Shown piece after piece: positions 1 to 64,000 of a DNA stretch of 64,000 nucleotides (positions are counted from its first letter, which is position 1; every line of letters starts with the position of its first letter). This DNA is from Eledone cirrhosa (lineage: Eukaryota). The position numbers were made by a program, and so were the translations under genes. Below the pieces are notes generated by a model, which did no database searches, had not been told where the DNA came from, and saw only the letters and a list, made by a program, of their open reading frames with translations. The stretch covers positions 38,874,001 to 38,938,000 of the forward strand of contig OZ024751.1 of assembly GCA_964016885.1 (NCBI GenBank), written 5' to 3'.

Positions 1-214
1 AGTCAGAAAGATCCTTATTGCAAGTTTTGTCTTACATATCATTTTCATAGTTTATATTTTCTATTTTCTATTGAATAAGTATTTCACAAAGAATTAATGA
101 TTACATTTGAATAAATGCCTTTCTATAAAAACAAAATATCATATCAAAGTTCACATCTACAGTTATATTTAAGTGTAGTAAAGGCAGCACTGGCAAATGG
201 AATGCATATATATA

Positions 215-410
215 TAACGAAGGAATTGTGGTAAGGAACCAGATGGACCATACGCACCAAAGTACTCAATACTTAGGGTAGTAGAGTAGGTAATGGGAAC
301 AAGTATGGACCCCGAGGGCAGAGCCCAAGCCGTTTCGACGACTAATTCTGGAGTCCAGAATTAGCCGTCCAAACGGCTTGAGCTCTGCCGTCGGGGTCAT
401 ACTTGTTCCT
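215..410 (-). mobile_element. Foldback (palindrome + tail) non-autonomous element, family A, copy 1; PLE pseudo-LTR-like, with 3' half of a hammerhead
   Basis: Imperfect inverted repeat 296-409 (ggaacaagtatg..ctaattctg/cagaattag..catacttgttcc) plus ~80 nt tail 215-295. Homologous to 37551-37744 and 52558-52745. Flanked by (TA)n. Confidence 0.85.
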
Positions 411-587
411 ATATATATATATATATAGTAAGGTGCATTATTGGTTGTGGAAAATGGTCCAATAACTTTATGTTAGCAATATTAAGTTCCCCACGCTTTT
501 GTATATCTCCAATTCCATTCGAGGGAACAGCTAGATGATGTAAAACGGAGTATAAGTATCAAAATGAAAATCCGAAAGCAATCGATC

Positions 588-632
588 TATCCGAAGACAA
601 TCGATCTATCTCTTATTGAAACATGTGTCGTA
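588..632 (+). ncRNA. Degenerate minimal hammerhead-like motif (CCGAAGA variant)
   Basis: tat-CCGAAGA-caat..att-GAAAC-atgt-GTC-gta. Palindromic ACATGT in stem III; stem I only 3 bp. Confidence 0.35.
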
Positions 633-676
633 ATTAAATGATTGGAATTTTACCTTGCCTTCGGATTTTCATTTTG

Positions 677-732
<56 letters not shown>

Positions 733-1021
733 GATTGTTTTTTTATGTATGTGTGTGAGTGATTTGTTTTTATATAGACTACCGTCTTTATTAACAATAC
801 TATATCAAGGCAGTATGTATCTATGTATGTATATATGTATGTAAGTATGTATGTATCGGTGCGGAGAAGGGTGTAAATAATTTAAATTATTTTCTCCGAC
901 AAAATAATGATTATGTATTCTTAACATGATACAAAAGTAAGTATTACATCGCATTTGAAATTATCAAATACATATACACACCCATGCGCAAACGCGTAAA
1001 CACACACACTGACACACACAC

Positions 1022-1054
1022 ATATGTATATATGTATATATATATATATATGTA

Positions 1055-1104
<50 letters not shown>

Positions 1105-1134
1105 CATATAGATGTATATATATACATATATATG

Positions 1135-1193
<59 letters not shown>

Positions 1194-1197
1194 GATG

Positions 1198-1230
<33 letters not shown>

Positions 1231-1255
1231 ATATACATATAGATGTATATATATA

Positions 1256-1305
<50 letters not shown>

Positions 1306-1539
1306 CATACATATAGATGTATATATATACATATATATGTATATATATATATATACATACATACATATAGATGTATATATATACATATATATGTATATAT
1401 ATATATATACATACATACATATAGATGTATATATATACATATATATGTATATATATATATATATATATACATACATATAGATGTATATATATACATATAT
1501 ATGTATATATATATATATATATATACATATAGATGTATA

Positions 1540-1577
<38 letters not shown>

Positions 1578-1581
1578 GATG

Positions 1582-1630
<49 letters not shown>

Positions 1631-1645
1631 GTATACACACACATA
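1022..1645. repeat. Compound (TA)n microsatellite with ~56-bp higher-order unit
   Basis: Recurrent 'acatacatatagatgtatatatatacatatatatg' separated by variable-length TA runs. Confidence 0.9.
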
Positions 1646-1875
1646 TTATTTAAGACGAAAAGTTGTTTGGATACTGCTAGGCAGGTGATTTGAGTCTATA
1701 TTGCGTGTCATTCTATGTACGTAATATTTAGGATATACTTAATTTACATCTATATAAGATTTATATATACATATCATATATATATATATATGCACTTAAC
1801 GAACACGTGTGACCATACATATCTATCCTTCTCTATATCTCTCTATCTCTCTCTCTCCCTCTCTCTCTCTCTCTA

Positions 1876-1951
<76 letters not shown>

Positions 1952-3455
1952 TATATATGTATGTAGTGCATTATTTTCCGAAAGATATTTAACATAGATT
2001 TGCGCTTGTAGTCTAACTTCATATATATTGGTCACAGCAGGCATGAACGATAAGGATATTCTCAGCATGATAAATCGTTTTAATTACTGATAAAACTTGC
2101 TGGGTGAAACATTTCGCAATGAAGCAGAAAAATTAATTACAAATTTGCTTGAGTATATATAAATAATTACTTTTTGTGTCTAATCACTTTAATATTTTTC
2201 TTTTCGCTTTCACAAATTTAAATCTGCATTCATAATGATATATTTGAAAGTACACATACATTGTTCTGATAACCACACATGAACTCTGAAACACGTTATT
2301 TCGTGGTCATGTGTTTGTGAGTGCATGTGTGTCCACGTTAGTCTACATGTATATGTACGTTTTAATTTAATGAACGTAAATAAGTATGGTGCTTTTAGGC
2401 GATAGCGGCGGTATCAGGTATCAATTTGCCAGGTATGGAAAGAAAAAGAAAAAACGTAAAAATGTGAAATTAATACCAGAGAGGGTAAAAATTTAGGAAA
2501 TTAGGACTTTAAAAGCAGGAATATTATATTGTAAATTAGAAAGAATAAAATAATGAAATAACAGTAACATTTTCGAAAGGGAAATAGCGACATCATTTCA
2601 TGGAAGTCACAACAAAATTTTGTGCTTTCTGTGGAACCCAGTCACCATCTTCCTAAATTTGTATATGAATGTCCCTTCAGCATGTTTATCCTCATGCAAA
2701 ACTTTGGAACTGTTCTATTGGCACATGTGTATTGCTAATTAAAACTATATATAATCCAGGATTATTACTGAATACATATTGTTAGAATTAGCTTTGGAAG
2801 TAATTTAAATTTTTCGTGTTATAATGAATGAAGATAAGTGAAGAGATCGAAGGGTGATTAAAAAAGATAAGTTTGTATTTTTCTATTCTCTCGCCAAATT
2901 TCTAATACCGTTAACGACAATTTCTTTTACATTAAGTTGAATTTGGAATACTTTTAGTGGCTAGAATTTTAACAATATACGCAATATCAAACTAATTATA
3001 AAATATTATAAGCGAAATAAAGATAGATCATGTTTCATGTTTTGATCGATTATAAAACTTTTAATATATTAAAAAGCTGACAAAATCTGTAATTACAAAC
3101 ACAATATTATTTTTGATTCCATGCAAAATTACAATTAACTAAGTCAATTAATTGAACTCTGCTGGTTAGAGTGATCTATCAAATGGTGTGGGGCGTCGTT
3201 GGTTTTGAGGTGTGGATTATAGGAAATTAAACTAACTTTTTTCGTGTTAGAAATGGATTTGTGCTGAAGAGAACAGGACGAGTTGACTGAATACTTTGCA
3301 GTGTAGCAAAGGAGGTCGATTAATATGTGTGTATAATTACTGAGCCAAAGACGGAGTTGTTAGAGAGATTCATAAGCTCCCAATAAAGCCAAACAGGTCT
3401 CCATCTACATTTCCATGTAAATGTAGTTCTGATCTTATATTACATCTAAATGTAT

Positions 3456-3520
<65 letters not shown>

Positions 3521-3544
3521 CATATGTATATATATATATATATG

Positions 3545-3604
<60 letters not shown>

Positions 3605-3653
3605 TATCTGTGCATGTTTATACTTAAATGTGTACGTCCCCTTCACACAGACA

Positions 3654-3684
<31 letters not shown>

Positions 3685-3686
3685 TA

Positions 3687-3724
<38 letters not shown>

Positions 3725-4323
3725 ATAATAATAAATTTCAAGACTAAAATCCAAAGAGGGCTCGATAAGGATAAATATATATCAAATATATAAGAACCGT
3801 AGAGCAAATATTTATTAAAATAACAGATTAAAGTTTAAGCAAAGAATCGCTGCTTTTAATAAATCTCTCTCTCTCTATATATATATATATATGTTAGTGT
3901 ATATATATATATATAATCCCCCAATGCTACGAACATCACTTGTAGATCTATAATTCTGATTCTGTTGTATTCCAATTTACTCCTCCGCACATTTTGTCAA
4001 CATCTTTTGTATATCCAGATGAATAAGATCAGTAACCTCAATATAATATATATCAGTATAAAAATCAATATCTTCTCATGAAAAATACTTCAATTAAATC
4101 AATATTTCGTTGTTAAATGCATGTAATCATCTGTGATTTCATTGATTTCGATTATCTCCACCCTGTTACTGATAGCAGCGATCACTCCAAGATCAATATC
4201 CTAGTTACATTTAGATAATCTATACAAATATGTATAGATCTAAAATAAATCCTATATTTGCAAACATAAATAAAGCACCTTAATCTATGCACATATATCT
4301 ACTCTAATACACAGCTTATATAT

Positions 4324-4450
<127 letters not shown>

Positions 4451-4477
4451 TAGTAACACAACAGTTAGTTTCCTATA

Positions 4478-4518
4478 CCAAGAACAATTTGTTCACCTTA
4501 TGCGGATCTTCAGCTCGG
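4478..4518 (-). ncRNA. Degenerate hammerhead motif
   Basis: Minus strand reads ccgag-CTGAAGA-tccgcataaggt-GAAC-aaatt-GTT-cttgg. Stem I ccgag/cttgg pairs; GAAA lacks one A. Next to a long (TA)n. Confidence 0.5.
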
Positions 4519-5043
4519 ACTAGTAGGTTATACGGAACAGGAAAAACAACGTATGAACGCGCATGCGCAGAAACGGTCTCTACATTCAAGCGATACAAAA
4601 CCACTGGCGAAAGGTGTAAGGTAGATAACTGAAAATGTTCGGAATAAATTGTTCGAGTTGATTAGAATGTTGCTGTTATATATATATGTGGGTGTGTGTT
4701 TGTGTATACATATGTACATATTGGGAAAGGTTCCAAAGATGGCCCCATCCTGCCTGGGCGTTACAGTTGAATTGCTTGGCATCGAGTTCGAATCCTTTGA
4801 AAGTTTACCTTTTTCGTCTACCGTCAATGTAATAAATGTGCATTGATGATAACATTGATTCTCGATCACGGTACTGTGAATATATGCATATGTGTGTGTG
4901 ATATACAGAAAATATAACTAGGTAAATTGTACGGTATCAACAAATAGCCATATAAGAAACTTGTTAAACACACACACATATTCATATATATATATATATA
5001 TATAAATACATATATATGAGTGTGTGTGTGTGTGCATGTGTGC

Positions 5044-5116
<73 letters not shown>

Positions 5117-5827
5117 TACATTCCGCTAAATATAATGGTTGGGAAATCGTAGAAAACATTACAGTAACACAAATTATATTAACGACTGGAAGAAATAGAG
5201 CTAGAGCTACGGCAGCTCCATTCAAACCAACACTAATGTGTGGGCAGTGGAAGCTAAAGAACAGGCAGTTCCTATAAAAGAAGTGACATTATTGCTGCTT
5301 TCGTTAATGGATTATTCAAGTTACTGAAATACATTAGTACCTGCCTGCCTCCAAAACTAAAGCTAATTGAGCGGCTTTAAATCAATCTATGCCAGGATGT
5401 AGGTAATGAACAAATCAAATCCAGTTTCTTACACAATGTAATGAATAGGTGTACTGTGAGAGAAACAATTTCTGACTAAGTTGTTTTGGAAAATGCGAAT
5501 CTCGTAAGTGAGAGCTAAATGATGTAAAAACGCCTAGCGTTCTTCGTTTTTTGACAATGATGTATTAAGGCGGTTTCTTGTAAAGGGCAATGCATACCAT
5601 TATTCCAATGAAAAATGACGTATCTTCCAAAAGTAAAGTAGTTTTCTAAATTCTAAACTTCCTTTTAGTGAATTATGAATCAAGTTTGCTATGATACAAA
5701 CATGGACGACAAAGCCAAATGTTAAGAAAACTAACACAAAAATGTGCTATAGTTTCTCTGATATGAATTATGTAACATTGTCTGTAGGTTATCTTCCTTT
5801 AGTTTCACACACACACACACACATTCA

Positions 5828-5863
<36 letters not shown>

Positions 5864-6941
5864 ACGCAATATCGTACAAAATCAATAGTGGTTGAAGCTA
5901 TAAAAGTGCAGATTTTAATGTGTGGTTATGTAAGTAGACATGATTACTAACAAAACTCTAATGGACTGGCCCAACTAAGTTATTGTGGTGTGAATCATTG
6001 CTCTCTTTACTGAAAACGGTAAAGAAGCCTATTATCTATAAAGAGACACACACACATATAGCTACATAGACACAAGTACATACCGACGCACATAACTACA
6101 TATTTATGTACTTTTATCATTATATATGTATGTGTGTGATTATGCATGCATGTGTGTGTATTTAATGGATCGCTGTTCTTTAAACAGTATATTAAAGATA
6201 CGACCGTATTTGTAATTAATCATTTATATGAAATATTGTTCATTTCTTCACAAGCATTTATATTCAGTTTAGAACAAATATGTTTTATAACTCTATTAAC
6301 GCGTCCAAAGGATTTCGGTTTTATATTATAAACACAGTAGTGTTAGTGACAACATTATTACCATAGTATTGCAGTGGGTAACACAGAGTTGTGTACACTT
6401 TAGCTGTTGCTGATAAATGATTAAAGTAGAAGCGTATGTGACGAAAATACAGCTATGGTTTTACAGTAAGTAACAAAGTATCTTATACGCTTATGCTATA
6501 TCTGATAAATGTTCGATCATCGAAGATATCATATTTGAACTTGATTGCATTAGTTTGTTATATCCATTGTTATTTATCACGAGGAGATACGTGTAGCACA
6601 AGACCATTGCTAAGATCGATTCATTCTCTAAAACTCTTTCGCAATTCCTTTCCCTCACTCACTGCTTCTCAGAAAAAACAAATCAAATCCATTGACGCAA
6701 AATAGCTGTGAACCCATAATCTGTCTTCATTCGAAACCTTTCAAAGTTATACATATATATTTACACAATGACTCATGTATACTGATTACAATATATACTC
6801 TAAATCGTACATAAACGCATGCACACACACACGATTGTGTGGGTGTATGTGCATTTTCCATGGAATGATGAATGGATATATGTATGCATATGTATGCATA
6901 TGTATGCATATGTATGCATATGTTCACATAAATATATGTAT

Positions 6942-7124
6942 TTGTTTCTACTTTTGGCACAAGGCCAGCAATTATTCCAATCTATTACTGGTACTTTATT
7001 TTATCGACCCCGTGAGGATGAAAGACAAAGTTAACCTCGATGGGATTTGAACTGAGACCATAAATGGGCGTAACTCTATGCTACAAAGCATGGTGTCATG
7101 CCCTCTACGATACTGCTAATCCAC
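6942..7124 (-). mobile_element. tRNA-derived SINE, family 1
   Basis: Reverse complement of the family consensus (box A tggcagtatcgg, box B agttcaaatcc, central gcctttcatccttacggggtcgataaaataaagtaccag, 3' ccttgtgccaaaagtagaaac). Confidence 0.9.
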
Positions 7125-7175
7125 ATATGCATGTCTTCATTTAGAGTCTATGTAATATTCTATTTCTCAAATAAT

Positions 7176-7361
7176 TGTTTCTACTTTAGGCAAAAGGCCA
7201 GCAATTACCCAGTGTATTACTGGTACTTTATTTTATCGACCCCGTAAGGATGAAAGGCAAAGTTAACCTCGGCGGGATTTGAACTCAGAATGGCAAGGGC
7301 CGTAACTCTATGCGTCAAAGCATGGCGTCCGACCCTCTACCGATACTGCCAATCTACCACC
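7176..7361 (-). mobile_element. tRNA-derived SINE, family 1, full length with 16-bp TSD
   Basis: Pol III box A/B present. Direct repeat ctatttctcaaataat at 7160-7175 and 7362-7377. Confidence 0.95.
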
Positions 7362-7653
7362 CTATTTCTCAAATAATATTACACATCTTGCAATCTAACC
7401 ACCATGTTCCCTGTAAAGGCTAACCGTGGTTACACACCGTCAGACTAGCGAACGTGAAGTCGAAACATATTTTCTATTCGAATCTTTACGGATGACGCCT
7501 TTCATTACATATTTTATTCTTATTTATATATCGGTATTATTACAGCAACGTTTATTTATAGTACGTATAGGGGCCACCTATATACACCCACAAGTAAACA
7601 CAGACCGCCACAAGAATAATGATACCCCAAATCCCACACACATATATACATCC

Positions 7654-7686
<33 letters not shown>

Positions 7687-8395
7687 TATATACATATATA
7701 TATGCATATATACATATACACATACATATACATATATATATATACATATATATATATATGCATGTACACATACACACATACATATATATGTGCATCCACA
7801 ATTCATCAAATATATACATGCATGCATATATACATCGACATAAATACATAGATGCATACACATATACAAGCATACATACATTTACATTTGACATATATAT
7901 TATTTCTATTTTATTTTCCTCTGTGTGTTTTAGATTCGAAACCTTTGCTCTCTCGAATTTCTCAGTTCTCTCTTATATTGACACAGTGGATTTCCCAGTC
8001 AATTCCTCTTTCACCATTTACCATCCACAACACAACACAACTAATAACATTGAAAATCCCGTCTCTTTCAAATTATATACGAATGAAATTGTGCATTGCT
8101 TTTTTGATTGGTTTCTACTGCTTCGTAATCTAGTTTGGTACAGTTTTATAAATTGTGCAGTCACTTTAATACAATGCAGTAACAAGAGGAAAAATGTAAA
8201 AGGAATAAAATATAGGAAAGGAAAATGAGAAAAATAGACGAAGCAATCCTCCCAAAACGAAATAAAGTATAAAATAATGAAGTAATGTAAAAATAACGTA
8301 ATACGGAATATAAACTAAATGTCTGAGGAGATAGAGTGAGATATAAAATATAGATAGATGGAAAAGTGAGTAATGTACATACATACATATATATA

Positions 8396-8432
<37 letters not shown>

Positions 8433-8485
8433 GAGTGTGTATATATATATGTATATGAGTGTGTATATATATATATGTGAGTGTG

Positions 8486-8539
<54 letters not shown>

Positions 8540-8550
8540 TACATCCATAC

Positions 8551-8605
<55 letters not shown>

Positions 8606-8690
8606 CATATATATATACACATATATATATATATATATATACATACATATATACATACACATATATATATATATACATACATATATACAT

Positions 8691-8737
<47 letters not shown>

Positions 8738-8861
8738 CATGCGGGTGCATGCATATATCTATATATCTATGTGTGTATGTGTGTGTCTTTCTATGCAGAT
8801 ATGGACGCATGTGTGTATGCATATATGTCTACAGAGGGAGAGAGAGAGGGTTAGAGAGAAT

Positions 8862-8935
<74 letters not shown>

Positions 8936-9798
8936 GCAGGGTATGGAGGAGAGACTGAAACTAATATGATAGAGATATAGATGGATGGATAGATGGATGC
9001 GAGGCAGGGAGGAAAGTGCCCAAGAACTGACATAATAGAAAAAGAAATAAAAGTCAAAAATAAATACCCTAAATAAGACACAACAAAAAAACAAAAACAA
9101 AAAAAATAACAACAACAAAAAACAAAGAGATAATAATAAATAAAAACCACGCTGCCTGGAATGAAAGAATCCAGAATGATGGGATGCAGAGAGAATGTAA
9201 CAGTAGACTCAATTGATGGATGAATTTAGATAGTAGATTTGTAAAATTAATAGCCAAAGCTAGAAAGATCAATAACAACCAGTAAGTAATGTTTGTTCCA
9301 TGAAGTTTTCCAATTGAAGATTTTGTAAATAGGTGGATGTATATGAGAGAAAGAGAGGGGGGGGGAAGCGAGTGTGTTGGAATATACGGAGAGCGGAATA
9401 AGAAATAGAAGAAAAAAGAGTGGAAAAAAATTGAAGTGAGAACATAGGAGAAAATGTAAATTTGAAGGATTGGGAGCGAGGAATAGGATTGGGTGGTCAG
9501 ATAGACAAGCAGACAGACAGGAATGGACGAAATTGATGACGTGGGAATATAGAAGAAAAACGTTAACTTGAATGATTGGGAGGAGGGTAAGGGACAGAGG
9601 GAAGAAGAATGAGCTAAATATTGAGAGAAAGGGAAAAACGGTAAAACAAAAGGAAATCATAGAATAAAATCACGAAGAAAAACATATTTGAACTCCAAGG
9701 AAATGTCTGCAAATGCAAAGCTAAAGATTCTTTGTATATATTGTAATAAATCATACATCGTTACATAAATAGTTCTATTACTAGCTTCAGAAATACTT

Positions 9799-9950
9799 CT
9801 TTCTAATATTGGCACTCATGTGTCAATTTTGATCCCAGTAATTAACTGGTACATTATTTTATAGATTTAGGAAGGAAGACGGACAAAATTGGTATTTGCG
9901 TAATCTGAGCTCAGGACATAAAGAACCAAAACAAATACGTTGTAAAGAAC
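9799..9950 (-). mobile_element. Degraded SINE family 1-related copy
   Basis: cccagta..actggtacattattttatag..ggaaggaagacggacaaa is a diverged match to the family core. Confidence 0.6.
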
Positions 9951-10035
9951 TTGGCAAGAAGCTAGAAATTTGGGGAACGAATTTAGTTAAATCGGAACAG
10001 GAAATATGACTGGTATTATATATTTAGGAAGATGG

Positions 10036-10250
10036 TCCAGTGGATTGGCAGAATCGGTAGAGCCTCAAGCCAAATGCTTCATGACACATAATTAAAGCCC
10101 TTTATGTTCTGATTTCAAATCCTGGCTAGGTTAGCTTTACCTTTCAACCTTATGGAATCGGTAAAATCAAGTATCTATAAGCACTGGGGTCTATTTTATC
10201 GACTTTCCCATGACCCTTCAAATCGTTCGCTTTTTGCCTAAAATAGACAG
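10036..10250 (+). mobile_element. SINE family 1, older/longer subfamily
   Basis: gtggattggcagaatcggtagag..ttctgatttcaaatcc..acctttcaaccttatggaatcggtaaaat..ttgcctaaaatagac. Confidence 0.8.
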
Positions 10251-10259
10251 GATTACCAT

Positions 10260-10451
10260 TTCTGATTTAGTCATAAGGCCAATAATTTGGGAGGAGGGAC
10301 AAATCGATTAAATCGACCCCTGTGCGTTACTGGTACTTTGTTTTATAGACCCCGTAAGGATGAAAGGCAAAGCTAACCTCGGCGGAATTTGAAATCAGAA
10401 CGTAAAGAACCGTAACACTATGCTGCAAGACATGCTGTCCGACGCTCTACC
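10260..10451 (-). mobile_element. SINE family 1, longer subfamily
   Basis: Family core plus extra 'gggaggagggacaaatcgattaaatcgacccc' segment. Confidence 0.88.
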
Positions 10452-10645
10452 AATTCTGCCAATCCGTCGCCCAAAAAGTAGACACAATTATGATTCTGCA
10501 TGTATTTGCTTTATTTTCCCACCATTCATTCTAAATAGAGTTGATTCAACTTTGGAAGTATTATCCCTAATCTTTATACACGGAATGTATTCACCAAGAA
10601 ATTCAAAACAAGTTGCGTATATCTATTTTCATGTAATTATTCTCA

Positions 10646-10818
10646 TGGCAGTATCGGTAGAGGGTCGGACGCCATGCTTTCCAGCATAGTTACGTCCCTT
10701 TATGATCTGAGTTCAAATCCCGCCGAGGTTGACTTTGCTTTTCATCCTGACGGGGTCGATAAAATAAAGTACCAGTAATGCACTGGATAATTGCTGGCCT
10801 TGTGCCTAAAGTAGAAAC
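10646..10818 (+). mobile_element. SINE family 1
   Basis: tggcagtatcggtagagggtcggacgcc..gagttcaaatcccgccgagg..gtagaaac. Flanked by aattattctca. Confidence 0.95.
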
Positions 10819-10843
10819 AATTATTCTCACTGTATTCTACACT

Positions 10844-11011
10844 ATCAGTAGAGGGTCGGACGCCATGCTTTGACGCATAGAGTTACGGCCCTTGCCATTC
10901 TGTGTTCAAATCCCGCCGAGGTTAACTTTGCCTTTCATCCTTACGGGGTCGATAAAATAAAGTACCAGTAATGCACTGTGTAATTGCTGGCCTTGTGCCA
11001 AAAGTAGAAAC
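10844..11011 (+). mobile_element. SINE family 1, tandem second copy
   Basis: Near-identical to the preceding copy; followed by aattattctca. Confidence 0.93.
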
Positions 11012-11841
11012 AATTATTCTCATTGGATTATAACACACACAAACACACACAGAAACGTCCAGGTGTGTGTGTGTATGTGTGTGTGTGTGTGTGAGTGTGT
11101 GTATGTGTGTGTGTACGTGTGTGGTGTGTGTGAGTGTGTGTTTGTGTGTGCGTGTGTGTTTGAGTGCATTTATTTGTACGTGCAGTGAATATAGTAATGG
11201 TGTCCTTCCTGAAAATGATACGAGTTTCTCTTTGCTATCAAATTCCCCAGATATACATGATATGTTGAATTTTTCTTAATAAATATTAAAGTTAAGATAA
11301 CTTGTCTCCTGAAATCCAAGAGATAATTAATTATTGATAGGCTTCATCACATCAGAGTCTAAAGAAATAGAGATATCCTATATTAGCCCACTATTTCATT
11401 TAATTATTTAAAATCCAGGAATGTGTGGATATTTAGAAAGTTTCTGCATATTTTCTACCGTTCCTTGGCAACTGTCATAATATTTACCTGTTGTACATGC
11501 AAGACACAGATACAACAAATTCTAATTTTCCTCCTTAGAATCTCGAAATATCTTACTTACCGAAATAAATTAGTTTTAAGCAATATGATTTTAAATATAT
11601 TCATGCATCCAAACGTTTACAAAATGCTGCTGAAGAAGTTTTCACTATCAGTTAGACACATTTCATACAGGAGACAAAGAGAATTTTGTACATTCAATCT
11701 CTTGAAACCGGAAAATTATGTACAGATATCGACCTAATGATTCTCTGGGCATGAAACATGTTTGTGGTTAGAGGTGGGTGAATAATATTCTATTACAAAT
11801 GTTATTGGATTAAATCCTGAAAGCTCGTAATACGCCTTTTA

Positions 11842-12055
11842 TAATTGTTTGTGATTTAGACACAAGGCCAAATATTTGGGGGTTGGGGAGATTAGATTAA
11901 ATTGAAACCAGAACATTACTGGTACTTTATTTTATCGACACTGCAAGTATGAACGGCAAAACTAACCTCAGCGGGATTTGAACTTAGAACGTAAAGGGAC
12001 GTAACAATGCCACGAATCATGGTGTTTGACGTTCTACCGATACTAATATTTCACT
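11842..12055 (-). mobile_element. SINE family 1, longer subfamily
   Basis: acacaaggcc..actggtactttattttatcgac..gggatttgaac. Confidence 0.85.
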
Positions 12056-12128
12056 GCCCTTTCATAATATAATATATTACTTTTATATTGAAGATGTGGA
12101 CAATGATGTACGTACATCATAAATCTGT

Positions 12129-12290
12129 GGATTGGCAGTATCGGTAGAGGGTCAGACGCCATGCTTTGCCGCAAAGAGTTACGGCCCTTTATGTTCTGAG
12201 TTTGCCTTTCATCCTTACGGGGTCGATAACATAAAGTACCAGTAATACACTGGGATAATTGCTGGCCTTGTGCCAAAAGTAGAAACAATT
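12129..12290 (+). mobile_element. SINE family 1 with internal deletion through box B; 10-bp TSD
   Basis: ggattggcagtatcgg..ctgagtt^tgcctttcatcc. TSD ataaatctgt at 12119-12128 and 12291-12300. Confidence 0.92.
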
Positions 12291-12324
12291 ATAAATCTGT
12301 TTGCATTTCCATAAAGTTCGCCTC

Positions 12325-12458
12325 TACGTCCCTTTACGGACTGAATTCAAATCCCTCCAAGGTTATCTTTGCCTTTCATCCTTACGGGGTCGATAAAATA
12401 AAGTACCAGTAATGTACTGAGTATTTGCTGGCCTCGTGCCAAAAGTAGAAACAATTAT
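12325..12458 (+). mobile_element. SINE family 1, 5'-truncated
   Basis: tacgtccctttacgg..aattcaaatcc..gcctttcatccttacggggtcgataaaataaagtaccag..gtagaaac. Confidence 0.88.
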
Positions 12459-12530
12459 TCATAGAGATTTATGTGTTAATCCTATTCTTTCAGTCTATTC
12501 TATTAACTATAATATATCTTAAATCGCATT

Positions 12531-13466
12531 TCACAACGTCAGTCACATATTTACACGTAGTCACATATTCACAACGTTAGTCACATATTTACACGTAGTC
12601 ACATAGTCACAACGTTAGTCACATAGTCACAACGTTAGTCACATATTTACACGTAGTCACATAGTCACAACGTTAGTCACATATTTACACGTAGTCACAT
12701 ATTTACACGTAGTCACATATTTACACGTAGTCACATAGTCACAACGTTAGTCACATATTCACAACGTTAGTCACATATTTACACGTAGTCACATAGTCAC
12801 AACGTTAGTCACATAGTCACAACGTTAGTCACATATTTACACGTAGTCACATAGTCACAACGTTAGTCACATATTTACACGTAGTCACATATTTACACGT
12901 AGTCACATATTTACACGTAGTCACATATTCACAACGTTAGTCACATAGTCACAACGTTAGTCACATATTTACACGTACTCACATAGTCACAACATTAGTC
13001 AGATATTTACACGTAGTCACATATTTACACGTAGTCACATATTTACACGTAGTCACATAGTCACAACGTTAGTCACATAGTCACAACGTTAGTCACATAT
13101 TTACACGTAGTCACATATTCACAATGTTAGTCACATATTCACAACGTTAGTCACATATTTACAACGTTAGTCACATAGTCACAACGTTAGTCACATATTC
13201 ACAACGTTAGTCACATATTCACAACGTTAGTCACATATTTAGACGTAGTCACATATTCACAACGTTAGTCACATATTTACAACGTTAGTCACATAGTCAC
13301 AACGTCAGTCACATATTTACAACGTCAGTCACATATTTACAACGTTAGTCACATATTTACAACGTTAGTCACATATTCACAACGTTAGTCACATATTCAC
13401 AACGTCAGTCACATATTTACAACGTTAGTCACATAGTCACAACGTCAGTCACATATTTACACGTAG
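12531..13466. repeat. Modular minisatellite of 18/20-bp units
   Basis: Units agtcacatatttacacgt (18), agtcacatagtcacaacgtt, agtcacatattcacaacgtt and agtcacatatttacaacgtt (20), in tandem with no unique spacers. Confidence 0.97.
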
Positions 13467-14312
13467 GTTTTACCCACATTCGATCGCATCTTATCCACTC
13501 TATTTTACTATTCTTTCTAGCTCGAAGTAGCCAAACAACAACTCTCTACATAGTCACACCACTTTAATGTCTCTCCTTTTCACACGTTTTCTCAATATCC
13601 TTTGTCACACACAAATCTGCCATTATGTATATTTGTACTCTCTCGCTCTCGCTCTCTGTCACATACACCTAGACACACACTCTCTCACACACACAAAGAC
13701 ACGCATATATTTTCTCTGTGTTGTGTGTATGTGTGTGTGTGATATAATCACATTCGTTCCTTCATTCAATCTATGTCTTTCTTGTTCCTCGTTTCAAGCC
13801 CATTTACATGCGTTCCTTCTTTTAATCTCTCAAGCGTTCCAAATCTCTCTCACTCGTTCCAAATCTCTCTCTCTCTCTCTCCCTCTCTATGCTTCTATAC
13901 CTTCTTCTCACATCCCTACTCGTCATTTATTCTTGCTTCTTTAACACAAACTCATTCATGTAATCTTTACAAGAAATCCCTTTTACTTTTCTAGGTAACC
14001 CTTCTTCTATTGATGTCTTTCACTATAATCGATGTGTCATTCTTCCACTATTCCACCACCCACTTCTTACCAAAATGTTTGCCTTTACTTCATTTCTGTT
14101 CATTACAGCGTTCTTCACCTTCCATTCGATTACTAACATACAATACATATTCACTTACAACATATTCTATTTTATGTGTTCTTTGATTACAGTGCAGTTT
14201 CGTGGCATTTTGTTCTTGGTCCCACATTCTTTCTTATTAGAATCAACTGACATTCGGTTATAATCTCCAATAAAACGCCTCTTGTAAATGTAGAATGTCA
14301 CACAATTCACAA

Positions 14313-14460
14313 AAAGCTGAATTGGCAGACTCGTTAGAGCATTACGTACAATTTTCCTCTGCTTATATTCTGGATTACTGCAACTAAGTTCAAATCAGGC
14401 TGCGCTAAATTTTGCATGCTTCCCATCCTTTTTGTCTTCTTAAGGTATCAAGTAGAGACT
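14313..14460 (+). mobile_element. Highly degraded SINE family 1-related copy
   Basis: gctgaattggcagactcgttagagc (box A) .. aagttcaaatc (box B). Confidence 0.5.
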
Positions 14461-14910
14461 TTATCGGAAACCGTAACTATGTCACTGATAAACAAAAACT
14501 TTAACCACAGAGTCGTGGCGTTTCAATGAAAAAAAGATGGAATAAATAATCAGATTTCGAAAACATAAATAGGTGACTTACATGAATTAAATATTGATGT
14601 TGATACGATCATTAAATCCCTCGACATGGCCTCAGGTCTAAAGCCTGAAACAAATAAATGACTAAATGAACTGGCATGTGTTTTACACGTATATGTTAAT
14701 GCCGTATGTAAATCTATATTATTGGTATTGTGTACCAAATGGATACGATGTTACTGTGTGTATCAACTGTAGCTGACATTGTTAATAAAACTGTCATGTT
14801 ACTTCATATACTGACAAAAGTAGATATGACTCTTTATTATGTTCAGTTCTATATTTTTTTACACATAAAAAATAGATTGTTATAGATATTCTTTTCATCC
14901 GAGTGTCTGT

Positions 14911-14942
<32 letters not shown>

Positions 14943-15035
14943 CTATTATTTCTAATTCACTTGGAAGTATTTTCTTATATTTTTCCCTTTGATTTCCGAT
15001 GCCATTACTAGATAGCATATTCCAAACAAAACTTA

Positions 15036-15156
<121 letters not shown>

Positions 15157-15283
15157 GGGATATTTTTTATATTTCTCCATCATTGCTTATGACTTGATCT
15201 TTCGTTTTAATGATATATCCGTCTAATTTTAGTGGAATACAAAGAATATTTAAGTGTTAGAGCATTTCACCGACCGCACTTGC

Positions 15284-15316
<33 letters not shown>

Positions 15317-16599
15317 TATCTTTCCAGACATTTACAGCCCTACCAGTCATTCTCCCCATGCTTGCACTAGAGACAAACTACTTCGACACGTTCGCAGGGG
15401 TTGGCTTTTTTATCTACAGTCTGTTTTCGTCTGTGATAGGTTTTTGGGGTGTCTGGTTTAAAGACTAAATCTGCTCTGATTCAGGCGGCTATAATCTTAA
15501 CCAATCTCCACTTTTCAGTCCCAGAATATGCTTGTATATTTTTGTATATTTACATTGTATGTTTTCTAATTTTGTATGATTCGCCCCCTCATGGTTAGTA
15601 TATTTCTACGTTGTCTCTATGATCGTGTATGTGAGTTTAGTTTAAACGCAGCCTTTTTTATGCAATTTGAGGATCAGCAGCTTATTTTCTTTAACATGAA
15701 CTAATTCATGTGATAATATTGTTTCCAAATAACATTTTTAAGGTCGTCTATAAGGGTCAGTTGGTTGCTCCTCATAAGTCAAGCGACAGCCTGGTTAATC
15801 TATCTATAACAACCATAAGCATTGTCATGAAATGAAATGGTCTAAAAGAGATAACAATATCTCCATTTATCGGTGAAATATTTTCCACTAACAAATGATC
15901 GATGTATAAAGTGTAGCAAACCTATTTTAAACATTGAAAATAAGTTAGCAATACATTTACTTTAGAAATTTATATAATTATTACAATTATAGTGGAAGTT
16001 ATGTACATAGAAAATTTAATTTCAATTCCGCTATGCTAGGCTAGGTACGAATATATTAAAGAAATTATATTCTAGACCGCTGAACACGTAGGATGTGGGA
16101 GGGTGACTTAAGAAAGTTTAAGGAGAACCGAAGAGTCTAGAATTTGATTAGATTTAATATATAGGTGAGATTATAAGCATTGATGGATAAATTGCAGAAC
16201 TCTGGTGATTCTTCACCGTTATGAAAATGAAATATTGTCTTCAATTGTAAAAGTTCAGTGTATATGAATGTAGATAGTTTTATATTAATGAGAAATATTG
16301 AATGTGCTGATGGTAAATAAGCTGTAAGAAATGTATATAAGTCATGTATTGTACGCCCCTATATTTTTCCTACCCGAATAAATACACGCGCTTAAATACA
16401 CACGCACACGCTCAACAACACACAAATTTCATTATATTTATGGGTGTGGATACTTATATGCGATTGAATGTGTTAAGTGTATATATATATATGTATGCAT
16501 ATATAAAGTATATGTATGAATGATTTTACGTTATTTGATATACGTTCATCATGCCTGGAAAATGATAAAATCTTAGCTGCTATTAATCAAATTCACACA

Positions 16600-16664
<65 letters not shown>

Positions 16665-16700
16665 GTACATATATACATACACACACATACATATATATAT

Positions 16701-16733
<33 letters not shown>

Positions 16734-17320
16734 CATATAGTGTAAATTTTCAATTATTTAAAATGTTAACACTAACACGAGTTGAGTAGCGATCATCGAA
16801 TATAACTCAATATAGTTCAATATTCGTAATTGTAATTCGGAAAGAATTTGACTAGATAATATAATGCATTTTTATTTTTCACACATGCCTAATCTGCTCT
16901 AGGTAAAGTTAAAAGCAGCAGCAGCACATGGCTTTATTGTTCATTGGTGCATGTTATAAACATAACACTTGGCATAGACGCTAACCATGCCAGTTCAGTG
17001 GACTATATCAAGAGAATGTGAGTTAGTCGTCACACCTCACTGGAAAGCGCTTGTTACTTGTTATATGAAGTTTGCCATGCCAATGTTGTTGTTGTAATGC
17101 CAAATATCATATGTGAGACAACACATGATGTTATTTATATTTAATTCATTATTATTATGGTTTATTTTTTGCACGAAAGCTACGCGAATTATTCTCAAAA
17201 TAGAGTATTATTTGTGCGAATAATTGTGCTTGAAAGAATATGAAACGTATCGTGATAAAATAAACGAAAAAAATGCCCAAAGTAGAAATAAAATCACAAA
17301 ACATAATATAAATAATATAA

Positions 17321-17422
<102 letters not shown>

Positions 17423-17453
17423 TCAGACATGACACCCTTAATTTAATTTTGGG

Positions 17454-17484
<31 letters not shown>

Positions 17485-17814
17485 ACATATGTGCATGTGT
17501 GCGTATATAAGTATATATATTAAAAAGGTTTTCTAACATATGCAGACGACCAAATATTTTTGGGAAATAGAAAGCTCGCTATATTAACCCTAGTGCTCCA
17601 CCGCTACTTCATTTTATTGAGTTAGAAATGTAAATGGCGAATTTGACATTGGCCCGATTTCAACTCAGTTCCGATGGACTGTTACAAAGTGTTCTATCGG
17701 TGGCCCTTACGGTTCTACAATTTCAACATCCCATTTATATCATAATATCATACTTTAAAACATTATGATACCAAATATAATATAATATTGAGATAACTGT
17801 GTAATAATCATAAT

Positions 17815-17964
17815 TGTTTCCACTTTTGGCACAAGGCCAGCAATTACCCAGTACGTTACTGGTACTTTATTTTATCGTCCCCGTAAAGATGAAAGTCAAA
17901 GGTAACCTCGGCGGGATTTGAACTCAGATCATAAAGGGCCGTTACTCTTTGCTGCAAAGCAGGG
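17815..17964 (-). mobile_element. SINE family 1, 5'-truncated
   Basis: Family core; possible 7-bp TSD tcataat. Confidence 0.9.
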
Positions 17965-18105
17965 CTCATAATGATATAAAACAAGAATAATTGTGTGCCT
18001 TTTATTTCTGAAAACGACATTATAACACAGAAAAAATTTCATTGAGATAAAAAATGTAAACCAAACCTGTGTATAATGTTCTTTCTATTGTGTGTATATT
18101 AATTT

Positions 18106-18239
18106 CCAGACATGCTGTGTATTATATAGTATATCGTGTGTTGTGTATATATTTATGTCAAGACATGCTGGGTATTAAATAGTTTGTTATATCAGTGTAT
18201 ATTTATATACATATATACTTTATATTATATTGTTTCTTT

Positions 18240-18296
<57 letters not shown>

Positions 18297-18560
18297 AGAG
18301 AGAGGGAGACATGCTGTGTATTATATAATATAGTTTGTTTAGTGTGTATATACATTTATGTACAAACAAGCTCTGTTTAAATAGTTTACTCTATGTGTAT
18401 ATTTATTGACAGACATGATGTATATCATATAGTATAGTTTTTTTGTTTTATATATATATATATATCCAGACAGGATGTGTGTAATTCAGCTTATGCAATT
18501 TATGATTGTGTTATATTTATACGCAGACATGAAATATATTCTGTTCAGCTTGTGTAGTTC
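18106..18560. repeat. Old diverged ~50-60 bp tandem repeat
   Basis: About 7 units beginning (c)agacatgctgtgtatt..atagt, interrupted by microsatellites. Confidence 0.65.
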
Positions 18561-18942
18561 ACTTGTTCATTTCCGATATTTTACAAAATGCTAGACACAA
18601 ATTAAAATATATTCACTGTGTAAATACTAAGTATGGCTGTTATCAGCGAGATAAAATTTAGCGAAACATGAAGGGATATTCTGTTTTCGCCATTATGAAA
18701 GCAAGTATGTTAAAAGGAAACAATTGTTTGGTTTTGTCTGCATATAATGCTAGTTGATGTTTTTTAGAACTATTTAGACACATGGTCAAACATATTTAAT
18801 AAATATACCACGAACTACTTATAGCTAAATATGTGTGTGTGTTTGTGTGTGCGTGTGTGTATGTGTGTGTATGTGTGTCTGTGTGTCTGTGCATGTGTCT
18901 ATGAATTAATATGTGGAAGTATCTTCACATTTCAGCATACAG

Positions 18943-19010
<68 letters not shown>

Positions 19011-19182
19011 CATTTCGTTTTGGAAAGTATATTGCCTTACTTCTGTTCAGTAATTTTAAAATTACACAAATAAGTAAACTTCTTGTTGAATGTTGAGTCA
19101 AACACGCTGCACATTAAATTCCTCCACGCTATATATTACTCGTAACTTCTACTTGGATTACCTTAAACGATAGCTCGTTTAC

Positions 19183-19229
<47 letters not shown>

Positions 19230-19330
19230 ATAGTCGGCAGTACTAGGACTACTAGGACAGCGAAAACCACAAATCAATGTACTCGATACATGGTAAGATA
19301 TAGTGAGGGTAGATTAATGAAAGTAGAGGA

Positions 19331-19387
<57 letters not shown>

Positions 19388-19484
19388 GGACATATCTGAG
19401 GATCTTACGATTTCAGAGTCAGGTTTGACCATTGAATCGATCGGCCCTCGAGCTGATCGCCCGAGAAACGATTCTAATATGTCT
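19388..19484 (+). ncRNA. Type I hammerhead ribozyme with intact core and a large branched stem II
   Basis: ggacatat-CTGAGGA-tc[58 nt]ga-GAAA-cgattc-TA-atatgtct. Stem I is 8 bp (one G-U), AATAAA follows at 19485-19490, and both flanks are (TA)n. Confidence 0.72.
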
Positions 19485-19527
19485 AATAAATCTTATTCGT
19501 CGCACCGCTGTTTCTCCGTTCCTTATG

Positions 19528-19573
<46 letters not shown>

Positions 19574-20237
19574 GGATTGTAACATTACCTTACTATTGTT
19601 TCACCAACTTGATCATTCGATGCATAGGAGTGTACGATAACATATAGTACATTTGGTATTATACTAATTGAAGGTTTCCTTCATATGCACTCATTAATAA
19701 AGCTACGAATCTAATGCGGTATAGATTCCTGAGTCGGGAAATAAGTCTACATGTTAATACTACTTTGACCCTGGATTTTATATCTAATTGCCACGACTTT
19801 CCCCATCGAGAGAAAGTTCTGATTTAAAGAGAAGGATGAGAGATGAGAAAAACGAGATAGAAAGAGCAGGAAAAAAAAGAGGAGGATGATAAAGATAAGA
19901 AAGATGGTGACGATGGAGATGAGGAGGTTATATTAAGTATACTTCTTGGTGGATATATCGAAAATATTTACATCATATTAAGTGATTAGATATAATCCTA
20001 TCGTAAACTTTCCCTACTACTACATAAGTAGACGTTACACACATATTTTAAATTATATATTTATATAATACCTTATGTAGAATTATTATTATTATTATTA
20101 TTATTATTGTTCTTTGGGTCTCAGTCATTGATGTTATTTAACTGGAATGTTTGTCGAAATGAATATCAAGCCGCTACCTGCAGCCTCACATATTCAGGAC
20201 GTATCGGAGGGTTCTTGCTGTTCCCAGCAAGCATGCC

Positions 20238-20271
<34 letters not shown>

Positions 20272-20499
20272 TTCAGTGTCAAAAGGTATATTGTAGAAAT
20301 AATGTAAAAGTATGTTTCCTAACTTTTACCTGAAAGGTGTTGCATGCTGAGCTTTAGAAATATATATTCTGTGTGTGTCTTTTCTGTTTAAATATGTCCG
20401 CCATGATGTTGATTCATACTGGGAAAAGTCTGGTTTGGTGCTGAGCTTGCTGATGGATTATCGCTTAGATATGTATTAATGTTTGTTTTGTCTCTTTAA

Positions 20500-20534
<35 letters not shown>

Positions 20535-20751
20535 ACGATATATATATATATATATATATATAAATATATATATATAGATAGATATATATATAGATAGATA
20601 GATAGATATGTATATGTATATATACATATATGTATATATATATATATATATAAATATATATATATATATGCATATATAATATATACATATATATATGTGA
20701 CCATATATATGTATATATGTGTATATATATATGTATGTATTTAAATATGTG

Positions 20752-20791
<40 letters not shown>

Positions 20792-21169
20792 AGTATGTTT
20801 ATATACATACATATATATAGAGAGAGAGAGAGGGGAAGATGCAGAGAGCGAGAGAGTGGAGGAGAGAGTGGTAGAGAGCGATAGAGATGTAAGAGAGAGT
20901 GCAGAGAGCGAAATAGAGAAGGATTTATATGGATACGGTGAGTTGGGAAAAGGTCCAATCAACTGACAGTCTCTTTACTCCACCAAATATAAAACTACTA
21001 AAGTTGATATGGCATAAAATATAGCTACTGTTATACAACCTGTTTAGAAAATGCTTGGAAAATTGTTCATAAGCGAAGCTGTTGGAAGAAACAAACATAC
21101 TTCTATATTACTAGACCTTTTCAGAGAAATATATTCTTTTAGCAAGATGGTAAGACTAATATTCCTGAG

Positions 21170-21455
21170 AGCGTCGTTAGGGTAGAGTCCTCCAACACTC
21201 CTTCCAGCGAGTCCTGTCTGAAGCAACCGTTTCCAAATGATCCGGCTGGATCCCCAAGTGTGACAAACCAAGCTCATGGATGTTATCGAACCATCTTGCT
21301 GGTTTTGCCCATAAAATCTGCCCAGCGATTCTTTCCTGAGACATTCTAAACGCATGCTTATAAATCTGAGTTGTGATATCTCAATTCGGAGAAGTAGGAA
21401 CTCTACCTGAAGTGACTCTCTGATCTCCAAGTTACGCAATTTATCGAGTAACAAC
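21170..21455 (-). mobile_element. 3' fragment of an RTE-clade LINE (C-terminus of the ORF), frameshifted
   Basis: LLDKLRNLEIRESLQVEFLLLRIEISQLRF / HAFRMSQERIAGQILWAKP..RWFDNIHELGLSHLGIQPDHLETVASDRTRW matches the typical RTE C-terminal pattern (..IRE.L.VEPLLLRIERSQLRWFGH..RM...R....W.D......LGI....L..VA.DR..W). Confidence 0.85.
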
Positions 21456-21767
21456 GTACTTTAAATATAATTCTATCATATGTTCTTCTGAATAACTTCA
21501 ATATATATTCTATATCTTGTACCCAATATACTCTTTAGATTTATATATGCTTTTCAGAGACCTCTTTTGCATCTCTCTCGGCGACTAATATCGATATCTC
21601 AGCATATTGATATAACTTTGAAATCTTTATTTTATTTGTATTACCTTCGACATTGTCATTCCCTATATAATGTTTTTTTCACTGCCACAAACATCGAAAC
21701 ATCTGTTTGTGTTTTGGTAGTTTCATTTTTCCCCTCTACTTAGTAACTTGCTTACACACAATCGCAC

Positions 21768-21801
<34 letters not shown>

Positions 21802-21816
21802 ACACCCACACCCACA

Positions 21817-21880
<64 letters not shown>

Positions 21881-21883
<3 letters not shown>

Positions 21884-21960
21884 AAAATTGAACGGGAACA
21901 AAACAGAGAGGCAGTACGAACAAAGGTTTATTAGTTTAACGCTCTTGAGAGTGGGGTGGT
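21881..21960 (-). mobile_element. 3' fragment of the HHR-bearing element at 56468-56700
   Basis: gggaacaaaacagagaggcagtacgaacaaaggtttattag..cgctcttgagagtgggg is homologous to 56470-56545. Abuts (TA)n. Confidence 0.75.
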
Positions 21961-23034
21961 AAACATATATATATAAACATATATATATAAACATATATAT
22001 ATATATATATATGCATACATGATCAGATAAGTTAGGTATATATATATGTGTGTATGCGTGTGTGTTTGTTTGTGTGTATGTGTGTGTATGCATTCCTTCC
22101 TCTCCATTTATTCCTTCTATTCCATTCATATTTATTTTCTCTTCAATATTTCTTTACGGTTCCTCTCTGTCTTCCCTCCTTGTCTGTTGTTCATGAATTT
22201 CAAAATATTTATTATATTCATGCTGTCAATATATTATATCATATTCAATGATATCAGTGAGTTTTCGCTAGACACACCGGCATCCAGTGGTCATTCGTCT
22301 CCCCTATTTCTCCAAATAGAATAAGCAAAGAGCGACAAACAACTGCGAAATAATAGACAATGACAGATACTTCTTGAAAGAGTCAAGTGGAATAATAATA
22401 ATATATATTACATAAAGAAAACGGAAGGAAGAAAAAAAGCACGACACAAACTAATGATAAAATACTACAACAAACAGTAAAGGTAAATCTAAAATAGTTA
22501 TTATAGATCCGAAAATAAGCTGAATAGGAGGTAAATAAAATAGTCAACGTAGAGGAATTTGAGTAATCGTGGTAAAGAATGCGTAAGAAAATAATATAAA
22601 AATAAGCAGCCGAAAGAATGTAGAAAAAAAGAAATAAATGAAGAAAATGGATGTGAAGAAACTCGAAATCATTTTCTAAATGTTAAATGTAAGTAGGCGT
22701 AAATAAAGGACATAAGCGATCAATTATTTTGAGAATAGTATAGATGGGGAAGTGTGTGTGTAGTGAGGGAGAGAGAACGGAAGGTGTCAGAGAAGGTGTG
22801 GAAGATTGGAAGAAGGACGATGTAACATTGAGGTAAGAATTATAATTCGTGAAGTATGAGGAATAACAAAAAAATAATAAACGTAGAAATTCCTATGAAT
22901 GCCAAATACGACATTAGATAATAACATAAGCATCAACAGCAGGGTGTTTGAATATCAGAAAAGAAGCCTTCATTTGCGCATAAATACCTTTAACTATGCA
23001 TATATAGAATGATTCATATATACTGTATATATAT

Positions 23035-23311
23035 AAGCAAATGAATGAAGGAAGGAATTACAAGCCGTTAAAACGAGTTATTTATATAACTCTATAAAGA
23101 ACTTGTTTTAACGGCTTGTAAATCCTTCATCCATTCGCTTAATCCCGCTCTGCTTGAACTATACATTAAATATTAAATCTCCTCTAATATTTAACTCTGC
23201 TAACCCAAGAATTGAGCACACTCCGCTTCGGCTATTGGCATTTAGTAATCTGTATCGCACATCTCTGTATCCCTCTGCTTCCTCTTCTCTTACGGTATTA
23301 TACCCTCTTAT

Positions 23312-23312
<1 letters not shown>
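23035..23312 (+). mobile_element. Foldback + tail element (family C)
   Basis: Imperfect inverted repeat 23035-23140 (aagcaaatgaatgaagga..ttacaagccgttaaaac / gttttaacggcttgtaaatccttcatccattcgctt), then ~170 nt tail. Lies between TA tracts. Confidence 0.6.
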
Positions 23313-23398
<86 letters not shown>

Positions 23399-23848
23399 AG
23401 AAAAGGTTTGGCTGTGTAGTTGGTAGTTAAGGTAGCTTAAAATGGATATATATATATATACATTACATATATATGTGGGGTGGTGATGTGAGGTGGTGGT
23501 GGTGGTGGTGGTGGTGGTGTGTGTCTGTGTGTGTATGTGAGTGTCCATGAATCATACCTTGCTAAATCTGTGTGCTTTGCTAATTGGAGTGTACGTGAGT
23601 TTGATGGCTGTAATTTTTTTAAGATTCTGATACACAAACATTTCGGGTCGGGTCAGGTCATCTGAATCGGAAAGCTGCTAACGTCACTATCTTTCAATCC
23701 CTGACTAATCACTATAAAAACCGAAAATCCACGTTCCACCCGTTTATAAGTCTCAACAATTCGATGCCTGTGAAAACAGGAAAATCCATACCTATAATCA
23801 GTTATAATTTTGAGTCCTCGAAAAAGGGTCGGGCCCTGTCACTCTAAG

Positions 23849-23888
23849 AGTATCCTGAACTGATCGCAGTCGAAACAATTGTAATATT
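23849..23888 (+). ncRNA. Degenerate minimal hammerhead motif
   Basis: agtatc-CTGAA-ctg atcg cag-tc-GAAAC-aatt-GTA-atatt. Palindromic ACAATTGT stem III; the core appears to lack GA. Confidence 0.45.
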
Positions 23889-24086
23889 TAAATATAGTTT
23901 ATACATATGCTGCAACACTGACTTCGACTCTTTTAAATCTATATATACTCTACACAATACAGCTATAACATTGGAATACAACGCAAACAAAACGGATCTC
24001 GTAACAGCATTGAGTGTTTCGAACGGCACACCGCCTGTAACTATGGTTACACAACTAAGTAACACACATACACACACATATATATT

Positions 24087-24120
<34 letters not shown>

Positions 24121-24147
24121 CTGAACTATATATATGTAACGTCACCA

Positions 24148-24179
<32 letters not shown>

Positions 24180-24328
24180 TTTTGTTGCATATTTAGTTTC
24201 TACAATGGGTGCATACACATTAATTTCCTCATGAAGCCAAAACAAATAGATATAGACAGATATAGAAATAACAGATATAATCATTGATTGATAGATATAT
24301 AGACGTGCACAGACACACATTAAATATG

Positions 24329-24460
<132 letters not shown>

Positions 24461-24711
24461 TATATATATATACATATATATATATATATGTATGTACGCG
24501 TGCATGTAGGTATGTATATATGTATATATATATGTATCTGTGTATGTATGTATGTATTTATGTATGTATGTATATATATCTATCTGTGTATGTATGTATA
24601 TATGTGCAGAATAAGTCCATGAGTGTAATAGAGGACTATATATATATGTATATATATAGAGAGAAAGAGAGACAGGGAGAGAGGAGAGATAGAGAGAAAG
24701 AGAGAGAGAGA

Positions 24712-24797
<86 letters not shown>

Positions 24798-25420
24798 GTA
24801 GGAAAAGTAATGTGTATAATGGCAAAGCTATATATTCTGAATAATTCAATAAAGCAAACTAATGTTGGTAGGGGAAGGGTGAAGAATCCGAAGTGACATG
24901 TTCAATTTACTTCCAGGAATAAATGTTGATGGTATCACTGAGAATTAATCCTCCAGCCTCCAACTTCCCGTTTCCATCAAGCTACAGTGCGCATGCGCAT
25001 TAAATCAGTGTTAGCATTCTGGAAGATAAAAGTGAATTTATAGCCGATATCTGATATATATATCAGAGAAGAAGAGGAAGAAGCAGAAGAAAGAAAATGA
25101 CCAAACCAACAAACATACAAATATAAACGGGCGAAGAAGAAAATGTTTGAGATCTGAGGAGGTATGTAGGTGACACGAGGTGTACGGTTGGAGGGGGAAT
25201 AGAAAATGTAGAAGAGATATGTAAGAAAAATATAAAGAAATGAAAATAGAAGTCAATGAAAAACATTGTGAAAACGCAGATACAAATACATTTTCCTTCT
25301 TTTTTTTGACACGAATAAAAACAAATTCCTTGTACTTTTCTCATATGTACAGGTTATACTTATATAATTATTTTTTAAAAATCTTTTCCCGATTTATAAT
25401 ATATATATCTATATGTGTGG

Positions 25421-25473
<53 letters not shown>

Positions 25474-25539
25474 TATATATGCATATATATATGTATATAT
25501 ATATGCATATATATGCATATATATATATATGCATATATA

Positions 25540-25631
<92 letters not shown>

Positions 25632-25647
25632 CATATATATATATATA

Positions 25648-25691
<44 letters not shown>

Positions 25692-25699
25692 CATGTATA

Positions 25700-25731
<32 letters not shown>

Positions 25732-25831
25732 CTTCGTGATATGCAGTCGTAGAGTCGTATATCTTTGAATTATTCATTTAAAAGAATTATTTCTTTTATT
25801 TTTTGCCAAAGAAATAAAAAGAAAACCTACC

Positions 25832-25869
<38 letters not shown>

Positions 25870-26778
25870 AAATTTCCTTGGATGAAGACTGTTTCTTAGG
25901 TGCAGTTCCTAGACCGATTTTATAGTAGATATATATTTTCCAATAAGATTTTCTCTGTACAAGTTGCTTAGAAAATGATGTTCATGTAATATTTGCAGTA
26001 AAAAGAAGAAATATTATATTGAACACTCTTCTTTTAAAACTATCTTCAACCTACATCAACCTATATGAATGTTTTTAATACGTTAAATTTCTAACAGAGT
26101 GCTTTGGTTATGTTCTTAACCATTTTTTTGGCTAAGCTTCACAATATATTTATGTATGTCTATTTTTTTTGTTTCAGTCTTTTGTTCTCTCACTCGCTTC
26201 TTTGTCAGAGTTGACATATTGGAATTGTTGCCTAGCTAGAATTCATTATAACTTCCCATCAAACATTATACCCATAGCTTACATGAAAGATTAATATATT
26301 TGTAGATTTAAATAAGACATGTTTAAAAATAAAATCATTTTTTTTTTTTTTTTTGCATTTTTAAAACAATACTTGCATTGGATTTATATTTCTGTTTCAG
26401 AGATAATATATTTCAATATCCCCATATTGTTTACTATTCTATTTATATGAAATATTCAAAAATCAAAAACATTTCATTCTGCTGTTTAGCAGCCAGTGCA
26501 TCAAAGGGTGTCCAAAATTATACTATAATACATTTTACCCTCAATCTGAATGTCTGATTAATACATACATTTTCTATCGAAGTGGTTTGACGCGAGATTT
26601 TTTTATTTCTTCACGTTAAGGTAACTACACGCATGCGGAATCGGTTAATAATATGTAGTAGAGAAGACCGTAGACACAGAAGGGGCTTTGGTACAAAATT
26701 AGAACCACATCATAAATCTATCTTACATCATTTACGATATCATACACCTTATATGAATATATATGAACACATACGCGC

Positions 26779-27355
<577 letters not shown>

Positions 27356-27730
27356 GCACGCCTATAGATATACATATATACACACATATACGGATGTAGG
27401 TTATAAGTTGGTGAAATATCATAGAATATTACAGGTTATATATTTACTCTATTATAAATCCTCAGGTTTTACTTCTTTGTACTCTACTACAAACATTAGA
27501 CTAGGACTTCACACATTCTGATTCTAATTATATAATACAATATATATATTACGATGTCCTTCTCCATAAAATTTTACCCACATCTTCACACCCAATTCGT
27601 TACATATATATATATATATATAATATAATATATATATATATCTATGTATATATATATGCATATATATATATATATAATATAATATATATATATATTATAA
27701 TATATATATATAATATATATATATAATATA

Positions 27731-27858
<128 letters not shown>

Positions 27859-27960
27859 TTGAGGTTGGTAATGGCACATGGAATATATAAGAGACAGAAT
27901 ACTTTTTTGTGAAAAAACATAATTTTATAAGGTAAGGAAATAATAAAGGGTATAAAAAAT

Positions 27961-28000
27961 GACCGGTTTCGATGGGTCTGCAAAAGCCATCTTTTCAAAT
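27961..28000 (-). ncRNA. Degenerate hammerhead motif
   Basis: Minus strand: TTGAAAA-gatgg-cttttgcagac-ccatc-GAAAC-cg-GTC. 5-bp stem II and palindromic ACCGGT; core mutated, stem I poor. Confidence 0.45.
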
Positions 28001-29011
28001 GTTGATTAATATTAAGAAAAATTAATAATACGAAGAGTTAAAATTTGAGACTTGAAAATTCAAGTATAAAATTCATTGTGGGATTTCATAGCAGTTTTCA
28101 TCTAGGTAGCAACAACAGGTTGACTGCTGTGTCCCTTTCTGGTATAAGAACCAGTATATAGTATAAGAACGAGTGACAAAGATTTAATTTATATATATTT
28201 ATTTTCTTAATTAATTAAAACTTGGTAATAAAAACACGTATATGCCATTAGCCATACTTCATTCTACAAAGTTTAATTAGAGATTTAAGGCAACGAAGCT
28301 TTTGAGAAAATATTTAAAATAAAATGATAAACTGTCCTTCTGTCACTTTGCAGCTCTGTTACAGATACCCATAAAAATAAGAGTGCAATTAAATTTTTGT
28401 AAGATTTAATTTAATCGTAATAGTTATTGATACATAATCTAAAAAGAGTCGAATTTGTATTTAAAAAAAAAAATGAAATAAAAAGTAAAATGTTCTTCAT
28501 TTCTTGTATCTTCAATATCATTTTTTTAAAAACTTCATCTCTTTCTATTAATTTCTATTTTGAAGACCAATTATTCATACACTATCGTGTTTTCCGATAA
28601 TTTTTTGAATATTGATTTGCCCAGGTGTTAATCCGATCAGTGATCAAAGTAACAGTTTTGTGACACTTAGAAAATCAATGGAAATCACTTCGAGGAAAAA
28701 GATATTTCTAGGAAGCTGAAAAAAAAAAATAATCAGGCGATATGGTTAACTTCAGTGTGTAATGGATATATATATATGTATGTGTATATGCATGTGTGTA
28801 TATTTATGTATGTGTGCATTTGCATATGTATGTTTGTGTATGGGTGTATGTTTGTTCGTACGTGTGTATGTGTGTATGTTGTCATGGATGGGAAGACTGA
28901 TATGTAAGGCTAAATAGAATTTTGGAATTAGATTAATGAGAAAATTTAAACTTAATGTTGTGGTTTGCATGCATTTCCATATTGATTGTCATGTCCCTTG
29001 GAATATTATAT

Positions 29012-29140
29012 ATAATTGTTTCTACTTTAGACACATGGCCAACAATTCTGGGGGAGAGGACAGTTGAAAAATTCGACCCCAGTGCGTTACTGGCGCTTAA
29101 TTTATCGACTACGTAATGATGAAAGGCAAAGCTAACATGA
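29012..29140 (-). mobile_element. SINE family 1, longer subfamily, 3' part
   Basis: ttgtttctactttagacacatggcc..tcgaccccagtgcgttactgg..gatgaaaggcaaagctaac. Confidence 0.8.
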
Positions 29141-30116
29141 TTTAGAAGTAGGGAAATCTCAATTAATTTCAATATCCTTATTCCTCCTCATTCTCTCCCC
29201 TCGTTCTGTCTCCTCCTGGAATTGCATCAATCAGGATGTTACCCTTATTTACATAACTTTACTAAACGGATTTAATGCAGTGAATTGCCAGAGGCAACGG
29301 AGCGTCGGGGTATGTGTCTGTTCCTTCTCTCTGTGAAGCATGTTAGGAAACATTTTTGCCTTTTATCATTGCAAAGCCCCAATAGTGATGTTCTTGTTTG
29401 CCGGAGTTGTTAAAGAATCAAACAATAGGATTTATCGTATCTGGTACGGGTTTGCTTGATCTATGTGCAAATCCCACCTCCCATTAAGAGCTGTAAACGA
29501 CAGACATTATCAGCCATGGAAACAAAGTGTTTGGTCTGATCTAACGTTCGACTTCTTGCATTATTTTTCTTAATAAAAGACTACGGACAGTAGATGAATT
29601 CTTAGTAAATTATTTCATACATCAGACATGTAAAGAAAAATAATACAATATCAAAGTGAATAGAAGGGGAAATTTTGGAGATATGTTTCCTCAATGTCAA
29701 GAGTTAAGCACTGCATCTGTTTTCTAATGCAACATTCCGACCTGTTTTGTTCAATTAATTTTGATATGGAATATGATATTGAAATCTCTGTTATATATTT
29801 TGACTTTAAAACCGCTTGTCGGCTCTCATTATGTTATTTTATCTATAATATTTGTAAGAGAGGGGGAGATATGTATATGAGGACAACTTGTTGTACAGCT
29901 ATGTGATTTCTCTTATCGTTGATCTATGAAACTTCTTTATGGTCTACGTATGAATTTTTCAGCTAGTTATATATCTATATAATACGCAAGTTATTTGGTT
30001 TGTCTTCGAACAATGTCTCTCTCTCTCATTTCTCATGTAATATGCATGTGAGAATAATCTATGAATGAAAACTCCGATATTTAGCGCTCTTGATACGTGT
30101 ATATATATATATATAT

Positions 30117-30151
30117 AGGAAAATGTTTGACCCCGACGGCAGAGCTCAAGC
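30117..30151. mobile_element. Truncated arm of foldback family A
   Basis: aggaaaatgtttgaccccgacggcagagctcaagc directly after (TA)n, with the same junction as the other copies. Confidence 0.75.
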
Positions 30152-33100
30152 TATTTTACAATTAATGGTAGTATTTTCGGTCGTAATAGATTCATTATAC
30201 AATAAATAAACACAATACCAGCTTACAACAGCCTTTAGCTGCTTGGAATCAAAGTCTGCTATTTCTTTCAGACCTCGCAGTGACAGTACAAGAAGTGAAC
30301 CACCTATCCAATAGTTTGTTTTCCTGTGTCTAATCAACCCTCATGCTTGTGATTTCGTTTACTCATTAATTATAAGATTCGTTGACGTAAGCGGTCACTG
30401 CAATTTAAGATTATCGAGAATTTCCATGAATTTTAGCCATGAATTCAATTTATCCAGCAGCGTCCTTTACAGAGATGAAATTTTATTTATCATCTGCTCA
30501 ACGCATTGGAAATGACTATAATCAATGACCCTCTGCATATTTGCGATTTCGAAAAGTTTATGTTCACTTATTCTATCAACTAGTTTATCGTTGATAAAGT
30601 TGTAATGAATTTAAACATATTCTGTGTGAATAGTGATTTGTAGTGTTGGCGGCGGTGTTATTTTTACTCGAGAAATTGTTAACAGTAAATATGCGTTTGA
30701 AATCAAAGGCAACGGAGAGGAGTCCCAGCTAAATCAAGTCAATAAATCTTATGAGGTTTAAATACACAACAATTCTCCGATATACGACTAGCTAAATGTC
30801 AACAGAAGGGCACCTAGGAGTCATGAGCTTGATGTAGCCCAACCCCTCAGCTCTCCTGATTATTTCTTACCACTATATTACTGAAAAATAATTTGGATGT
30901 ACTATTTCTTGAATATATATATGTGATAATCACTTAGATACGAAAAATACTCAGATCATTACAGTTAGGCTAGTTGTATGGCTTCTCTCCAACATATGTA
31001 CTTTACCAAGAGCAAAAGCCTTCGACAAACCCAGTACCATTCGAACTAAGATATCGTAGCGTTGAAAGTGTAAATATTGTAATACATTATAGGCTGATGT
31101 TATACCGTGTCAACTATCTTCCTTACTCTCTCTTTTTTTAATAAAAACAATGCATTTTTTAATATTACGAAATCCTATTAGCATGCTGTGATTTTTGAAT
31201 AAAAATCTTAAAGATAAAAGAAAAAAGAAAAAAGAAAATACTGTTTGTGTCAATGAAGGTTGAATTGTGTTTATATGAATATTTTTCTTTCGCTAATTAA
31301 TCATATTTATACTTTCACTGGCAATGGAATTTGTTCTTAAAATAAAACATAAAAAGTAACTGTTACTAGTGTTTTCGATGAAAGGATTACATTAAGGGCT
31401 GTGATTAATCTCTGCCGGCATCGTTAAGACGGGAGTCTACTTAAATTCAACTATAAATTACCGACCAGTATCATCGTTAAACATCTTATTTCATCGTATC
31501 AAACTGCTAATTCTTCAAACTTAAATACACCTTTGCGTGTTTCTTGAGCACTGAAGGACTGATTAATCGATAATTAAAACGGAGGCTGCTTTTGCCGAGA
31601 TTTCCATTAACAATGAAGATAAATTGTGTGGTTGAGTTAATCAACTTGAAGGAGTAAAAAGATAACTGAAGTTATTTAAAGAGATATTTTACGAAAGTAT
31701 AATGGAAACATTCTCATCCAGATAGCTTTATTATATTCATCTTACATTATCATTAGATTATGTGAGTTCTCGTTTTTCCTCTGTTTAATTTACTATTCTA
31801 ATATTTAGATTAGGATTGTATCCATTCTGCTAGCAACAGAGTAGTCGGCTTTATCGCCCCTTCTTCTAAGTGCCGCCACTTGTCCAAGGATGAATAGATA
31901 AACCTTATTAAACTAGTGTATCTAACTATAAACCAAATCTTTACGAACTACTGTCTGATAGTAGATAATTTATTTCAGCAAAACGCACACAAACACCTGT
32001 AATTTTGATTTTAAACACTTTACTTTGAAAATTAAATTAAGCATTTATTGTATAACTAAGTGACAACTTTACAATCAAGTACAGATATATATCCGTTGCA
32101 TACACTTATCGTCACCACACTTTGTTTGCCAACGACCTCCTGCTACTTCCTTGGTTTTAGTCAGACTCCTGCATCTCCCAGTATACCAAGACGGCAGTAG
32201 CACTCATTCAAGTAATCAGTCATATAACCAAACACAGGATGATGATGTAAATGGCTGATGTTCGTGTCAGTAATGCTTACCACACATATTTTCAGTGTTA
32301 AACGAGATTTCACTCGGAATTCTCTAAAGGGGAGCTCTTCTTCTATCTCAGAGAGGGCTAAGGTGTTTTATTTTCAGTTCGTAGTGTCTGCAGCAGAGAA
32401 TCATGTATTTCTCCTTGGTTCTCCGGACTACAAACGTATATACCAGCTATACCTCACTTTTACACGCTTATCAGTAACCTACAAATGCTTCATTTTAATC
32501 AAATCAAGATTACATTATTTTGGTGTTAAATTACTTGCTACAGCCCCCTATGAAAGCAGTGCGCGGCCCTATCACAGACCTGCTCCCAGGCGAGGTCCAT
32601 GTCTGTCAGGAACTATACACTGATCACAACTGGATCTTGTCAAGTCTGCTACGCTTTCTATTCCCCACCCTTCCAGGTTTCCAGTCGTGAGGAGATTTCA
32701 CTAGTCTGTATTATAATCATATTCTATATTCATACAAGCGATTCAGTAGATAAAATGTGGATTGTATAACCAACAGTAAAGCGTTTATATCTGATAGTAT
32801 CCATGAGTACTTATATTTGTTTCTTTACAAAACACACATATCTAAACACAGGACAGATCTCATGGGATTGTTGTAATGTTCTTGTTGTTTTAGCAGTTTT
32901 TTAATACTGTCTTTAATTTTGTTCCAGTATAACGAATGTTTACACTCAACTATTAATATCTTCTTCTAGGAGCAGTCTGTTTTCTCTTTTGAACTATTTG
33001 GATACCGACTAATTAAACAGAGAAATTTCTGTTTGATACGGTATGTCTTGTACATGCAAGTATTATTGAACTTACGACCTTGAGCTTTTTTCTGGAATCC

Positions 33101-33873
33101 GATGAAATACTGAAATGATTTACGTGATATCCGACCTTTGATTTTCATGGCATTTACTTAAAGTATCCGGCTACAAATAAGATTTGCGTAACCAACAGGA
33201 TTTACATTTTTTATATTTCTTAAGTTTTAAAAATGTAAAATAAAAATATGGTTTTGAATTTTTTAGTAAAATATCACTTCAGGTCAAAGGTGTACATTTC
33301 TCCCGTCACAAAATATAGAAGAAAAAATATTTAATATTCAATTTTCTTTATAGAGGCTGACCAAAATAAAAAAACATGGTGGAAAACTGAAATACTTGAT
33401 GTTATGATGATAGAATGTGACACTAGATAGATTAAAAGAAAACCATGAGAGAGAGAGAGGAGGGAAGAAGGAGATGGCGAAGATACTACACTTTGATTAG
33501 ACGTTTGAAGAATTTCTTGTTTCATGTCATAATAAATTAACTTTTAGAATATTTATTGTTTTCTACGCATGCATGTTTTTTTATTCTTTTTTGTGTGTTG
33601 AACGGAAATTATTAAAATATGTTTTTTTTATATAATACAATTGCGTGATTCGAATTTTCCTGGGGTGTCTACGAAATCAGAATAACTTTTATGATTTTGT
33701 TTAATTTTAATTGTTTGTGACTTTATTGTTTGGGTGTAAATAAGATGGACTGAAGGAGTGCGTGAACCTTATGGATTGGAACACATAATGTAAATATCTT
33801 TAATTTATGTAAGATATTTGAAATGATATATAAGGGCAAGAGAGTTAGCTGAGTAGAGAAAGAGTGGAGTGAT

Positions 33874-33925
<52 letters not shown>

Positions 33926-33977
33926 ATAGACAGATAGAAAGACACCTAGACAGAGGGATATACACACACACGCACAC

Positions 33978-34010
<33 letters not shown>

Positions 34011-35157
34011 TTGGGAAATATTTATATTTATGTGTGTGGTAAAGGAATATACAAATGCGTTATATTAAACAAACCTAAGGTATGATATACATATATCCGC
34101 ACAAAAGCTTCATATAACCGATGGGGATCTCATCTATATAGATATGATTCATATACCTCATGATCTCTTATATTTACCTGCTGTCCACATATTAGTGTTT
34201 GCTAGTTATATAATATTATTAGAACATACTATCTACATATATACAATATAAATGGAAGAATGTACTTGAATGGCTTCCCATTACCTAGTTCTGTACACTT
34301 ATTAGACTACACTAAGAACGGTAAACAGAGGAAATGTTATTCCATATACTTAGAAGCCACTACAATTCTCTGTGTAAAGGCACGTGACCTAATGGTAAGG
34401 GTGTTGCACTTACGATAATTATAGCGTTTCAATTTTTTCGATAGAAATAGGGAAAACGAATAAAGTCATGGACATGTCTATACCTATTATAAACATGAAA
34501 AAAAGGAATAACTATCAAAGCAATATGTGCCAGATATGCAAATTAATATTTAAACATTATGAATAGCTTTAATTAATTGATTGATTTTGAAATATATCGA
34601 CATATTTATTTATTTATCGATACAGACATTTTGTAAATCTAAATATTTATTATTTGTTGGTGTTATTGAATGAGCTGTCGTGTGGTATTTACAAAATAAT
34701 GTTTTAAGTGTTCTATATATGTTCAAATCAGTATCGGAATCAGTACAGTTATTGTTGGTTAACTTTAATCAAATACCATTAATAGCATTTAAAAAGACAG
34801 ATAAAATATATTTCCTCTAACATCGCTTTAATTTTGAATACCGTTTCAAAAATTATATATATGAAAAGTAAGTGATCAAATGCTGATAGCTTAATGACGG
34901 GAAATATATATATGATGTAGAATTATGTTTTACTTTAGTAACTGATGAAGATAGAATTAATCGGACATGATTTTTTTTTTTCAAAAATGTTAGATTAGTA
35001 TATATTGAAAAGCAATAAAATGGACATATGAAAAATGTAATTCGCAATATTTATATAATTTTTACTCAAAATTTGCCTTGTTCTCTGTTTAATTCATGCT
35101 CTCCTTTTACTTTGGGAGTTGTACACCCCAAATACAACCCCCCCCCCATAAGTTATG

Positions 35158-35195
<38 letters not shown>

Positions 35196-35769
35196 AATGT
35201 GTGAATGTTGGTATGTATGGAGGTATATATGCATGTGACTTGTGTATGCTTTCTCTTTAAATATGTACATATGAGTATAGACATAGACAATTGCCATCAG
35301 CGTTATTTTACGTGCACTTTCAAATCCAGCAAGGGTCGGGTGAATCGTTTCAGACCAGATTATTACGAAATTAGGATCACCAAGACAAGTTCAGTGTCAC
35401 GTCTCACGTACATATATTCCATCTCTGGCAAGATTTCCATTGCTGCTTAGCTTTCTTAACACCAGCCACGTCCCAATTTGTACTGGATAAAATTTAGCAT
35501 GGCACTAGGGAGATTTTCATTGCATATCAACATTTTATATGGATTAGGTTTCTATAGTTGGAAAGGATTTCTAGCGCTAGGAATAGGCGGCCAGAAACAA
35601 AAGCATGGATTGCGTTTGCAGAGGTTTCAAATATCTTCTCACTTCTTTCTATAATCGTTGCAATGTTCACAGGACTTACTGATAAAAGTTATTATTATAT
35701 GCACTTCGAAGGACATTACTGGAGAGGTACGCAAACCTTGTAGAGATACAGAGGAAGAATCTACAAAAG

Positions 35770-35915
35770 TACTAGACTGGTAAATGTTTATTGACCTCAA
35801 AATGCTGCAAAGCTGAGTTGACCATGATAGGATTTGAACTCAGAGATCAGAGAACCGAAACGAATAAGGTAAAGCATTCTATCCGACTTTCTACCGTCTC
35901 TGCCAATTCGCCGCC
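35770..35915 (-). mobile_element. Degraded SINE family 1-related copy
   Basis: ggatttgaactcaga (box B reverse complement) .. ctaccgtctctgccaattcgccgcc (head reverse complement). Confidence 0.7.
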
Positions 35916-37331
35916 TATGCTCTTTTTACCTTATTTTACTATAATAGATCGTCCACTAACAATACAGATAATTACTTAATTGATTTAGGATTCCTCAAAA
36001 ACTATTAGAATGTTATTTGTTCAAATATCACTTTACAAAATGTTTAGCTACAACATTTTCGATTTTATCCAATATCTTATACATCCAATTGCAACGATAT
36101 GTTTGAATTATTTTGACAGTACACTGTAATAAGGCTCCATAGTTGATCCTAGAGAAAAGAGAGAGAAGATTATTTCCATTACGGAAAACATTATTAGCTT
36201 GTCTCGGGGGTGCGAGGGGAGGTAAGAAAATGCAAACATAAAAATGGAATAAAATGATAATAATAAACAACAATGTTTCTCCTTGTATCTTTGAAGCGTA
36301 TAAGCTAATTGGATCAATTTGATTAACTACATCCATCGAAATTCATCGTTGAATAGGTCTCAAGAGAGATGTGTATATGACATAACTATGCCTGTATTTA
36401 TGGGTCTATACGCTGTACAGCGAGAGATACAAATTTATCAGAATTCAAGTTCCATAAGAATAATAATTAATAGTTATTCCGGCTATTTATCAATTTATTC
36501 ATTTATTCATTTATCTATGTATCTGTTTATCTATCTATGTATCTATCTATACAATTTCACTTCAAAGTAAAGTGCTGTAGGATGAATAATCGAGAGATCC
36601 AGGCTAGGAAGATGAATTGAACGCAAATTGCAAACAGTTCATCTGCGGGAGGAAAATAGAAGAATGAATTGCATTAGAGTAATTGTGCTGAATTTATATC
36701 ATTTGTTTGACTGGCTTACATGATATAGATGCCTTGGATGCCATACTTATTGACCTAGGGGCTCTAATCAGGCTTCCTTTGACCCTGAAATTATTAACTT
36801 CTTTTTAATCTATCATTTAATGTATTCCGACAAAACCCCCATTGCCCAAGCAGGGTTCGTTAAGGAATTTAAATCAGGAAAATTACAAAGTATTTTTAAT
36901 GCTAATTTCATTAAGACATCAACAATAACCGAATCAACATGCCACAATGCTCACTGACTCCTACCAGCAGCAACAAAATAATTAAAAGCATTAATAATAC
37001 TAATAACAACAATACCTTCGTCTCAAATTGAATAAGCTCATAACAACAACAACAACAATAATAATAACCACCGCTTAAATTACACGATACCGCTTCAACA
37101 GCAGCGTTTCTATGATTAGATATTTTAGCTCGAAAAAGAATCCCTAGTCTTTCTTACATCATCCCGCAATATCATCCTCGGCATCGTAGCTAGTACGTCT
37201 TTCTCTACATTAAATGTACATGTGATTAACAAATAGTAATAACAATACACATAATAAAAATAGCAATAATATATATACATATATATATATAGAGATTTCA
37301 TTTCTCACTCTTAGTACGGCTGATACATACT

Positions 37332-37376
<45 letters not shown>

Positions 37377-37387
37377 TTATATGCATA

Positions 37388-37420
<33 letters not shown>

Positions 37421-37515
37421 TTATTTATTAAACAGTGAGTTTGTTCTGTTATTAATTCTGGCAATATTACACAAATATGACCCTCCCCAAGTATAACAAT
37501 ATGTATTTATATATA

Positions 37516-37550
<35 letters not shown>

Positions 37551-37553
<3 letters not shown>

Positions 37554-37741
37554 AACCAGTAAGACCCCGACAGCTGAGCTCAAGCCGTTTCGACGGCTAA
37601 TTCTGATCCAGAATTAGCCGTCGAAACGGCTTGAGCTCAGCTGTCGGGGTCTTACTGGTTCCTATTACCCACTCTACTACCCCACGTATTGAGTACTTTG
37701 GTGCGTTATGGTCCACCTGGTTCCTTACCACATTTCCTTCG

Positions 37742-37744
<3 letters not shown>
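37551..37744 (+). mobile_element. Foldback family A, copy 2 (perfect 55-bp arms, 3-nt loop, ~80-nt tail)
   Basis: 37551-37605 is the exact reverse complement of 37609-37663. (TA)n on both sides. Confidence 0.92.
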
Positions 37745-37817
<73 letters not shown>

Positions 37818-38164
37818 ATAATGATGGCTGCGCGTTGCAAATGGTGGTGCATATGAAAAAGTAAGTCCTTCATCAGTGACCCTCCAACCGTCCCAGGCAT
37901 TTCATCGCTTTAAGGGCCATATGCCTCAGATTGGTGCGAACAACGACTAAAAAAAGTCGTTGGGACACGTAAATAAAGGGGACGTTAGGGTAACAAACAA
38001 AATGGTTTAAGCAACGGAAAGTGAGAAGAAATAGTCAAATCCCAGATCTCTATGAATATAAACTCGGTGAAATCGTGAACAAGAGACAAAAGACCATCAA
38101 ACCTGGTTGAAATGTGAGCAAGGAAGGAATTTCGCACAGGTCTGACGGGGGGGGGGAAGAAAAG

Positions 38165-38212
38165 GAAGAAGAAGAAGAAGAAGAAGAAGAAGAAGAAGAA
38201 GAAGAAGAAGAA
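38165..38212. repeat. (GAA)n microsatellite
   Basis: Direct reading. Confidence 0.95.
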
Positions 38213-38363
38213 GGGGTCTGGTCTACGAATTCGGTAAACATAAGTTTTGTGAAGTCGCAGACGAAAGAGAGAGAGAAAAAAATTCCATACCAGCTTGACC
38301 AGGAACGCGCGAGAAAAGAATTACACACAGGTCAAACTTGAAGGAGGAGGAGAAATATATATA

Positions 38364-38395
<32 letters not shown>

Positions 38396-38477
38396 CTTAT
38401 TTATATATATATATATATTTATTTATATATATGCATATATATATATATATGTGTGTGTGTATATATACACATATATG

Positions 38478-38552
<75 letters not shown>

Positions 38553-38615
38553 ATAACCCAAATAATATTTTTCATTTAAACAATTTCAAAAGCCAACTAC
38601 GATATTAATAATAAC

Positions 38616-38795
38616 TGTTTCTACTTTAGGCACAAGGCCAGCAATTACCCAGTGCATTACTGGTACTTTATTTTATCAACCCCGTAAGGATGAAAGGCAA
38701 AGTCAACCTCAGCGGGATTTGAACTAAGACCGTAAAGGGACGTAACTATGCTGGAAAGCATGGCGTCCGACCCTCTACCGATACTGCCAATCCAC
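38616..38795 (-). mobile_element. SINE family 1 with 9-bp TSD
   Basis: Near-consensus copy; aataataac at 38607-38615 and 38796-38804. Confidence 0.95.
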
Positions 38796-38896
38796 AATAA
38801 TAACAATAACCTCCACCATCCACATACACACACACACACACACATACACGTACATACGTGCACACGCACACACATACACACACACAGACACACACA

Positions 38897-38945
<49 letters not shown>

Positions 38946-40157
38946 ACACATACCCCCCCACACACACACCATTGAACATTATCATCTCTGTTAATAACCG
39001 TTGGTAACTTTATTATCAAGACCAATATTAACATTTTCATAATCATCATCATCTTGTCATCAATACAGTCAGTCATGAAATGAACATGTAAACCCTCCTT
39101 CCATTCTGTATACTCTCCTTCCTTCTATACTGATAGCTGTAAACCAAAGTTTGAAAAATTGCTAAATTCTATGAAAGAAATGACGCATCCGTCTTCAGAT
39201 TTACGTGTTCGTAATTTTCTAAATCACAGTAGGTTTCTAAAATGGATATCTCTTCATGATTGAGAGGAATCATTCGGCTAGCTAGAGATATGATCAAATA
39301 TCCCTCAAATTAAAAGCCACAAGCCTCAAACAGTTTTTGATACGACTGTTTCCCTCATATGTATCTTACTCAGATAATGTGCCTGGGTATTTAGCGCCCT
39401 ACACTAATAAGATGTGCCTACCTTCTCCTAGTTAACTAAAATAATATCAAGCTCATGAACATAACTTTTTATATTTCTTTCACTGATCGCTCTAAGAAAA
39501 TAACTACCCTTGCATTATCCTCTACTCCGTCCACAGAATCCTATAACAAACGATGTTACCTGCTTTAATACCATATAACTACACATAGTTTTGAATATTT
39601 CGACAACGCTGTTACTTGACAAGTATGTTTATCAATATATTGTTGCCTAGAATTTATTATAAATTTGTAAACAATTGATATTATAATTTTAAAGTAATTC
39701 TACACCCTGATATCTCTACCCTAGGCAAAGGAACATAAAGCCGGCTTAACGCTCATGGAAGAGAATTTCATAGAGAAGCATCCATATTTTCTACGTTAGT
39801 AATCATTCTGGGTCTATTAAATATTGCCACCCACTAATAAACCATTGGCTCTAGGCGGGTTGCTAGTCCGCTTTAAGCTAGTGCACGTCATATTCTTACT
39901 ATTACATTAAATATGTTCCAATGTCTGATATAATATCTGCTGTTCTACTTATGTAAGTAATTTGTCCATTAATCGCTTGAAGATCCTATCAGTTAATCTT
40001 GTATTATAAATGTATATTGGGGAATATTACTTCAGTAAAATGTATACCGTATGATTAATGTTAATGTATATTGATTCAGAGTGAATAATATATAATTTTA
40101 CGGCATATAGTGAAACTACGTGTAATATAACAAGCATTCAAGCACGACACCCCCACC

Positions 40158-40306
<149 letters not shown>

Positions 40307-41397
40307 GCATATATATATATATATATACGCACACACAAACACACAGCGGTAATCAATGAAATCCTTATACCAATATACTGATTGATATATTAGAATGTTA
40401 AGTGTTTAAACTTGTGAGAATTTATTTTTTCCTTCAAAAGGAAAATAATTTTAAAAAACCATACACTCTCGCTGGCGATATAACGAGAAGTAGATGGAAA
40501 ACTAAATAAAGATAAACAGGGGAAAATACGAAACTAGCTCAATATCTAATAATGAATTTAGTACTATGGAAATCAATGTATCTGGAGAAAAGGATATACG
40601 TGAAGAGACTGATAAACAAGGAAAGTAAAATTTTAAAATGTAAATCATGTATTTTCCAGAAGTAAACCCGCCCACTAAAGGAAAGCGGATAATTAAAAGA
40701 GGGGGGACACAACAGAACAGTACATATATTATCAAGTCGAAAGAAATCATTAAGAAGCGAAACGGGAAAATGAGAGAAGAAAAAAAAAATGTGGAACATT
40801 GCAGTTAAGAATGAAATTATCAATCGTGCTTTGATTGTAGCATTTCGAATGAAATATACATATAACAAGCGAGAAAGACATTCATAACAAGAAGAACACC
40901 AAGGAAAAATAATATAGGCCTTCGCCTTCCCATCATTGAAAACAAAGCTGTAGGATTAAAAACAAGAAATGGCATGTGTCGAAACAAATAGAGATATATT
41001 GGTTGTTTAAAAATACAACAAAAGTATAATAAAATAAGATTCGAGGCTTTGTTAAGAAAGGAGAGAAAAAAATCAAGTATATAGCAAAATATATATTCAG
41101 TGTAGAGAATGAAGGAAATAATAGAAAAACGAACAAAGAGAAGGGAATGCAGCAGACAGTAAATGAATGACACATAACAAAGAAAATTAACAATCCCAAA
41201 TAGTAGAAAATAAATCATAGAGTATTGAAGAAAATCCTTCAGAAAATGGCCACCTTGTAAAAACTGATCATCTCTGTGTGTTTCGTTTATACGTGCTTAT
41301 AAGATTATATGGGAATATATTCATATTTATTAACATGTGCTCAAGAGAGGAGAGATTAAGTAAATGGAAAGAAAGTATTGGGGGGTGTAAGAGACAG

Positions 41398-41545
41398 GAT
41401 GAGATAGATAAAGGTAGGGTGAGATAGAGGGAGGGAGGGTGAGATAAAGGGAGGGAAGGTAAGATAAAGGGAGGGAGGGCGAGATATAGGGAAGGATGGT
41501 AAGATATAGGGAAGGGTGGTGAGATACAGAGGCGGTGTGAGATAG
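41398..41545. repeat. Purine-rich ~20-bp tandem repeat
   Basis: About 7 diverged units of ggtgagata(g/a)agggaggga. Confidence 0.75.
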
Positions 41546-42661
41546 ATGTTTTCACTTGATTTCCTTCATGTACCTAGTTTGTCGAATGGCAGGGTCGTTA
41601 GAACGTCGGGTTGAAAGTATCGCAATCTTCGTTCCATCTGTCTGCCTTCTCTGTGTTAAAACAATGCCGAGATCAATTTCACATTTTATTTTATCAAAAT
41701 CAATAAAAACAATACAATGGTCGATTCTTCCTACCTCTCACTCTACCCCTCAATCTGGAAGAAATCGGATGCATTCACAGATAAATAGGAGGTGCTCTTT
41801 CCCCGCTTCAAAGAGCCGAAGTCACATATCTCACAACGCTGCTCCTAGAAATCAATCAGGATTTACATGTCGATATATATTTTTTTATTGGTTCAGTTAT
41901 GTGTATATATGTGTGGTGTATGTGTGTGTGTATGTGTGCGGATGTATACGTTGGGATCCGTCTAAAATAATTCACTCAGGTTTTATGGAAGAAATTACTT
42001 GGCGAAATTACTGCGCGTTGAAATCGAACATGAAACCATGTTTTTGAAAGTCGGATATACGATACAAACCACAAAACATGTCCCGAGTTGCATCGTACAC
42101 AGTAATGATATTACTTCAATTATCTAAACTTAAACATGGTCAGTTTAAATTGATATGACCATTAATGCTATATCAAATGGGAAGAAATATAATTATGTAT
42201 TTTAATGATTTTACGAATTATTATATTAGATTTTACGCAGAGGGTTATTATTTTGAGAGGTAATATATATTTACATTTACACGAGTTAGAGTGACAGTTG
42301 CCAATGGTAACTCAAACGCTTCCATACACTCAATTACCATTCTTTAGTGTATTTATAATATCTCTTTAACAAATGTTTTATTATATTTTGTCCATTTCTT
42401 TCCCGGATTATATATTGTTATTAGTAAAACATTTACAATATAAATTGATACGACAACACAACCAATATTCACATTTTATGTGCGGTTTCCACATTTCACT
42501 CGTTTGCTATGAAGCAAATCAAATATTTAATCGGTCTAATTCATCTACATTTCAATATCATTCGGGCTTCATCGCAAATACGAATTTAAATTCACATCAA
42601 CAGACGTATACCCATACTGGTATCATCATTGTGCTTAATTCACACCCTTACACCCTCACAC

Positions 42662-42711
<50 letters not shown>

Positions 42712-42933
42712 TCATACATATATACATATGTATAAACATATATAATCGTACATATACATATAAATATATATATACACGCACACACACACACACATATATA
42801 TTTGTGTGTGTGTGTGTGCATATATGTATAGATGTGTGGCTATATGCTTATGTGTATGTGTGCCTGTGTACCACCTAGGAGGTGGGGGAAATTCTTTAGA
42901 AATAATGGTATTTTTCTACATTTGACTCTTGCT

Positions 42934-43030
<97 letters not shown>

Positions 43031-43419
43031 CTATACTACATTATTAAAAATATGTAGTCACACGGAGTATAGAACACATGTACACGTAGATGTACGCAAA
43101 TACAATTACGTTTCATTTTCATAAAATACCAATTCTGGTTCCTTTGAAATTCTTCCATTCACTTCCTGACTGATTATTTCTTGATGAGTTAGGCAATTTT
43201 CACTGTTGTAATTTCCCTTCCCTACCCAGCGTTTCCTATCCTCCATCCATCTTATCTTTAACAAAGATAATCTTTCCTACTCTTCATCTATACAATAATT
43301 CTCCTCATATTTTATTATCTTTTAAATCGAATGCCATCCCGACTATCCTACCATATCTATTGATTCATAAGTCTGTTGTCTTTCTTCACATCATATTCAC
43401 CATTCTATCTCTTTCTCTC

Positions 43420-43499
<80 letters not shown>

Positions 43500-45231
43500 A
43501 TTCTCACCCTTTATCTGTCTCATTCCACTTTACAACTTCTACACATTAGCTCCCACTCATTCTTCCCCCCTCCCTTATCTTTTTCATACCCCTTCACTCC
43601 CTTGTACACCCTATGTTTCCACTGCTCCTCTTTTCTAATTTCATCTTCTTGCTCTTCTATCAACACATTATTGTCTCCCGGTCGTTAACTAGCCCCACAC
43701 CACCGCCCAACCTGTAACTGTCAATCTCTCTCTACCGCCACCAATATACACCTCTTCTCTCCCTTACAGTATTCCTATTGTGTTTTTCTAACTATCTCTT
43801 TACACACAAACACGTCTACACTAACAAGTATTAAGGTTAAATCTTTCCAGTTTCTATTATTTGCTGACTGTATTCAAAATGGTAGCATCCACCGTCGCTT
43901 CGGAGAAATGAAGTTTGGGGTGAAGATTATTGAACACCCAGGGTGTTCTGCTGCTTTGATGTCAACTCTTTTGCCGATTCAACTTTGAATTCAAGACAAC
44001 ATTTCTCTTTCACTTTGTCGCATTTTCCTGATAGATGCGCTGTAGTTCAAAAAGCGAGAGTTATCATTTCATGCTTCAATGTAAAACTATTCGTTTGTAA
44101 AGCTACAGATTGATTATGATGAATCAAAAACAACAAATGAGAGAAAAATATAAAAATAGTAATAAAACAAAATAAAAAAAATAATCAGAGAAATAAGACC
44201 CCCGTTTGAGTAGACAGATAATGTCTGGCCTCTCATACAGGCTTGGCCAAGTAGCAAAGATAAAAGAAAAAATACAACAAACACGCTGAAAGAATTTTCT
44301 AAAATTTTTAATAAAGATATAACCATGTTAATAATATCAGGTCAACTCCCAAGCATCGTTGCTGTAATTGAAACTGTTGTTGTTGATATCGCGCTGTTGT
44401 TGTTGTTGCTGTTGATGTTACTAACGTTTTGCTTGTAACTGTTGCTGTTGTTTTAGGTCACTTTGCTGTTGATATTCAAACGTCACCCAACCTCAACCTA
44501 ACCCAATTTTTCTTCGTTCAATTATTGCTGCTATTCAGGATATTTGATTAATGACTGAATATTGAAACAAATTTCGACTCTAAAGAATTATTAAGAATTA
44601 TTAAGAATACAAACTAAATCCAAAGGAAAATTATTAGAACTGATTTCAAATACATAAATGCAACGACTCAGCCTGATCTGTAAGTTGAGTCGAAATAAAC
44701 ACAGAGACTCACTGGTCCGAGTAATGAAGACATTGAATGTCATAATTCGTTCTGTTTGCCTTACAAATTTGACCCCACCCTATATATGGAAGGGGGAACA
44801 CTAGATACACGGAGTGGATAGTGTAAACCTGGTATGATATCAGTCCTTAGAATCATTAATACATGTATGCGCTCGTTTGAAGTTATATTCTAGATCTATA
44901 TTTTATTATACTAAGTTGTAGAAATATGGCTATTATTTACAAATATATGAAGGGCTCCAATTACCTGTGAAAAATGAATTAACCAACAGTAGGTTCTTTA
45001 CTTAGAAACGTTAATCGTTACGCTAAAAGCATGGATCTTCGTCGGATTTGATGATGGATGGTTCAGTTATTCTATAAATGGTCTGCTCATCAAATTGAAG
45101 TGCGCTATGAAACATTTTTCTATCTAGCCTATTTCAGCCACGTCGGGTGTACAGTGAACTCGATTTACATAGGTGTGTGTGACAGCTCACACCTATGCAG
45201 GTTTAGCTGGCTTCCTCCAAGGTATATCTGT

Positions 45232-45372
45232 GAAGGCACATGACTTAGTGGTTAGAGCATTGGCCTTGCAATCGAAAGGTTGTGAATTCAATTCTCGGAC
45301 CGGGTGATGTGTTGTTTCCTTGAGCAAGACCTTTATTTCACGTTCCTCCATTTTACTCAGCAGAAGAAATGA
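45232..45372 (+). mobile_element. tRNA-derived SINE, family 2 (CORE-like)
   Basis: Box A tgacttagtgg, box B gaattcaattc, then ccttgagcaagacctttatttcac..cactcagc..aaatgag, resembling the CORE domain. Confidence 0.75.
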
Positions 45373-45796
45373 GATTATAGGATTGGGGTCCCTATCATTA
45401 AATCACACAAAACACACCCACCTCCTCACATAAGGTGCTATTTTAAATCACACCGAGAATATATTTTAATATTATTATTCGGATATTCACGAGTTAAATA
45501 TTTGTCAACTATTGATGACGATGTAATATATCCGTCAGACATTGTGAATAGTCGGAACACATACTGATTAATATTCCTAATGGCAGATGGTACAAACAAT
45601 TGATTAAAACGGGAGCGGGAAATAGTATCACAGGAGTAAAGTTTCGGAAAATGAGACATGTTTAAACCAAGGAAAAATATTTTAATCCGGAATTGTATAT
45701 ATTTTTTTAGCTTTTCTAATACCTGTTTCAAATTCATTCTTCTTTATAAAATTTAAAGTTACTTTCCTGGATTAAACACACATTCACATACACACA

Positions 45797-45876
<80 letters not shown>

Positions 45877-45891
45877 TTCTCTGTATAAATG

Positions 45892-45926
<35 letters not shown>

Positions 45927-46145
45927 TTATGTGTATATAAACACAACCCTATAGATAGATATACATATTTGTATATAAACATACATATACATATGTATAT
46001 ATATATATATAAAACACACGTGTGTGTGTGTATGTATGTATGTATGTGTATGTGTGCGTGTATGTGAGCGTGCGCGTATGTGTGTGTGTGTGTGCGTGTG
46101 TGTGTGTGTATCAGCTAATATTTGGATGAAAAAAATAGTACTTTC

Positions 46146-46211
<66 letters not shown>

Positions 46212-46690
46212 AGCTTTAAGACTATGCAGAAGAAAGTTATTGTAATGTAGTTATTGAAATGAATATTTCCTTTGATATTTTTCTCACTATTCTTCTTTCC
46301 CATTTGTATTTTTATCAAAGGAAACAACATTCATGATATTCTTAAATACATATCTCAAAAGAAATTGTTAAAGTAACGTTAAAAAAAAAGAATCACCATC
46401 TTTTATAGGTTTTTCTTCTTTTTTTTTTTTTACTAAACATAACTAAAGATAAAATAAATTCTAAAATAACAAATTTTGGAACGTTTTAGCATAAAATGAT
46501 GCAGGCCCTGGGGGAAGCCAGTAAATTGGGCAAAACGCCACGAAAACAGATACGGTTTACGTGGAATGCTTTTCCAATAAGATATTACTCAAGGGTGCTG
46601 CAAAAGAGACATTAATGAAACTAATTGAATTATGCCATGTCTAGAAATGTCCATGTGTTAAATGCTACTAGCATCCGGGTTCTCAGTATG

Positions 46691-46748
<58 letters not shown>

Positions 46749-46759
46749 ATACATACCAG

Positions 46760-46799
<40 letters not shown>

Positions 46800-46807
46800 A
46801 TGTGTGT

Positions 46808-46869
<62 letters not shown>

Positions 46870-47360
46870 TAATGTTATATGTGCATTCTATAAGTTCATG
46901 AATATTTTCTTATCTTATTATTATTCAATAGTATATTTTTGTAAATTTAACTTAAAGAAACTCTATGAATAATCAGGTTCAATATAATTAGTCAGTCCAC
47001 GTGGGACAATATATATATGTACATGGTTCTCTGGACATATGCAAATATGTATGTATGTAAGTACGTATACATATATTTATGTGTCTGATTGTATGTGTGT
47101 GTGTGTATATGTGTGTACATATTTGTATGTGTGCGTACGTATGTGTATGTGTGTGCGTATATGTGTACCTTGGTTTCTGTGTGTGCGTATATGTGTACCT
47201 CGGTTTCTCTGTGTGCTTGTGCACGTAGAATAGCCGAAAGTTTAAGATATACATCGATTCGCGAATCTATATATCACGAATCCAGCGTCGCTAACAAAGA
47301 TCAGACTCATATGCAAACATACTCGTTTACCTTTCTATTTCTTCATTATTTTTAACTATA

Positions 47361-47397
47361 TCTTTTGATGAAAGACTTATACCCAAAACATTAAAGG
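47361..47397 (+). ncRNA. Degenerate hammerhead motif
   Basis: cttt-TGATGA-aagacttataccc-AAAAC-att-aaag. Stem I cttt/aaag; AATAAA ~30 nt downstream. Confidence 0.35.
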
Positions 47398-47540
47398 GCT
47401 TTTCCTAATACACCAGGCGCTTAACGAATAAATATTTTTACATGATCATTGTATTTTATTATAATGATAGAAATATTAATGTTCCCCAACTAAAATCTCG
47501 ATTAAGAACACAGGATTGATAATATTTGTTGGCTTGGCAG

Positions 47541-47730
47541 AGGGCGGTGGATTGGCAGTATCGGTAGAGGGTCGGGCGTCATGCTTTGAAGCATAGAGTT
47601 ACCTCCCTTTATGATCTGAGTTCAAATCCCGCCGAGATTAACTTTGCCATTCATCCTTACGGGACCAATAAAAATAAAGTACCAGTAATGCACTGATATA
47701 ATTGCTGGCTTTGTGCCAAAAGTAGAAACA
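47541..47730 (+). mobile_element. SINE family 1, full length
   Basis: gggcggtggattggcagtatcggtagaggg..gagttcaaatcccgccgag..gtagaaac. Confidence 0.93.
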
Positions 47731-47934
47731 AATATTTCTACAGTAGTATTTTATAATATTAGCATAAAATTATTCATTTTTCTGTGGAGATGTAATTTAA
47801 AGTATTCATTCTAAACAGATCCTGGAATTTGTAAAAGGCAACTAACTGTAAGTAGGTTCGTAACGTCTTCCCCGTTGATCAACAACATTCTGTATCATTA
47901 ATACCACTAACGAAAGCAATATCTGAATTAATAA

Positions 47935-48165
47935 AAGGTGGTAGGTAGATCATTTAGAAATGGAAGAGCACCGGATAAAATGCAAATGGGATATTTGCTT
48001 TGGTTGTTAATGATCTGAGTTCAAATCTTGTCGAGTTCAACACTATTTTCTCTCATTCCAGAGTCAATAATACAACAAACAAATCGAGTACTGTTATCGA
48101 TTTAATCAACTTTTACGCTTTCTCCAAATTCTGCTGTCCTTGGGCCTAAATTAAATACCAATATT
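47935..48165 (+). mobile_element. Degraded SINE family 1-related copy
   Basis: ctgagttcaaatcttgtcgagttcaac..ccttgggcctaaatt. Confidence 0.6.
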
Positions 48166-48405
48166 ACAAGTACTAGAATTATATATGCAGATAATCCCAC
48201 TTTATCATTAGGTGAAGTTGCTAAACTTGCATCACTGAAAACATGGAACGGGGGTTACGTAGCAGCACCTCTTGTTGTTTTCTATGTAAAAAAATGTGAG
48301 ATAATATTGAACCAAAGTCACCAATACTTTCAATGTTGTAAATTATTGATAGCAAATAAATCGCATTTCTCAATTTATCTTTTAGCTGAGCGATCATTAT
48401 TTTTT

Positions 48406-48477
<72 letters not shown>

Positions 48478-49238
48478 ATCTCTACTTCTTTCTCTCCCTT
48501 CCTATTTTTCTTTTTAGAATCTTAATTTAGTTTTCTTATATTTGTTTTTTTCCAGTGTTTACCCTATAGTTTTCACTGTTTTTCTATTTTGTTTTTGCGT
48601 GAATGTATGTATGGGTTTTTCACAAATTTCTCACACCATTTCTTCTTTTACCATGACTCGATTCTGTTTCTAATTAATTATAATTCGCTCTCGGTTTTCC
48701 CTCTTTTATGTGTAACTACTGTACATTCGTACACATTTTCTAATTTTTTTCCTTTCATTTTTCTTTCAGAAAAATCTTAGTTCATCTTACACTTAATTTT
48801 TTTTAACCTTCATCATTATGTCTTTTCCTACATACTTTTTAAATTTTTATTTTACCTTTTTTCGCTCCTAAAACTGTTAATTCTCATCGACCGTTCTCAT
48901 AGTTGGTTCCAATATTCACACACTCTGTGATTTTTCTTTTACACTTGCAATATCTCTATACGAGCATAGTGAAGTCATGAGAATTTTTACTTCATCATTG
49001 CATACTTTATATCACTTTCATTGATTCATACAATTATTTTGTTGTTGATTTTTTAATATAAATTTTGTATTTATTTTAATATCTTTCTACTTTTTACTTT
49101 TAACTTCTGCTTATATCACTTCTCCAATTTTTTTCCATGCATACTATCCGTCACCACTGCAATGGCATCCTTACCTAGATAGACATACACAAATATATAT
49201 GTATGCACATAAAACCCTCGCCCACACATACACATGTA

Positions 49239-49280
<42 letters not shown>

Positions 49281-49285
<5 letters not shown>

Positions 49286-49325
49286 AGACACATGCATACA
49301 GACATATATATATATATATATATAT

Positions 49326-49409
<84 letters not shown>

Positions 49410-49429
49410 TGTATGCATGTGTCTTGATA
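49281..49429. repeat. Perfect 24-bp inverted repeat enclosing ~100 bp of (TA)n
   Basis: tatcaagacacatgcatacagaca (49281-49304) and its reverse complement (49406-49429). Confidence 0.9.
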
Positions 49430-50230
49430 CATATATATATATATATACCAACACACATACGTATATACAAATGTGAAGATATATATATATATATGTATAT
49501 ATACAAAGTGATATACACATCCATGGGAATATGTACGCAAATACGTATACATGCAGGCATCACAATATATTCAGATATAGATATGCATACAATAGCACAC
49601 ACATACATATATATACAATAAAAGAATATTGGTACATATACAAATTACTACTAACAGCTAAAAAGTAGGTTCCTATTCATCATATAATGCAGCACATTCT
49701 TCATGTCTCTATGCTCCCTCATATGATTCATTCAATATTCAGAGCAGGCACCTTACATTATGTTCTTATCTAAAAGCATTGACGCACACACACACGAGCG
49801 CGCGTGCATGCATATGTATATATGTATATATATATATTCTACAGGATCTCTTCTATTTTCTTTAATCTAAATTATATCACTCACTCAGAGCCTTGATTTA
49901 TCACAATCCTTATTTTTTTAAAGTAAATGCCACATATATTTTGCTGCTATTTATCTAGTCTAATATTTATTTATATATCATTCCCCCCTCTACTTCCTTA
50001 TGGTCATTCTTTACACAATTTTTGACACATTCCAAATCAAGTCTATTTCAAAAATTCTCTTAATCTTATAATTTTTCCATTACGTTTTTTATAATAAACA
50101 ACCTGCCATTTATTTTACTCTTCATCGTTTGTACACTTCCTCCCAAACACGGACTCCATTTTGATTCGGCGCAATTACTTGTTTTTTTCTTATTACATTT
50201 AGAGGAATACTTTTTAAAGAATGACTAAAC

Positions 50231-50285
<55 letters not shown>

Positions 50286-50299
50286 TATATATTTACACA

Positions 50300-50407
<108 letters not shown>

Positions 50408-50593
50408 TGTGTGTGTACTTTTTATTGCAATATATGCAGAAAGTAACTCCTATAAATCACTTTGTTCCATTTCCAAATCGTATTATAAGCCAAACTAATA
50501 ATTATACGATCCTGAATATATCGTATTATCTTCTTAGTTTTTCTTTATGCGGGCATTCATATTATATATATATACATATACACACACACACAC

Positions 50594-50651
<58 letters not shown>

Positions 50652-50676
50652 ACACGTATGTATCATCTACAATTTT

Positions 50677-50724
50677 GACAGTTACTTAAGGTCTCACCCC
50701 CATCCGCTCCTTCCTCAGACTGCC
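50677..50724 (-). ncRNA. Degenerate hammerhead motif
   Basis: ggcagt-CTGAGGA-agg..cct-TAAG-TA-actgtc. Stems I (6 bp) and II (3 bp) pair; GAAA and stem III are damaged. Confidence 0.45.
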
Positions 50725-51219
50725 TTATTGAGGTGTCTAACTCACGCTTAAATGTTAGACCAACCAATATATAACGCGATATATATATATATATACACAT
50801 TTTATACATATATACATATATACATATATGTATGTGTGTGCGCGTGCTTGTGTTTATTTATATATAATTCTTTGCGTACTAAACAGCGTATTTGCTACTT
50901 TGTAATGTAGGCTCAGACCTACATAGAAGCAATATATTATCTCAGCAATAGTTTCTGATAATAAACATAATTCCTATTTCAAAATTATACCTTAACCTAT
51001 TTCTTATATTGCCTCCCATAAAATGCATATAATTGGCATTTTGCTCTTGTTTTGAAAGTAAGTAAGAACAACTGCAACTGGGCCTCAAACAGGAAATAGA
51101 TGACGGAAGATATATTCAGCTCTCTCAGTTCAAATTACACTGTTACCACATTTGCCTTCTGACATATTGAGGAGGTCGATAATTAAAATACCAGTCTGGA
51201 ACGGGTCACATTATTTCAC

Positions 51220-51350
51220 TCTCTCTTTCTCTCTCATTCTTACATATACGCTTTTTTTTCTCTCTCATTCTTACATATACGCTTTTTTTTCTCTCTCATT
51301 CTTACATATACGCTTTTTCTTTCTCTCTCACTCTTACACATACGCTTTCT
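51220..51350. repeat. ~30-bp tandem repeat x4
   Basis: ctctctcattcttacatatacgctttttt repeated. Confidence 0.9.
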
Positions 51351-52490
51351 CCTTTCGGGAAATTAATTTGGCTATATTCAGAACCTGCGAGTGATAGGCT
51401 CCGCTAGCCATTAAATGCCCAACAAACGCTGTATATCAACAGCGCTCCTATGATTCCTTTGAGACTCCAGAACGTTTGCAATGAATGGATAATTATTTAG
51501 TATAGCAATTAAAATGTTTTGGGATTAATTCATTTCGCAATAGTATTAATTTCTACACTACAGTATATCCTCACAAATAATAATACTCTTCTTTTGCTTA
51601 TGGTTTCAATGTATCAACCTTAATTCAGCAAAGCTATAACATTTCACACGTAAACTCTCAAACCTATTAGGAGGAAAATTATGAATGACAACCTTATTTC
51701 TGTGAGAAAAGAAGGATGGGTTCCCCAAGTAGAACAGTTATTGTGCTTCAATGTTATGACAGTAAATTATGTTTCAATCATTGTATTATATTGAGCAAAC
51801 AAGCAAGCCGTTCTTATTAAGGTTTAGATACAGAATTCATGAACTTCAGTTAAATACAAATGAATCCTCAGACACATTTTTGTAACGTTGCTCACGAGAT
51901 TCATCATATAAACTAACTTCTTATCCCTATATATTTCTCCATTTGACAAGACGTCATTATATGATATATTTATTTGTGAACTGCATTATAAGCAAGTTTA
52001 TTTATTTCAGCATATATCCTAATTTTACAAGAAATTTAATAATCATTTTGTAGGATATATATAGTGACAATGAAACGACGGCATGTATTTTCAAAGCCAG
52101 CAGTAAATTTCTATTCTTTATCTGTTGAAACACCATATAAGTATTCAATGTTCTTCCTTGAAGGAGTCATAAATTTGTAAAGCAGGCATTTTGTAAGAAT
52201 AATTGTAGGCAGAAGGAAATGAATTCCAATAAATCCAACAAAACCTCTACTGAAACGTAATTCAGTGAAGTTTTATACAGGGCAATTAATTTCATTGCTA
52301 ATGAGGGAGAAGTCTTAATTATTGACTTAGCTATTTTATATTGAAATCTTCATCGTGTCGCCATTATTCACCACGGAACTGAATTCACTTCATATGACAA
52401 AATAAAACTACACTTCTCCATACATGTATAATTAAATTGGTGGCAAGACATCTTTTGAAAGATACATATATATACATATATATATAAAGG

Positions 52491-52541
52491 CTTCTACAGG
52501 ACTAGAACAGTTTCTTTCGGGAGAAATCATCAGGCAGCCTG
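52491..52541 (-). ncRNA. Hammerhead motif with intact core and atypical stem I junction
   Basis: caggctgc-CTGATGA-tttc tccc gaaa-GAAA-ctg ttc tag-TC-ctgtagaag. Stems II and III pair; stem I pairs only with a bulge. Confidence 0.6.
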
Positions 52542-52557
52542 ATATATATATATATAT

Positions 52558-52745
52558 AGGAAAAAGTATGACCCCGACGGCAGAGCTCAAGCCGTTTCGA
52601 CCACTATTTCGAGAAATAGCCCTCGAAACGGCTTGAGGTCTGCCATCGGGGTCATACTTTTTCGTATTACCCACTCTACTACCCTAAGTATTGAGTACTC
52701 TGGTGTGTTATGGTCCATCTGGCTCCTTACCACAATTCCTTCGTT
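52558..52745 (+). mobile_element. Foldback family A, copy 3
   Basis: Imperfect palindrome 52558-52665 plus the same tail; (TA)n flanks. Confidence 0.88.
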
Positions 52746-53534
52746 ATATATATATATATATATTGGTAAAAGGAAAAGAAAATGCTGACAAATTGTTCCC
52801 AGTGAAAAATAGTTTAATTAGGAATAAGTAAAAATTAGTGATAAGTATTGGTTAGTATTTAGTTTCGGTTTTAAGCTTTTACCGGTTGCGCATTTCTAAT
52901 GCTTTTCAAAAATAATTTTGAGATAGAGCGCCCGTGATGTTTGCTCTAATCTAATATATATATATACAGACATCAGAGTTAGAGAAGAGAAAGAGGACAA
53001 GGGAGTAGAGAGAAAGTTTAAAATGACTCGTTTGAATATATGCATATATATATATTTATATATAACAACATCTAAGAATACAAATGACAGAGAATAGACA
53101 AGAAGAGAGGGATATACGTCTATGTGTGTGTGGAAATTATAAATGTGTGCAGGGAGGATCATATTTGTGTAATAGTATTGCCAGAATTAATAACAGAACA
53201 CACTCACTGTTTGGTTGATTTTCGCTTCTGTGTCTTTTATATCGGTTAATTTAATTTATTCGGTCCTCAATGTTGCCATTGACTGACCAACGGTCAAAAA
53301 TACAGATACAATATAGACACAAACACATATATATAGTCTATCAAAGTTCTTTCGTTGCACATCTGCAACATCGTCAGTGTTGCTATTATGTTTCCTCCCG
53401 TTGCATTGTATGCTTACGCCATCTTTATTTAGTCTGTTTATTTATTTATTTTTTTTTTATTTATTTGTCTTCTCTGCGCATGCGTTTGCGTGTGTGTGTA
53501 TAGTGTTTTGTTTGGTATGGGTTATATATATAAT

Positions 53535-53571
<37 letters not shown>

Positions 53572-53583
53572 ACATATATATAC

Positions 53584-53634
<51 letters not shown>

Positions 53635-54714
53635 GTACACACACGTTGTGTGCGTGTAACTGTGTGTAAGCGTCTGTGAAAAGCAGTGTGTGAGTGGGTG
53701 TGTATTACTTACATATTCAAATATAGAAAAACACATTTTCAACGAAAAGTAAAAAACGTTAACCTTCACTTATATTAATCAGTGTTTAGCCATCGGCAAC
53801 TGCAGGTCATTTCCCTTCCAGAATGAATAAATTAATGTTGTTAGTTCCCACCTCAACCCTTTAAACCAGAACCATGTATTAATATATATGGCAGAAATAG
53901 AAGTAATTTGGGCATTTATTTTTCGTTTTTTAGTTAATTCAATTTTTACTTTTATTTTCAAGCCATAATTTAAGAAACTTCAAATTATGTAAATATTCCT
54001 CAAAATCCTTTCTGATTTTCTGATTTTATGATTTATTTTGGTATATATCTTAACGATTACCATAACCAACCGTCTTTCCCTGTCTACTGGGTATATTTTC
54101 GTCCTTGTTTTTAAAGGTTTTAATCTTGTTTTTTTATGTGTATACATACAAACATAGGTACGTACAAATATACTCTCTTATAGATATATATATTTATATA
54201 TTTATATAAGGTGTATGTATATGTATGTATATTTATATATGTATATATAAATATGTATATATATATGTGTATATATATATATGTGTGTATATATATGTGT
54301 GTATATATATATATGTATATATATATATTCATATATGTATATATGTATATTCATATTTTATATATATATATATATATGTGTGAGTGTGTGTGTTTGTGTG
54401 TGTGTGTGTGTATGTAGACATTCTGATGCATATCTACATACATATATCTACATATAATCGATAAATATATATCTGTACTTACACAAACATATTTTATAAA
54501 TTATTTTATATTTCAATTTATTATTTGCGTTTAGAATATTTGTTTTTGTTTACTCACGCAGGCAAACCAAAATAGAAACATTTGGAAATATTATACCCGA
54601 TTTCTGATTAAATTTTACTTTACTGATGCTAATCATTAAAGAGCTTCTCTGACAATCACGATCGTTTCTTTGAGCAGAATTATATTTTATTTCTAATCTT
54701 ATGGATATTCATTA

Positions 54715-54862
54715 TATATCATCACTATCATTAGCACCATCATCGTCACTATCACCATCACTGATATCGTCACTACCATTATCATCACCATCATCATCAT
54801 CATTATCATCATCATCATCAATATAGACATCATTACCAACATCATCATAGCCCTCATCACCA
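54715..54862. repeat. Degenerate (ATC)n microsatellite
   Basis: Direct reading. Confidence 0.85.
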
Positions 54863-55129
54863 TGTCCGTTTACATCCAATTTCCCATGCTTGCATTTGTT
54901 GTATTGCAGAGTATTCATGGAATTTTAATAAGTAAGAATAAATTTATTCCGGGGAAAATAAATATATCCATGAAGGAGACTTCTGAAATATGTTGATTTC
55001 GAATCTTAACATGCCGAAATTACATTTTTATTAAAATATATTAGGCAATACTTTGTAGAGAAAGAAACACAACTTAAATTATGAAATGGAAAATGTATTG
55101 AAATAATATGATTTTAATGTTATTGTTGT

Positions 55130-55455
55130 GAAGCTGAATGGCTAAAGGTTTAGAACATTGGGTTTACAATCAACGGGTTGTGAGTTCGATTCTCGAACCG
55201 TGTGATGCGTTCTTTCGTTGAGCAAGACATTTTATTTTACGTTGTACCAGTATACCCAACTGTAGAAATGAGTTCCCACGTGACCGGTGCCAAGTTGTAA
55301 CGGGCATTATTTTTTTTTTCTTCAGAGAACATCGGTGGCATGGAGATGGGAGACCGGTATGCATGGGCGACAAAAAAAACTTTGCTTAGGCTTGTGTCTC
55401 GGAGTTAAGGATTTAAACTTTCTAGGTGCAAAACCATATTTATTAGTGTGACCAA
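55130..55455 (+). mobile_element. tRNA-derived SINE, family 2 (CORE-like), longer copy
   Basis: tggctaaagg (box A), gagttcgattc (box B), ttgagcaagacattttattttacgttg..aaatgagt. Homologous to 45232-45372; 3' limit approximate. Confidence 0.7.
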
Positions 55456-55542
55456 AGATGGTCTCTAATTATTATTGACGAATATAGTCTCGACATAACA
55501 CTGACTAATATTGTGGAATAAAGTTTATATATATATATATAT

Positions 55543-55850
55543 GATATTAACAAATGGAAACTATATTTATAAAACCATATTTATTTTATTATACATATTT
55601 CAAGGACACCACGTTAAATTATGCTTTCATCAGACAAAATACAATATAGATCAGTTTTATAAATAAATATTGACATACCCTTAAAAAATGCAACCATTAC
55701 TGTTGGAAGCTCCCGGATAATTTAACGTGGTGTCCTTGAAATATGTATAATAAAATAAATATGGTTTTATAAATATAGTTTCCATTTGTTAATATCGTAT
55801 GTTTACTCCAAATACTTGTTGAGTGCTTTATATCAGTTATAAAAATATTT
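55543..55850 (+). mobile_element. Foldback family B, copy 1 (inverted pLTR-like arms + tail)
   Basis: 55543-55622 is the reverse complement of 55717-55796. Tail gtatgtttactccaaatacttgttgagtgc. Homologous to 56834-57240. Confidence 0.88.
55583..55640 (-). ncRNA. Type I minimal hammerhead ribozyme, canonical core
   Basis: attttgt-CTGATGA-aag[19 nt]ctt-GAAA-tatgta-TA-ataaaat. 7-bp stem I; predicted cleavage between 55590 and 55589. Confidence 0.75.
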
Positions 55851-56273
55851 GCAATTTAAATAGAACTTTTGTATATATATATATGAATATTTGTGCGTAT
55901 GTTTCTTTGAGTTGGATATCCGTACGTATGCAAGAGGCCGAGCATTCCAGAGAGGCTCACATTTTATGTAGTTCTCAGAAAGAGATTACAGGTGCAACTC
56001 ATTTTCGCCAGCTTAGTGGATTTGAAAACTGTCAGTTAATGTGCATTGAATAAGGACAAAGTGTGCCGAGGGGGCATCGAACTCACTATGCACTGAGCCA
56101 GATTCCATCAAGCAGACATACACACATGATTTTTAACATATATCTAAATATAATTCCCTCGTTCATATCCAAGGAATACCTCGCACCAAAAATATATATA
56201 ATTTATAAGCACGGAGTAGGGAAAAATCAAATATATATGTATGTAATTAAGGAAGGAAAGCTTGTCGAATAGA

Positions 56274-56381
<108 letters not shown>

Positions 56382-56429
56382 GTATATATATATATGTATA
56401 TATATATATGTATATATATATATGTATAT

Positions 56430-56463
<34 letters not shown>

Positions 56464-56550
56464 ATAATGAAAAATGGAACAGGGACAGAACAGAGAGGCA
56501 GTACGATAAATGTTTATTAAATTCACGCTCAGGAGAGTGGGGGGTAGGTG

Positions 56551-56590
56551 GGGGACGACGTTTCGGGCATAAGCCCTTCTTCAGGTGAGA
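56551..56590 (-). ncRNA. Hammerhead core with stems II/III but no evident stem I
   Basis: CTGAAGA-a-gggc ttat gccc-GAAAC-gtc-GTC. AATAAA ~35 nt downstream, then (TA)n. Confidence 0.55.
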
Positions 56591-56769
56591 AGTGTGTGGG
56601 AACAGAGTTCAAAAGGTGTGTAGGGGAGTGGTGGAGAGACATATAGCGAAAGGAAACGGTGCGAATGAAAAATTAACAAATAAAGACAAAAATCTAATAA
56701 ATAATAAAAAAAAATAAATAAATAAAAATAAAATAAAAAAAATAAATAAAAAAAATAAATAATAAATAT

Positions 56770-56836
<67 letters not shown>

Positions 56837-56874
56837 ATTAAATAAATGGAAACTATATTTATAAAACCATATCT

Positions 56875-56938
56875 ATTTCATTATATATATTTCAGGGATA
56901 TCATATTAACAATATGCTATGCCTTCCTCAGACAAAAT
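56875..56938 (-). ncRNA. Hammerhead ribozyme (mirror copy in left arm)
   Basis: Exact reverse complement of 57079-57142. Confidence 0.7.
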
Positions 56939-57078
56939 ACAATATAAACAGTTTTATAGATAAATAGATTTGACATACCGTACAACATCGACTTGTATTT
57001 GAAAATTCAACTTTTCAAATACAAGTCGATGTTGTACGGTATGTCAAATCTATTTATCTATAAAACTGTTTATATTGT

Positions 57079-57142
57079 ATTTTGTCTGAGGAAGGCATAG
57101 CATATTGTTAATATGATATCCCTGAAATATATATAATGAAAT
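57079..57142 (+). ncRNA. Type I minimal hammerhead ribozyme
   Basis: attttgt-CTGAGGA-agg[..catatt gtt aatatg..]cct-GAAA-tatata-TA-atgaaat. Palindromic stem III loop. Confidence 0.72.
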
Positions 57143-57272
57143 AGATATGGTTTTATAAATATAGTTTCCATTTATTTAATATCGTAAATATACTCCAAAT
57201 ACTTGTCGAGTGCTTTTATATCAGTTATTAATATTTACTAGTTGTAACCCAACAATTTAAATATAACTTTCC

Positions 57273-57384
<112 letters not shown>

Positions 57385-58006
57385 AAATAAGCCATAGGAA
57401 TATATGGGGAAAGAGAAAGAGCGAGAACGTGCGCGAGAAACGGAGGGTGTGAAAGGTTGGGAGAAAAAGAAAGATACGAACGCGAGGAGAGGTCCGAGAG
57501 AGAAAGGGGAAAAGGTAATAACTCCTCTGGAAATAAAATAAAAATGAAGAGATGTCAGGATAATTCAAATGAATCTATAAGACATATCAATCAATCTACT
57601 TGAAGGTCTGTCAAACAGTCAGTTTTTTTTTTGCTTTCTTTTGCTACGGGAATATTTCACCCCCTACAATTGTATATTATACTTCGTTATTTATAGCATG
57701 TATTTATAGCATCTTTTGTAAACTGGTTATTTTAGTTACATTGCGGTGATGTTTGTTTGGTTTACGGGATTATTACACTTGGTGGTACAATTGTTAGAGT
57801 GCCTGTTGATATTGTTGTTGATGCTGATGTTGCTGTTGATGATAATCCGCGGGATATGAATGATTTTGTTGTTTTCGTTTTTAGATGACACTTACATATA
57901 TGAATTGATATCGATCTTATATCTGCTTAAATAATCTAAACTTACATTATCTAGTTAATTTGAAATACACCTAATTCGAGAAACGAATATGAAACAAACC
58001 CTCCAA

Positions 58007-58063
<57 letters not shown>

Positions 58064-58515
58064 CCTGTCTGTGTGCGTGTATATATATATATATATATAT
58101 ATGCAGAAAGACAGAGAGAGAGAGTGAGAGAAAGAGAGAGAGAGAGAGTGAGGGATGGAGAGGTCCGAGTAATGTATAAAACTTAACTGAAAACAGACGA
58201 AGTTACATTTGTTGCGTCAAGAGATGGGTAGTCTACGACATAACTATATTGGGTCACACCCATGATAGCAGAGCATCTGACGGAATACTTAGGGTCAGTT
58301 TTAGAGTCATGGCCATGGAGAAGTAGGAGCGACTTCGTAATGTACAATTTGACTTGAGCATCTAAACTTGGCAAAGCCCATTCTCTCCATGTCCGGATTC
58401 AATTTTCTCTAGAGAAATAAAGAAAAAGGAGATAAAGGTAGTCTCTCTCTCTCACTCTATATATATATATATATATGAAATATAAGAATCAAAGAACTGT
58501 TCAAAACATTATTGT

Positions 58516-58560
58516 GCTTACAGCTGTTTCCTCCAAACCGAGATTTGGATTCTTCGGAGC
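58516..58560 (-). ncRNA. Minimal hammerhead motif, CCGAAGA core variant
   Basis: gct-CCGAAGA-a-tccaaa tctcgg tttgga-g-GAAAC-agct-GTA-agc. Palindromic ACAGCTGT. Confidence 0.6.
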
Positions 58561-59247
58561 CATTTATTAATGAATGGACAGTTATATGACCTCCTTTTCA
58601 GCCAAGAGACATACCGATACATATGCAAATATTGTGGGTCAACATTCATTACAGAATTTAGAGTGGCAGTACACACTTCGAGATTACATTCATATTAAAA
58701 TACAACATTCATATTAAAATATAACTGCAAAAGGTTTTTGTATTTACATAACCATAAATAGTATAATTAATACTATATATATATATATATCCCCTTCTCT
58801 CTCTGTGAATAAATGGGTTCTGCGACATATGTGATCTTTTGTTCGCTGATATGTAAGAGAGGTCTCCAGGTTTTTTATGATGAGTTAGTTTGTATTAAGT
58901 AAAATAATATTTGTATCTCGGGCTTGATTGTTCAAATATAGGCTGAGCAACGGTGCTAATAATGAGGATGACGATGATGATGATGATGATGATGATGATG
59001 CTGATGATATCGGTAGTGATGATGTGAAACATATATGGACGCAGGTGGCAGTTGGAAACGAAGACAGTAGACCGGAAGTAAAATATCTGTTTGCTATGAC
59101 CAGGTTATTTGAAAATGTTTCGATATTAAACTATATAACTCCATGTTAGAGAGTGATAGAGGAGAAGAAATATTATTGTGAGAGGAAGAGATAACAGATG
59201 TTTCTCATAAAAATGAGATGTTGGTAGTACTTCGTATACATATTATA

Positions 59248-59769
<522 letters not shown>

Positions 59770-59812
59770 TGAATATACACACAGACACACATGCCATACA
59801 TATATACCTATA

Positions 59813-59965
59813 TGAATCCCGGGTTCAATCGGGGATGCACACAGTAGGTAAGGTACTCAATACATTAGTAGAGTGCAAACATCATGTTTAATATAAAAAA
59901 AGCTTCTACAGGGCCAGCACCATTTCATTCAAAATAAATCATTAAGCTTTCCTGGTAATTTCTAT
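59813..59965 (-). mobile_element. Diverged relative of the 52491-52541 HHR element, with tail
   Basis: aagcttctacaggg..tttcattcaaaataaatcattaag aligns to 52487-52535. Tail gtactcaatacattagtagagtg resembles the family A tail. Confidence 0.6.
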
Positions 59966-59967
59966 TT

Positions 59968-59998
<31 letters not shown>

Positions 59999-60102
59999 TA
60001 TTTTAATAAATATATATATATATATTTATATATATATTATATATATATATATATACATATATATAGATTACATGAAACAAAGTTCTGTTTAATTCATTTA
60101 TC

Positions 60103-60149
60103 TGCTTACAATTGTTTCTTCTAAACCGAGGTTTGGAGTCTTCGGAGCA
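60103..60149 (-). ncRNA. Minimal hammerhead motif, CCGAAGA variant (paralog of 58516-58560)
   Basis: tgct-CCGAAGA-ctccaaacc tc ggtttagaa-GAAAC-aatt-GTA-agca. Palindromic ACAATTGT. Confidence 0.6.
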
Positions 60150-60699
60150 ATTATTCAGTGATTTTAAACATACTTGACCTCCTTTTCAACACAAGAGACA
60201 TATAGAAACATATGTATATATTGACCCACAGTGGGTTGACATCCATTATAATAATATAGCATGGTAATTTACATACAAAGATTACAGTCATATTATAGAC
60301 AAAATTAAAATTAAAATTAAACATTGGCAGTCTATTAAGATAAAGCAAAAGGATAGTTTGGAGTAGCCAGTGTATGCAGCAGTCACACGTGTGGCATGCA
60401 CGCGTGTCCTATTTATACAAGATTATAGTGCGGCAGATTGTTACAAGTAAAACAAGCAGTCAAAGCAGGCAATCAAGAGCGTCATGGGGGTGATCTGGTT
60501 AAGCATTATTTACACACACCTGTACGATATAGAAGCCCGTGTGTGGAGAAACACCAAAAATATCAAAAATATTACAAATGAGAAGCAAAACAGCACCACT
60601 GTCCTCGTACACACCACCACTCTCACAATCTAGGAAACGCAATTTATAGACTACATGCCCATCTCACAATCCACGATGATTCAACATTGGGTGCCTGGT

Positions 60700-61740
60700 G
60701 AACCATGCTAGGACATCACAGCTTGTCGTTCTTTAACTCGATTCATAGATCAGGTTGTTTTTGTTGTGAGAGATGACATCGTATTATATTCCAGAAGTGT
60801 GTGTTTGATTAAGGGGAGTTAATGCGTAAGGGGAGGTAACTAGCTGATTTCTATATTTAAATTTATTATCCTAAAGTACATTAATGGTGTCTCAAATGAG
60901 TTCCCATCATATAAGGTTATAAAAAATATCTAAATTTAAGTATCTTATCTATAAATTACAGTGTAGTCTATCGAGAAGTACTAAAGGTGTTCATATTAGG
61001 ATGAATACCTTTTATCATAGAGTGCCCCCACCGAACATTCCACATGAAGTGTCAGATCTCCAAATCAATGATCTTTGTAAGTGTAGTCCACCCGCAGGAC
61101 CTGGCAGGGTCTTATTAGAATCACTTCTATATATGACTCCTGGTAAGTTCTGGGTCATTGCATGACTGATTGCATGGCAAAGTTAAATATCACTCGGGTA
61201 GTCCAGAGATCAATTCTCACTTACAAAGACACTGATCTGACCATCAAGTCATACATGTATTTATAACTCATACATCACCTGTACATAATTCATTGCACTC
61301 AGCATAAAGATTATATAGCTCTTTTATGTTAATAAATTAATTACTTAATCTTCCATTTATCCAATGATGGCACTACATACACAGGACAATGTCATACAAC
61401 CAATTCCGTGCTTAAAGTTTACATTGGTGTAATGTAGTCTAAGAAATTGAAGGCCAATATACCAAAAGTAGAAGTACATGGGGATATCTCCAAGGTAAAA
61501 GGTACTAGGAGGATGTCACTATTTGCGTTAAAGAAGATTAATGGGTGTGGAGATGAGGTGTAAGGTGTGCCCCTGATGATTGCTGATAGAGGTGGTGACG
61601 GGTTCAAGTCTGACATTGTTATATATTGGGTTTAAAGTTTTGGAAGGAGTGTCGGAAGCGATGTTGGCAAGACGCGAACACTTCTAATTTTTTATTAAGG
61701 AGGTTATGGTTTGAGAAGATGATAGTATGGGTCTCTAGTA
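60700..61740 (-). pseudogene. Possible decayed Penelope-like retroelement RT / GIY-YIG relic
   Basis: ORF 61419-61616 contains FFNANSDILLVPFTLEIS..FNFLDYIT, resembling the PLE RT pattern (LN..hp.i.FT.E.E...l.FLDv.I). Downstream on the same strand is LPGVIYR (~61126-61146), resembling the GIY half-motif. An HHR-bearing repeat follows 3' at 60.1 kb. Boundaries approximate. Confidence 0.45.
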
Positions 61741-61810
61741 GACAGAGGTTACAAAATTATACAAAAATATACATATATATATATATATATTTATAATAAT
61801 TACATATACT

Positions 61811-61886
<76 letters not shown>

Positions 61887-63351
61887 CATACATACATACA
61901 CACACACATATATATATATGTGAGGGGGGTGGGGGTATGTATGTATATATAAGGGGGTGTTTGTGCGTGTGTGCGTATGTTTCTGTGTATAAATTTCTAA
62001 TTCAAATTTCAAGACTCACATAGTTATTTCCGTTTCTAGCACATCCTATTGGTGTAAGTTATTACCTCCTAAAAGCCAAGGGTTTCGATAATTTGCTTGC
62101 CATAATATGATTATCACTTAAAGAGCAGGTGCTACGCCATCACCAAAGTATAATACAATGTTTGCAATGAAATGATGTTTATATCTCTGATTTTGTTGTT
62201 TAAAATATGTTTTGGTAATTATTCCAGTTTCACTTTAAATCCCGTTTTTGCACGATGATTCATTAACGCAATATACAAGATTAGAAATCGAAAACAACGA
62301 AAAGAATACAGAGGAAAGTTGGAGAACTGCTAGGAAGAGACACGTCACTTATATCTATAAATGTAATCATATCTTTTTAACGAGCAGCTGATATAATATT
62401 CAATTCAATATTCATATATATATATGTATATGTAAGGAGGTTATGAGGACGCTGAGAGCAGTATATACAATTTAAACAATATATATATATCATAAATCCC
62501 TATATGTTAGCATGTTTATATATATACACACGTATGCTCGTGTATGTATGTATGTGCAAGAGTGTATTTTTCAATGGATGCCAGTGTATAAAGGACGGAG
62601 TTTCGACAAGTTTTTCATGATAGAAATTATCGCTGGCTAGCAAATACAAGTATTTCTATCATACATGTGTGCGTCTTTGTGCGTGTGTGTGTGTGTGTCC
62701 ATCTATCTGTGTGTAGGTGTGTGTAGGTGTGTGCGTGTGTGTATTGCATCGTCAAAGTTTCTTCTATGCTACAGTGAAACGATCTGTTTTCTAGCTCTCA
62801 ACAAGGGAAATAAGGAAATTAAAACTTAAGAAATATGTTTCAATTTTTAAGCTGGACATTAACAGGACATGACAGGTGTTTGTGTAGATATATATCTGAT
62901 TGCCTGGGATTCTTATTTCTATTATGAGTTTAGCTCAGTATTTAATAATAGGAACTAGGCATGAAGGATCGGATCGTCTTCAGAAGAGATTTCTGGTTTA
63001 TGTAATACTAAATGCTGGCGTGCTTTCATGCAGCTGGAAATATTTAATAAGATTTTCGCATCGTTGAATTTATCACTATATCTGATTGAGAGAGAAATCA
63101 TGTCCTTTCTTGTATCTTCTTCATCATTTTCTATGTTCACAGTTTTCACCAACAGAGATTCTTACTAACTGTCTCGTTCCTGTGAAACTATCACATTTTA
63201 GCATCATTGTATTTTTAGTGGGATTTATATTCTGTAAGGGTACCCAATGATTTAGCTACCAATAACTCTAGGATATTGTTAATTTATTTATAAATCTCCC
63301 CATCTCCCCAATATATGTATGTATGGATGGATGTGAGTATGCGTGTGTGTA

Positions 63352-63456
<105 letters not shown>

Positions 63457-64000
63457 ATGTAAGTATGTGAGTGAATAAGGGATTGAGTGTATATTTCACT
63501 CGTCTATCTTCCTGAAATTTTCTTTACCTCGCCCCCTGATTTCGATGAAGAAATGTCGTCCGAAACGTTGAGATATTTTTCCATCCAGCTTTAAACCTAT
63601 GCGCCATCATTGCATTGCATTCTTTTCTTGTGTTATACATCTTGTGTTTCTATAAAACAACCAAAGATGTTAATTGTACATTTGGTCAACTAAAGGTAAA
63701 AATTAAGTTGTCGTTGTGTTTATATATATATATATATGCTCTGTGAGTAATATAACCATGCTGTGAGTGCACCGTAAGCAATGGAGTAATCCAGAAGCTG
63801 CACATCAATCACACCTTTTGACTATCAACTCGCTTTGAGATTAAACCGCACATTGCCAAATATATAGTTATTTTCTCACTTTGTATGAATTATATATATA
63901 TATATATCAAGTAAGAATATTTTCGAAACAGCGAGTTGATTTGAAATTATTAGAAATGTAAGCTATCACCGTATTTTGACTAAAGAAATTAAAGAAATTA

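Follow-up and report, generated by a model that had tools for sequence, protein, structure and literature searches.

The palindrome analyzed here lies in a window of 64,000 nt (C11:38874001-38938000; by the window we mean this whole stretch) and is one ordinary stump of a Penelope-like element (PLE), whose two-armed stumps number over ten thousand in the 3.0-Gb genome that was searched. It is a short insertion form, in which two head-to-head copies of the ribozyme-bearing end of the element sit in (TA)n, likely as two cDNAs that were made off the 5′ end of one RNA and joined. We infer that the main axis of such palindromes would correspond to the beginning of the RNA, and that the hammerhead ribozyme would set an axis by cutting in a minority of them only.

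Positions along the element are given relative to C17, the cleavage nucleotide of the hammerhead, as 0, with negative numbers on its 5′ side. The near-perfect palindrome at 37552-37662 (117 nt including TA, 97% self-complementary, BLAST E 1e-55) is extended to 37742 by a one-sided 80-nt tail, and the whole unit is flanked by (TA)n runs. The features of this unit and of its siblings in the window are as follows.

37520..37551, no strand: left target microsatellite, (TA)16, from the sequence
37552..37605, minus strand: tail-less arm, parent +17 to -36, with C17 at 37569, from comparison with the parent
37606, no strand: single untemplated base, the palindrome axis, where the arms join, from the sequence
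37607..37662, plus strand: tail-bearing arm, parent -38 to +17, from comparison with the parent
37615-37622, plus strand: 3′ strand of stem II, in the tail-bearing arm
37623-37626, plus strand: GAAA, in the tail-bearing arm
37626-37644, plus strand: stem III with its palindromic loop, in the tail-bearing arm
37645, plus strand: C17, in the tail-bearing arm
37646-37662, plus strand: 3′ strand of stem I, in the tail-bearing arm
37663..37742, plus strand: 80-nt tail, parent +18 to +97
37743..37814, no strand: right target microsatellite, (TA)n, from the sequence
217..409, minus strand: second, older copy, with its tail arm on the minus strand
52559..52744, plus strand: third copy, of an older subfamily, whose arms stop near -34 and -35
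30115..30151, minus strand: fragment, a lone tail-less arm adjoining (TA)9

The window arms are 98-100% identical to the parent element described below, the tail-less arm of the palindrome matching the parent array L287 at 100% over 57 nt, and this arm is presumably a cDNA that started at the inner RT start site. In full-length parents, the tail continues into the 5′ leader of the ORF. The original prediction had described a foldback with half of a hammerhead ribozyme in each arm, and both the palindrome and the half-ribozyme are real: each arm contains GAAA, a stem III of 5-6 bp with the palindromic loop GAGCTC, GUC, and the stem I 3′ strand, and the parent supplies the rest of the ribozyme. 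As had also been noticed, both arms of the window copies lack the 5′ half of the core and the stem I 5′ strand, and the window copy is not a complete hammerhead, the full core being on neither strand. The two further copies that had been pointed out were found at 217-409 and 52559-52744, with an identical layout and identities of 88% and 84%; in the former, the tail-less arm begins at parent A-40 and is preceded by G. Because the window copies are single, inverted, and made up of half-ribozymes, they are not non-LTR retrozymes, which need short non-coding tandem units with complete ribozymes. A repeat search of the window gave microsatellites only, and an Rfam search of it gave no hammerhead among the best 150 of 259 matches, all being of the miRNA type and lying on repeats or hairpins.

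The non-palindromic parent is a 3.5-kb unit with an ORF for a 719-aa protein that combines RT and GIY-YIG, and it also occurs in tandem arrays. It was located via the fillers of CUGANGA matches, and patterns of upstream sequence gave 1,593 and 5,187 matches, the larger set containing some double listings. The protein is encoded at L139:3580-5739, a locus whose 3′ UTR is shorter than that in the array, and its ORF is likewise intact in a tandem array with a period of 3,543 bp. Four-unit head-to-tail arrays with a period of ~3.54 kb (L287-L290, at C1:91.48 Mb and 437.20 Mb; the ORFs of L287 are 717-719 aa) are likely active donors. Of 7,996 scored candidates, 2,054 proved to be relatives of the protein, almost all of them unnamed, and its top homologue bears PF01541; Pfam and PDB sequence searches with the protein itself gave no match. 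The best Foldseek match of the protein model (pLDDT 93) is telomerase TERT (E 1.6e-8, TM 0.33-0.39). As in EN+ PLEs, a single ORF thus carries a telomerase-like RT, and the GIY-YIG endonuclease (VIY...YIG, residues 591-608) is encoded in the same ORF. The insertions have the layout of EN+ PLEs as well, with tandem or partial-tandem pLTRs, an inverted 5′-truncated copy, and a one-sided tail, and the preference for (TA)n was seen as pure TA directly after 87 of 100 tail ends. It is virtually certain that the palindrome family is a PLE. By its motifs (RWR at 37, DKT at 117, CNCPDRSIC at 572, CNLC at 670, and CKH at 698, with no CCHH and a single Cys between GIY and YIG) and its (TA)n targets, the parent would be a young PLE of the Hydra clade. 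The Nematis clade, considered first, was dropped, and the definition of the Hydra clade in the accessible text of PMC8557442 fits the motifs. Contigs from four sequencing runs cover the element in organism A and contain opposite-strand joints, being uninformative on transcription starts; runs X5 and X6, from other organisms, gave 3 and 6 contigs, which were not counted as evidence.

The element is a new family within the known Hydra clade, set apart by comparison of motifs and features, and its insertion layout was already known. As described in the accessible part of PMC8557442 (Craig et al. 2021), Hydra-clade PLEs such as Hydra-1_Obim are alike in having a single ORF for RT with GIY-YIG at the C terminus, and share with it the RWK-like, DKT, CxCX5C, CxxC, and CxH motifs without CCHH, the (TA)n targets, and a hammerhead in the repeat end. 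However, their units are under 3 kb, compared with 3.5 kb here, and Hydra-1_Obim is listed in the supplement with a CUGAAGAG core, whereas the present family combines a long stem II with a U3-A8 core. A search of the accessible portion of that supplement for three DNA motifs and one peptide motif of the present family gave 0 occurrences.

The original view that the family is not a group of MITEs also holds, given that the arms belong to an RT-encoding element whose parent completes the ribozyme. The short, palindromic, high-copy, and TA-flanked form would suit a DNA-transposon MITE in which the GAAAC..GUC match had arisen by chance, but the probability of this is close to nil, because the arms are the 3′ end of the RT-encoding element and because the inner ends vary while the outer ends are fixed and unequal. 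A MITE with terminal inverted repeats shared with a DNA transposase element was rejected on the same grounds, the outer ends being unequal by 80 nt.

In the parent, stem I, UUGANAA, a long stem II, GAAA, stem III, GUC, and stem I follow one another in this order and make up a complete type I hammerhead fold with the U3-A8 core UUGANAA, preceded by a stem I strand that ends in ACCCC. A parent reading gacccc-CUGANGA had been predicted; a non-palindromic parent with the other half does exist, but it reads UUGANAA after ...ACCCC, and a search for a literal CUGANGA parent gave 34 genome matches, of which the 30 inspected were all junction or flank accidents. The U3-A8 core is a PLE hammerhead variant described in the accessible text of PMC4209133, in which the hammerheads of the Schistosoma PLE Cercyon share the U3-A8 swap, G10.1-C11.1, and a palindromic stem III loop with the present one, whereas here stem III is a stable helix of 5-6 bp and a stem II extension of ~45 nt holds the putative start site discussed below. 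When the core was left free in the search, which gave 73 distinct rows including a few junction artefacts, positions 4, 5, 6, 8, and 9 were kept in 69-71 rows, U stood at position 3 in 63 rows and C in 7, and all four bases occurred at position 7 (G 45, A 13, U 9, C 6). The three-way junction was the MFE fold in 4 of the 6 parents folded, and the other 2 fold into an inactive alternative with GAAA in a competing hairpin. The parent fold was no stabler than shuffles (z -0.41), and 34 close sequences of this young family gave 84.5% paired cells with no significant covariation; the stem II covariation predicted between subfamilies (AATT and its partner) did not appear, and an Rfam search of the parent gave no hammerhead match. 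In the half-ribozyme, GAAA can be taken up by a competing hairpin, which argues against the earlier idea that the missing half acts in trans.

Short palindromes with their axis in stem II gave 10,719 exact matches genome-wide, which bears out the clustering expected in this region. The axis was originally placed in a central hairpin at stem II; it does lie within the stem II of the parent, but the hairpin is only the join of the two arms and not the stem II of the parent. Outer ends are fixed at +97 for the tail arm and +17 for the tail-less arm. For the 4,981 tail arms that belong to the window's subtype, inner ends were counted in the first 100 by chromosome order, a few of these rows being linked, with an anchor that requires -5 to +29 and so excludes shorter copies; the samples throughout are first matches on C1-C3, with some linked copies, and the first 30 loci, biased by the query start, were left out of the counts. 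Sixty-nine tail arms ended at -33 to -44, 18 at -5 to -30, 0 at -45 to -132, and 13 beyond. The wall at -33 to -44, which sits immediately beyond the GC-rich part of stem II, at an inner hairpin, stops 69 of the 82 tail arms that reach it, with ends spread over 12 nt. Cleavage at the GUC of -39 to -37 was rejected as its cause, given that 35 of the 100 tail arms extend beyond, to -39..-44. Full-length copies were taken as 83 loci whose tail continues into the ORF, drawn from the 100 matches listed first out of 232, with inner array units counted once. Sixty of them reach -30, of which 11 stop at -30 to -45 and 48 pass -60, so that stopping at the wall is far rarer than in tail-started copies (11/60 vs 69/82, P = 1e-15). 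Among 18 junctions of template jumps, 15 leave at -36 to -43 (one of these, L327, being an internal skip) and 3 at +1. In six short tandem stumps (L261, L263, L264, L278, L330, and L332), a copy ending 140-370 nt past the cut site precedes the arm, which suggests short transcripts and end-to-end template jumps.

The two arms of a palindrome are related in length and sequence. Of 79 pairs, 33 have the longer arm on the tail side and 28 on the tail-less side, and 18 have arms of equal length; among 16 long pairs that were selected, the tail-less arm exceeds its partner by 100-2,500 nt in 8 and the tail arm is the longer in 6. None of 77 short tail arms has a long partner, all 7 long ones with a visible partner do, and arm lengths within pairs are correlated. 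The partner arm is of the same subtype in 65 of 73 rows read and of another subtype in 1, and the arms share private variants (those of L140 are 100% identical over 723 nt). Common private variants and correlated lengths would be expected if a single cDNA folded back on stem II and primed itself, with endonuclease resolution making the tail-less end. This is the snap-back of the original prediction, and self-priming is also how the accessible text of PMC3846280 reads PLE junction palindromes, but the present data favor two cDNAs, and we regard snap-back as highly improbable. The observed ends offer no fold-back: in the DNA fold, the 3′ end is unpaired in cDNAs that end at -34 to -44, and these cDNAs stop ~25 nt before the stem II partner strand at -68 to -76. 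Self-priming yields copies no longer than the template, so a tail-less arm cannot have been copied from the tail arm where it is the longer one (28/79 short pairs and 8/16 long pairs), and the tail, being absent from the tail-less arm, cannot have been copied from that arm. Deletion at the tip could blur short pairs, but not kilobase differences. Moreover, each arm carries its own untemplated base, palindromes at the cut site (+1) arise without a hairpin, and those of a sister family have their axis well upstream of an intact ribozyme. The genome sequence of the present family thus speaks against self-priming as the origin of the inverted arm.

We are confident that two cDNAs are involved, one primed from each target strand. 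This reading fits the observation that either arm can be the longer, the cut-site palindromes, and the layout of the sister family, and it matches the in vitro behavior of PAc (Poseidon of Anolis; Frangieh et al. 2024, PMC11167929), for which the accessible text reports that both target strands are cut and extended. In PAc, the tail is delimited by two internal sites of RT initiation, which lie immediately 3′ of the ribozyme, where the ORF region begins. The inner end of the inverted arm is not treated in the covered text of that study.

The bases at the inner ends point to the origin of the wall. Solo copies joined to (TA)n, counted by hand in 100 of 173 listed, have before A-40 a G in 53, an A in 10, a C in 5, and the templated T in 32, the untemplated base being G in 53 of 68. 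Where both arms reach -40 (100 of 2,816 listed), 16 fillers have C as their first base, 13 have G as their last, and 10 have both, and 5 of the 6 single-base fillers are C/G; some of the C..G fillers (CAG, CTG) could be re-primed pieces of the arms. A-40 and A-44 lie in contexts that we take to be initiator-like. In the accessible text of PMC11702581, an extra G at the 5′ junctions of full-length L1 is the mark of a copied cap. From these DNA footprints, a capped RNA probably starts inside stem II, at A-40 with A-44 and A-35 as neighbors. As a control, the 43 untemplated bases before A-35 were G in 21, T in 21, and A in 1; G is not unique to -40, which weakens a single-site reading, and several starts or a local G bias are needed. 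The 48 of 60 full-length copies that pass the supposed start would need read-through RNA or template transfer. L1 shares the untemplated G at the RNA 5′ end, and its opposite-orientation inserts are read in the accessible text of PMC11702581 as two ligated RT-extended ends, as here. It primes, however, at the poly(A) end, whereas the stumps marked by the G here are 60-140 nt long, as RT starts close to the RNA 5′ end.

Another possibility is that the two cDNAs are joined as above, with a wall that reflects stalling or release of RT inside stem II, for example through re-forming of the RNA stem and displacement of the cDNA, rather than a start. The ribozyme structure would then set the axis, as originally thought, without self-priming. 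The position of the wall just past the GC-rich part of stem II, the scatter of the ends over 12 nt, and the G also before -35 are in its favor. A stall should, however, act whenever RT meets stem II, and the difference between 11/60 and 69/82 argues against it, the same structure being passed by 48 of 60 full-length copies. The lack of ends at -45 to -132 and the lack of pairs split into one short and one long arm (0/77) speak against it too, and it leaves G at -40 vs A/T at +1 unexplained. We consider a stall unlikely. Still less likely is that the RNA end at about -40 is made by processing, that is, by a host nuclease cut of the long stem II, by recapping after a cut, or at an acceptor-like site (AG at -40/-39). 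The sequence before -38 resembles a 3′ splice site, with a pyrimidine run followed by YAG, a likeness that would favor processing. Introns of the 5′ UTR at the ribozyme are known in other PLEs (PMC4209133 and PMC8557442, in their accessible parts). However, splicing predicts ends at -38 joined to a common upstream exon, and only 3 of 100 tail arms end at -38, with no common upstream piece seen, and A/T, as seen at +1, would be expected at an uncapped cut end.

A search for palindromes centered near C17, prompted by the full-length copies and by the jumps at 0/+1, gave 301 matches, of which 100 were listed and counted. Both arms lie at +1 with a one-base filler in 15 loci (9 A, 5 T, and 1 C/G, hand-counted), with a longer filler in 11, and with none in 19, so that 26 of the 100 listed rows have an untemplated filler between arms exactly at +1. 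In most of the other listed rows, the turn falls in short repeats or in the palindromic stem III loop, and a filler between arms that both end at 0 to -4 was seen at a single listed locus, which is a jump product. All 20 of the fetched cut-site loci are ordinary TA-flanked, tailed insertions, and the class amounts to ~2-3% of the main class (135 of some 5,000, an estimate from non-identical patterns). RT adds A/T at a blunt uncapped end. C/G makes up 5 of 6 single-base fillers at -40 vs 1 of 15 at +1 (P = 0.002). These footprints in the DNA make it quite likely that the ribozyme cleaves in vivo at +1. There is some lesser chance that the +1 class alone comes from a stall at the base of stem III, which starts 2 nt further on, or from microhomology deletion of the centers of longer palindromes, given that 19 of 45 such rows among the 100 listed of 301 are gapless joins also explicable by the 2-bp microhomology CG. 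The 26 listed rows with untemplated fillers and both arms exactly at +1, the single such locus at 0 to -4, and the three template jumps that leave at +1 argue against this and for cleavage. A third axis class, e.g., C1:93348214, has its center in the palindromic stem III loop, as would result from annealing of two cDNAs through the loop or from deletion of the center there.

The mechanism that we propose is as follows. The endonuclease would cut both strands of (TA)n, and RT would start at two internal sites. Transcription would start at A-40, or at its neighbors A-44 and A-35, inside stem II, and the 5′ copy in the RNA would therefore be a capped half-ribozyme with no cutting in cis, so that both RT start sites would be kept. 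These sites would lie 60 and 140 nt from the RNA 5′ end, giving only 60- and 140-nt cDNAs. RT would copy the cap as an extra base and then stop, and the two cDNAs, both having run off the end, would be united by end-joining with a loss of 0-6 nt to yield the palindrome. RNA that runs through a complete ribozyme would be cut after C17, its uncapped 3′ product leading to the +1 class, and long copies would arise on read-through RNA of tandem arrays, from start sites lying downstream. We propose only tentatively, as somewhat doubtful, that one sequence acts as the promoter at the RNA 5′ end and as a working ribozyme at the 3′ end, the ribozyme being a brake and the palindromes a fossil 5′-end map of in vivo cleavage. 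If this were the case, cleavage would remove downstream RT start sites and leave the 5′-proximal ones, most transposition would end in stumps of 60-140 nt, and the short cDNA would resemble strong-stop DNA able to jump to another RNA end.

As far as the accessible parts of PMC3846280 and PMC8557442 describe them, EN+ PLE insertions share the head-to-head arms, the one-sided tail, and the partial tandems; their inverted pLTR is 5′-truncated and their tail is 30-40 nt, compared with 80 nt here, and the inner ends of the present family lie at two fixed points rather than at random truncations. Pairs of ribozymes on opposite strands, 100-700 bp apart, are described in Schistosoma in the accessible text of PMC4209133, which gives no in vivo evidence for PLE hammerhead cleavage in that text. 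The PAc study, in its accessible text, found no RNA-seq reads ending at the cut site, whereas here genome copies end there. Searches of the openly accessible literature gave no report of a capped start inside a PLE ribozyme or of copies ending at its cut site, and the reading of the axes as a putative capped start and a cleavage footprint would be new, the insertion layout being known. For the in vivo cutting of PLE hammerheads, it would offer a footprint with a built-in control, G at one RNA end and A/T at the other. The family gives exact positions (-40, +1, +17, and +97) and an intact 719-aa protein for testing, and tabulation of axes is applicable to any PLE family.

Other elements were seen in the window and at the fetched loci. 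A second (TA)n family of the same design, the sister family mentioned above (window 56825-57272 and 55539-55870), consists of a palindrome with an 80-nt one-sided tail and has a complete CUGA(U/G)GA hammerhead-like motif in each arm, the axis lying 50-100 nt upstream of the motif; many copies of it lie beside the fetched loci, their outer ends falling on two fixed points. At 23043-23136, a third short palindrome flanked by TA has a one-sided extension and is 85% self-complementary. The 42-aa fragment at 61628-61753 on the minus strand, 48% identical to the C-terminal part of the parent endonuclease, is a piece of another PLE family. L327 (C2:356029300-356033000) is a seven-unit tandem array with a 299-bp period derived from the present family, each unit containing a ribozyme with stem II shortened by the -64 to -40 skip, the tail, and the ORF start; it has the look of a retrozyme that is emerging from a PLE, and it fits a non-LTR retrozyme better than the window copies do. 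Broken ORFs at L105:3-3475 have motifs that we take to be Helitron-like Rep and PIF1 helicase-like, and other retroelement ORFs, including pieces of PLE-like RT and GIY-YIG, lie at L099:85-1011, L100:7951-9000, and L098:2684-5518. A cluster of dispersed repeats of 140-430 nt in both orientations, SINE-like by look, occupies 10042-12419 of the window.
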